Part shown: positions 1 through 64,000 of the stretch, piece after piece
Layout of the letters: each line of letters begins with the position of its first letter
Position numbering within the stretch: the stretch's first letter is position 1
NCBI GenBank assembly: GCA_001643675.2
Contig: LSRY02000020.1
Span: 124,001 to 188,000 of the forward strand
Direction of reading: 5' to 3'
Length of the DNA stretch: 64,000 nucleotides
Origin: Monocercomonoides exilis PA203
Taxonomy: Eukaryota; Protista; Preaxostyla
The notes under the pieces: model-generated
What the model was told of the DNA's origin: nothing
The model's database searches: none
Seen by the model: only the letters and a program-made list of their open reading frames with translations
Made by a program: the position numbers and the translations under genes

Positions 1-304
1 ATTCCTTTGATGCAAAAAAGTAATTAAGCAAAAAATATCAATGAAAGACAACAAAAAACTGCAAACTTAAACTTTCTTTTAAGCATCATTAAACATTTTT
101 TTGTCTCTGAAAGATCATGAGAAATATCTCCAGCTATAATCTGAATTTAAAGTCATTAAAAACCGCAAATTAAAAAAAAGAAGATTCATGTGGAGTCGGA
201 CAAACTAAAGTATCAAATTCATGACTCGGAATGGCTTCAAGCCATTTCAAATTTTGTAAATAATTTATGTGTAAATCAGATAAAAGAAACACTTTTTCGC
301 TCAT
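1..304 (-). CDS. Calcineurin-like metallophosphoesterase, 5' exons only (gene runs off the left edge)
   Basis: ATG at 304 gives MSEKVFLLSDLHINY... (motif I, DxH). After a GTTTG..CAG intron the next exon reads IIAGDISHDLSETKKCLMMLKRKF (motif II, GDxxx). Confidence 0.75.
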
Positions 305-422
305 ATAGTTAAAAAATAAAACAATAAAAAATACAGGATCAAATAACAAAAGAAAAATGATCCTATCCCACACACTTTTTTATTCTATTAACCAATTCTG
401 TGCATTGAGCACATTAGAGTTG

Positions 423-3400
423 ATGGGAAACATAACTTTTGAAAATTGGTATATTAAAGATAGTCCAACAGGAAAATATATAGACGATTCATTTTTCCGT
501 GATGTTTGTAATTTTATTTAAGAAATTTGTTTTGTTGCTGTTAAAATACTATGCCTTTGCGTTTAGAGTTATGAATATCATCACCGACGAGGATTTTACT
601 CTAGCATTGCATCATATGCAGTTAGATGGCTGTATGATTTATTTTCATTTTTTAAAAAAACATTTTTAACATTTATCAAATTGTAAGTTCGGACATGTTT
701 ATATTTGGAATACTGCTTCTTTTCTTAACATTTACAAATTGGGAAGGATTGTACAATTGTGCGAGAGATTCAGAGCTTCCATGTGATGATATATTTCGAT
801 TCAGAATATATCCAATGTATGATATTTGATTAATTTTTCAATTCTTCATGAAAAATTGCAGGACTGGATTAATTGTCGCATTTTTGTTTTTTGCATTCAT
901 AGGATCTTTTTGTTGGAATTTTTGTATCCTTATCAACCGAATTATAGCATTTAGCGCAATCAGACGTATATTATCACATGACCTGAAGCTTCGTGATGTG
1001 TGAAAAATTAACTTTGTGATTTTTTTAAAAAAGGACGTTTGCATACGCTTTTTAATACAAAAGGCGGATCTCCGTGCAATGTCCTTCGAGTTATTACTCC
1101 CTGATCTTCTTTCATACTGCAAGCTTAAGGGATTGGAGGTTGATGCGCACATGTTCCTTAATTGTGTTATGCGAGCAGAGAATTGCCTGAACAAGTTTTA
1201 TTCGGCTGCAATGGTGAACGATGAGGATATTCATCAATTTCCTCGCGATTTATACAAGTCAAGTGTGGACGTTTCTTAAATTTTGTTGAAATAAAACACT
1301 TTCACATTATTTAATAAAAATGCTTTATATATTTTTTCCCCTCAACACACGACGATGCATTCCGTTGATCAAAATGCTATTTGCATACACAGTCATCGTT
1401 AGGCATCGTCCGCAGTCATCAGAATTTATGGACGAAGTTATAACTCGCTTCCTGCTGAAGCCTTTGCTATCACAAATAGGACCAGTTTGCGATGATATTC
1501 TAATGTTTTACTAATCAAAATTTACTTTAACTTTTTGACAAATTTTTTAAAAATCATTCATAAATCCATATTTCTATGTTTTGTTATTGCACCTTAGGAA
1601 TATTCTCAAAAGACAAAAGAAAAGCTGGCAAAAAAGTATTCAAAATTCTTCTTCTTCATTTTTTTATCGATTTTATTTGTATTTTTTTATTAAAATCTAT
1701 GTTGCATATTCATTCTGCTCATAATTACTTTTCAATGGGCTTTTTTTCTAACAGTGTCAGAAAAAGAATGCTCATCGTCGGATTTCTGCTGCTTCTTGCC
1801 AGTCCCGTTTTCTTTGTGCTATTTTTGATGAAATTTGTATTTACACACGGACAAGTTTGCAAGTTAATCTCTTTCCTCACAAATAAAAAGTACAAATAAA
1901 AATCTTTAAATTCTTTCTTTCTTTTTTATAAAATTTCTTTATTTCTTTATTTTCCATTCACTTTTCTTACCTGCTTTTCATCCCTATCCCCTTCCCCCTT
2001 CCCCCTTCCCCCTCCTTCCCTCCTTCTTTCCCTTCAAAAAACCTCCCCAGGAGATCCGCAGCAGCCCTGGGACGCTCCTCTCCCGCCACTGGAACCGCAC
2101 GACGCGGTGGAAGTTCCGCCTCTACAACGAGCTCGACCACATCGCCATGCAGCGCTTGTCAGCCTCGTCTGCTGCTGCTGAAAAATACCTCGCCTCTTCT
2201 GAGTCGCACACCATCCGCTTCCTCGCGCAGTTCTGTGTGCTTGTCGTAGGCGCCTTCCTCGTCTGCATCTTCCTCCTCACCATCGTCGTCGGTGACAAAG
2301 TGCTCTACAAAATCTCCCTCTTCCACCAAACGCTCTTTTACATCGCTGGAATCGCTGGGGCTGCGTATGTGGTGCTGAAGGGGATGGCAAAGACAGACGA
2401 GGAAGTCGAAGAAGACCCAAAAAGACACATCAAAGAAATAGCTGAGCAGACTTACTTCCTTCCAGGGCTATTTTCAGAGGCATACGAAATCGACCAGCTC
2501 GATCTCTTTCTGACAATCAGAAAGAACTTCGCAAAAATGTCGGGGGATTTTTATGAGGGGAAAACAGAACAAGGAGAATTGATACAGTTCGAGGCTCCTC
2601 ATATTCTTCCTCCTCCTCCTTCTTCATCTTCCTCTTCATCGTCCTCTTCCTCTTCAATATCTTCAATATCTTCCGCTTCTTCTTCTTCTTCCTCCTCCTC
2701 TTCTTCTTCCTCATTGTCATCATCATCCTCCAACATTACTTCTCCCTCTCTTGTCTCCTCAGCCTCTGAAACACTCGAAGCAGTTCCAGGAAGGCCCCGC
2801 CAGGCGAAGTCAGCACTGCAGCTGATGCCATTCTATCCATATGCCAAGTACTCTCCTGAAGAGGCAGCAACACGCTCTGATTCTGCGCTGAATGCGATGG
2901 ACAGCAGAAGAGGCAGAAAGGATGGGCAGGCAGAAGCAGCAGATGAAAGAACACTGCAACACAATGAGAATGGTGGAAGACTGGGCAATGGAGAGGCATA
3001 TTCAGAGGAGGAACGAGAGGAAGAAGGAGAAGACGAAGGGGAGCTGTCTTTGTCGAAAAGCAGTCGGTCAGCCAATCTGTTGGAAAATGGAGGCGAATGG
3101 CAGAGCGATGGCGATCGTGTTTTGATTGAAATGACCGAAGACCAGCCAGAACACAGACGAGAGTTGAATTCACACAGCATTCTGCCCACCGCCGACGACG
3201 AAGACAACGCCGATGCAGCGCAGCTGATGCTTCTGTCTCTTGTGACTGCGTCGAAAGAGGCAGATGAAAGTGCTCTGATGATCAACAGCGCAAGCGACTA
3301 TGTGACGATTTCGAGGGCAGCCAGCTTCAGCACAGAAGGAGGAGGAGGGGGAATGGGAGGAGGAGGAGAAGGAGGAAGAAGCAGCAGCACACTGAAAGGG

Positions 3401-4425
3401 CAGCGTGTGTCTGTGAAGAGGGTGCCGCCGCGTTTCCGCCCGCAGAACGAGGAGACGCGGAGGAAGCAGCGGGATGTGCGGAAGGAGATTGAGTCGATGT
3501 TCCAGATGAGATACACGCTTGTGCTGAGGGAGGTGTTCTCTTCTGTGAAGGTGCCACTATTCTTGCTGCACTACGGGCTGGCTGGCAATCTTGTCAGGGG
3601 AAGGAAACACACATCCTTCTCAGACGCCTTTGTGGAGTTCTTTTTGAAGCGATGTTGCTACGTGAAGAGGCTGAAGAGATGCTTTTTGATTGAAGCTGTC
3701 TACCCAACGGAAATACCTCAGTCACGGTTTGTTATTGTTTCATTCATTATATGCATACAAATATATATTGTTGAATACCATTCATATTTCTTTCTTTTTT
3801 TCTTTCTTTTTCAATTTCATCAATATTTGAATGAATTATTAAATCATTTTTATTATTTCAAACATCCACAACTTTCTTTCTTTTCAGCCTCCAAAACAAC
3901 CGCTCTGAGCCATCACCCGCGATGAAAGAGCTCATTTCAGCGCAGTTCTTCGAGGCGATGTACAGCAACCAAGAGATGCCCTTTGCCGGCGCAGGGCGGC
4001 TGCGGCGTGTGTATCAGCAGCTGAGGGAGTACATCCAGAAACGAGAAGAGCGAAGACAGCTGAAACTGAATGGCAATCCGCTTCCGCCGCGCGAAAGGCC
4101 GCTGATTGCGCAGAGCGACGGCACGATCCCCCAAAATCCACTTCTGATGACAGCAGTTGGGATGGGGATGGGCACATCGGGAGGGGCAGGGATGCCATAT
4201 GGAGACAGGAGGGATGAGATGATGGAGGCAGTTCCAGTGGCAGAAGGGGTCTCTCCAGACAGAGTGCATCTGCTCCTGTCAGTGCAAGGCACGCACAGTG
4301 CAGCAGGAGATGGGGGGCAGCAGATGATAAGCACTCCATTTGGAGAAGGAGAAGGGCAGGAAGAGGAAGACACGTCAGAACTGGTTGCGTCGGCGGAGTT
4401 TGGAAGCATAAAGGAAGAGTCATGA
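423..4425 (+). CDS. ATG9: Autophagy-related protein 9 (lipid scramblase), about 9 exons
   Basis: Manually spliced exons give ATG9 hallmarks in order: DDSFFRD/SYEYHHRRGF, DAHMFLNCVMRAENCL, LLASPVFFVLFLMKFVFTHGQ/EIRSSPGTLLSRHWN..RWKFRLYNELDHIAMQRLSASSAAAEKYL, two further TM helices, QTYFLP, RKEIESMFQMRYTLVLREVFS and FVEFF. Introns include 504-566, 632-687 and ~3727-3887. Confidence 0.88.
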
Positions 4426-4970
4426 TGGGAATTTATGTTGTGGATTTGATCATCTTGGCTTGGATTTTGATTTTGATTTTTGACATTTCTTGCTGTTAAC
4501 ACTTTCACTTCATGGTTTATTTTTGAAATGGATTTGCTTTTTATTTTATTGTGTATTTTTTTTCTTTTTCTCAAATTTCTTTTCTTTTCTTTTCTTTTCT
4601 TTTTGTTTAGTTTTAACAAAAAAACATTTTTTTTTATTTTTTAAAATTCAATTTGTGGATGAAAAAAATAAAATCAGTCTTTTTTAATGTGAAGTTGATT
4701 CGAGTTGTTCAACAATAAATTTTAAGAAACGCCCACAAATTAATTGAACAACAGTTACAAAATAAAAAATAAAAAATCATAAAAATATCCATCGGCGTTG
4801 ATGAATATTTGTTCATCAGATGAATTGCGTATTTGAAAAGTTTATTCAAATTAACTTCGGTAAAAACACGAAAGTTACTTTGTTAATTTGAATTCACTTT
4901 TCAAATGCACAATTCATCTGATGAACAAATATTCATTTCCATGCCTTTTTATTGGATATTTTGTTCTTCT

Positions 4971-5005
4971 CCTTTCCTTTCCTTTCCTTTCCTTTCCTTT
5001 CCTTT
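4971..5005. repeat. (CCTTT)7 microsatellite downstream of the La-FKBP-TPR gene
   Basis: Direct reading of tandem CCTTT units. Confidence 0.9.
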
Positions 5006-5080
5006 TCTTTTCTTTCCTTTCATCTTCGCTTAACAAGCACACACAACAACACACACAAGCCAACCTCCAAAGCAAATGAG

Positions 5081-7511
5081 CTATCTTCTTCTTTGGCTCA
5101 TCTGTGCTTTGAGTGTTTGGTAAGCGCGTATGAAAGAGATATCGTCTTGAACAGACTCAAACAGCCTCTTCAGTGTTTCCAAGTCGTTCATCGCAGACTC
5201 CAAATCTCCAACTGCCAGAAACATCTTGTGCCGCATAAAAAGACACTTCTTCTTCATCCTTCCTTCCGCTCCTTGAAGCTTAAGTGCCTCAGAACTCTCG
5301 TCAATGCCCTTCTTCGCATATTTCTGCTTGTTCTCTTTATTTTTTTCAATTTGAAGCTGAACTTGAGATATCTTCCATTCAATGTCTACTTCCTTATCGC
5401 TCCCCCACGCAGCATCATCGTCTTCTTTGCTGCTTCCTTCTCCTTTTTCTTTCGTTTCCTTCAATTTATTGAGTTCCTCTTTCATTTTCCTTGTTTTATC
5501 TTGCAGCTCTTTGATATTCGTGTCACATAGATCGATGCATTTGCAGCATCCAACAGCACAATTACTCATCAAAATAGACTGCGCTCGAGTGACCAGTTCT
5601 TCTGTCACCTGATAAAGCTGAGTACGCAGCGGAGGCTCCATTTGTGTGCCCGAAGCAGCAGCTGAAGAAGAAGAAGAAGAAGAAGAAGAAGAAGAAGACT
5701 TCTTTTTCTTTTTTGCATCATTTTCATATTCTTCGATCTCTCTCAGCACATCTGTTGGGAGTGTTGACTCGTCCACCCACGGAATGCCATCAGACTCCTC
5801 TTCCTGTTCCAAAACGATCGCCTTTTTCTCTGCGTCTCCATCGCAATCTTCCTCAACATCCATTCCTTCTGCTCTCCTCTTCTCCATCTTCTTTCTTCTG
5901 TTCTCTTGCCTCGACAGCTCGCGAAGATGCTTCGAATACTCTTTCCACTCTTTGCCACACCACATTCGCCACTCGCCCAGAATCTGCAGCGCACGATGAT
6001 AGCAATGCAACGCCTTCTGCGGTGCACATTTCAGCGGAAAGAATTCTATCTTGGTTTTTTTCATGCTTTGAGAAGAATAAGAATAAGAAGAAGAAGCAGA
6101 AGCAGAAGCAGAAGAAGGGGAAGTCGAAGATGATGCCAACTCAAGGGACGCTGATGAAATTACTTCTGGTTGAGGCGGGTTCATCCACATGTTGCCAGCT
6201 TCCTTCTCAATCCGCGCAAACACCAGAGCTTCTCTCAAATTGAAGGCACGAGGCACTGTTGAATTGGCAAATGTCGGAGTATCAATAACTTCTTCATTAT
6301 TGATGTCTTCGTCATCTTCTTCCTCTTCTTCAAGCTGCTCAATGTTCTTTTTCACTTCAGAATCGTCATCATCCAAAATAGCACCACTTTTTGACTTGTC
6401 ATTCTCGCTTGTTCTCCTTTCAGCTGACATTGCAGCCATCTTCCTCCTTTCTTTCTCCTCCATTCGCTCTTTTCTCCTCGCAGCAGCATCCCACCTGCTA
6501 ATGTCCCGCCCAGCATGCGGAATCCACCCGAGCAGTTCAATTCTGTAGCTCACCCATTTGCCTCTTGCTTCTTCCTTGCGCGTGATATCCACAATCTCCC
6601 TCCCAACATTTGGCGCACATGCAAACAGCGCAATTTCTCCGCGTTCCATCCCACGCACCAGCACACTCAGCAATTGTGTTCGAGGCTGCTGCTTCTTCTT
6701 CTCAGGCCCTCCAATCACAAAAACATGTGGGTCATTTTCATCCCTCACCAAAACCTGCCCGGTTGATGTGACAAAAGCTACAAAACGAACAGCAACTTCG
6801 CTGAACATGGTGGGATGGTTCGGATTTGACAAGCCACATGTAAACATTTCCTCTGTGAAAATATCTGACGTTTCAACTGTGTTAACTTCACGAAAATGAG
6901 AATTTGAAAAATTTCTTCCTTTTCGAATTACTCTCTTCAATATTGAATTATCATCAAAAAAGTTAACATAATGAGCTGGAAGAGCAAAATCATCTTTGCT
7001 GTAATTATCATCAATAGTTGCTATTTTAGGATCTTCTTTTATCCCCATTTCATCCATCAGCTCTTTTTCCTGGATTGTTTCCAATGTTGATTGATCAACG
7101 AATGGACCTGTATATTTAAGTTTCCTCTGAACTCTCTTGCAGGGAGTTTCTTCAACAACTAACGTTTCTGAATCTTTTAAAGTCTACAAAATATTTTATT
7201 TTTATTTTGAATAGTTTCATATAAAATTGGTATTCAATATTTATCATTAATAAATATATTTTAATATTGTTTTTTTCAAACTTCAAATACTATATCAGAA
7301 TTTGTTGTTAATGCACAAAGTTTAGGGAATGTCATCAATTTTGAAAGTGGAACCCATCCTTGTAATACGAAAACTTTATCAGCAAATATCAAAAGAAATT
7401 TAGCAAACCATCGTTGGATTCCATCACATCCTTTAAAAATTTGTCTTTTTTCAAGTTTTTGTCACAGAAATAATACTCGACTTGCCTCAAAATATCAATT
7501 CTTTGTTGCAT
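5081..7511 (-). CDS. La-motif + FKBP-like + TPR fusion protein (3 exons: 7511-7409, 7358-7282, 7183-5081)
   Basis: Spliced N-terminus MQQRIDILRQVEYYFCDKNLKKDKFLKDVMESNDGWVPLSKLMTFPKLCALTTNSDIVFETLKDSETLVVEE is a La motif. It is followed by an FKBP-like region (ILKRVIRKG..EVAVRF..FVIG..VRGMERGEIALFACAP) and TPR helices (KEAGN..ALHCYHRALQIL; ILMSNCA; KCLFMRHKMFLAVGDLESAMNDL). Both introns are GTTTG..AG and keep the frame. Confidence 0.85.
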
Positions 7512-8075
7512 AAAGTGACAAAATTTTTGAGATATATATTATTATAATATGGGTTTGATCTATCTTTGTCTTTGCAAAAAACAAAATTTGAAAGATTCCA
7601 AAAATTCGAATCCTAAATATTTTGCTCATGAAATCAGAAAGCTAATTAACAAATTTTCAAATTATTTACTATGCTCAAATGCAAAACAAGCATTTTGATG
7701 GAAACTGAAATAATTTGATCAAAATGGAAAAATTATGAAAACATTTCAAAAAATATCATTTTGATTTTTGGTTAAGTATTTTCATTTAGAAGTTTTTTTT
7801 CAAATTAAAAATAATAACTTATCTGGGACGAAATTTTTTGCTTAATCATTTTGTTCCATTCTACACATTTAATTAATTTTGAAATTTTTGAAAAATTTCC
7901 AATGTGTTTTTGATGTGAGAATGAAAGATTTCTCATGATAAGGTTGTGGAAAAAGTTTGGAACAAATTGTTGTTTTTTTCATAAATGAAAGAATTTTGCC
8001 CCATTTGATAATATTGATACATAATTTTTCTGTTAGAGTGGAGGTTTTATTTTTTTCTTTCTCAAAAGCGTTAGA

Positions 8076-9430
8076 ATGACAAAAGAAGCTGACCACAACG
8101 ATGCTGCAATAAGTGAAATAAATTCACAAGAGCTTCGTGAGACAGTATCACATGATGAAGAGGACCTTCCTGTTGTTGAAGAAATGAACTTTGAACAATC
8201 TTCACATAGAAATGAAGAGCAGGAAGAAAGCGAGCACAAAGAAACAACAGAGGATTCTCAAAAAATTAACGATTTTGATGAAGAATCACAGCAGCAATTA
8301 CATTTTGAAACGGAACAAGTTTCTGAAGATTATTCTCAGCAAAATTTTTCAACTATGAATGAGAAAGAAAATCAGTCGCAAACAAACCCTCATTCAGATC
8401 AATTAGATTATGAATATCAAAGCCAAAGAACATGCGATTCTCAACAAACATCAACACAAGAAGAGTCATCTCCTCAATTTGATCGATCTCAGTTGGAGAA
8501 AACTGAAAATGATTTGTCTTGCCATGCAGATCCTACAGCATCAAAAGGAGGAAAACGTAAGTCTCATCATCATTTACATCGAGATTCTTCTTCTTCTGGA
8601 GGAAATGAAAGAGAAAGTAGAAATACTTCATTTTACAATTCTCAAGAGCTCGAAGCAACGAATAGATCTCGTTCAAATTCTAAGTCTCGTTCTCGCTCAC
8701 GTTCTCGTTCTCGATCCAGAAAAAGGGATAGAATGGGGGCTACAAGAAATTTTCTTGACACCACAGATCCTTTGTATGATTTATTCTGTTTTTAATACAT
8801 ATTTTATATTTTAATGAAATTTTCCATGCATTTTAATTAATCTGGATATTCTTTTGTAGATTTGAGCATGTCATTGACAAATACTCTCGCTCACCAGGTC
8901 CAGTGTATGATACAGGCGTGGAGCAGGATAGACTTCTCCGGCGTTCAGGCACAACTCGCATTGGAAAAGAATCGCGAGAAAAGTTCTTCACTCTCCCGTC
9001 TTTAACGCCAGGCCCTGTGTATCAGCCAGACGACAGCAAAACATCCACCTGCCCAGCCTCGCCGCGTGCCACGATCGGAAGAGCGCCGAAGCGATCGGTG
9101 CTGGTGCTGGACACGGCAGGCCCTGGAGGCCCGCCAATATCTCTTCCTCCGCTCGAGGTCGACCACAAGCACAGCTTCAATGCGACAATTGGCAGAGAAC
9201 GAAGAGGCCTCGTTCGCGTCGAAGATACCCCTGGCCCGGGGGCTTATGGCTCATTTGCACGTTTGATTTTTGTTTACTCTTAACTCATCAATCATACTAT
9301 TTTTTTTTCTTATTTCTTTTCTTTAAACGTATTATTCATTTAATCTCCTCGAACAGCTCCAAAGCATTCGAGCAAAAGAGGAACTTTTAGCAGCCAGGAA
9401 AGAGGCTCTGGTAATTGGATTTTTAAATAA
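8076..9430 (+). CDS. PGP-repeat (SHIPPO-1/ODF3/STPG-like) probable ciliary microtubule-associated protein; 3 exons (8076-8773, 8860-9260, 9357-9430)
   Basis: Repeats SPGPVY, TPGPVY, AGPG and TPGPGAY are interleaved with ATIG/RIG motifs. The N-terminus is acidic with an RS dipeptide run. GTATG/GTTTG introns join the ORFs in frame. Confidence 0.7.
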
Positions 9431-9913
9431 CGATTAGCTTATTATTTTATTGCGTTGTTTGATGTCTATTGATCTTTAATGAATTTTAAAAGTTGTATTT
9501 TTGATTATGTTTGTCTGTGATGTTTGATTATTCATTTGTTCGCTTATTCATTATTTGACAGTGCATCCTTATTGTCAATAGATTTCTTGTTTAATATTTT
9601 CATTTTTATTCGTCTTTGTTTCACTAATTTTGATTTTTATTTATTTGTTAAATTCCATTTACAATTTTTATGATTGCTATTAATTTTTGCAATGTATGTA
9701 TTCCGATAATGTTGTATGTTGGATGTCATCTTTATTTCGCATTTCATAATCAATGTTTATTTATTTTTCAATGAATATTATAACGTGTGTAGCATTGGGG
9801 GCATCGTCCCCACTTTCCTGTAATCAAACTTTCCCCCTTTTTTTCTTTTCTTTTCTTTTTTGTGAAGTGTGGTGAAACGAGAATGGTGAATTGAAATAAA
9901 TCAACAAATTTGA

Positions 9914-10783
9914 TTAAAAATGCTTCGTCCTCCAATCAGCAAATAGCGATAGAAGGGGGTCAGCTGTATTTTGAGGTGATGGGTGAACCTGTTCTTTTTT
10001 TTCAATCTCTTCCTCCTGTTCCTCTTCATCTTCGTCTTCATAATCGCTTTCTTCTTGTTTTTTGGATTCATAAGGTTTAATCTGAGATGAAAGTGCAGAA
10101 AGTTTAACGAGAGTTTTTTTACCAGCGTTGCCTTTTCTTATTTCATCTTTTGTCTCTTGTAAATGATCAAAACGGTTTTGAAGTTCACTTTTTTTAGAAA
10201 AAATAACAAAATGTTAAAAAAAATTCAAATTTATAAAAAACAAACTCTTGCTTTATAACTTCATCTCCTAACTGACGAAACGCATCATCCTCCATCATTT
10301 CTTCCAAAATTTTCTTGTTTTTTTTTTCTGTTTCTCTAACTTCTCTTTTGAACTGTTTCAATTCTTTTCTAAAAAACAAATTTACAAATATTATTAAACT
10401 TTATTTAAAAATTTGAAATAGAAAATCGCAAACTCAATTTGTTTTGGATCAATTCCATGGGCTTTTGCATCTTCTTTTGAATCATCAAAAAATCCTGCTG
10501 GAAGAGAGAGATTTTGTCGTGATTCTATAACATCCGATTCCGCTTGTTTTTCAATATGCTTTTTATCATCAGCTCTGGGTTTGATTTTGATGTATATGTC
10601 CTTTTCTATTGTTGGCTGCCTTTTTTCAGGTTTTTCTTGAATGCTTGAAGTTGACAAGCTTGAAGACTCTTTTTCTTTCTTAGCTTTTTTAAGCATTAAA
10701 TGTAGCGTCTAAGTATTCATTCAAACAAATTTTATAAAATTAAATATAGATAAAATACATCAATATACATTTTTCCGATCCAT
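9914..10783 (-). CDS. ZNF830/CCDC16-like spliceosome-associated protein (multi-exon, no zinc finger seen)
   Basis: LPAGFFDDSKEDAKAHG, a coiled coil (KELKQFKREV...LEEMMEDD), an acidic stretch and C-terminal ADWRTKHF match my recollection of the ZNF830 LPEGFFDD...DWR signature. Probable first exon MDRKN at 10783-10769. Confidence 0.65.
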
Positions 10784-10839
10784 TTTAATTTTTAATATGG
10801 GTATATATGAAGTGAATTTATTTATATGAAAATAAAAAA

Positions 10840-13800
10840 CTAATTAGAAAATTGTTGAGTAACAATAATTTGCTCTTTAACCTTTTCAGCCATCATTATC
10901 TTGCCTCTTTGCAAAAGAAGACGAAGAAATTCTCTTGGAGCAACAGATAAGCAATAATCATAAAGAGATGAAGGAAGATATCGCTCTGATGATTCACTTT
11001 GACAAACTAGAAAAGTGTCTGCAGCTGCTAAAGCAAGCTGATGGTTATTTGAATGCATAGAAGAAGCAGATGATTCCACTTGCTCAATCAGGCGAGAGAG
11101 GATGATAGAGTATTGTGAATAAGAAGACGTATGAGAAAGAACAGAGTTCAGTGTTTTGTGAGCCAAATTGTCGATAATTGGAGCAGGAGAAAGATCAAAA
11201 CACTTTGCAACGTGCAGCGCAGAGTCGAATTCGTCGTACAGAAGCAGAGAGACAATCGTGTCGCGGGGGGAATAAAAGCGGAAGTCTGTCGACTGGCTGT
11301 GGAGAGGGCTGCTATTTCTCCTTGTCAAAAGGAGCTGGGCGGAATGAAGATGAAGCAGTGCTTCAAGATCGTCTGCTGTGTAGAATGGCCTCTGCGCACT
11401 CAGAAGCAAAGGCTTGTTTTGCGAGGGAGGTTGAGATGGATTGGACGATGCTTCGAAGGAGAAAGGAGATGCTTTGGAATTGTGTGCTTGCTTGTTTGTG
11501 GGGGAATACAGAGGATTCATCACAATCATGTCTTTTCTTTCGTTTTGCCCTTTAGCCACATCGAGAAGACCAATGGCAGATGTCAATGAAGAACACACCA
11601 GAGACAGGATGTCTTCCTCATCTGCATCATACACATCATCTGCTGTGCACACAATTGAAGCATTGCCATTCTCTTCAATGCGCCTCATGTTTTCTGCTGT
11701 CTTTCCATCGCCTTGAATCAACTTGATGGCCACTTCTAAATGAACAGCAGCAGCTGCTATGTGATCGCCCTGTGCCACAAAAAAGGCAGCAAGAATGAGA
11801 TAAAGCGACTTAATCACCTGGAAGCTCGTGTCTGAAATGCTGATGGCTGTCTTCATTGCTGGTGGAGCAGACGAGCTCTGAGTGGAAGGCTCAATGAGAA
11901 TGAGGCTGTTCTTTGCTTTTGTTCTGAAGAAGACAGAGGCAGACTGAGCAAGAGGAGGATTGGCGCCTATGAGAGGCAGAGAGGAGAAATCATTGCAGTT
12001 TATTTGAGTGCAAAGAAAGCGGAGGAGGCAGTCACGTCGTGTCTGCTTCACAACAAGAGGGAATGAAAGGTCTTTGAGCGAAGGGATGTACAGCGCTTGC
12101 ACAAGAAGCTCAGCAATCTTCAGAAGAAGCGTGGCTGAGGCATCAAATGCATGAATGCGCAATGAAATGCCGAAGAGACACACAAGAACTGCGAGGTTAT
12201 CTCTGCAGGACTGTTCATTTTCAAATGATTGAGATGATGATGAAGCTGAAGCTGAAGCTGATGCTGATGAAGAAGAAGCAGAAGCAAAAGAAAGATTCCT
12301 TTCTTCGATGAATGCAAACAACTGATCACCAAACATCAAAGAAGAGAGTGTTTGTCCATAAATCTCAAATAACATTACAATTCGAAGGCAAAGTTCAGCA
12401 AATGATGAAAGATCGAGCAGATTATCGGGAAGAAGGAAGGATGGAATGGCTTCAATGCAATTTTGAGAGGAGGAAGAGGAAGAGGAAGAGGAAGAGGAAG
12501 AGGAAGAGGAAGAGGAAGAGGAAGATGAAGAGGAAGATGAAGTGAGAGATGACAAAGAAAGTTGCAGTCTGGTTGTTGATTCGTAGCAAGATGAGCGTGC
12601 ATAAGCAGCACACAACTTCAGCTGCTTGTCAAACCGATGTGAGAGCTTTAAAACAAGTGGCTCGTTTGAATGGCGAAGGGAGAAGAGGCAGGAGACGGTG
12701 GCTACAAACAGATAAGTTGCCCTTTCGTATTGCAAGTCAACAAAGAATGCTTTGCACGCATCATCAAAAATGGATGTGATCATTTCTGTGCCAAATGACT
12801 CAGAATCCTCCAAAGATGGTACAAAAGCTGTTGACTGTTGATTTGACTGCTCGTCTGATCCGAAGAGAGAAAAGAGCTGCTTCTCGTTCGACATCAGCTC
12901 ATACAGCAGAATGTGCTTTGTTGAGCAGAAAAGACTCAGAAAAGCACTCTTGACAGCATCATCGAATGCTTCGTCATTGCCAGCCGATGAATCAGCTTCC
13001 ATCAAATTCGATGGGCATAAAGCAAGAAGCTGTGCCTTTTTCAGTCCAATTATTAACACAAGAAATGCGAGACGAGATGTGATAAGTAGGCGCTGTCTGC
13101 AATTCCGAATGAAAAGAGACTTTCTGATTTCTGGATCGAAGTCTGTTTCATCCAACTCATTTTTCTGCAAAACAAGTTGACTAAACTCTTCTTCTGAGAG
13201 ATTCGAAAGACGCTCCGATTCATTAACAATTGTTTGAAGAACAGACAAAATAGTCGGCTCATCAGAAGATGACTCGTCATTCTCAGTTTCCTTTTGTTCA
13301 TCACGCGAACCAATCAACCTAACAGCAGCTGTCACATCACCAACAAATGCATTCACCAGATAAGGTGTGCACAGAAGATGATGACATGCTGCTGCCAGAG
13401 GAGTCGGATGGGCTGCCAACAGAACAGATTTCAGTGCGTCGTGTGGATTGCGCGTGGACAAGACAGTGTTCGCCCAAAGTGGCAGTGTGATGTCTTCAAA
13501 AAAGGTGGACTGGCACAGATGCTTCAGAGCAGACTTCGCCAGATAATATTCTGATTGTTCTGTTTTGGCAGCTTTGTTGCTGGCTGACTGTGTATTCATC
13601 TGCTGTCTCCCACACAAAGTGGAGGAAAGAGCACCTGCAAGAACGAGAATGACATTCATGTCAAATCTGTCTGATGGCAGAAAGACGGAACGAACTGAAG
13701 ACGTGCTTAACTGAATGCCGGATGAAGAAGCTACAACTGAAATCTCTGTTGATTTCGTTGGTGCATTTTGCCTGTCATCTTCCATTTCATTTGTATCACT

Positions 13801-16800
13801 GTCTAATTCCATTTTGCTTCTTTCCATCAAATTTTGTGATTGAACAGAATGCTGAAAACGCTGCGGCAAAGCAGACGACGATGCATCAAGTGAGTTAACA
13901 AGAACGACAATGTGATAGAAAAACCTCCATTCATCTAATTCGCTCATGAAGGAGGAGTCAGATGAAGAAGACTCCACTGAAGGAGAAGATGCAAGCGGTG
14001 AAGGAAGCAAAGAAGTTGACTCTGCTAAGGGCATTGAGACACCAGGAAAGACAGAGCTAACAAAAGAGTCTTCATTGTCCATTTGCATAGCACCAGATTC
14101 AGCTGAAGTCAAATGCATTCCATTTTCTTTTTCATCAACATCCATTTTTTGTTTGTCTGAAGAATAGTCGAAAAGAGATGACGAGGCAGACATGGATACC
14201 AAATCTGCAATATACAAAGACAACGGAGAGGAACTTGAAGAAGAAGAAGAAGATGATAATGAAGGCGAAGATGAGGCAATTGATGAGTTATCGTTCATTG
14301 AAGAAGGATTTGGCGGGCAAAGACGAGGTGGAAGAGGCAAAAACACTGTTTGCGGTGTTATCATCAGCTCACAAGTCTCTTTTTCCTTTGGAAGTGCATT
14401 TTGCACATCAACTGATTGATTCCTTTCGTTGCCTCTTTTCTTCTCTTCTGAACTTTGTGTATCTGCAGCAGAGCCCACCCACTGAATGGAGTGAGGCAAC
14501 AGTGCTGTCGACAGCAGCTGCTCCACAGCACTGCGTGTGGCTGGGGTAACAGCTCTTCTCGAACTACTTCTACTTTTGTTAGAAGTGCTTGAAACAGAAA
14601 AAGCAGAAGTCAACAGATTGTCTTCAGCTGAAGATGACTCAAAGAACAAGTCAACCGCTGGCTGAAGATCTGCCAAGAGCTCCTTCTGCTGCTTGAAGTC
14701 ATTCATCGCCTTGCTGAATCTGCTTTCCTCTGCTTTCGCTCTTTGCTCAAAGTTCTTCTCCTCCTTCTGCACAACTGTCTTGTTGAACTCTGCTCTTTCA
14801 TTCTGGTTCATGCTGTTTGCTTCAATGGCCCTTGCTCTCCTCCACCTTCTCTTCTCGTCCTCCACCGCCTCCACAAACTGCGCATGCTCTTCTGCAGCAC
14901 TCTGCATAGCACTGTCCACAAGCATCACACCAAAACGGAACAGAATAAACAGACGGACAGCGCGGATGAGAGTGTGGGTGGGATACCGCGTGCTGGCCAG
15001 GTGGAAGGCAGGCGAGGCAATCTGAAGCACTTTTGAGAGGATAGATGAAGAAATAGAAGAAATAGAAGAAGTAGAAGACGATGATGATGATGGAGATGAC
15101 AATTGGAAGAGTTGAGTGAGAGAACAGAATGGATGTGAAGGGATAAGAGAGGTGTCATTAAACAAGTGACTCAGAAATATGTTTTTGACAATTGAGCTTC
15201 GCATCTGATTGGTCAGTTGTATCTTCGATGAAGAAGAAGAAGATGATGACAATGCAGTTAAATCAGAAGATGATTGAGAATGAGAATCTTGTGAATAAGA
15301 CGAAAGAATAAGAGAAAGAAGGAAGAGATCGTTGTGTTTTGTGGGCTCATCTGCACAAAGTGACAGAAAGTGGCAAGAAGGCTGTAGGAGTGGAGGAGGA
15401 AGACGGATTGATTGGACAGAAGAAGAAGAAGACGATGGCAAAGTTGTTGGTCCAATAAAACAAGAAAACAAATCAACAGGAGACGATGAAGACGAAGGAT
15501 TAAATAGCAAAATTTCGATTTTGGATGCATTCAGATTTGAGAGAACATTCAATGTTTCTAATGATGATTGAGAGAAATCAACATTCTGAAGCTCAGCTGC
15601 TGAACTGAAGGAGGAGTGTCTCACTTTTATTGAAGTCAGAAGAGATTTTTTGTGTGTGGCAGCCACTGGAATAACATCAGTGCATACAAATTGGATGGAA
15701 TTGGTTTCGCCTTCGTGACAAGACGAAAGGGCAAACTGAAGAAGAACATGTGAGTGAATTGAGGAAAATTCTTTGGATGGTTCTTTTTCGTATTTGAACA
15801 GCGAGGATGGAAGAATTGACAACACAGATGGGAGTGAAGATGAATTGGAATTAGAAGAATTCAATGAAGAAGAAGATAATGATGACGAGGAAGAAGAAGA
15901 AGAAGAAAACTCCTTTTGAATATGAGAACAGCATCTTTCTTGAAGCGAGTCGCATTCTGCCCAGCAGAGTGTGTTTACCCACATCGTCTGGCGGAGGCGA
16001 TGAATGGCATACAGAACATTGTATTTGGCATCTGCTCCTTTGCAAGCAGAAGCAGAAGAAGCAGAAAAAGCAGAAGAAGCAGAATTGTCTGTTTGTTTTG
16101 ATAGATTCGTTTCTGTTGTTGATTTTGATGTGAAAAATGGGATCTTCCATCTGGTTGTCAAAGATGTTTGTTGTATTTGCTCCTCTTTTGCTTCACAAGC
16201 TCCTTCTTTCAATCCAAATGGCAGCTGAAAGCCAGCCAAAGACAAACAAGGCAATCCATCAGTGTTTGTATTTTGTGTGTTTTGAGAAGAATCAGCCGAT
16301 AAATCTGCCAAATAAGACACCATTTTGTCTGGACAGAAGACGAGATTAGCACTTTTGAGTGCTTCTGAGAAGGATGAAGGCATTTCTGAGTCAGACCAAC
16401 TGAACTTGAACTGTTTTGATTCATTTTCCAATCCATTGCCATTGATTGAAGAAATAACAGCACTTTTTCCGGTTGCCACTCGTCTGACAACAGAAGAAGC
16501 AGCAAAACAGGTCGAAGAGGTTTGCTCATCATTTGGACTGCCACTTTGTGTTTCAAAAGATGATGAGGAAGACGCTGATGATGAAGAATGAAGTGACACA
16601 CCAGCTGGACTCCACTTAACACCCTCACAAATCTCCTTCACCGCACAATATTCTTTTGATGGCAGCAATTTGCTGTCTCTTTTCCCGCTTTTCTTTCCTT
16701 TCCAGCCTGAAAACAGCGAAGAGAACATTCCCTTTTTTTGTTCTTTTGAAGAGTCTGTTTTTGATCCTGTTGCATTTCTTTCGCTTTCCTTCTCTTCATT

Positions 16801-17845
16801 TTGAAATACTCCCATCATTTCGTCTTCTTCTTTCACAACTTTTTCTTCATTTGAAGTTTTTTCACAAGAAAACTCAACGTCCCATGAGCGCATTGTTCCA
16901 TCGTATGATTGTGCTACAATCGTTGAATGCAACTGCTTGTCATCCACGGAACTCATCAAAAGACCAACAATTGCATTTGAAATAGACAGCTGCTCATTAC
17001 CTTCATCAGGCAATTCCTGTTCTGAGCGTAATGAGAATGAAGACTTAAGCGAAAACATTGATCGTTTTTGAGGTGTTATTTCGCGGTTCATGAGAGGTGT
17101 TTCTATTGGTCGGCATTCGTTTGATATGTAATTATAATTTGAAGTAGGATCAGATGGAAATGAAATAATGTGAATTGCTCCATTTGAGAATCCAACAGCA
17201 CAATGAAATGCATTAGAAGCATGACACACAAGAGGGATGAGATGTGTTTGTGTGAAACGATATGAATGAAGAGGCGAAGTGAGAAAAGATTCAGAAAAGT
17301 TTGAAAGATATGATGAAGTGGAGATCTTTTTCAAAAACATTTTAAAAAATAAACGTAAATTTAAAAATATAAATCAAATATGCAAACATTGTTGAAAGTC
17401 GGAAAAGAAAATCTATGAACTGTTCCAGCAAGAGTTGCTACGAAGACAACAATTGCATTGTCAATAGAAACGAAAGATACATCGGGGATGATCGGTCCAG
17501 AAAATGAGATTCGAAGAGAATTTCCTTCAAGATGCTTTATTCCACTTCTTTTTTCAACCAGTTCGATAAATGAACCGTTAACTCTCCTAAATAATTTTCA
17601 ATTACAAATAAAATATTAGAATGTATATTAATTATAAAAGGTGCATTAAGAAAAAGAAAACATTTATATATTATAAATTGTAATTCAAATAATATTTTTG
17701 AGTAACCAATATTGACACACCAAAAGATGACAGATTTTTTATAAGAATAAACTGAATTGAATTGAGGAAATGTTGGGGTAAAATTGTTTGTTTCCAATGG
17801 CAATACAACTTCTTTCCAAGAAGATCGAGAAGATTCAAGATTCAT
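10840..17845 (-). CDS. NUP160: Nucleoporin Nup160/Nup120 homolog with Ser-rich insertions
   Basis: The C-terminal helical region (LYLILAAFFVAQGDHIAAAAVHLEVA; ADDLEALLHLHSAQLLL; DTIVSLLLYDEFDSALHVAKCFDLSPAPIIDNLA; LPSSLYDYC...EFLRLLLQRG) resembles the Nup160 C-terminus. The N-terminus has beta-propeller-like strands (CAVGFSNGAIHII; SYDGTMRSWD). Short 5' exons start at ATG 17845. Confidence 0.72.
12470..12523. repeat. (GAGGAA)9 coding microsatellite (poly-Ser in Nup160)
   Basis: Direct reading. The same unit occurs x5 at 29778-29807. Confidence 0.9.
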
Positions 17846-17951
17846 GTGAAGATAATTAAGAAAATTGGATAAGAAGTGTATTAAAATATAAAAAGTGGTT
17901 AGATCTTGGACAATTGATCCAATATTTTCCATAAACATTTGTTTTAATTGT

Positions 17952-18849
17952 ATGACAGCATGTAGAAAACACGAGCTTCTTTCCGAATTAAGCATTAAAG
18001 AAGTTGTTTTATTCAATCACTGAGTTGCAAATGGCATAACTCTTTTTTAGGATTTTGAAAGCGAGCTGATAGGAACTGTTCTTTGGCCTTCAAGCTATCT
18101 GTTGGTTTCACTTCTCGAGGATGATTCTGAAAGCATCCAAGGGAAACGAGTAATTGAGTTAGGTTGCGGTTGCGGTTTGTATCTTCTGGGGTTTTCAGCC
18201 TAAATGCTATTTTCAAATAACAATCAGGAATTGGAGGAATTGCCGCATCCAAACTTGGAGCTTCTGATGTTGTATGTACAGACGCTTCTGAACATGCGCT
18301 TGCGATGGCAAAAAAGAATATTCAAATTAATTGTCATGAAGGAGAAAGAATATCTACGAAAACATATATTTGGGGAGATGAAGAGTCAACTCTTGGATTA
18401 AATCCTCCATTTGACTATGTCATTGGATCAGATATTTTATATAATGAATTCGGGTATTGAAAATGGTTTTATTTATTCATTCATTCATTGTTTTTTCCCA
18501 CTCTATTATCAATGAAATTGTTTATGCTTTTTAATAAAGTGCTGATAAGCTTCCAAAAGCGCTTGCCATGCTCGTTGGAAAATTAGCTGCCGCAAAGAAA
18601 GAAATTTTAAGTGAATATAAATGGACCGTTTTACTTGTTAATCAACGAAGAAATCCTTCTGTGGAAGAGAGATTTATGGAGCAAATTGAAGCTTTATTTT
18701 CAGGTTGTATCATCGAAAAAAAGATTTTGACCAAAGAAGATGAAATGAAATTACTTGGTAAAGAAGAGTCAAAATTGCAAGTTAATGAAAATGAATTTGA
18801 AGATTATTTGAAAGGAAGTGTATTTCATGTTCTCAGAATTAGAAATTAA
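17952..18849 (+). CDS. Seven-beta-strand protein methyltransferase (METTL21/EEF2KMT-like), 4 exons
   Basis: Spliced: GTVLWPSSYLL..GKRVIELGCGC/GIGGIAASKLGASDVVCTD..MAKKNIQIN..YIWGD..FDYVIGSDILY (motif I, post-I and DxxY). Confidence 0.85.
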
Positions 18850-19493
18850 CCATTTCAAATTGAATTCAGATATTTCCTCATTACTTTCAAGTCTAAAAGT
18901 TCTCAACTCATTTCACTTTTTCGACTGTTTTGTGATAAAAATTCGATTTTTAAGTGAAGAATTTTTTAAAATTGTAGTTTATTCATTGAGAAGGAAGATT
19001 TCACATTCCAAAATGCAATCTTTAATCTTCTTTAATTATTCTTCAAAAATACAATCGGAAAAATGTCACATTAAGTGTGCGTAAATTTTAAAAAATTCGC
19101 TTTATTCAATGGCTCAAAATTTACTAACTCTCTTCTGTCAAAACTATTTAGTAGTCCTTTGCAACTAGGAAATCATAAGAGATGAGCGTAGATTGAAAAA
19201 GAAAACCTGCGTCGAGTTGTTTTTTTTTCTTCTTTTTTAAAGAAACATTTGTATTTTTGAATGAGTGTGAGAAATACTTCCACATGAATAATATTCTGAT
19301 TTTTTGTTTCTATTTTAACATGCTTCAAAACATGTTCTCATTGAAAAGTTTGAATTAATAAATAAAAACATCACAGAAAGAGCTAAACTGCTTAATAACC
19401 GCAAAAACAAAAATTAAAAGAATAATAGAATGCATAAATGATGGTAAAAAATATCTAACAAGATGAATAAAAAGACACTTAACATAATAATTA

Positions 19494-22400
19494 CTACACT
19501 AAATAACTTAACATTTTTACACTCTTATCTTTCTTTTCTTTTTCTTTCAAAATAATTTGATCAGCTTTTGACGCAGTCGAAAGAAGCGAATGAAGTTGGG
19601 AAAGCTGCGAAACAAGGACAAAAGCTCGAATCCAGTTTTGAAGTTCGGACCTTGACGTTGCAAGAAAATGATACTCCTTCGAAGGAGTTGAAGTTGGCAA
19701 AGGCAAAGATGCAGAAGAAGAAGCAGAAGATGAAGAAGTCGAAACGTTATTAAAAAGTGTGCAACTATCCGGATGAGTCAGATAACAAAGTGGAGAAAAA
19801 GAAGAAGATGCATTCAGAACAGCTGATCGAAGGGGATTTTGCTTTGTTGGCTGATAGCATTTCACACACAATTGGAAGGGAAATTCTGTGCTCGTTGGAA
19901 GTTGTGACATTCCCTGATAGATATAAATATTTTTTGATAATCAAATGCATGATAAATAATTAAAAAAAAAGATGATTAAAATATAACAGGTTAAATTTCA
20001 TTAAAATTTTTTTTTCTTTTTCACACTTCAAAAGCTTCTACAAATCCATCAAATTTGATGATTTTCCCTTCATAATCAAATGGATGTTCCGAAATCTTCA
20101 TCATATTCTGAAATAGAACAACCCACTTCTTCTGCCAGCCACGGAATGTTGACTTTTGAAGAAGAAAGCCCGTCTTAATTGAGTTCTTGACGCTGTGGAA
20201 AAATGCCTTTCCTCTTCTTCTCTTTGCCACAAACATTACAGCTTGATCAGTGCTAAACAGCTCAATAAATGTTGGAGAAGCAATTGTGCGAAAGATGTCG
20301 AACAGTTGATTAGCCTGAGTGGAAGGAATTGGCGAAGATGTTGCCAGTACAGAAGAAGATGGAAGAGATGAAGTTGACGAAGAAGATGAAATTGAAGAAG
20401 ATGATGTAGAATTCGAATATGATGGAAATGTTCCAGAATTTGATTTAAAGCTATCTGACTTCGTGGAATTTATGATATCTTCCTCTTCTAATTTTTCTTT
20501 ATTTGCATTTGATATCTTTGATTTTGATCTGCTTGTTTTCACTTGCATTGGTGAAACTCCAGTTGAAGCTTGTTGACAATTCGAAATATTATTTGAATCA
20601 TATCTATTTTTTTCCTTGCTCAGCTCACTTGTTGAGCCATTAATCATCTTATGCGGTGATTTGAATGTGTTGCCTTCCTGAAGCTCAGAAAAGGCACATG
20701 AAAATGGCATTGATCCACGATACTTGAATGTTCTCTGCGGTTGTTGTCTCTGCTGCAGGCTTCTAAACTGCTGGGTGAACATAGCGCTGAATTTATAAGG
20801 ATCGAACGATTGCACAGATGGATTGCTAATTTGCAGAGGAGAAGACAAAGAAGATGCAGTCTGCGAAGAAGGCAACGAAAAAGATGTGGATGGCATTGTT
20901 CTCGAAGCAACTTTTCCTCCTGTGGTCGCCAGTACACTTTGATTTTCATTGTTCTGACGCGTTGATAACAACTGAGATATTTCTTGACTCATTCCCTGAG
21001 ATACATTTGCGCTAAATCCAGTTGAAGAAAAAGCAATGCTTTCCATCAGAATAAACTCTGTTTGCTCGCAGAAGTGGATAGCTTTTTTGTTGTTCAGCTT
21101 GATCTCAGATGTGTTGTGGTTTCGAAGCATACCAGCAGTCTGCATAACAGACGAAAAATGAATACGAACAGGAGAAAACTGCGACAGCTCGGCTGAAGAA
21201 AAAGGAAAGAACGGAATGCGAGCAAGTGCTTCAGTATGATATGGAGGAAACATTGCAGACATCTCATCATCACCAGAAGATGAATCATTGATTTGCACCC
21301 TTCCCAGGAACAATTTTTTGATGTTTGTTTCATTTTCATCTGAGATAATTGAGCCATAAAGACCAGAATTGGGTGAAGGCAAAGGCGAAGGAGATGGAGA
21401 TGGAGAAGGAGATGAATAGATTGCAGGGGATGCAAATTGCTTTGACTTCTTCCTCTCCTTCACTGTTTGTGTTCCACTTTGATCAAAATCGCATCGCTCG
21501 TCCCAAACACTTGAAAAGCTATTCTTCCATCTCCTTGCTGCTTTATTTTTTCTGGTGTATGAAAACATTTCATCTGATTTTTCACTATTCTTTTTAACAG
21601 TTTTATCCTCTTGTTTTGCCGAAGTTCCGAACATTATCCAAGAAGCACTGTTTTGGATGACATATTCATATTCTGCATGCCTCTCAGCCATTTTAAGCCT
21701 CTCTTCTGAAAACGGAGCACTAGGCAGCACTGCAATGATGTAAATAAAGGCATTCAAGTCTCCTCTCTCAATCACTACATCCATTGGTGTGCGGCCGAAT
21801 CCATCTGTAACATCAATCCGCGCCCCCATCAGAAGAAGCGGAGCGAATGTTTTGATCGGTGGATCCATTTCTGCAGATTTGCGTATTTCAGAGTGAAGAA
21901 GATAGGAAGTCTGCAATGAGAGGGATGAGTGAGCATTTAGCAGAAGAGAATTAAGCAATCCATCAGACAAAGATGATACTACTTTTTGAGATTCTTGCAC
22001 ACATTTATGACTTGATTCTTTGAAATGAACAATTCTTTTATCGTTCAAAAGTGCTGTTGGAGCTCCTTCAATCGATGTTGTATACTTTATCTGATCAAGC
22101 AACGACTGTGGCAGATGAATTCGTTTTACAGGAGTTGTTGGTGAGCTCATTATCGCTGATGAGTTTGTCAGCGACATCGACACGGCTTGCAAACGTGTTG
22201 TGATTGGAGGAGGTGGAATTGGAGGAGAGCGTGAAAAATCTGTGGAATCATTTTCAGCTTCACTTTGATTCTTCATCTGCTTCGTGTTCAACGGATTCAA
22301 GTGAGGAGACGATGGGAGTAATTCTTTTTGAACGATTGAAGTTGCAATAACAGAAGAAGATAACGCTGACGATTTCGTATCACCTCTCAAATGTGAGGAA

Positions 22401-25400
22401 GCAGTAGGGGAAGAAGATGAACCAAGATTCGACGACAATAAGAGATCTGTATAAGTACGTGAATACTTTGGATAGCTGACAACTGTAAAGTTTGCGCTTT
22501 CATTGCTAAATCTGTCTGGCATAAGCATCAATTCTTCAATTCGTGCATCAATGGTTGTTATAATAGCATCCATTTCACTGGCATTTTTGTGTGTAAAAAG
22601 ACAGTGAAGTAATGTCTCACCCAAGCTGTTCTTGCTCTGCAGCACTTGCGGAGGAATTAATGCAGCAAGAGAACGAAGACAGTGAAGAGAAGGCAGAAGA
22701 ATGGACAGAAAGGCTGCGTTTCGTTTCTGTCCAAATCCTCTCTGCATGGGTGCAGAAACCGTAGCAAAAGAAGTGAAGTTTTCAATTGGTACACTTCGAG
22801 ACGAAGCATTCACATAACGCAAAAAAGGAGTCATCGGATTGAACTGGGAAGCGTTTGTTGAAGATATGATTGAGGAAGACGAAGAAGTCTGCATTTCAAA
22901 ATTTTGTGTTGGCTGTTTTCCAATTGATGATTGATTGAGAAGCAGAGGAGTGACAGCCTCTTCAAACGACTCTTCTGAAGAATCATAAGACGATTCAGAA
23001 ATCATCGAAGTCGGACTTGACTGAGCAGAAGGTGTTTCTGACTCCAAAGTTGCTTCGTTGCTGTTGTCAGAGGATTGAATAGAAAATGCTGCGACGTTGT
23101 TGCTCGGAGGAAAAGAAACCCGGGGCGTTTCGTCTTCTTGCTCCAATGCTTTCTGAAGCAGCAAATTACTTTTGAATGCAAAAGAAGCAAAAAGCACATT
23201 TTCATTTGCTTCATCTGTTGAACTATCATTCTGATTCTTGTTAACTTTGCCCAGACATGTGGATTCAATCCCCTTTCCCATAAACGAAGCAGATCTAGTC
23301 CTTGACTTCGAACTCAATGCAATTGCTGTCACAGCATCAGCAGTAGCATCAAGAACATCCCCACAGCCATTCATGCACATCAGTTGTATCAGAGAAAGCC
23401 CATTGAACAGAATAACTGGATGATCTTCTGAGCTCTGTGGAGGAAGAAGAGAAGTTGGAAGAGCAGAAATGGATAAGGCATCAGATGAACTTCGCAGTGC
23501 TTCGTTAAACCTGTGCTGAATGGAAAGATATGACGGCTGCGAGAAATAATGATAAAAAGATGAAGTTGAGGCATATGTCACAGAAGGAGAAAACAGAAGC
23601 GAATATAAAAGAGGAGGATTTTGCGAAAAAAGAGACGAATAAAACAAAGATAAAAGAGGAGAATTGTTGGAAGCACTCAAAAGAAGTGACTGGAATTTTG
23701 TAAGGCCAATTAAACAGAACTGACACTGCTGAGAAGAAGAATGAGACGATTCTTCAACATCACCTGAATGTGAACAACCACAACTGTTCATGTAGTTATC
23801 TTTCATATTCTCTTTTTGCTGCTGGAAATCTGAGGTAGGCGAAACAGAAGAGGGAGAAGAATTAAAGAATGACGAGCATGGGAACAACTTGGATAAGATG
23901 AAAATGAGAGGAAACAAAGACAGTCGAACGTGATGAGGATATCTCAAAGCAACGGACTCGGCAAAGGGAGTGCAGGTTGTCTGGAAAAATGAAGTCTCAT
24001 CTTTTGAACTTACTGATTGAAGCACTTGCTGCTCGTCAATTGAACATCGCTTTCTGCCAACAGAAGGTACAAAAGAGCAGCTGGGCAGAGTTAAGCAACA
24101 CAATGAAGGAGACAAAATATCTGTGTCAAAAATTGGATGCGATTCGGAGATTATGATGCGAAAAGGAGAATAACACGGCAACTGAGAAGATGATCCAAAT
24201 GAAGCACTTGACAATTGACGTTTTTGATGTTCATTCAATGAATTTCTACTTGCAGTTTTGATTTCTTCATCAGACTGAGCTTTCTCAATCTGCAATGTTG
24301 CTGATGCAACTTCTGTGCTTATCAGTTCTGGCATCTTAACAACCAAGTTTGTGCATCGATCAGAATCAGGCTCGCTGAAATAAAGAAACGGCGGCAGCTG
24401 CGAAAACAGTTGGCACACGCCGCCCAACGCAATCAGCACGAAAGCAGCTGCAAACTGCTCAGAGCGGATGGCAGAGATGAAAGGCGTCTCTCCGCCGAGA
24501 AAGGCAAGAATTGGTTCTCGTGTGATTTTGCATGAATTATCAAGAGAGGAAAACGGAGAGGCTGTGGAGTAAGACGACGACGAAGAAGAAAACGAAGTGA
24601 ATGATGAAGTCGAAGAAGGCTTCAAAACATCATTTTCCGAATCAGAAGCAAACAAAGGTGATGACGAAGAAGTAGATGATGAAGAAGGAGAAGTCGAAGA
24701 ATTCAACAGGTTTGTTGAATGCAAAAGCTCACTTTGATCAGAAACAGAATTTTTCTGCACAAGAAACGAAGACTTAATGCAACCATTGCAAAAACAGAAA
24801 GAACTTGAATCATTTGAAAGAGTCATCACATTTCCATTAACAGGCTCAGTTTGGCAGTGAAGCAAAGGATGAGTGAACAGAAGAGAAGAAGGACGAGAAA
24901 TGGAAGGCGGTGGAAGAGGAGGAGGAGGAGGAGAAGACAAAGATGTGGAAAATGCATTCGATTGAGATTTTGATGAGTCCGAAGAAAAGAAAGGGAGCGA
25001 TGATTGAGCAACAGAGGAAGACAAAGGACTTGTCGTGCTTTGTGAATGAGCTGCATTGCGACTCCCATTCGAAGACGATGAAGAAGCAAGCGAGTTCGAA
25101 AGCGAGGGAAGAAAATCCGAATTTGATTGAGAATTAGAAGACGAGACGGGAAGAGTTAAACGCACGATGCATTCTGCCACAGAAGCAGGAGACAAAAGGG
25201 ACGACGAAGAAAGAAGCCGATGAAGAGGCTCAAAAGCGCCACGCTCAGCAAGAAGATGAATACAGGTGCGATTTCCCATCAGACGGATAGGCAGACACAA
25301 CGGATGGAGGCAAGGAGTGAGAGAAGCAGATGAATTAGATTGAAAAGAAGAAGAAGAAGAGGAAGAGACGGTTGAAGAGGAAGAAGAAGGAAGCTGTGCT

Positions 25401-28400
25401 TTTGTGGGAGTAGGATGAATACGAGGAAATAAACGAGGGCGAGCTGAATTTTGGGGTGCTTGGGCTGATGAAGCAAGAGATTCCTGAACTTTGTGAGGAT
25501 CCAACAGAGGAATCTGCTGGGGAAGAGACACAAAATACGAGCAATTCAGCGGCTTTATATCTTTTTTGCTTTTCTGCACAGAAACATCAGAAGATTTTGG
25601 CAGTGATGGTGCTGGTGAAGCAAGAAAAGAAGCTGAATTTCCCTTTGCTGTTGTTTTGAACAATGGTGCCAAGCGTGTCTGATTAGACGAGCCTGCAAAA
25701 GAGGAAGCGTTGGAAGAATTAGCTGAATTGTTGCTTGATGAATTTGATGAGTTTGCACTTTTCCCAAACTGAGTGATGGAATTTGCAGTCAAAGAAGGCG
25801 GTGTTCTGCTGATTGTGCCCAACACTCTCGACAGCTGTAGTGCGAACTGAGGTTGTCCAGATGCCGGAGCCAGCATCGCCTCCAACAGCACCTCAATTGG
25901 CTTTGTGAATGTCTGTGTGCACGCGTGATGAAGAGGGGTCATTCCAACATTGTCAACCAACCACGGATTTGCGTTGTGTCTCAGAAGATATCGCATCAGC
26001 GTAACATCGCCACGCGCAGAAGCTACGTGAAGAGGAGTCCACCCGAACACAGAGTCAGCTGCATTCACATCTGCCCCACACGCCATCAGCCACGCACACA
26101 GCACAAGACGAGAGCGACGGCAGCGCATGCGATGGGGATCGTGTGAAAGAGGATGGAGGAGATGAGAAAACGGATGGATTGAAGTGCTGCTTTTTCCTTG
26201 TTGAGATGAAGACGATGAAGAACAAGTTGAACGATCGGGATTGGAACACAGAAAAAGAAGAGGTGGATGCTCATTCGAATTATTCGAAGGAAGTGGAGCA
26301 GCAATTGATTCAACAAAATTGCCATCATCTGCCATTTCAGGTGAACTCTGCTGAGAAGATAACAAAGATGATGAAGGAGAAGCAACAACAGGAATGGAAT
26401 TACACACACATCCCTTTCGGCACCCGTTGCATTCCCACGAGGCATACTCATCTTCATCCATCTTCTTCTGTCTTTTCTGCCTCAATCCATCTTGTTCATC
26501 TCCACTTGCACCCTCACTGCATGAATCGTCTTCCCAGTTCCACTGCGATTCTCCTCTGTCTTCCACATTCTCAACACTCCACTTCGACTTCTTGTTTATC
26601 TCTCTTCCTCTGATTGTCTTCTTCCACACATCTGGATTGCGCGGCTCGCCGCTCCACAAACAGGCAGCCAGCAGCGCCGATCTTCCCCAGCAGTCTCTCT
26701 GCCTCACCGACTCTGATTGCCTGAGTGTGTCTACAGTGACAGCCATCGACGACAGGAGTGTCATCATCACTGACGAGAAGGACTCAGTGCGGATTGAGGA
26801 AGAATGAGATGATGAGGAAGAGGAAGATTGAGGAAGAGAAGCACCGAGAAAACTAAACGCAGTTTCGAACTCGTCCAGCGAAAATGCGAACGCTGATGTG
26901 AGCAGATGCTTATTGCTGGGCCTTTCTGTCGAGTCGATCATTTCCCACTCGTATTCGTGTTGCTGAATTGGAAGAGTGTCATTGATGCGCATCTGCTGCG
27001 TGGCATCGATTGCAGCTGGCCTCGCTGAAGGCGCCTGACTCAAAACAGGTGCAAATGAATTGGATGCAGTTGTCTTCAGCTTTTGTGTGCTGCGTGTGCT
27101 AGCCGCACTGTTAATGATTGATGCTCCGATGAATCCAGTGTCCTTTGGCAGAGGAGCAGACTCAATGGAAGAGTTTGATGATGTCATTCGATGCGAAGAA
27201 GAAGGAAGCTGAGGAGAAAGAAGGGAAGTTGTTGCAATGCCATTGGAGACAGCAGAGCCAGAAGTAGAAGGAAAAGGGGTGGAAGCAAACGCAGTTGACT
27301 TTTTTGTTCTGTCTTTGATGATATCTTGATTAACTGCCTCATGTATTGAACCAATTTCTTTTATTCCCACAAGAGAAGACGAATGTGCTGGAGAAGCATC
27401 AACCACCTCTTCCTTCGTCGAAGGCGTCCATTGCAGTGCCCGTATCAGTGTCACTGGATGCATGTTTGTGGCGAAATGGAAAGGAGTCAGCGACAAGAGA
27501 GACAATGGAAGAACAAACAGGCGGAGGTTTGATCTGTCCTTTTGATGAGCTGCAAATTGAGGAGAGGACATCTCAGAAGCTGTGAAAAACACAGAAATTG
27601 TGTCATTCTGCTGCTGTGCTGTTGGGAATGTGTCTGAAGAATGTGTTGGAATTATCAGAGAAGGCGGAGATGTCGGCAGCTGAGCTCCGCTTCCGCCGAG
27701 TGAATGAGACTGTTCAGAAGCAGAAAAGACAGACACATTCGAATTATTCTCGTTTCGCATGCCTGTTGAATCAATTGCCATTTGCGAAAGACTCAGAGAA
27801 AGCAAAGAAAGCGACGAAGAAGACAAAGCAGAGCCTGTTTCATCTGAACTGTTTTCTGCACTTTTTTCAGAAACACCAAAAACGAAACATCCACTCCACT
27901 CAACAGCCAATTTCTTCAGAACACCCTGACAAGCTCTGTTAGAATGCGGAGAAAGAAGCGGATGCCTCAGAGAAAGAAGGAAGTTGGCGCATCGATCAAA
28001 TCCCCTCAGAAAAGAGAGAAGAAGAACATTCTCACCCAGCCAGTTTGTGGCGGTGATGTCCGAATGCAGATTAGACAGAATAGAGATGTGGTTGCAGCAC
28101 TTGCTGTCGCTGTCAGCTGTGATGAGAGGAAAATGCGATGAGCTGCGAATTCGACGGGACACAAGCGGAGAAGATGAAAGAGGAGGATAAGAAATAGGGA
28201 AAGTGCACAAAGAGGAGAAATGTGATGAAGAAGAGAAGAAATCAGAGAGAAGATTCAAAAAAGCTGATGAGCTGCTTTTTGTAAGCGACGGATGAACATG
28301 AGCTGTTAGCAAAGAAGTCCAAATATTATCAGTTTCAACTTGCTTTTCATAAAGATCATCTCTCTTCATCTCTTTCAGGACTTTTCCAGAAGATAAATGT

Positions 28401-31400
28401 CTCTTACGCTTTTTATTCGAAATCGTGGCGCGCTTAATCGGCTCATATTGAAATGGGAATGCGCTTCCCAATCTGTCCACGACCAACACTCCGCCTTTCA
28501 AAGCAGACAGAACAAGATTGTCTCCGCTGAACAGCGTTGGGGCATTTGCCAGCAGAGAAGGATTAATTGGATCAACAGTGCTGGTGAAGACAGGATGCAG
28601 CAGAGGCGGAGAGGCTTCAGAAGTCTTGTCGTCGGTGGTGGTGTCAGCGGTGTGGGAACACGGGAGAGAGGAGAAGGAGAGGGAATACATGGGAGCATTG
28701 GAGGATGACTCAGCCAAAGAAGACGAGGGAAGAGAGGAGGAATGACAGGAAGGCGAAGACGAGGCGAGCGGAGCGAGGGAGTTCATCATGTCTTTGGAGA
28801 AAGAGAAAGGAGAAGAGAAGTCAGCAGAATCAGTCAAGGAAGGCTTCATTGAAAGTGGATCAGTCATTTGCTCAGAGTGCTGAAGAAGCGGATGGGATGG
28901 GCCAAAAGAATGAACGTCTTCGATGGCAACAGGATAAGCAGATGAGAAAGAAGAGAAGGAAAGCGTGGGAGTGTCAGTGGCAGACGACGCCTGGGCAGTT
29001 GACGATGAATGAAGCATTGAAGCAGTAGCAGCTGTGGCAAGTGTTGTTGGCGGGCAAAGATTTCTTTCATTGATTTCTTGTTCTTCTTCCTCATCTTCCT
29101 GTTCATGCTTGCCATTTCGTAGGAATTCATTTGCTCTTTTCTCGTCTGCCACTTTGGAAGTCGGTACAGTCGAATTAAGCGGTATCAAATGTGCTTCTTT
29201 CGAAGGCGATTCGCTTTGAAGGAACGCATCCTGCGATGACTCTGATAGCATGCTCTTATCTTCTGCTTGACTGTCTTCTTTCGCTTTGACATTCATCTCA
29301 TCATCATCACCTTCATCATCACTTTCTTTTTCTTTTTCTTCTCTCTCTCTTCTTCTTCTTTCTTCTTCTTGTTCCTTTTGCAAAGCCTGCCTCGCTTCCT
29401 CCTTCTGCTTCTGTTCCAACTCCCATAGCTTCTTCATCTGCTCCATCAAAACAGTCTCCTCCTTCTTTTCTTTCCTTTTCACATCAGCCGGCGCACATAA
29501 CCCGCCTTCCAGGAACATCTTCACACACTCCGTATTCAGTGCACGTGATGCACAATGCACAGGAAGCATGCCATTTCGGTCGTACAGAAAGAGAGAGGCG
29601 CCATGAGAACAGAGAATATCACAAAGAAGAGCATCACCTGAACTGCTGGCGAGGTGGAGTGGTGTTGTGAAGGGGATGGCCTGGAAGAGAGGGTGGAGGG
29701 AGAGTTGGGTTGGGTGGGAGGGATAATGAAAGCGAGGATAGAAACAGGAAGAGGAGGAGCAATATGGACAGATGGAAGAGGAAGAGGAAGAGGAAGAGGA
29801 AGAGGAAGATGAATGTGGCTGAAGTGATTGAGAAGAAGTGTTATTTTTTGAAGAAGAAGAGGATGATGAAGTGTTGTTGTGAATGTGAATAGATGTTTGA
29901 GTCTGAGAATCTGTTGACAAAGCTTCATTTGGAGTGATTGTGTTGAAGAGAAATGAATGGAGTGCAGAAATGATTGATTGTTGTGAGTGAAGTGGACAAT
30001 AAAGAGATGGAATGGGTGAACGTGTAATGAACTGAGTATTAGTAGAAGCTGAGGAAGAGAAGGAGGAAGAAGAAGCAGAAGCAGAAGAAGAAGAAGAATT
30101 AAAAGCAAACTGTGAAGTGTTGTGGAGGTGGAGCATTGTGGGAAAGCGAAGAGGAGTGCAGAAGGAAAACACGGTTGAGAGCCTGCTTTCATCAGAAGAT
30201 GTCAAATGAGACAGAAATAATTGATTTTTTGCAGTTTCTGATGAACTTCCATTTTGATTCATTTGCAGTTGGCTATTGTTAACATTGGCAGACTGTTGTG
30301 TTGGAAAAAGAGTTGACTGAACAAGATTTCCATTGAACTCGTCTTTTCTCTGTGAAAAAAGATTTGGGTGTTCTTGAAGACGCCAAAATGTGGGGAAGAA
30401 TGCTGCTTTGTTGCACAGAAACCCGCCACAAACATCAGCGCCGTGAGATAAAAGCAGACGGACTATCGAATGCTGCCTCCGGATTGTGGCGATGAGAAGA
30501 GCAGGAAAAGCAATGAAAGGCGAAGGAACAGCAGAAGACCTGTCAAAATGCTCATTTGACATATGATTATTTGTTTGACTGTTTGTCTGCCATTTCATTT
30601 GGAGTTGTGTCTGAAATGAAAGCCAATCTTCGCTGAATTCATCTACAAAACTGGCAGTCGCATTTGGGTCTGCACCTTTTTTGAGAGCACGCTGCACTTT
30701 GCGAGGCAGCTCAGCGTCGGGTGAGTAGATCAGACAAGACAGAAGATCAAAACTGGCTGAATGAATGGAGCGGAGTTGATGTGAGACAGAAGTGCCAGAT
30801 TGTGTGGGTGAATAATGTGAAGAAGAAGAAGAAGAAGAAGAAGAAGAAGAAGAAGAAGAAGCAGAGGAAGAAAAAGAATTAGATTGATTTTGAAGTGAAG
30901 GTTGTTGAAGTGTTGCGTTGTGTGTTTCATTTGAGTGTGATGATGAATGTTTTTGCTGAGTAACTTCATCTGTTGCTTTCACATTGCTCTTTTTGTTGCT
31001 TTGATGCTTGCGCTTCCTTTGTGTTTTGTGTGAATATGAAAGAGATGAAGGAAGAGATGAAGGAAGAGGAAGAGGAGGGGCAAAAAGAAGCGAAGCGAGT
31101 GGTGATTCAACAAATTCCTTTGAAGGCTGAGCAGTTTTTGAGGAAGTGGGAAAGAAGAAAAGAGGAAACTGATGACATTTTTGGAATGTTGAATAAGAAT
31201 CCTTTGTTCTGCTTTCAACGCTGCCTTCTTTTGCTGAAGTGGAAGAAGACGGAAAAGCAGCCGGAGAAAAAGGCGAATTCTGCAGCGGCCCAAACATAAA
31301 CGGCGGATGCGCAGAAAACGGCAGAGTTGGAGTCTCAAAGTCTTCGTTGTGCTCAGATGTTTGGCTGTCACCTGAAGAAAGCAGCTGTTTGCTTCGCAGC

Positions 31401-34375
31401 TCATCAGAAATTGGCTTACCAACAGGAGATTCATTGGCCATTCCTGAGAGAGAGTTTGAAGCGAGACGAAGAGAGTCAGAAAAGCTGATGTTGTACGAGG
31501 CAGACGGGGCGAAGTTGGTGGAAGATGTTGCGTTGTGTGCAGCGCCGACAGAAAGAGAAGAGAAAAATGGAGGAGATGTGATTGTGTCATAAGCAGAGGA
31601 AGCAGACGATGAAGAAGAAGAGGAGGAAGCAGATGATATTTGAAGTGGATGGAGAAGAGAACTCTGAGGTAATGAAGAAGAAGAAGAAGATGATGATGAT
31701 GAAGAATATGTGTGAGTAAACACAGGGGAAGATAAATCAGCTGCATTCAATCGAACATCACCAGGAGTTGTGGACTGAGTGAAAAGAGTCGAAGAAGACA
31801 TGTTCATCTGCTTCTGCATTCTCTTTCTGGCCATCTGCCGTGCCACATCCATCATCACACACACCGTTCTGATGGAGCCTTCGCCATACGGCGCAAACAG
31901 AAGAGGAAAAGACAGTCGGAAGAAAAGTGGCAAAGGAGGCTTCGAAGGAAAATAGGACGAAGCAGTCGAGGCAGAAGACGAGGCAGCTGTCTCAGCACTC
32001 AGAAAGGACGACTCAGCTGCTGCAGAAGAGGAGAATTTCGCGTTTTGCTCCTTCAGAAGAGGATGAGGCCGTGCTCTTTCCATCGCATTCCACTCTCTCA
32101 CAGACAGCAGCCACTCCGCTGCATCCTTCTCTTCCTTCCCGTCGGCTGGGCGCACACTCCACCCTTCCCTCTCTGCGACCCATCCGCCCCGCATCTCCTC
32201 CAGCTCCTCGCTTCCCACCCACATCTGCAGCAGCTCCTGGCAGCTCAGCCCAAACACATCCTTCTCTTCAGTCGGCGAGCCATGCAGCAGAAGCAGACGG
32301 ACAAGCGGAGCATCACATCGAAGAAGAGCATAATGAAGAGGAGTGCGATGAGAGGCATCGAAGACAAACGGAGAGCACCCGTAGAACAGCAGCAGCTCTG
32401 TCGCAAGCACATTGCCGCTGCAAACAGAGGCAAACAAAGGAGAAGTGAGTGAATGTGTTTGAGGGATCAGAACAGGAGAGAAGGAAGAAGAAGGAGAAGG
32501 AAGACGAGGAAGAAAAGCGAAAGATGAGTGAGTGTTCTGAAGTGGATGATGTACGAGTGAAATGGCTTCTGTGTGCTGCATCGGAATTTGGAGGCTGAAA
32601 ACAATCGAAAAAAGCCTTTCACGCAAAGTTTCTGCTTTTTCGACTTTTTTATCAGAAATGTGGCTATCTGAAATGCCAAATGGAACAATGTTATAATTTG
32701 AGGATGCGCCTGCTGCGTTGTCATTTCCTGATTGAATTGGATAATTCGCTTTGCAATCTGCTCGAAGGACAGCATTTTCCTTCAGCTCTGCAGACTCCGA
32801 AAGCAGAAGAAGCAGTATCTTCTCAAGGAGAGGAGCAAACGAAGTGATTGAAGAGAGAAGAGAAAGAATGGGCCTCGAAGAACTGCAGATGTGTGCCAGC
32901 ACAGAAAGCGCAAAGGAATTCACTGGGTGAACAGCAGCTGTTCTGTTGTGCGATTCTTTCTGATTGGCTTGAGACGCAACTGCCTGCTGAGAGAGCAATG
33001 AGGTGCGGCTGAGCTCAGGAAGGCTGTCGATGAGGGAAGGAGAGTCAGCAGAGGAAGAGTGAAGCGAAGTGGACGAAAGGGACGGCGAGTCCAAGCTGCT
33101 CATCAGCATCATCGGCACTTCTAGTGCACGCTGCTGCGACAGTGCAACGTGGCTTTTGTGGTCGATGCCCCATTCTTCTGGCAAGAAATCCAGTGTCCCG
33201 CTTTCCTCGTCTCCTGCCCTCAAATTCTTGTTCCTCAATTTTTCTTGCGCTTTCAATCGCTTGTGTGTCAAATCAAGCTGCCTGAACGCCACACCTTCTC
33301 CGTCTTTTGCAGGAAAGACAGGCTGATGAATTCCTTCGAAGGTCGGCCTCCCTTTCCTCCTCTTCTTTTTTGACAGATGCTTTTCGCCCCTCTGTGCGTT
33401 CTGGCTAGAAGACTTGGCATCAATTTTGTCTGATTGTACTTTCGCTTCAGTTACAGCTTGCAATTTGGTCTGCGAATCGACTTGTAAAAGCGGAGATGAA
33501 AACGAATTCTGTTCTGTTGGCGTTTCTTCAACATTGGTTGTCACTTTATCAGTAAGTCTTCCTGGTGAAGAAAACGAATATGAATTTTCTGAAGGCATAG
33601 CAGAAGACTTCTCTTGCACGTTCATCAATGCATTACGTTTATTCGCATTAATGATTCGAGAAAGAGTTGGAGTTGGCGTTGTTTTAGTTGATAAATCCAT
33701 CTTTCTTTGGGATAAGGATGGCGTTAAGAGTTCAGTTAACTCTTGCTGATGATGAAAAGAAAAATCTAGTGCTTGCTGTTCCAGTTTGCGTTCTTTTTCT
33801 CTTTCTTCAAGAATCCCTTCTATCACTAATGTTGTCCATCCAACCATTCGATGGGAAATACCAACTGACAAAGCACATTCACCTCTGCAATCATCAATAA
33901 TTAAACAATCCCTGCACATTAAATAGAGCCAATATCCAAAAACATTGTTACCTATATCAACAGATATTAATAATGGAGAACATTTTTCATTATCAAGGAG
34001 CGAAAGAGGGTTTATAACGTTGGAATAATCATTCCAAGAGTAAGTTAGAAAATGCTGAGTTAAAACAATCTGTATAGATACATCAAAAGGTGGAAGCTGT
34101 CCAGCAATATAATGAAAAACATTCATTCCGTTTTTAGGATTAATCAGACTGTGAAGAGTGATATCATTTGAATGATTTTGAATAAACGAAAGTACAAGTT
34201 GGTTATGACCATTTTTCAGTGCAAATAAAATAGGAGTTTCGCCTAAATCATTAATGTACGATGAAAAAAATGTTCTGAAGGATTGTATTTGCTGAAATAA
34301 TGAACTATCTCCGCAAATAATAGATCCAATGACATTTTGATTAAATAATTGCGATTCTCCCTGTAATTCATCCAT
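19494..34375 (-). CDS. Giant (~4900 aa) ankyrin-repeat protein with C-terminal PH domain; intron 20026-19914
   Basis: Dispersed ankyrin motifs (GETPILFA, HRTPLHYA, TTPLHLAS, GWTPLHVASARGD, GMTPLHHAC, GRTPMDVV). The PH domain runs KTGFLLQKSTFRGWQKKWVVL...YHFLATSRSELQNWIRAF across a GTGTGA..CAG intron. Confidence 0.85.
30819..30860. repeat. (GAA)14 coding microsatellite (poly-Ser on the minus strand)
   Basis: Direct reading. Confidence 0.9.
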
Positions 34376-35065
34376 GCAACCAACAATATATTGTTGTTTT
34401 TGGAACTTAATCTCTTTTCAGTTTATTTTTCTTTGCTATAAAGAAAAATAACTCTCAATAAATAGTGTCAAATGAGTATGGGCATTTAATAATAATGATC
34501 ATTTGATTTTTTTGGTTATTTCAAACATTCCAAGTAAAACGAAAAATAAAATGAAATGAATAACTTTCATATTAATAAAATCTTAACAATTAAAAAATTT
34601 TATGTGTAAGTTCTTTTTGATTTATTTCGCAAATAAAATTCAATTCTCATTGATAATATTTCGCTCTTAATTATTTGATGAAAATATACTTATTTAAAAA
34701 GTAAAAAATTCTATTATTCATTCGTTATCATTTTTAACAGAATATTTATTATTTCGACATATCACTCATATCTCGTTTTTGTGGTGAAATAAGAAAAAGA
34801 GTTTCAAAATTAGTTTTTAAATAGTCAAATTTGTTCCAATACAAGTTAAGAATCCAAAAAAAACGGCAAACGTAAATAAATACTCTTATGTGCAAAACAA
34901 CAAAAAAAAAAAAATAATCTCCATTTGATCTTAACACCTGTATAATGGGTAACATGCTAAATAAAGGTTTTATTGATCTCAATTTTGGAGTATATAAGGA
35001 AGAATCGTTAAGTTTTTAATTCCGATATTTGAAATAAGGAGCTTTTGTGGGGAATATTAGTTGAA

Positions 35066-37461
35066 ATGGAAAGTACTATTACTACTGATAACACAAAAGT
35101 AGCAACTGATTGTTCTAGAATTGTATGCTACATGAACATTTATGAGTTATTTTTGATTTTGTTTCCACATTTTTGATAACTTAGATGTCGGAAATTGTGT
35201 TCTATAGGACTTATGCACAAACAATAGATCCAGGAAGGAAAGAAACCTTCGAAGAAACAGTTCAGAGAGTTGAAAACATGCACATTTCAAAGTTTCCAGA
35301 GCATTTTTACGAAATTCATCAAGTGATGAAGTTTGTGAGGGATCGGAAAGTTGTCCCTTCAATGCGATCAATGCAATATGCTGGGAGAGCCATTGAAATT
35401 ACAAACGCGAGGATGTACAACTGCAGTTTCACAAATATTGAGTGTTTTCGTGATTTTGCAGATATTCTTTATTTGTTGTGCTGTGGTGTTGGCTGCGGTT
35501 TCAGTGTTCAAAGAAGACATATTTCCAAACTTCCTGTTATCTCTTCAGGAACAGAAGAAACATTTCTCATTCCAGATTCAAAAGAAGGATGGGCAGAATC
35601 AGTTTTCCATCTTTTGTTGAATCCTCAAATAAAATTTGATTATTCTCTGATCCGTCCACGTGGAGCTTCATTATCGACAGGAGGAACAGCAAGTGGACCC
35701 GAGACTTTGGAGTTTATGCACGAAGAAGTCAGGAAAATACTTAAAAATGCTACTGGAAGAAATCTTCATTCACTCGAAGTACATGACATTTTATGCTTAA
35801 TTGCAGATCTTATCGTCTCTGGCGGATGCAGAAGAAGTGCAATGATTTCTTTGTTTGATGTGGATGATGAAGAAATGATGAACTGCAAATCTGGTTGGGA
35901 ATGGTTCAATACACATCCTCATAGAGCAAGAGCTAACAATTCTGCCGTGCTATTAAGAACTTCTCCATCTTTCCTGGACAATCTTCAGATGTGCGTGAAG
36001 AAATGCTTTGAGAATGGAACAGGGGAGCCAGGCATTTTCTTGACTAACGATCCCGATTACGGAACAAATCCTTGTGCAGAAATCTCTTTGAGGTCAAAAC
36101 AAATGTGCAATTTGACAGAAGTTAATGTCGCAGCATGCCAATCAAAAGAAGACTTTCTTTCCGCTGTGGAAGCTGCTACAGTGATCGGAACAATCCAGGC
36201 CACATATACCAACTTTCCATTTGTCCAGAAAGAATGGAGCGAAAACTGTCAAAAAGACTCATTGCTGGGCGTTTCATTGACAGGGCTCGCTCAAAACTGG
36301 GAGATGATCTCGGCAGACGGAGGAGCAACATTGGAAGAAGCAGCTACAAGAGCCAAAGCAATCAATGAGGAATGGGCCAGAAAGCTTGGCATCAATCCAG
36401 CTTCAAGAATCGGATGTGTCAAGCCAAGTGGAACGACTTCTGCGTTGCTGGGAACAACTTCTGGAATTCATGCTGCACATGCTCCTTATTATCTCAGGAG
36501 AGTTAGAATGGAAACGGATTCTCCTTTAACAGGGAAACTTTTGTGGATGCTTTTGAAGCAAAAGAAAATGCTCGGATTGCTTGGATCTGATGAATCTGAA
36601 GCAGATGATCCGTTCTCAAATGCAATTATAACGAAATCAAACTCTATTGATGTTACACGAAACTCACTAGCGAAGCTTTCTTGGATGACTGATTCATGCG
36701 AATCTCTCATTGGATTGCCTTTGATTGAAACTGATGTCTATGGAAGAGAAAAATGTGTTGAAAAACCAGAGGAAAATGCTTCAAACGAAACAGAAGAGGC
36801 ATCTGAACCAGCCAAACCAGCAAAGCCAACATCAAGAACAATTGTGGTGACATTCCCAATGAATATGAGCAGTGCAATCCAGAGGGCAGAAGAATCGGGT
36901 GTTGAATTACTCGAAAGGGCAGCATTCATTCACAAGCATTTCATCCAAAAATCTCACAGAGACGGACCAAACTTCCACAATGTTTCATTAACAGTCAACT
37001 ACAAGCCAACTTCAAAGAAGCAAGTTTCAAAGAAAGAAGAAGATGGAACTGAAACCAAAAAAGAAGTGACAGTTGAAGGAGAAGAGGATTCTATTCTTAA
37101 GTGGCTTATTTCACACACAGATAGCTATGCAGGCATTTCAATGTTTCCTGATATGTCTTATGGAGCTGATGTTGAAGTGAAATATCCACAATTGCCATTT
37201 GAGGAAGTACCAAAGGAAACATTTGATGAGTGGGTTGAGGCATGGAAAAAGCTGGGTGGAGTGTGCTTGCAAAAAGAGGAAGAAGTCGAAAAAGAAAAAT
37301 TGAAAGGCGAAAGCACAGAGAAAAGGAAAGAACGTGTTATTGAAGAAGACCCAGTGAAGGTTGTTTGCTCATTGCTAGCAGATTCTGAATGGAACATCAA
37401 TGCAATTGATAAAAGAAAGGAAATTCTTGCATGTGCAGGAGGAAATTGCGAATATACGTAA
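35066..37461 (+). CDS. nrdJ: Class II adenosylcobalamin-dependent ribonucleotide reductase, monomeric RTPR type; probable intron 35123-35184
   Basis: Motifs FYRTY, YNCSF (Cys), IPDSKEGW, FDYSLIRPRG..GGTASGP, GGCRRSA, RARANNS, GEPG, GTNPCAEI (N-x-C-x-E), CNLTEVN, CVKPSGT, SGIH..YYLRRVR and C-terminal CAGGNC. A 57-nt upstream exon joins in phase 0 through GTATGC..TTAG. Confidence 0.93.
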
Positions 37462-37974
37462 ATTATGAAATCTCTCTTACAATTGTAATTTAGATTTCTT
37501 TTTGTTATTCTCCACAACACGCTTGCATTTCCCCTCAATTCGTTTCAGTGAAGTGTCTATCGACACTTTTATATTTCAACATTTCACTTTTCCTTTGAAT
37601 CACTTCAACTTTTTGTTATTTGTTATCCAAAAAGAGAAAATTTCGAAAAAAAATATCAAAATATTTTATTTTCATCACTCAAAGACTTTATCAACTCGAG
37701 TTGTGGTGCTAAATAACATCGCAATAAAAAATGCTTCAAAATAACTAAAATTCAATGCTCACAACACAATCAAACAAATATATCACAGAGTTTTATTATC
37801 TTCACAGATATTTCAATTATTTCACAAACTTGGAAATTCATATATATTTCCACCCGAACATATGAAAATTTAATTAAAAATAATCTCATTGGTAATTACT
37901 AAACATATAAAAACTTCAAATCAAATAGCTAAATCTTTGCTAAAATAAATTTATAACGTATACAAAATCTAATA

Positions 37975-40900
37975 TTATATTAGCCAAGTCAGCAGATGTT
38001 CCTTATCCTTAACTTTGTAATTATGCACAGGACTCGAATTGCCATATCTCTGCTTTAGGGTTCTAAAATCATTATCAATGGACGATAATCCACTCTCAAT
38101 CATTCTTGTTGCCATCGCTTTTTTGTCACTTTTATGTGCTCTGATAAAGTCTCTTGCCTCGTAAATATACAAATGAATAAAATACTCGGAATAATAGCTG
38201 TAATCGCTCCAATAGCAAACACTGTTACAAATCCCTTCAGCATAGTTAGCAGCAGCAAGCTCTCTGATAAGCTGAGGAGAGCGCATAATCACTCGCAGAA
38301 AGAGTCTGACGTAATTCATAAATGATGTCTGACTCCCTCTTCCACATTCGCTTTTGTAAAGAATAGTTGTCTGATGCAAGTTACGTGTGCCGTGCGTCCA
38401 AATGCAATCGCTTACAGGCTGTGGAAGAGGATGCACAGACAGCACATCGCTTGAAAAGAGAGGAACATAAAGCATCGGAGAATGGATTTCATTCGAGTAG
38501 ATACACGATGCAAAACAAGATCTTGTGGATATCATGTCAAGAAGTGCATACATGATTCTTTTATCCAGCACATTGCAGTAACCTCCTGCTTTGCTGTTCA
38601 AAATGTGAAGAAGTAATTGAAAAGCTGCATATAGAAGCTCATTTTCACAGCCTATAAAACTAAAGCATGATGGAAAAACGGAACAAGAGGGGACTGAAGA
38701 AGGCATCACGTCGCTTCCATTCAAAAAATATGTTCCGCTTTCAAAAACTTTTGTTGATCCTTTCATTCTCTGCTGATAAGTGTAAACTTCCTGAATGATT
38801 TCAGCAGCACGCCTTGCAGCTGACTGAATATTTTGTGCGCCAGCCGCACGAACACCAAAAGCGCATGTAGCAAAGCTGTCCATCGCATACAGCGCAGACA
38901 GAATGATTCGAGGGTGCGGAAACGACGAAAGCGCAAGTGCCCGAGAAAATGTGGAACGCGAATAAAGCGGACGCATTCTGAAATCTATTCCATTTTGTCC
39001 TGCAAAAGCTGACATGGCGGTTAATCCACTTTCCACTTTGACCAAAGGATCAACAGGAATTGACAGTTCAACGGAGTTGATCACATAATTCATATCAACT
39101 TCGTCTTCATCTTTTTCGGCATTCTCAGAAGAAGCACTGACATCATTAGGCAAAGTGCTTCCTTGTTTAATCTTCTGATCCCCATTTGAACTGCTGTTTG
39201 TCTGTGCACTTGAGAGCCGATCTCTTTGCAAATGAATTTGATTAGCAGATGACGGTGGAATATTGACACATGTTTTCCTTCTGATGTCTTCCATCTGCCT
39301 CATTTCGCTCTTAAGCTCTTCAAAAATGCAGCTGTTGCTTTCTTTTGCATCGCATCCTTCACACTCATCTGTTTTTGATGCTGATGATGAAGAGCTTGCT
39401 GCCTCTGCATTGCTTGCTGCGTTTTGAGACCTCAGCTCTTCCAACTTCTGCTCAAACACCATCTTCCACATATCTGCTTCATCGTCATTCACCAATGAAA
39501 TACACGACTGAACAATTGGATGCGTTTCAGAGGGATAGATCAGCTCAGAAGATGCTGTGCCTTCGACAACATTAGGAGGATCACAAGGGGCGCCAAGTGT
39601 CCAAAGTGGCTGAATGAAATGGTGGTGGCTGTCTTCCATCTGTTTTTCTTTTTTCACAGCCTCTGCTTCTTCTTCCTTCTCCTGCCTTGTCTGTTCAAAT
39701 GGGAACTTTTCACAAAGAAGCAAAGACAGCACCCCAGCAGCATCAGCAACACTATCATCCACAGCAGCCTCTGCCAACTTGTACAAACAAGAGCCAAGCG
39801 ATCTGAGAGTGCTGTTGAATCTTTGCTGCATCCGATAACGCCTCATGTAGTTGCTTGTCCAGTAATAGTAGTTATCGTCTTTTTCACTGTATTTGAAACG
39901 CTCAGAAACATAACGCATCATCAGATATACGGAAGGCAATAAATAAGGCTTAATCTTAACGTTCTCTGATGAAGCCGTTAACGAAGACGAAGCCGAAAAA
40001 TGAGTCTGCGAAGAACAAAGATTTATCAGCATCTCAATAAATGGCGATGTCAGAAGAGCAATCCAAAATGCCTCTCTCCAACGCACACACTCAGACACCA
40101 CCGCCAAACACGGCACAAGCAACTCCTCTGCGACTTGTGGAATGGCACGCACCAGTTCAGACACCATTCCCATCCGTGCCACTTTCAGCGCTGCTTCCTT
40201 TCGCCCTCTCACAAACCACCACAGCACCCTCAGCAGATCCTGTGCGAAGGTGCTGCTCGACGGCAAGGCATTTGATGAGACAGAAAAATGCTTCTTAAAC
40301 AGACGGTGGATGATGGAGAGAAAAGGAGAATGGAAGAGGAATGAGCAGATGGCCTGGTGGACAGACATTGTATGTGCGTGGCGGAATAACCATAGAAGAA
40401 GATTCAAACCTGATTGAGCTGTTTGTGGTTCACTGAATAAAAGAGAAAGATGATAGAGGAAAGAGGAATTAATAAATAATAAAATAGAATTTGAAATTCA
40501 AATAAAAAGAAATGAAATAGAAAGATAATTCAACGAAAACAATGCAAACCTCAACAGTAAAGCAGCATTTGTCACTTCTTCTGAAAGTGACCAGCTTTCT
40601 TTCAACGATTTTGGCAAAGTCTTTTTAACTTCTCCTTCTTTTTCTTTTTCTTTTATTTCATTTTCTTTGCCTGCTTTTTTGTCCATTTCACTATTCTGAC
40701 CAGAAAGAGTAATCCAATCTATTATCTTTTGTGCTTTTTTTCTAATCACAACATTTCTCATTGTCAAAGCAAATCCTAAAAATGACTGCAGACATTTAAA
40801 CGCATTGACATCTATTTCTTTCTTATATTTTTGCTTTTCTTTGAAAAATTCTTTTTCTTTTTCTAATTTTTCTTTCAACTCTCTTTCTTTTTCTTTTTCT

Positions 40901-42953
40901 CTATCTTTTTCTTCTGTTTGATCCTTTTTCTCTTTTGTCTCTTCTTCCTTTAACTCAGTTTCTTCTTTTTCTTCATTTTCTTTCACTTCTTTTTCACTCT
41001 TTTCATCGACTTCTACCAATCCAACATCATCTTCAGGTAGAAATCTCTCAATTGTATTCAAACAAGTCTCACAAAACAGATCAAACTGAGCATAGTTCTT
41101 TATCCATTCTTCTTCCTTTCTAACTTCTTCATCAATTGCATCTTGTTTCACTCGTTCAAATTCCTTTGCTGATTCTTCATCCAAAATGTTGAATCCCTTT
41201 TTGTTTCGCGTTCTTTTCTTTTTCGTTTTCAGTGCTGCTGCTTCGTCTGACACAAACTTATCAGCACGCGACTGCTTTGATATCTCAACATTGCCCTCAA
41301 AAAGACCATCATCATCATCTTCTTCTTCTTCCTCTTCTTCATCTTCATCTTCATCTTCTTCATCATCTTCATCACTATCCTCATCATCACTATCTTCTTC
41401 TTCTTCTTCTTCTTCTTTTCTCTTTTTTCTTTCAATTTTCTTGTTACTTGAAGAAGAAGAAGATGATGATGATGAGAATTCAAATAAAGAAAATGCTTTT
41501 GATTCAGTTTTTTGCTTACTTGAACTTTGTGATGAAGTCTTTGGTGAATCTTTTTTATTACTTGAAGATGAGACTGAGGCAGAAGCAAAAGCAGAACTTG
41601 CACATTTCGGAGGAGGTGATTTGGATGCTGCTTTTCTGACTGAAGAAGAAGAAGAAGTCTTTGCAGAAGGTGGTGGAGACAAGCTGATTTCTCTTTTATT
41701 CGATACAGCAGGCGGAGGAGATCGAGATTTCGATGTTTTTCCATTTTTTCCTTTGTTTTTGCCATTCTCTTTGTTTTGCTTCTGTTTTTTCTGTGCTGGT
41801 GGAGGTGAGACGGAATGCTTCTTCTTTTCGTCTTTGATCGCATTTGCAGTGTTCTCTTTACTTTTTCCTTTTTGTCCAGTTTCCTCTGGCTTTTTCTGGG
41901 TGATACTCGAAAAATCCATTTTTTGTGCTTTCTGCTGTTTTGAAGACTTTTCTTGTGGATTTCCTGAGGAATCCATAACAGATGCCGAGGCAGAGGCAGA
42001 GGCAGACGGAGAAACAGGAGGAGTTGAAGGAGGAGATGCAGGTGGTGATGTTGAAGACGCAGTTAGAGATAATTTTGGAGGCGGAGAGCGAGATTTTGAA
42101 GAGCACTTGAATGAACGTGAGGCAGATGAGCTTTGATCTGGAGGTGGAGATCTTCCTCTCCTTCTCTGCTGCATTCTTATTTCTTCTTCAAAATAGGGCT
42201 TTCGCTTCATCTCTTTCTCTATGCGTCTTGCAAGTCTTTCGAAAAACCCAATTTGAATCACTCCTGGAATAAATCTTGGGGTTGATTCAATCAATACACT
42301 AAATGAACATAGAAGTTCGAAAGTCTTAATCTTATTTCCAATGCAAAATAATCATACCCAATCCCACGTATTCCCTCAATTGCACAAATTGGATTGTCAA
42401 ACTGCAGTTAATATCATAAAAATGCAAAAAGGACTATCATTTCATGAATAATTTAATAATAAAACAAACGTCAACAAGAGCATTGAAAACGAAAGCAATT
42501 GCTTTTTGTTTTAGAGGCAATGAATTTGGGCAAAAGAGTCGAATAAGGTCCACTAAAATTTCAATTGATGCATTCTTGAAATACAAACAAAAATGAGTGT
42601 TAAAAAAAAGTGGAAAATTTTACCGAAAGATCTTTATTCTCTCTTGAAAACGACGAATCAACAAGAAATCGAATAAATGAGCTGTTTATAAGATCTGGAA
42701 GCCGCCACAACATATCTGAATTTTTCAAAAAGAAGAAAAAAAGAATAATCATTTTTCATTTTTCAGGGAAATAAATAAATTCAAGCCATCCGAGACAATT
42801 TTATGAAGCGTTTTAAGATGTCCCCAATGCGGATATAATTCTTCTCTTGAAATATCTTCCAACTTACATATATCTTTTGGAAGCTAATCAAAATCGACCA
42901 ATTATTCCATAAAATTAAAATGATTCCGAAGCTCATACCCATGGTAATGACAT
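37975..42953 (-). CDS. Hypothetical ~1500-aa protein with ARM/HEAT-like helical regions, SPPP repeats and an acidic tract
   Basis: ORFs 40498-42294 and 37975-40407 join in frame across a GTTTGC..CAG intron (ALLLS/EPQTAQSGLNLLLW). Several short 5' exons were reconstructed from ATG 42953. ARM-like segments include VARMGMVSELVRAIP and PFIEMLINL. Confidence 0.55.
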
Positions 42954-43167
42954 CTATCAAAACAAACCGATTGCAATGAATGGTGTGCCTCAAATAGATA
43001 TTTCTTAATTATGAAATCCCATAACATAAAGCTCTTCAAAACAATTGAGGTTTTTTTGAATTTTTTGAGTGTTTTCTTCAGAATAGGAAAGAAATTGATC
43101 AAACATTAAAAAATAAATCGAATGTTTCTAAATCTGATATTTTTTTCATCAACCACAATAAAATTAA

Positions 43168-46100
43168 ATGGCATTATTGGGAGTGCATGATTCCGATTCT
43201 CTTTTTGATTTTACTCATTTGCCCACAGAAAAGCCACAAAGCAAAATAAATTGTGCGCATGGATATGGTTTGAAGCTCAACAAATTTTATCGTCATTAAC
43301 AAAAATCTTCTAGAAAAAACACTCTTTTTTGGTCTTGATACAGGTGTTATAACCCAATATGACATCGAGACAAATGATGACGTTTCTGTTTGTTGAGTTT
43401 TTAGATGATGATTATAACTTTTTATTCATATTTTACATTAGCAAGCAATTTTCAAAAAAGAACGTTCAATCTCCAAAAAACCAATTCAAAGCATTTATGT
43501 TGTTACACGTCACGAACACATTCTTGTATTGGCTGGTTTGAATTTTTTATTTTTAAAGTTTTGGCTTTGTAATGAAGTGGAAATACACATCCCTGCTTTT
43601 ATTTCAAACTTTTGAAGATGGCTTGATTCACATATTAAGTCTCAGAAGCCTTGAAGAGCAGCAAGTTGTGAAAGCAAAAGGATGCACAAAGTTTGCTGTT
43701 GATGAAGGCAACAACGATGAAGGACAGAAAATTGCTGTTCTCACCGATTGTGTAACAATTTTTCAGTGGAAAATATCCGAATATGTTCCAATAACAGTTT
43801 GCATTGATTCACTGTATTCATTACTTTACTTTTTATACTCATTATTAAAAATAAGGAATCATATACTTGCCCTGATAAGCCAATTTCTTTGGCGTATTTT
43901 GATAATACTCTTTGCATCGGTTTTAAGTTTGCATATAATTTCATTCAAATTTTCACATTTTTGTTATCTTTAACCTCTTATTTCAAATCTTAAAAATATG
44001 CAGCAAACGATTTTCTGTGTTGAAGATAACGAAGCCTATTGGTTCTCCTATCATTACTGAAACAAAGAATCAGAGACCAGCTACGTTTATTGCGCATGTT
44101 AAAGAAAGCAATGTGATGGCAGTTGGAATCGGAGGTTTGGAGTAGCTCTTTATTTTTTTATCGACTTTTAAAAGCTGTCTCATCTTCAATTTTTGTTATA
44201 CTTATCAATTTCCATTGCTTTTTTTTTTTAACTTGTGTAAAATAAATCATATAATTTTTACCAAAATTATTCAGATCAAGTTTCATTTTACACTCCGTCT
44301 GTGCAATTAACCTCAAGTTATGAGCTTCCGGATGATCCCTCAGCATTTTCTTACAACACTTATGGTCTGCACTTTTAAGGGCTTTCAAAAATTTAATGTT
44401 AATGATTATTCTATTCTTCTATTTGTGTTGTCTGAAACGCTTTAACACATTTATTTTTTAATAATAAAAAAAATCTATTTTTAATCATCACACATTAAAA
44501 TCACAATAATTTCATTTCATTCTCTTCTCTCCCTCTCCCTCTCTCTCTCTTCCTCTCACATCCACCAGCCTTCTTCTCACCATACATGATCTTCGCCACC
44601 CGCACTGCCCTCGTCGTGTTCGATCCCATCCGCCTGAAGCCAATGCAGATCCTCCAACACGACTGCGGCTCGCCCGTTGCGCTGATCCCTCTGCGGAACG
44701 AGGTTGTGTTTGTGAAGGCGCCGACGATGATGAAGAAGACAGGCGTTAGCAGCATCGAGCTCTTCCGCCTGCATCCGCTCCCTGCTTTCCAGTCGCTCCT
44801 GATGAAGCTCAAAAACGCCGGTTTCGACGAGGCCAACGCAAAGTACGACGAGATGGTCAAACGTGGCTTCTTCGACGACCCGAAATACGCCGAGCCGCAC
44901 GAGAAGCGCATTGTGCAGAGGGAGCTGGGCATCTTTGGGCTGACACACGCTCCGTTCCACTTTGAGCAGGGGATGAGACACTTGGCAGACTCGAAGGCTG
45001 ATCCGAGGCTGGTTCTGGGAATGTTCCGCTCTTTTCTGCCAGGAGTGCCAAAGTACACAAAGCCGAGCTATTTCAAAGAGAGCGAGGAGAAGGCGAAGAA
45101 GAGGAGGAGGGGAAGGTTTGAGGAGGAGAAGGACATGGAAGATGCAGATGAGGAGGAAGGGAGAGATCTCAGAAAGAAGAGGAGGGGAGATGGTGTTCTG
45201 GATGAAGGTGATGATCTCAGCGACTTCGACGATGATGAGGACGATGACGATGAGGACGAAGAAGACGACGAAGACGACGAGGCAGAAAGAGAAGACGAAG
45301 AAGCTGAGTCTGCTCTTCATCCAGCAGATGGCAGTGGCTCCTTTGGTCCGCAGTCACCGCGCAGTCGGAGGAGAAGGAAGATGCAAAAGAGGAAGGAGGA
45401 AGAGTATTCAGAAGCTGAGCTCGCCATCAACTGCTGGAAGTGCATCGATGCGCCGTATGCCTTCTGCTGCCCCGAAGGTGAAACAACAAAGGACCTCCAG
45501 CAGTCTGAGTCCAGCTTCAGCCCCGTCACGCCCACTCTCCCTACCATCCCTCCTCCTCTCTCATCTTCTTCGTCACATTCATCGCTGCCACCGCCCCCTC
45601 CTCCCCAGCCGCTCCCTCCGCCTCCTCTGGATGGAGATGACACTCAACCCACAAACCTTTCAAGACGTGCTGTTCCACTCGACATCCAAAGGTGCATTCG
45701 TGTGGCGTGTGCAGCCCCGTCGCAGCAGGAGCAGACGGCTGAGCTGTTCAACAGGGCGCTTTTGGCGCTGGTGGAGTACTTGTTCACTGTCAGAGGCAGC
45801 TCAACAGCTGGCTCAGGGGCTGAAGACGGCGATATGAACAGCAGCACCGTTGGGCTGCTTGGAGAGAGGAGCAGCAAAGCAAGCGAAGTGGAGAAGAGGC
45901 TGGATGGCGTGGTGGACAACGCCCTCATCCGCCTCTGCTCATTCCTCGGGCTGAGCAACCTGACTGCCCTTGTCACTCTTCCTCCTCAAAAGTTCTTTGG
46001 TTCTTTTGTTGTGGCAAGACAGTCGCTTATTGGGGCACACCGATATAACCACCTTGCTCTGTTTCTGAGGGGACATGGGGACTTTGTGAGTGCGCTGGAC

Positions 46101-49037
46101 ATCTGGCGGCGCATTGGGCTGAAAGAGATAGCAGAAGAGACATTCATTGGCGATGGAGACAACAGCAGCAATAACGGCACAAACAGCAAAGGGATCAAGT
46201 CACCTGGTGTGAAGGCGATGTCACCATACACTCAGATCACAAAGCAGCCGAATGTGCTGGCGCCGCCTCTTTCGCCGCGCTCGTCGGTGCTCAAAGGCAA
46301 TAACAAGGACACGTTTTCTGACCCATCCATTGCGATGGCACTGACTGAGACGATACACACGCTGCGCAACTTCAGCAGCAGCAGCAGCCGAAACATCACT
46401 ACAACCACAGCCACCACACAGCAGATGAATGCATCACACGACAGAAACAACACATCGCAGGCAGCAAAGGAAAACGAGGCAAGACAAGAAAACGCAAAGA
46501 AAGCAGTGCGGAGAATGTCACACGACGTGTTTGACCCGTTTGCATCTCCTGGAGCATCTCCAACGATTTCTGAAGGAGGCAGCGAGATTGAAGGAGAAGG
46601 CGATGTGGATGAAGAGAGAGAGCACGAGAGAGACGAAGAGAGAGAAGACGAGCCGACGGAGGAGGAGCTGGAGTTCCGGTACTGGGAAGACTGCCTGTTC
46701 CACTTCAGTGTGTGGGTGATGAACACGCAGCCGCTGCGAGGCGTGGGCATCTTTGTGGACAGGGCAGAGTGCAGGGCGACAAACATCGACCGGACGCTGG
46801 AGTTTCTGATGGACCACGAAGAGAGCGTGGTGCTGAAGATGCGGAAGAGCAGCGAGAAGGCTCTGGCAGAGGGGCACACGTGGAACCAGCTGAGCGACGA
46901 GGAAATCGCCAGCGGTGTGTTCTATCTGAAGGAGAACTGGAGCGACCTCTTCTCGCAGAAGACGACGGAGCACATCTTCCAGCTGATGCTAGCGCCCACA
47001 CGCACCGCACTCAACACGAAGACGACGCTCTTCCCAGCTCCTCTGCTGTACACGCTCCCTCCTCTCCTCCAGTACCTCTCCTACGCCATCAGCACCCTCC
47101 ACACCGAAGACCCTGCTGTCCACTCCTTGTTCGCAGACAGGCTGGTCTCTTTGTGCCTCTCTCTAGCTGCCGAGCACCCAGATCACCTGAGAGCACGCAC
47201 AGGCGGAGGGCGGAGCGGCTGGATGAGCAGCAAGCCGTCTGCGGCGAATGCGTTCCAGATTCTCAATGGCCCCATCTGGACGTGGCCATGGCCGTCGCAG
47301 CTGAGAGAGCAGGAGAACATGCAGAGAGGATACCGAAGGCGGCAGCGCAGCACTCAGCTGCTGGATGAAGAGCCACTTTACACGCAGTTCCCTCTGCCGC
47401 CTCCGTCAGCAGGGACTGACACGGGGGTGCTTGGGCTGCTGAGGAAAGTGCTGGTATCCTTCCTGTCACACCACCTGGGCGTCCCCATTTTCACTCCTGT
47501 GCCTCCGCCGTCTTCTGCCAGTCAGCGCGGTGCAAGCAGCAGATACAGCATGCAGTCTTCGTATTCGTCATCTGCGTCTTCTTCTTCTTCCTTCTCCTCC
47601 TCCTCATTATCATCGTCATCTTCTACTTCTTCTACTTCATTCACATCCCGCAACTATGCCACACTTCCCGAGTGCCCACTTGATGTGCCCCATCTCATCC
47701 ATCGGCTGAGTGGCTCTACTCTTCTGTCAGAACTTGTGCTGCTGCTGGAGAAGGCCGGGCGTGTGTGCGAGCAGATCTACGTGGCAGCTGTGCTGATGGG
47801 CGACATAGAATACGCCGAAAGTATCGTCTACCGCACTCGCAACTCTGATGCTGCCTTGTCCCTCGTCTGCTGCGTGTCAAGAGGCCTTGTCAGCACCTCG
47901 CCAAACGCAGTGGCCAATCTGTCTGCTCAGCAGCTGTCCCAAAGGAAGCGCTTGCAGTCGGCCAGTGGCAACTCTCCTTCTCCATCTTCCAATCAGAAAT
48001 CTGCGTATCGTTCAGAAAAGGCACCCCTCCCACCTTCTTCGAGGACAGACAGAAGAGGCCCAGCACCTGCGCCTGTTCTGTCGCCAGAGGCGGGTGGACT
48101 GCGAAGAGAAAGCAGCAGCACTTCTGCTGAGCCATCTGCAAGAATACTGTCAGCAATGCAGGCAGCAGGCGTGGAGGCAAATGGGACGGAGGCTGCTCCA
48201 TCTGCCCCGGAGCCTCTCATGCCATCAATGGCATCTTCCTCTTCCTTATCTTCTTCTTCATCTTCTTCTTCATGCTCCCAGCCACTTGCTCCTCCCTCTC
48301 TCCCATCACGTCAGTCACATCCGCTTGCCCCGCCGTCGTCTGTCGGAAAGCAGTCTTTCTCTCGCTCGCTCGACGAGGCGCTTAAACTGGCACAGAAGTT
48401 CTCAGCGTTCATTCACCCGTCCCGCCTCATCCTCGCCTTCGACCCGATGACACCGCTGAAGCACCTCCTGCCCTTCCTCACGCGCTTCTTCCGCGTCATC
48501 CAGTCGTCCACTGCGCGTGTCGTGGCGCTGAGCTCAGCCAGACGAGGCATCGAGACGCGTGTTGCCGGCGAGAGTGTGCTCACACACAGGCGGATGAAGC
48601 AGATCGGCTACGAAACTGTGTGCGATGTGTGCCACCACGAGCTCGGCAGCAAAATGGTCGCCATCTTCCCAAATGGCTCCACTGTGCATGTGTCCTGCAT
48701 GAAGCAAGGAAATCCTGCAACTGAACCCTCTTCCTCTCCTTCTCCCTCTGCTTCGTCTGACACTCGATCACTTGGTGTTCCCACTCCTCCCTCTGCCTCT
48801 TCCCCTGCCCACTCGTCTTCCTTCGGCTTCTCTTCTCCTCTTGATGAGTTCTCTTCCGATCCTGCTCTCCCTGCTATCTCCCACCTCCCCCTGTGCCCTA
48901 TCACCGGATTCGACTTCACCAAGGCCAGAGGCATCGACACCATCCAGCTGAGGCACAGCGTGTTTGTAGACCAGCAGGGCCACTCGCTGAGATACGAGCC
49001 CATCCAGTTCGTCTCCACTTCGAATTTGCATCGGTAG
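43168..49037 (+). CDS. Vps3/TGFBRAP1 (Vps39-family) CORVET/HOPS tethering subunit, multi-exon 5' CNH domain
   Basis: Spliced 5' exons give KINCAHGY/EKTLFFGLDTGVITQY (CNH-like). Downstream are VVDNALIRL, RYNHLALFLRGHGDFVSALDIW and the C-terminal IGYETVCDVCHHELGSKMVAIFPNGSTVHVSC...CPITGFDF. ALxIW and TGxDF favour Vps3/TGFBRAP1 over Vps39. Confidence 0.8.
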
Positions 49038-50035
49038 GCACCTTTTGATTGCTGGTGTGTTTATTGTTTTTGCGATCGTGTGCTGCTGCTAGCTGCTGGC
49101 TGCATATAGTTTTGGATTATGAAAATGAAGAAAAATTGCTAAACGTTATTTTTTTTTTTAATTTGTGTTTCTATTTTTACACCTTTTTTATTTTCCTTTT
49201 AGCTGAAAGAATGAGTAAATTTTTTAAAAAAAGAAAGAAGATTTAAAGAAAAAATTATAAAAATTTTTAAATCGAGAAATTTTTATTTCAACAGGCTGTG
49301 CCAGTGAAATAAAATAATTTTGAACAAGAAATGAAAAGGATCTATCGCATGTTAATATCATCAGAGTATATGGCTGATCCTTTTAGAAATCACACTTTCG
49401 TTCGAGTTTTGATCAATATTATAATCTCAATGGGATTTTCGTAAAAAATGAGTTGAAATAGGGTTCACTTATTGTTTATGATATTGCTATTGCAAAAACA
49501 AATTTTGACACAAATCCCATTGAAAACAAAATTTCGATCAAAACTCGAACGAAAGAATGATTTCAAAAAGGATCAGCCATATGATCACCACAGAAAAATT
49601 GTTTTTTCAATATTTATATGTAAATATTGTTCAGAATTGCTCATCATATCTTATCGTATGTAATGCTAGCTTGTTGAATGGAGTGGTGATCATATAAGAA
49701 AAGGCATGAACAACAATTATATTTTTCCATTTTTCCATATGGACTTTTTTTCAGAATAAAAATCTATTTTTTCATCGGTGTGGCTAATGAAAAATGAAAC
49801 GAATATTCTTTATGTGATTGATCAGCTGACTCGAAGGCTTAATTCAATTCTGTCGGCAAAAGGGTATTATACCAGAACATTCAAAAATTCTTCCAATCTA
49901 TTAGTAACAATTTTTGATAAGTAATTATGCTATTTTAACTTGTAAATTTTGTGCGGAAACTCGTTTAAAAATTTTTTGAAAATTTTATGATCAAAAATTT
50001 ATTCACAATTTAAGTGAATGGTCAACATTTTTTTT

Positions 50036-51087
50036 ATGGCTGAACCAAATTTGATCTTGAAAGATAGAACAATTTCATTGATGAATCGCACATTTACTGA
50101 CGAAGAGAAAGCATTGAATTGGTATTTCACAGTGCTGCGAGATGGAATTTAACCAATGTGTTTAATTCACAAAATAGAACAAAATTGCAGAATGGAAGAA
50201 GGATACAGATATTGGATTTGTCCCAGATGCATTAAATTCAAAAGTTTAGTTCATGAAGGAACAGTATTCGAAAATATGAAAAAGCCCCTTAGAATTCCTC
50301 TGCTTGTATTACAATATCTCTGGTTTGAAATCCCAATCAAAACTGTTTCAATGTTATTGTCCGTGAACAGAAAAACTATATCATATTGAGCTAGTGTAAC
50401 GAGGTGCTGTTGCATGAGGATTTGGAACAGAAACCAGCACAAAATCAGAGGAGAGGAGAAGATTGTGAAGATAGACGAAACAGTCTGGAGAAGAAGGAAA
50501 TACCATAAAATAAATAAAAGAAATAGATTTGGATTCTTGGAGGAGTCGAAAGGTTAGAAGGAGGAGCATGTGACAGATTTATGATGATAGTTCCAGACAG
50601 AATCAAAGATACACTAATTCCGATAATTCTGGATCACATCAAATTTTGAACAAAGATATATTCTGACGAAAGGAAAGCTTTCCTATGTTTGAGTACGTTT
50701 GGTTATTTGCATGAAACAGTCTGCCACAAGCGGGAATTTCTCAATAAAGTGAATAAGGCATGTTCAAACACAATTGAAGGGTTATGGAAGCATTTGAGGT
50801 CATCTTTTCCTCAGTCCGGAATGAGAATAAAATATCTCGCAGATCAGATTGCAATGTTTTTGGTGAAAAGTTCTTTGAAGCTTAAGTTTGAAGATCTGAT
50901 GAAAGAGTTGATTCATTATGAACCTGATGAATTGATTGTAGAGGAAAATGAAATTATCGTGGAAATGGATGAAGAAGAAATCCCAGATGCAGATGGTATT
51001 CTTCCTGAAATTGAAGTAGAAGATAATTCAGATCCATTTTGGGCAGGAGACGGAGAAAGTTCGACTGAATATAGCACCTCAGAATAA
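50036..51087 (+). pseudogene. Merlin/IS1595(IS1016/ISXO2)-like DDE transposase pseudogene, copy 1
   Basis: Zn ribbon (C..H...WICPRC), HTH, IVKIDET, RRKYHK, WILGGVER, VPDR..TLIPII, IYSD, HETVCHK and NTIEGLWKHL. In-frame stops at ~50150, 50387 and 50647, plus a frameshift near 50520. Confidence 0.85.
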
Positions 51088-51379
51088 TTATTAATAACGT
51101 TTTCACATAATTTTTTTATTTTTAATATATAAAAATATCATGTCCCAGAATAATTTTTGATAATTTTGAAAATTCTTTATTTCAACACATAATGATTTCC
51201 TCACTCTGATATTTTGCATGAATAAATATAATACTATAATAAATACTTTTATCATAAAATAAAGCCAATTCTGATGTACAGGTATAGTACCTATTTGCCA
51301 TTATGTCCATTAAACGACAAACAGTTTCGTATTTGACGAATTGAATTGATGATGAACGGATAATTCTAATCACAAGATA

Positions 51380-52620
51380 TGTAACAGATAGAAATTGATG
51401 AAGATGGATATCTGTACATAAAATGACCGTCTTTGTGTGGTAGCCTCTTCTTTCTCTTCAAAATATAGAAAATAACGCTGTTCTGCGGAAGCTGAAAATG
51501 CAAACGAAAAAAAACACCTTATGAAAAAGTAGAGAAAGTTGAAGAGGAAAAAGAACTTCAAATTGAAGAAGGTGAATATGCATGGAGATTGAGAAATCCA
51601 TTTAAAATTGTTCGAAATAATATATTTGAAAGAGGTTTTTGCAATATGCCATGAAGAAGAAATGAAGAAGGGCAAGATGAAAAAAAGCTGATGATGATGA
51701 GAAATCCTTCATTGAATCATCATAAATTCAAACAGAATTCAAAGAACACATCTGAAAGATTTCTTTCTTTTGCTTCATTCTCAAACGAAAGAACAAGAAC
51801 AGCCAGGAGATTCTCCATTGAAATGGCTGTAGCTGTGCATTGTGTCTTTTCAGCATGTTCGGCAACTGCAAAAGGTGATGATTTGACAAGTGATGTTTTT
51901 TGAAAAGAAAACAGTGTGCAAAATGAAACATTCTGAGAGTACTAGATGAGAAATGAGTTAAAAAATAGGTGTTTCTTCATTTACTGAGTGTGCTATTTAT
52001 TGTCAAAAAGAGGGAAAAGAAGGATAGAAGAGACATTTAAAAAAGTGATGTCCATTTTTTCTCATCAGCCATTGTGATAAGACGTGGCAGCCATTGAAGT
52101 CTAACGAAAAATTTTTTGTTTGCTCCAAAAATGATAAAAGTGTGTGCAAAAGGAAATATTCAGACTATGAATCCTGATTCTCTTTCTATCTCATCATTCT
52201 TTTTGCTGAGCAGCAGAATTCTCTGATTCATTTCTTCTGGGTTTTTTATGGACAATTGAAGATCTTCTTGAATTGTTGTGCATCCTGGATGCTTCTCATG
52301 GAACAGTTGCCTTTGTGGTATTACTCATCTGATCGTCATTCAATAAAAATCAAATAGATTTTCAAAATCAAAAACATTTGATGAAAACAATAGAAAAATA
52401 TCGTTATCAGTCATTTTAGCTGTTTTACTAATCGTTTGTCCTACCATCCTAGATGTTTGAAGTGGACCTTCAAGAATTTTCAAATTTTAGTCATTTCTCT
52501 GAAAAACCATTTAGCCATGCTCTTCTGCTATTTGACTGATATTTGGTTCGAGTTGCAAATTCTTTTTTGATTTTTGGTTTTTTCCTTCACAAGTCTGCTG
52601 AGTCATCTTGAATGAAAACT
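51380..52620. pseudogene. Degenerate coding-like relic(s) between the two transposases
   Basis: Short Lys/Glu-rich frames are broken by frequent stops on both strands. No family recognised. Confidence 0.25.
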
Positions 52621-52895
52621 GAAAATTGAAAAAAAAGATAAAAAATAAAACGAAATTCAACAAACACACAAACATTTGTTGTCCTTGTTTTCAATCTGAA
52701 TCTGCTTTTCAAACAGTCGAAAAAGCCTTTTCTTGAATGAAATATGAATGTTTTATTTCTTTTTCTTTTTTCTGAAATACTCAATTTCTATGTATTTGGT
52801 ATATCCAATTTCATACCAATTAAAAACAAACTCAATTTTCTTAACGAAAAAAGAAAATTTCAATCAGTTTCGTTATTAATTTTTGTTGGTTTGAT

Positions 52896-52896
<1 letters not shown>

Positions 52897-52939
<43 letters not shown>
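52897..52939 (+). repeat. Pure poly(A) tract, 43 nt
   Basis: Direct count. Confidence 0.9.
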
Positions 52940-52940
<1 letters not shown>

Positions 52941-53496
52941 ATTTCCATTTTTGGACTAATACAGCTAATCCTTGCTGCTTCTTCGAATTTTCTTTTACAC
53001 TTCTTTTATATAAGCAAAAATAAAAAATATTTTTTCCGTGTATTGGTCCTTTTCTTTTTGATAGATAATCAACGATGAATGTATTTATCTTTAATTTTGT
53101 TATTTGGCAAGTTGTGCCTCTCTTTTTGAATATTTTTTGTAACAAACAGAATGAGTATATGTAATGATGATAAATGTGAAAAAGGAGTTCAGGCTATGAC
53201 TAGAACCGAGCAATTTTCAAGTTTGTTCCTTTATTTGTTTTGAACCATTCTGAATATAATTTTTGTTTTTTTGAATACCTTTTACAAAGTTTTTCATCCC
53301 AATTAGGAAATGACAGCAAGACCTGAAAATATGGTAACGTCTGGAATTAGTTTATTTCTGTTTTTAATGATTTATTATTAATTATATTGCAATTATTATC
53401 TTTTAAAAACATGCGGAAAGTGGTCAAAAATATTATTTTTTTTATTGAAAAATTGTCATTTTCAAGTATTTATGGGTTTGATCAAACATTCATCAA

Positions 53497-54850
53497 ATGT
53501 CTTTGTCACAAAGAATGTTCACAAAAACACCTATTTGTGAACTCAACGAAATATTTTCTGATGATATGGGTGCATGGAAATGGTATTTCGAAAATGTGCT
53601 GGAAGGAGAAGCTCCAGAATGCAGACATGATAAATGCAAAATGATAGTCACATCTGGAGTGAAATATTTCAAATATTGGAGATGCGGAAAATGTGGCAAA
53701 AAACAGTCAGTTTGTAAAAACATATCTTTGGAAAATTCTAAAATACCGCTGAGAAAGTTTTTGATGAATGTTTTTTGTTATTACATTGGCGTATCAGCCG
53801 CACACATTTGTGAACTTTTTGGAATAAGTGAAAACACATTACATTATTGGACGAGTGTTATTCGAGTCAGATGCACATCAATATGGAAAAAAAATTAAGC
53901 TACCATAGGAGGGCAAGGAAGAATTGTGGAGATCGACGAAGCGGTTTGGAGGCACAGAAAGTGTGGGCAAGGGAAAAAGAAGAGGCAAATTTGGATATTT
54001 GGAACTGTGGAAAGGACACCAGAGGGAGGTGCGGGGAAGAACTTCGTGATGATCGTGCCAAATAGAAAGGCTGAGACATTGGTTCCAATAAAACGAGCCA
54101 AAATTCTTCCTGGAACTCGGATCAGAAGCGATGAATGGAAGACTTATGCAAGATTGAAAGATTATGGTTACGCTCATGATACTGTCTGTCACAAGTGAGA
54201 ATTCAAAAACAAAATCACATATGCCTGCACAAACACTGTCGAAGGTTTGTGGATGAATTTACAGAAATTTTTACCAAGAACAGGATACAGATAAAAGTAT
54301 TTTGGTGACTATTTGTGTGATTATTTCTGAAATCTTATTTTTTCATACAAACATTTAGGTACAAAAATATTTCTTGAATGTCAATAAAAAAAAAATTGAA
54401 AAAAAAATATGCTAATTGAATACGTTATAAATATTTGTTTTGAAAAAACGCTTGATTTGAAAAACAATTATCATGCTTCTTTTCTTTTGAAACAAAAATT
54501 TCTTTCGAAAAACTTTTAATCTTTGAAAAATCAACACCACGAAAAAAGATATGATTTCTATTATAATCACCCATTTATCTATGTGGCTGGCCAGAAGAAA
54601 CTCACAAATACAATTTGATGAACTAATAAAGGAAATCGTCCTCAATTTACCTGAAAAAGAAAATGAATTGGAAGAATCTGAAAGTGAAGAAAGTGACTAG
54701 GCAGAATCAGAACTGGAATCTGACATATAAGATGAAAATGATAATCTTCAATTGACAGAATTACAAAAATCAGATTCACTTGGAACTGGGGACGGTGCAA
54801 GTTCATCAGAATTTGACCCAATGGAAGTTGATTTATTAATTATTTTTTGA
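53497..54850 (+). pseudogene. Merlin/IS1595-like DDE transposase pseudogene, copy 2 (interrupted by a MITE)
   Basis: CRHDKC..WRCGKC, IVEIDE, WIFGTVER, VPNRKAETLVP, PGTRIRSDEWKTY, HDTVCHK and TNTVEGLW. Stops at 53896, 54196, 54292, 54698 and 54728. Confidence 0.88.
54315..54572. mobile_element. 258-bp non-autonomous TIR element (MITE) with ATTT target-site duplication
   Basis: Left end GTGTGATTATTTCTGAAATCTTATTTTTTC versus reverse complement of the right end GGGTGATTATAATAGAAATCATATCTTTTTTC. ATTT lies at 54311-54314 and 54573-54576. Removing the element restores the transposase frame. Confidence 0.8.
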
Positions 54851-55895
54851 ATTCTAATTTAAGAAAATTCATTCACCCATTTTTTCCTCTATTTTTTAAT
54901 TTTTTTGTTTTTGACTTTTTTGTCAACTTCCGCACATCTCTGATGCATGAAAACATGATGTATATTATCAACATTCCTCATATATTATTTTTACAAAAAA
55001 TATTCCGTTCCCATATAATGCCCTCTTGCCATAATTTGTTTTATATTATTCTTATTGAATCCAAGCTTCAATTTGAAGCAATATAAGCAAAAAAAATTAG
55101 TACCTAATAAAAAACTGGGTACTAATAAAAATCTGACCCTATATTATTTATTTTTATTAAAAAACTTTTTCCACATTTGATTTCAAATGATGAACAAAGT
55201 TACCAAACACTAATTCACAAAATAGTAATATTAAAGTCTCTATTTTTTCCACTTTTGAAAATATTATTTTCCTTCAAAGATTTTGAAATGAATATTTCGA
55301 TCTTTGATTACAAATAAAAACACTTGTTATAATTTTCTCAAAACACTTGCTTAAACATGAAAAACTTAAAGACACAAAATAAATATGAACACATTAATAT
55401 TATGCTTGATTAAATATCTATAAAGAGGACTGAAGATCACATTTAAAAAGAAAGAAATGAATACAGATGTTGTTTGAAACTCAAAGCATAAATTTTAAAT
55501 TGTAATACATTTTCCAACTCAAAAATATACACAAAAAAAGAAATTTTCTTTTATGGGTGATATATAAATTAAGAATAAATAATTAAATGGAAGTTATAAT
55601 TAATAACAAAAAAAAAAACGTTAGAAATAAAAGGCATTTAAATATAAATACAACAATTTTCTTAGTCTTTGGAAAAATAAAACGTTGTTATGATAATTTA
55701 ATTAATAAAAATACAAAACAATCAAAAACTTCCATCCTGATTTTTAGAATGGTGGAAATATTCTTTCTATCATAGGAATTACAAAAACAAGAACGCACCA
55801 TACTATAATTTACCAATAAAAATTCATTGAAAAAATAGTTGTATCTTTCCAATCAAAAATTTCTCATTTATTACAGATTAATTATCATACCAAAA

Positions 55896-58800
55896 TTACA
55901 AAAAACTGGTTGAACCACTTCCTTCACTTTCAACGCTTTCGCTTTTGCATTCACCACAAAACCTGGCTGAGCAGTCAAAATCAATCGCATCTGACGCTGT
56001 TAGTATGACTGCGTCTGCAGGAAAATGCCGTATGAATTCACGTTTAAGATCGATGAGCGTTGGCCTTAAGCAGCCTTTTCCTTCAAAGCACGATCGAATG
56101 CAGCCGAAATACGATGTCTGCTCTACCTTTTCGATGAAAGGCCTTTCCCCGTTCTTAATTTTTTCCCCAGCAATTACTGCCTCATACTCTCCAAATGGGA
56201 TATCAAGCGTCAGACATTCCCACAGCATCATTCCTATCGAAAACACAACCGTCTTCTTCGTTGCTTGCTTTTTTGTTCCATTCATCAGTTCAGGCGCCTT
56301 CCACCTCATGCACTCTGTCCTGTTGTCTTCCTCATCTTCAAAGGCAGATGAAGGAGGTGAATTTCTGTTATAGTTATTCACAACCGAGCAATCAGATGAA
56401 GATGTGATTATCGTTGAGGCTGACGAAATAGATGAAGAATCTGAATCTGATGAAAAGTCGGAATGCATCGCAACGCAGATGACCATGTGTTCGGAGAACA
56501 GTACAATGAGAGGACTCAGATTGGTAAGAGAAGAAAGAGGGTTTTCCATCTCGTCAAAGGAGTGGAGCGCCAGATTAGCCACCCAGAACAGGATTTGAGC
56601 AGCTGTCTGTTCCCTCTCCTCCAAAGTTCCTATTGCCATTTCCTTCTTCTCATTCCTTCCATGAAGCAGCATGAACAGCGAATCCCTCAAGTCCACAATC
56701 AGCTTTTCGTGAGGCACCGAACATGCCATTGCATCCACCAGATTCGACATGGATGAAGTGGTTGGACACAGATCCTCCCCACGAACAAATGTTGTGTCTG
56801 TGTCTGAAGTGTCTGTGGTAGAAGTGGATGAGACGGATGGAGATGAAGTTCTTTTCCTCGTCTCTTCCTCTTCTTCAACCTTCTCTAATGCCCATTCAGG
56901 AATCTTGTCTGAATCTTTCCCCAGAATATATTCAGTAGATCCACTCTCACTCAACAAATGCTCTGATGACTCTGAATGTTCCATATTCGTCTCATATATT
57001 CTCTTCTTTGCTCTCTCTTCATTCTTTTTTTCTGCTTCTTTCTCTGCTCTCTTCCATTGTTCCTCTGGAGACATCTCCATCGTCACCATCTCAAACGCCT
57101 TCGGATCCTTCTTCACTGTATCATTCACAATCTCTTCCAGTTCTTCTGTTCGTCTCTTAGATTTCCTCCATCGAACAGCCAGAATAACGGACACAATAAG
57201 AACAATTAAAAGAACAACAGCCATTATAATTACAATTAGCAACCAATAGGATTTTTCTTCTTTTCCTCCCTCAACCACATTATCATCTCCAGTCTTTGAT
57301 TCTGTTTTGTTCTTCAGAATCTGCGGAGAAGTTGAGGCCAAATGCTTTCCAAACAAAATCATCACTGACACCTCCGTTTCGTCTGCAATTGTTGAAATAT
57401 TTTCTGACGAGATTGTCCCAAGCACTTCCGTTTCTGATACAAAACCATCTTCTTCAAACTGATATGTCTCAAACAACTCCACATCACCTGTTTTATACAC
57501 GAGTCTGAATGACAAGTCACATGGCAAAAAGAGCCCTCCCTTGAATTTCACAACAACTTTGCTGCCATTCTCATTCACAGAAACCTCTTCCAGTTTGGGA
57601 ATGAAGAAAGGCGAAGACCTTTCTCCTGCTATCCCTCCAAGTGCGCATCCATCATTCAAAATCCAAAGTGAAGTATTATCCTTCAATCCATCTCCTCCTT
57701 TCAAACTCATCACATTCAATGTTCCTGAATCTGAACAGATGATATTCCTTCTCAATGATAGATATCCTTCAATGGACGGATTATTGTTCTCAAATCTTCC
57801 ATCACTAACAGTCAACTCCCCTCCACTCATTGTTATTCCACCATCAGGTGAATTTGTTATTGTTATATCTTTCATCATCACAGAACTCTTCACAACATCT
57901 ACAAGAGATCCATCCCATCTGCACATCTCTTCTTTCTCGTTCAAATATTGCTCATTTCTTTCCTTTGAACTCCCATCGAAAATGCAACTGTCCATTTTCA
58001 CATCCAAACAATCCTCCAATTTCATCAATTTCCCTTTTGCGGTCTTTGAACTGACTCCACCTATTGTGCAATTTGCCAATTGCATCGTCTTTTTCATTGA
58101 CAAGCAAGATATTAATGATTCTTCACCCCTTTCAACTGAGATATTTTCTGTATTGAAATCCTTGATTGTTAATTGCCCGCACTCATAAATATCTATCAGA
58201 GAAGTTTTAATTGTTGAATTGCTAATCGTTAATAAATAAATCACTGATGGAAGTTGAGAAGAAAGATACAATGCAGATTCTTGAAGAATTAGATTTGATA
58301 TAGAGCATCCATCAAGTTGTAATTCTCCTTTTACCATATTTACAAGATGTAATGAAATGCTCGCAAAATCAGTATTTTCTTCTTCCATCAGTTGTTTTGA
58401 TTCAAATGAACAATTCACAATTTCAAGAATTCCTCCTTCGGGTGATATCAATGATTCATGTGAAGAGATGAAATACGAATCAAACACAAAGTTCACTCTC
58501 ACCAACGAGACTGTTTCTCTTGTTGTTATCAAAGTCTCTCTTGTTTTTCCAATGTTTGATTTCACTTCAACTTCACACATTTCTCTGTTCCTTGAACTCA
58601 GGCTCATCTCCTCCAGATTTATCTCTTCCTCAATCACACTCTCATAAACAATGAACATTTGACTAATGAAATCTGAAGTTAGATGCATTATTCCATGATT
58701 TATAGAATCACATGGAAGAATGTTTGTTCCACATTGTTTGTCATTTGATCCATTCACGCTGCTCACAACAATTGTATCACTCTGATGGATCGTCACAAAA

Positions 58801-61800
58801 TCAATCAGATCTGTATCATCTTTATTTTCACAATTATCAATTCCATATATCGCATTAATTCGTGAATAATGATTCTCTCGAAGATCAAACTGGAATTGGC
58901 TTTCATTGATCTGCGATGTGATGTTATAACACTCAATGAAAATGTCATTTCCCACACTAGCTGTGTTTGCACTGAACTTCATCCTTAAAAATGTAAAATT
59001 CAAAAACCCTGTTTCCTTTGTTGCCAAATATACCCCTCCACCTCTCCCTGTGCTGCTGCAGCTGCATTGACTGATTGTTGAGTCAATCATCTTCATTGAT
59101 CCTGAAGCACCCAATGTGAAGGATATTGCACCTCCTTTTTCACTTTCTTCTGCTTTATCTTCAGTGATGTTGCTCGCATTCACAACCAAACAAATAGTAT
59201 TCTCACTTTTTGACTCCAAAATGCTTGCTCCATTGTCACTTCTCTTCACTCCTGAAAATGATGATTTCTCAATCTCCATATTAATTCCTTCGTCACCTCC
59301 TTCATTAATCTTCAATCCCGGTTCAGATTTCTTGATTGATAAAATACATCCTTTGCTTTCATTTAACGAATCCACTCGAACATTCACCAAATGGACTGAA
59401 ACTCCAGCATCGTGAATTACAAAAATACTGTTTCCAACATTGCACGATTCCATCGACAAATCATTCACTTCTACACTGCCTCCAATCGCATCCACAAATA
59501 CACAATCAAATCCATTGTTCATTCCTGCTTCTGAATGGAATGAACATCCACTTATCACCAACTCACCTTTTCTGTTTGATATGATCGTTTTAGCTGAATT
59601 GTCAAATCCAGATGTCAGTTGCAGTTGGATATTTGTCAATTCAAGATGATTATAATTTTCCATGAAATATTCCATTTGACTTCCAACTGACTTTTCATAA
59701 TTCAATATCGCTTTAACATTCTCTTCTCCCATTGATGAAGCCTTTTTGATCTGATAGTTGGACATGTTGAATGAATCTCGAATGATAGTTGATCCTTCAA
59801 TCTGAATTGTTTTTCTTCCAATATCCTTTTTCATGTTTTCCATCCCTTTCCACATCGTTTTGCATGGCTCTTCTTCACTTCCACAACGTGCCACATCATA
59901 TCCTTCAGATGAGATAAATATCTCAATGGAGCTGAATGGAATCAGAAACATGAACAAATCCTTTACTTGATGAAAATCGTCACTACCCTTAAACAGAGTT
60001 TCATCATCCTTCATTGATGAGTAATCAAATTTGAATGAGTCATTTGTCACAGAACTGTTGAAATCCTTTCCCAAAATGAACATATTCTTTCCAATGGCTG
60101 CCTTGTTGTTCTCAAACGTAACTCCAACATCAAAAATAAATGGGTTCTTATTCAAACAATTTTGACAATCCAAATACAGAAATCCGCCTTTTCCATTGCT
60201 CGATGAAAGTGAACAAGATGATGCATTTGTTGATTTCATTGCCAATTCTTCATTTCCTTGCAATGTCACTTTTGCAACACCACCTTCACCGCTTCCAGTG
60301 TTTTTTATGTTCGAAAAGTTGCAGTTTTCAAGCAAAACAGATGAAGATATCATCAATTGTGATTTGGCAAATGAACAATCTTCCAAACTGCATTCCTTTG
60401 AAGTGCAATTCAACAGTTTCACTTTGTATTCCTGTTCATTTGCATTTGTGGGTAAAAGAGATAATGAAAAAAACGAAACTGTTGATTTCACATCTGAAAT
60501 CGTGAAAAACTCCAATTCAACCATCTTCCCTGTCGATTTGATCAAGAAAAATTCAATTGTGCTTTGCTTCCCTCCAATCACACTCATCTCACAGTTCTTC
60601 ATGTGCAACTCCCCATTTGTGCTGCTCGATTCGATCACTGCTGAGATTGTTCTTGAAAAGCTCGATGGAATAACAATCCCAATGAATTTCATTTCTGTCA
60701 GTGATGCAGATTTCAGAATGCATTCTTCTTCAGAGCCACTCACTTCTCTTTGACATTCTATCTCCATAACAACCTCAGTATTCGCCTTTATACACATTCC
60801 TCCCACATCCACACACCCAGTTAAAAACGAATTTGAAATTACAGATATCTCCTCTTTAACATTCAGTGTTCTCTTTAAACGCTCCATCCCATAATTCACA
60901 TTCAAACACGGCACCTTCTCCAGTCCGCAATATTGCTCTTCCACTCCAGATGCTCCATCAACATATACCTTGTCAGCAAAATATCCATCTAAAAATATGA
61001 ATAAATCGACATCCCAATCACCAAATGCTTCTGTTCTGTCATGTCCAACAACCGAGTTGTCTTTCTGAGTGATGTTTGTCATGAAAGCGAACAAGGGCTC
61101 TTTCACAGAAGCGATTAGGGATTCGCACACAAAATACATATCTCTTCCGACACTGGCCTTGTTGTCTGAAAACAAGATATTTGTAATGGAAAAGGAGGAT
61201 TCTGACACTTCTGAATCATCCTTGAACTCGATCATGAGAGCGCCGCCTCTTCCTCCAGAACTTGTATCCTCGCTCACACAGCAGGTGGAGAAATATGTGT
61301 CTCTCACCGAAAAGGAGTTGGCAGAGACGGATGAGGCGAATGAGATGCACCCGCCATTGGTGGCAGTCTGTTGGTGTTGTGGAGCTGAGTTGATGCTGGT
61401 GATGGTGCAGTTGGCGAGGGAGAGGGAGAGGGCAGGGGAGGTGGCAGAGGAGAGGACACAGCTGGCGGGGGTGGCAGTGGAGGTGATGTGGGTGATGTTG
61501 GAGGAGTTGAGTGTGAGGGGAGCGGTGAGGGAGGTGAGGTGGAAGATGCTTTGGCTGTTGAGGGTGAGTTTTGTGATTGCTGTGTGGTTGAGGGCGAGTG
61601 AGCCAGCAGTGATGAAGAAGAGGGGGGTTGTGATTGATGATGAAGATGGGGTTGTTCCGGTGATGGTGGTTGTGTTGAGTTTGAGGGAATGGGAGTTTTG
61701 GGAAAGGTGGAAGAGAATGGGAGTGATTTGATTTGTGGAGTTGTGGGTAATGGTGAGGGAAGAGACTGTGAGGGAACCTTGGGTCTGTTGGAAGAGGGCA

Positions 61801-64000
61801 GACGAGGCAGAAGGATCTGGTGAAGAAAAAGATGTTGATAATGACGAGGATGACGATGAAAATGATGATGTTGATTGTGATGATTGTGAAAGTGAGCCTT
61901 GTGGTTGGGAAATGCCGCTGGAGGCGATGGTGGTGGTAGTTGTTCCATTTCCTGTGATTTTTGTATTGGGGGCACGAAATGAGAGAGTTTGTGTGGGAGT
62001 GAAGGTTGAGGTGAGGAGTGTGAGGGAGGCATCATCGAAGGGAGCAACGCATCCGAGAGCATACTCCACCGTGGCACATGGGCTTTGCTGTGTTTTGCCA
62101 CAGGCATCGACATCAGTTCCGCCATTTGCAACGATTTTGTTTTGGTTGATGATGGGAAGCCAGCTGTTGTACTCAACATTATCTGCTTCTCCTGCATTCC
62201 ACACTCTTTTTGCCGCAGTTGTTGATCCACATTGACTGAATGGAGATTGGGTGATACTGCTGCCATTGAAAAACACGTCATTCCCCCTTCCATTTGTTGC
62301 AGTGTTGCCATCGAAGAAACAAAATGTGATGAGTTTTATTCCATTCATCCAAGTGAATGTGTTAGTTAGGCAAAGCCCAGCTCCTCCGCGTGTAGAAGAT
62401 GCACTAGTCAATTTATTATTTATGAACTGACAATCATTGATTGAAAATTGGCTTGGTTTGTTTTCTGGAGGAGTATTGAATGCGACTGCACCAGCCGCAT
62501 TTCCACCAGTATTTGCGATACACTTGCATTTGGATAACAGAAATTGAAAATTTGCATAATCATTTCCGAGACCAAAATACCAACCAGTTCCGCACCAGTC
62601 TGTTATTGAACAACTTTCCACACTGTTTTCAGAGAATGTCCAAACAGAGTTTGTTTGCGGATAAGCTATGCAAGTTGCTCCTCCATGAGGAGCAGAACAA
62701 TTCAAGAAATTGGATTTTTCAATGTTGATATTTAACAAATATATGCAGTATATCGCTCCACCACCGCATCCATTTAATGTAGTTGAACAATTGTGAAATG
62801 AACAAGAAGCGATTTCGAGATTTGCATTTGTGCAGTTGACTTTCAGAGCACCTCCGTGATCACTTCCGCTATTTGAGTCATTCCATTCGCACCATTCAAA
62901 GAGATAGCTATTCAAATCAGTAAACGACAATCCTTTTAATTCCTTTCTTTGAGATTCGGATCCGTTATATTTAATTAGATCATTTGGTGAAGATCGAGTT
63001 TGGTGGAGGAAAGAGGCATTGAAGGCAGAGAGGGAAGTGGATGGACTGTTGATTTTTGGGAGGATGACACCATCGATGGGGTTGTGGGTGTGGATGAAGA
63101 TGGTTGAGTGGACGGAGAGAGATGAGTGAAGAGAGAAAGAGGGGATTGCATTAGCGTTGATGTTTGTGGAAATGGAAGAAGAGGAAGAGATAGTTGAGAT
63201 GAAAGGATTGAGTGAGTGTGAGGAAAATAGTGAAGGTGTAAAATGCGGTAGGTGAGATGAGATGTTTGAGAAGAGGTTGTTTGAGAGATGGAGATTGAGG
63301 TGGATTTGGAGGTGGGGATGGGATTGGTGATGCATATGGAGAGGTGAAGAGGAAGAAAAAGAAGATGATGAGAATGATGATGAGGAAGATGAAGGAGAAG
63401 GGGAAATGGAAGGAGTTGGAGAAGGGGAAATGGAAGAGAGGGAAGAAGGAGAAAAAAGGAAGGGCTGGATAAGGGAGACGAAAGAGGAGAATGAGGAATG
63501 GGAGATGGAGAATGAGGCAGGGACTGGGGAATGGGCATGTGGGAGGAGATTGTTTGGGGTGGAGAAGAGGGGGAAGGAGAGGATGGCAGGTTGGTGGGTG
63601 GTGAGGGAGAAGTTTGTGAGGGAGAGGGAGGCATGAGCAGAGAGGAAAAGTGGAGATTTTGTTGCTGGGTGGATTTTGCAAACGGAGGAGAAGATGGCAG
63701 CAGCTGAGTGGTGTTGGGCAGTGAGGAGTGGACAACCGCCGAGAGGGATGATGTTGAGGTGTGTCACACACAAGGTGGTGTTGCTGATATTTAGACTTGT
63801 TCGAGCACAACTGACACGATCGCCTGATGAGAAATTAGTTGTTGATAGATAAATGCCCGGATTATTGTAGTATTTATGGCTGCTTGTTTCAATGATGATC
63901 GTGCTCTCTGGCATCTCAATATTCATTTCTTGTTGATTTTGTTTTTCAGCAATGTCTTTACCATTGTTACAATTTACAACAACAAATATCAGAACAACAA
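55896..64000 (-). CDS. Giant single-pass receptor-like protein: Cys-Gly/GGA beta-helix-like ectodomain repeats, TM helix, degenerate TK/TKL-like domain (5' end beyond the window)
   Basis: The frame is open to 63998 (VVLIFVVVNC, resembling a signal-peptide end). It has four CGxxxx(x)PC modules with GGA and FxxNxAxxGxD motifs, the TM segment WLLIVIIMAVVLLIVLIVSVILAV-RWRK, and C-lobe motifs MRWKAPE, VFSIGMMLWECLTLDIPF and RPTL. Confidence 0.8.
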   Translation of the reverse strand, partial: VVLIFVVVNCNNGKDIAEKQNQQEMNIEMPESTIIIETSSHKYYNNPGIYLSTTNFSSGDRVSCARTSLNISNTTLCVTHLNIIPLGGCPLLTAQHHSAAAIFSSVCKIHPATKSPLFLSAHASLSLTNFSLTTHQPAILSFPLFSTPNNLLPHAHSPVPASFSISHSSFSSFVSLIQPFLFSPSSLSSISPSPTPSISPSPSSSSSSFSSSSFSSSSPLHMHHQSHPHLQIHLNLHLSNNLFSNISSHLPHFTPSLFSSHSLNPFISTISSSSSISTNINANAIPSFSLHSSLSVHSTIFIHTHNPIDGVILPKINSPSTSLSAFNASFLHQTRSSPNDLIKYNGSESQRKELKGLSFTDLNSYLFEWCEWNDSNSGSDHGGALKVNCTNANLEIASCSFHNCSTTLNGCGGGAIYCIYLLNINIEKSNFLNCSAPHGGATCIAYPQTNSVWTFSENSVESCSITDWCGTGWYFGLGNDYANFQFLLSKCKCIANTGGNAAGAVAFNTPPENKPSQFSINDCQFINNKLTSASSTRGGAGLCLTNTFTWMNGIKLITFCFFDGNTATNGRGNDVFFNGSSITQSPFSQCGSTTAAKRVWNAGEADNVEYNSWLPIINQNKIVANGGTDVDACGKTQQSPCATVEYALGCVAPFDDASLTLLTSTFTPTQTLSFRAPNTKITGNGTTTTTIASSGISQPQGSLSQSSQSTSSFSSSSSSLSTSFSSPDPSASSALFQQTQGSLTVSSLTITHNSTNQITPILFHLSQNSHSLKLNTTTITGTTPSSSSITTPLFFITAGSLALNHTAITKLTLNSQSIFHLTSLTAPLTLNSSNITHITSTATPASCVLSSATSPALSLSLANCTITSINSAPQHQQTATNGGCISFASSVSANSFSVRDTYFSTCCVSEDTSSGGRGGALMIEFKDDSEVSESSFSITNILFSDNKASVGRDMYFVCESLIASVKEPLFAFMTNITQKDNSVVGHDRTEAFGDWDVDLFIFLDGYFADKVYVDGASGVEEQYCGLEKVPCLNVNYGMERLKRTLNVKEEISVISNSFLTGCVDVGGMCIKANTEVVMEIECQREVSGSEEECILKSASLTEMKFIGIVIPSSFSRTISAVIESSSTNGELHMKNCEMSVIGGKQSTIEFFLIKSTGKMVELEFFTISDVKSTVSFFSLSLLPTNANEQEYKVKLLNCTSKECSLEDCSFAKSQLMISSSVLLENCNFSNIKNTGSGEGGVAKVTLQGNEELAMKSTNASSCSLSSSNGKGGFLYLDCQNCLNKNPFIFDVGVTFENNKAAIGKNMFILGKDFNSSVTNDSFKFDYSSMKDDETLFKGSDDFHQVKDLFMFLIPFSSIEIFISSEGYDVARCGSEEEPCKTMWKGMENMKKDIGRKTIQIEGSTIIRDSFNMSNYQIKKASSMGEENVKAILNYEKSVGSQMEYFMENYNHLELTNIQLQLTSGFDNSAKTIISNRKGELVISGCSFHSEAGMNNGFDCVFVDAIGGSVEVNDLSMESCNVGNSIFVIHDAGVSVHLVNVRVDSLNESKGCILSIKKSEPGLKINEGGDEGINMEIEKSSFSGVKRSDNGASILESKSENTICLVVNASNITEDKAEESEKGGAISFTLGASGSMKMIDSTISQCSCSSTGRGGGVYLATKETGFLNFTFLRMKFSANTASVGNDIFIECYNITSQINESQFQFDLRENHYSRINAIYGIDNCENKDDTDLIDFVTIHQSDTIVVSSVNGSNDKQCGTNILPCDSINHGIMHLTSDFISQMFIVYESVIEEEINLEEMSLSSRNREMCEVEVKSNIGKTRETLITTRETVSLVRVNFVFDSYFISSHESLISPEGGILEIVNCSFESKQLMEEENTDFASISLHLVNMVKGELQLDGCSISNLILQESALYLSSQLPSVIYLLTISNSTIKTSLIDIYECGQLTIKDFNTENISVERGEESLISCLSMKKTMQLANCTIGGVSSKTAKGKLMKLEDCLDVKMDSCIFDGSSKERNEQYLNEKEEMCRWDGSLVDVVKSSVMMKDITITNSPDGGITMSGGELTVSDGRFENNNPSIEGYLSLRRNIICSDSGTLNVMSLKGGDGLKDNTSLWILNDGCALGGIAGERSSPFFIPKLEEVSVNENGSKVVVKFKGGLFLPCDLSFRLVYKTGDVELFETYQFEEDGFVSETEVLGTISSENISTIADETEVSVMILFGKHLASTSPQILKNKTESKTGDDNVVEGGKEEKSYWLLIVIIMAVVLLIVLIVSVILAVRWRKSKRRTEELEEIVNDTVKKDPKAFEMVTMEMSPEEQWKRAEKEAEKKNEERAKKRIYETNMEHSESSEHLLSESGSTEYILGKDSDKIPEWALEKVEEEEETRKRTSSPSVSSTSTTDTSDTDTTFVRGEDLCPTTSSMSNLVDAMACSVPHEKLIVDLRDSLFMLLHGRNEKKEMAIGTLEEREQTAAQILFWVANLALHSFDEMENPLSSLTNLSPLIVLFSEHMVICVAMHSDFSSDSDSSSISSASTIITSSSDCSVVNNYNRNSPPSSAFEDEEDNRTECMRWKAPELMNGTKKQATKKTVVFSIGMMLWECLTLDIPFGEYEAVIAGEKIKNGERPFIEKVEQTSYFGCIRSCFEGKGCLRPTLIDLKREFIRHFPADAVILTASDAIDFDCSARFCGECKSESVESEGSGSTSFL

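Follow-up and report, generated by a model that had tools for sequence, protein, structure and literature searches.

A La motif joined to an FKBP-like domain and a co-chaperone-type TPR domain in Monocercomonoides exilis: a candidate RNA-to-chaperone adaptor

Does a single protein of Monocercomonoides exilis join a reader of RNA 3' ends to a docking domain for Hsp90 or Hsp70? The question is raised by a locus on the minus strand of the window (the whole stretch of DNA that was analyzed, 64,000 nucleotides). Together with TPR immunophilins, Hsp90 assists in the loading of Argonaute/PIWI proteins with small RNAs and in the assembly of other RNPs. In every described case that we know of, the co-chaperone reaches RNA only through a protein client; to our knowledge, RNA targeting of chaperone-driven RNP assembly in other eukaryotes is shared between RNA-binding proteins and co-chaperones that are separate molecules. 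A protein in which nature has fused a La motif to an FKBP-TPR module would be a direct handle on the hand-over of RNA to the chaperone machinery, here in an amitochondriate oxymonad lineage whose lineage-specific biology is poorly known.

Gene structure and relatives

The locus is a three-exon gene that encodes a protein of about 760 aa. Its parts are as follows:

7409..7511, minus strand: exon 1, 34 codons and the first base of the Gly codon that follows, with the ATG start codon at 7511 (direct reading) and the N-terminal half of the La motif
7359..7408, minus strand: intron 1, 50 nt, GTTTGC..CAAG, phase 1 (direct reading)
7282..7358, minus strand: exon 2, central part of the La motif (GWVPL...MTFPKL...LTT), including F, the sixth residue of the pocket
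7184..7281, minus strand: intron 2, 98 nt, GTTTGA..TGTAG, phase 0 (direct reading)
5081..7183, minus strand: exon 3, 700 codons plus a TAG stop (5081-5083) (translation)

Exon 3 completes the La domain and continues with a linker, an FKBP-like domain, a second, charged linker, and a TPR domain; a 667-aa ORF starting at TTG is listed within its frame. The earlier note had claimed that two short GTTTG..AG introns put a La motif in frame on this ORF. Direct reading bears this out: both joins are in frame, intron 1 falling inside the Gly codon before the W (phase 1) and intron 2 at phase 0, and the motifs quoted at the time (RQVEYYF, KDKF, MTFP, KEAGN, SNCA, and KCLFMR) are all present in the sequence. 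Retention of intron 1 would lead to a stop 8 codons into the intron (ORF 7389-7511).

The exons were searched one by one, and the full-length architecture was taken from an annotated protein of Blattamonas nauphoetae, KAK2964983.1, a single protein of 745 aa with a La match at aa 16-70. Exon 3 matches it by phmmer (6.9e-9), and an exhaustive phmmer search of 1.84 billion representative proteins returned it as the only relative. A paralogue (G000:C5) was found on another contig of the M. exilis genome; its exon 3 gave collinear BLASTP matches of 5e-26 and 1e-17. Word-index searches for homologues turned up nothing new, whether the query was exon 3, the family alignment, or the La part of the orthologue; low-complexity words probably swamped the first two of these. 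No relative was matched when metagenomes were scanned with the family alignment. The M. exilis paralogues share 34.6% identity, and either of them is 27-28.5% identical to the Blattamonas protein. All three proteins have the same architecture (La, FKBP-like, and TPR) and both intron positions, and this architecture predates the split between Monocercomonoides and Blattamonas. So far, it is restricted to oxymonads.

These relatives also bear on whether the gene model is an artefact, with the La exons forming a small gene of their own or a decayed remnant and with an internal Met as the start of the FKBP-TPR ORF. Introns 1 and 2 occur at the same positions and in the same phases in the M. exilis paralogue and in the Blattamonas gene, that is, in three genes of two genera, and the orthologue is annotated as one protein. 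The La profile is continuous across the exons, and on its own the La ORF would amount to a stump of 40 aa. The open frame of exon 3 starts immediately after the TAG of the 3' splice site, and its first 42 codons lie upstream of any ATG yet are kept in the relatives, so that conserved residues precede any in-frame ATG. An artefact would fit the higher AT content of exons 1 and 2, compared with most of exon 3, and the RNA data, in which the junctions are uncovered: patches of exon 3 were found in four RNA libraries (contigs 5024-5252, 5715-6046, and 6211-6707), no contig from the four runs covers a splice junction, and nothing was recovered above 6729 (6729-7700 missed). We consider such an artefact extremely improbable.

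A third intron was also considered. An in-frame GT (6163) and AG (6017), 147 nt apart, flank a Ser-rich insert in TPR1. RNA contigs reach from the downstream side to 6046, which is 29 nt into this putative intron, and no joint was reported. Introns have a GC content of 27.6% (PMC8767320), and that of the Ser-rich segment is far higher. For these reasons, the segment was kept as coding.

Two observations concern the surroundings of the gene and the RNA data. A hairpin downstream of the stop was considered as a mobile element and rejected, being single-copy in the genome. DNA carry-over in the four RNA libraries is possible.

The La motif and the FKBP-like domain

A spliced La motif, as proposed earlier, is recognized by Pfam. 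Exon 1 scored 42.1 bits against Pfam La (PF05383; E 7.8e-11, cut-off 37.1 bits) over profile positions 1-27 of 59, and exon 2 scored 17.3 bits over positions 31-54 of 59; because the second stretch follows the first, the two exons continue one La profile. Only four La sites were found in a six-frame scan of the 82-Mb genome, this locus with an E of 1.2e-8, and the top matches of exon 1 in the PDB (phmmer) were genuine La proteins. The six residues of the UUU-3'OH pocket, which had been predicted from the sequence, are all kept: Q, Y, Y, D, and F in exon 1 were aligned to human La by the tool, and the sixth, the F of exon 2, was placed by eye from the GWVPL anchor to MTFPKL. We take these residues to be Q20, Y23, Y24, D33, F35, and F55 in human La numbering.

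The La domain would end at the beginning of exon 3:

7118..7183, minus strand: La C-terminal wing, exon-3 aa 1-22, TLKDSETLVVEE..RVQRK (by eye and family conservation)

By eye, this wing is collinear with the La motif ends of two other La genes of the genome, and its residues S5, P14, and R20 are invariant in the three-member family. The first 40 aa of exon 3 had no counterpart in the PDB by phmmer or in the two other La genes by BLASTP, and where the La domain ends was therefore judged by eye and from family conservation only.

The absence of an RRM after the La motif, also claimed earlier, agrees with Pfam, which at E up to 10 gave no RRM match in any exon. From the La motif to the FKBP-like domain there are only about 60-80 residues, and the RRM1 that directly follows the La motif in genuine La and LARP7 was not found. 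The signature modules of LARP1, LARP4, and LARP6 were likewise not found, with no Pfam match to DM15, PAM2, PBM, or LSA/SUZ-C in any exon at E up to 10. In genuine La, RRM1 contributes to RNA binding, and it is absent from the present protein. In LARP1 and Tetrahymena Mlp1, according to two papers, the La motif functions with no RRM next to it (PMC11259064, PMC9705548).

Two features follow the La domain and its linker:

6518..6946, minus strand: FKBP-like domain, exon-3 aa about 80-222 (profile-level support)
6254..6517, minus strand: charged acidic low-complexity linker, exon-3 aa about 223-310 (translation)

An FKBP-like domain with a degenerate pocket had been described from the letters, and profile comparisons agree with it. 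This copy had no Pfam match to FKBP_C (PF00254), and the paralogue scored 23.9 bits (cut-off 21.1 bits). The profile of the two paralogues had 12 matches in the PDB, and all 12 were FKBPs (best E 0.002). With hhalign, it covered the whole FKBP domain of four canonical FKBP-TPR proteins of the same genome (E 3.7e-4, probability 36%). After its first strand, the domain has an insertion of about 30 aa that is peculiar to the family, and its AF2 model, with a pLDDT of 20-35, is unreliable. The charged linker also has low pLDDT, and it is shorter or missing in the relatives. In the columns of the drug/proline pocket, Trp, Asp, and Tyr are replaced, and aromatic substitutes occur only at the Y26 and F99 columns, in an alignment of modest confidence with the four canonical proteins of the genome. 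These columns are presumably the equivalents of FKBP12 Y26, D37, W59, Y82, and F99, which are needed for activity and FK506 binding. The replacements suggest that the domain is catalytically degenerate.

The nearest neighbors of the family in ESM features were all FKBP_C plus TPR families, FKBP6 and AIP among them, and the likeness to FKBP6/Shutdown that had been noticed before is seen in these protein-model look-alikes. The protein might be a fast-evolving, lineage-specific, inactive FKBP-TPR scaffold of the FKBP6/AIP kind, with the La motif as a relic or a module for protein contacts and its pocket as a leftover of ancestry. Such an origin would fit the poor retention of the La pocket in the relatives (three of six residues in the paralogue and two of six in the Blattamonas protein), the absence of the RRM partner, the pairwise identity of only 27-35% among the three members, and the long low-complexity insertions within TPR1 and TPR2. 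Several observations speak against it. In this copy, the universal La consensus is matched at all six positions of the pocket, and exon 1 alone exceeds the curated Pfam cut-off; passages of the papers on LARP1 and Mlp1 describe RRM-less La motifs that bind RNA ends (PMC11259064, PMC9705548). Moreover, the paralogues are closer to each other than to the Blattamonas protein and only this copy has kept six of six, which implies purifying selection here while the sister copies drifted. As far as sequence can tell, the complete pocket argues for selection on RNA-end binding in this copy. We regard an inactive scaffold with a relic La motif as rather unlikely.

The TPR domain and the Hsp90 tail

The last part of exon 3 was divided as follows:

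5084..6253, minus strand: three-TPR co-chaperone-type domain and capping helix, exon-3 aa 311-700 (AF2 model comparison and hhalign)
TPR1, minus strand: exon-3 aa 313-334 and 387-409 (helices), with a Ser-rich insert of 50 aa between them
TPR2, minus strand: exon-3 aa 519-548 (helix A) and about 626-635 (helix B), with a predicted coiled-coil hairpin of about 80 aa between them
TPR3, minus strand: exon-3 aa 642-674
Capping helix, minus strand: exon-3 aa 682-699
6191..6205, minus strand: TPR1 clamp residues K327 and N331 (KEAGN), read from the sequence
5561..5563, minus strand: TPR2 clamp residue N541, aligned by hhalign with the invariant Asn of canonical FKBP-TPR proteins
5231..5248, minus strand: TPR3 clamp, K646-C-L-F-M650-R651, KCLFMR placed by hhalign on KAFFRR

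Of the Pfam families that the earlier note had proposed to search with HMMER, La is above its cut-off in this copy, and neither FKBP_C nor TPR matched; none of the three family members gave a TPR match at E up to 10. The TPR helices noticed earlier were nevertheless recovered as a three-TPR co-chaperone-type fold in the AF2 model and, for TPR2-TPR3, by hhalign against the canonical FKBP-TPR proteins of the genome (E 1.7e-4). TPR1 alone was not alignable by hhalign (E 0.5), and its clamp residues were assigned by motif only. The model has an overall pLDDT of 47, with poor TPR1 and FKBP parts, and a single-sequence AF2 model was unusable (pLDDT 43.8). In an alignment of seven sequences that included canonical FKBP-TPR proteins, the TPRs were out of register; this alignment was kept out of the folding, also to guard against circularity.

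VIA-align of the TPR model gave Z values of 13.3 with Cpr7, 12.6 with the PfFKBP35 TPR, 12.2 with FKBP38-MEEVD, and 11.7-11.8 with FKBP52 (141-153 residues aligned, rmsd 2.5-4.0), and residues 311-700 compared with TPR domains that included those of AIP, PP5, Sgt2, and CHIP gave Z values of 13.3-10.3 over 120-153 residues, all of which lie near the upper edge of the helical-repeat background, where the common arrangement alone is matched. Foldseek placed the TPR domains of PfFKBP35, AIP, PP5, and FKBP52 at E about 5e-3 and a probability of about 1.0.

A complete two-carboxylate clamp (K,N / N / K,R) had been claimed. Its K, N, N, and K are present as K327, N331, N541, and K646, and the Arg is not: the KCLFMR motif had been read one register off, and since hhalign puts KCLFMR on KAFFRR of the FKBP-TPR proteins of the same genome, the Arg position corresponds to Met-650. 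This leaves four of the five clamp residues. The Arg position holds Asn in the paralogue and His in the Blattamonas protein; both M. exilis copies have four of five residues, and in Blattamonas the other four are lost as well.

MEQVD is the C-terminal sequence encoded by three cytosolic Hsp90 genes of the genome, and IEEVD is that encoded by three Hsp70 genes. When the structure was predicted together with a tail of the organism's own Hsp90, as had been suggested, the predicted complex placed MEQVD in the TPR groove with a score of 0.62, against 0.00 for the best of three controls; this score may stem from the model's exposure to TPR-MEEVD structures that are already solved. The passing mark, which 51 of the 78 solved complexes and 2 of the 108 mismatched pairs attained, is calibrated on partners other than peptides and disordered tails. 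Run agreement was at least 41%, and the partner pLDDT was at least 41. In the model, N331 touches the last two tail residues, N541 is the contact of lowest error, and K646 and M650 contact tail residues 741-742. K327 is absent among the tail contacts listed.

A different partner for the TPR domain has to be weighed at this point. The protein could be a La-motif RNA-binding protein whose TPR domain has been retargeted from Hsp90/Hsp70 tails to something else, that is, a LARP-like RNP factor and no co-chaperone. The Met in place of the clamp Arg, the position of K327 outside the confident contacts of the complex model, and the loss of the clamp in Blattamonas would agree with this, as would a family-specific W..WCG.EW..Y motif and the coiled-coil hairpin added to the TPR domain, which suggest other contacts. 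The same TPR fold also binds non-EEVD peptides, for example, in AIP with Tomm20 (PDB title). However, four of five clamp residues are retained in both M. exilis copies, the predicted docking of the Hsp90 tail (0.62 against 0.00) places the terminal residues on N331, N541, and K646, and the closest structural matches are EEVD-binding TPR domains. Retargeting to another partner appears improbable to us.

Proposed function and comparison with known systems

Our preferred reading, to which we give about an even chance, is that the La motif reads RNA ends and the TPR domain holds the tail of Hsp90 or Hsp70, making the protein an RNA-to-chaperone adaptor in one polypeptide. The La motif would grip a single-stranded RNA by its 3' end, which would be oligo-U or oligo-A and have a free 3'-OH. 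The C-terminal MEQVD of Hsp90 or IEEVD of Hsp70 would sit in the TPR groove, where four of five clamp residues remain, and the presumably dead FKBP-like domain might serve as a surface for contacts with clients or other proteins, as in FKBP6/Shutdown or AIP. The RNA or RNP would in this way be delivered to the Hsp70/Hsp90 machinery for assembly or remodeling. Candidate RNA classes are Pol III transcripts, small RNAs for the Argonautes of the genome, and mRNA tails.

Because the clamp and the La pocket are lost or degenerate in the relatives, the proposed mechanism is not a conserved property of the family. The three members, which differ in the retention of the La pocket and the TPR clamp, form a natural mutant series for tests. 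If the adaptor function is true, Argonaute loading or Pol III RNP maturation would be candidate targets of a chaperone assembly aimed by 3' ends.

The combination of a La motif, a presumably dead FKBP-like domain, and an Hsp90/Hsp70-type TPR domain was found in no described protein family. The earlier statement that the architecture is unknown among described families holds to that extent; it is not unique to this gene, given the paralogue and the Blattamonas orthologue. More tentatively, and on balance doubtfully, the protein could represent a sixth kind of La-motif protein, an RNA 3'-end reader hard-wired to an Hsp90/Hsp70-docking immunophilin that aims RNP assembly by 3' ends.

Among the TPR immunophilins, FKBP6/Shutdown is a close parallel in design. 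It works with Hsp90 in the loading of small RNAs onto PIWI proteins. Like the present protein, it places a three-TPR domain after a single FKBP domain whose pocket is degenerate, and it is among the nearest neighbors of the family in ESM features and in Atlas structures. Sequence orthology to FKBP6 was not detected by phmmer over 1.84 billion representatives, and the likeness is one of language-model features and predicted structure only. The two differ in that FKBP6/Shutdown has no known RNA-binding domain of its own and reaches RNA through clients only, whereas the present protein has a La motif, as well as large insertions in the FKBP domain, TPR1, and TPR2.

The order of FKBP or cyclophilin followed by TPR is the same in FKBP51/52, wheat FKBP73, PfFKBP35, FKBP38, Cpr7/CYP40, and AIP/XAP2. 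The TPR fold of these canonical large immunophilins matches at Z 11-13, they are among the matches of the family's FKBP profile, and their TPR2 Asn and TPR3 Lys align with those of the present protein. At least four canonical FKBP-TPR genes occur in the same genome. Canonical immunophilins pass the Pfam models for FKBP_C and TPR and keep the K/N/N/K/R clamp and the pocket, whereas the present protein fails both models, has Met at the clamp Arg, and carries an N-terminal La motif.

On the RNA side, the La motif of genuine La is the most similar to the present one in the PDB and has the six UUU-3'OH residues in common with it; the RRM1, RRM2, and basic tail of genuine La are missing here. The genome has a separate gene like genuine La (L010), in which the start of an RRM follows the La motif. 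LARP1 and Tetrahymena Mlp1, as described in passages of two papers, resemble the present protein in having a La motif with no recognizable RRM after it (PMC11259064, PMC9705548). The present protein has neither DM15 nor any other LARP1 element, and its downstream module is an immunophilin. A survey of 135 species listed an immunophilin module for no La/LARP class, and the protein would add this architecture to the La/LARP superfamily (PMC7928011).

A La-motif protein and an FKBP do meet in one known case, in which the binding of FKBP3 (FKBP25) stabilizes LARP6 (PMC4813270). There, FKBP3 is an active nuclear FKBP without TPRs, and the two polypeptides act in trans; in the present protein, by contrast, one chain carries the La motif and the FKBP-like domain in cis, together with a TPR domain.

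Gene structure, transcripts and La motif

The La-FKBP-TPR gene has three exons, and both exon joins, read from the sequence, are in frame.

Exons and introns of the gene (window positions)
7511-7409, minus strand: exon 1; ATG at 7511, 34 codons, ending at a GTTTGC donor
7408-7359, minus strand: intron 1; 50 nt, phase 1, within the Gly codon preceding Trp
7358-7282, minus strand: exon 2, between introns 1 and 2
7281-7184, minus strand: intron 2; 98 nt, GTTTGA..TGTAG, phase 0
7183-5081, minus strand: exon 3; 700 open codons, TAG stop at 5083-5081

Retention of intron 1 leads to a stop after 8 codons. The exon 3 frame starts immediately past the acceptor TAG, and its first 42 codons lie upstream of any in-frame ATG, yet they are conserved in relatives. 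The predicted protein has 760 residues (34+1+25+700); database searches and folds were done exon by exon, with the exons unjoined. Exact pieces of exon 3 (5024-5252, 5715-6046, and 6211-6707) occur in four RNA libraries of one study, so the gene is likely transcribed. The contigs of these four libraries did not extend above 6729 at this locus, and no splice joint was reported in them.

Exon 1 alone matched Pfam La (PF05383) at 42.1 bits (E 7.8e-11, profile positions 1-27), above the cut-off of 37.1 bits, and exon 2 matched at 17.3 bits (positions 31-54); thus, one La profile continues across intron 1. A phmmer search of the PDB with exon 1 returned genuine La first (Dictyostelium, human), then LARP7, LARP6, and LARP1. 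The earlier note, made from the sequence alone, had proposed a La motif joined in frame through two short introns, with all six UUU-3'OH pocket residues present. The HMMER result bore out the motif, and the introns recur in relatives (positions and phases in the paralogue, positions in the Blattamonas gene). The pocket is likewise complete: Q, Y, Y, D, and F are identical in the alignment to human La, and the sixth residue, the F of MTFPKL, was located visually, with GWVPL as anchor. The La domain end was assigned to the start of exon 3 (TLKDSETLVVEE..RVQRK) by eye, from two other M. exilis La genes and family conservation; short-sequence searches with this segment gave no match.

Scanned in all six frames, the complete 82-Mb genome has only four La sites, this gene among them. 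L010 (G000:C36), another La-motif gene, resembles genuine La: its motif is interrupted by an intron and is followed by the beginning of an RRM. L009 (G000:C29) is LARP-like, its La motif being followed at once by an RRM.

An inverted repeat (4801-4936; 55-nt arms, 93% complementary, 26-nt loop) lies some 145 nt past the stop codon, possibly within the 3' UTR of the gene. It is single-copy in the genome, which rules out a repeated mini-element. Between the stop codon and this hairpin lies a (GGAAA)n pentanucleotide microsatellite (minus-strand reading, about 4975-5010). The divergent upstream neighbour (8076-8795, plus strand) is an ORF at least 239 aa long and rich in acidic residues and Ser; close to its end it carries an (RS)n tract like those of SR-type RNA-processing proteins.

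Relatives and age of the fusion

Searching the genome with exon 3 revealed a paralogue on another contig, with a La site just upstream.

G000:C5:824805-826953 (L013 1305-3453), minus strand: paralogue; La / FKBP-like / TPR order, two introns in common

Reading of this locus gave three exons, with both introns at positions and phases identical to those of the first gene. The exon 3 translations are collinear (BLASTP, 5e-26 and 1e-17); the paralogue has a partly degenerate La pocket (3/6) and a more compact TPR region. An exhaustive phmmer search of exon 3 against 1.84 billion representatives returned one protein, KAK2964983.1 (E 6.9e-9), the hypothetical protein BLNAU_284 of the oxymonad Blattamonas nauphoetae, for which UniRef gives only the name HTH La-type domain protein. 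It has a La match at aa 16-70 (36.3 bits) followed by the collinear regions common to the family, and its gene has introns at both positions. The M. exilis paralogues are 34.6% identical to each other and each is 27-28.5% identical to the Blattamonas protein, which fits a fusion predating the Monocercomonoides/Blattamonas split and a later duplication.

FKBP-like and TPR domains

Pfam gave no match to any family in exon 3, FKBP_C and TPR included. The paralogue matched FKBP_C at 23.9 bits (profile positions 50-94), above the 21.1-bit cut-off, and all 12 PDB matches of a two-paralogue profile were FKBPs (best wheat FKBP73, E 0.002), with both domain halves matched. In hhalign, the three-member family aligned with four canonical M. 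exilis FKBP-TPR proteins over the whole FKBP domain (E 3.7e-4, probability 36%). Column comparison showed that the pocket Trp, Asp, and Tyr of the canonical proteins are replaced by other residues. Because of these profile matches and replacements, the domain is, as judged by sequence, FKBP-derived and most likely inactive. The degenerate FKBP proposed earlier agrees with the pocket comparison and the family profile, but not with Pfam FKBP_C in this copy. A conserved insertion of ~30 residues follows the first strand; the AF2 model of this part is unreliable (pLDDT 20-35).

The genome encodes at least four canonical single-FKBP + TPR immunophilins (L015, L018, L022, L025) with intact clamp residues, and these are among its 28 FKBP_C matches.

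The C-terminal part aligned with the canonical proteins over TPR2 and TPR3 (hhalign, E 1.7e-4, probability 50%), placing SNCAVGCCK on LNRALCCLK and KCLFMR on KAFFRR. AF2 with the three-sequence alignment gave pLDDT 64-92 for residues 520-700 (exon 3 numbering) and lower values in TPR1, and the model can be superposed, over residues 311-700, on TPR domains of co-chaperones.

Structural matches of model residues 311-700 (Z values at the upper edge of the range that helical repeats can reach)
Cpr7: Z 13.3, 153 aligned, rmsd 2.5 Å
PfFKBP35 TPR: Z 12.6, 146 aligned, rmsd 2.7 Å
FKBP38 with MEEVD: Z 12.2, 149 aligned, rmsd 4.0 Å
FKBP52: Z 11.7-11.8, 147-148 aligned, rmsd 2.6 Å

AIP/XAP2 (Z 11.2), Sgt2, PP5, and CHIP also matched, and Foldseek returned the identical set (E ~5e-3). 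All language-model neighbours were FKBP_C+TPR families, including FKBP6 and AIP. Weighed jointly, the Z values, hhalign, and these neighbours point to a three-TPR co-chaperone domain; the TPR helices of the earlier note thus agree with alignment and fold, but not with Pfam TPR.

The W..WCG.EW..Y motif that follows TPR1 does not vary across the family. Only this copy has a Ser-rich 50-mer inserted in TPR1 and a predicted ~80-residue coiled-coil hairpin inserted in TPR2. The Ser-rich insert (6017-6163) lies between an in-frame GT and AG separated by 147 nt, and its removal would restore the paralogue's spacing; alternative splicing is possible. RNA contigs enter it by 29 nt from the 3' side with no joint, so it is probably coding.

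Clamp, chaperone tails and a candidate adaptor

By the hhalign register, with TPR1 assigned by its motif, the putative clamp residues are K327, N331, N541, and K646. The K,N / N / K,R clamp of the earlier note thus appears kept in four positions, but its Arg, taken from KCLFMR, was one position off: the alignment onto KAFFRR puts M650 at the clamp Arg, with the conserved R651 falling on the second Arg of the canonical RR pair. This position holds Asn in the paralogue and His in Blattamonas, whose protein also lacks the other four residues. The three cytosolic Hsp90 genes of M. exilis (L027, L028, L029) all end in MEQVD (the usual tail is MEEVD), and three Hsp70 genes (L031-L033) in IEEVD.

The chaperone-tail check suggested earlier was modelled with exon 3 residues 305-700, the last 40 residues of M. 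exilis Hsp90, and three controls. The tail docked in the TPR groove, scoring 0.62 (runs 0.65, 0.61, 0.62) versus 0.00 for the best control; 51 of 78 solved complexes reach the mark, as do 2 of 108 mismatched pairs, although the test is uncalibrated for peptides and the pass may reflect memory of solved TPR-MEEVD complexes. Runs agreed in at least 41% of contacts, partner pLDDT was at least 41, and the last tail residues contact N331, N541, K646, and M650 in the model. The result shows a modelled groove like that of EEVD-type TPRs, not binding.

We have high confidence in the architecture, a La motif without an RRM, a probably inactive FKBP-like domain, and an EEVD-type three-TPR domain, and in its conservation in oxymonads. 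The protein is a candidate adaptor, with roughly equal chances for and against: the La pocket would grip an RNA 3' end and the TPR groove would dock on Hsp90 or Hsp70. This is suggested by the La pocket being 6/6 in this copy while the sister copies drifted, by the four of five clamp residues kept, by the modelled docking, and by La motifs that function without an RRM in LARP1 and Mlp1 (PMC11259064, PMC9705548). Against it count the Met at the clamp Arg position and the loss of both pocket and clamp in Blattamonas. The small-RNA analogy drawn earlier is possible, since at least four Piwi-domain genes occur in the genome.

In a literature search that paired La with FKBP, TPR, or immunophilin, no protein of this kind came up. 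Neither FKBP nor TPR is mentioned in a La/LARP survey of 345 proteins from 135 species (PMC7928011), and a La domain is absent from all of the nearest large Atlas clusters. This appears to be a novel combination of known domains, so far in three genes of two oxymonads; independent fusions elsewhere are possible. The only related case found is LARP6, which is bound in trans by FKBP3 (PMC4813270), whereas the gene described here is a fusion.
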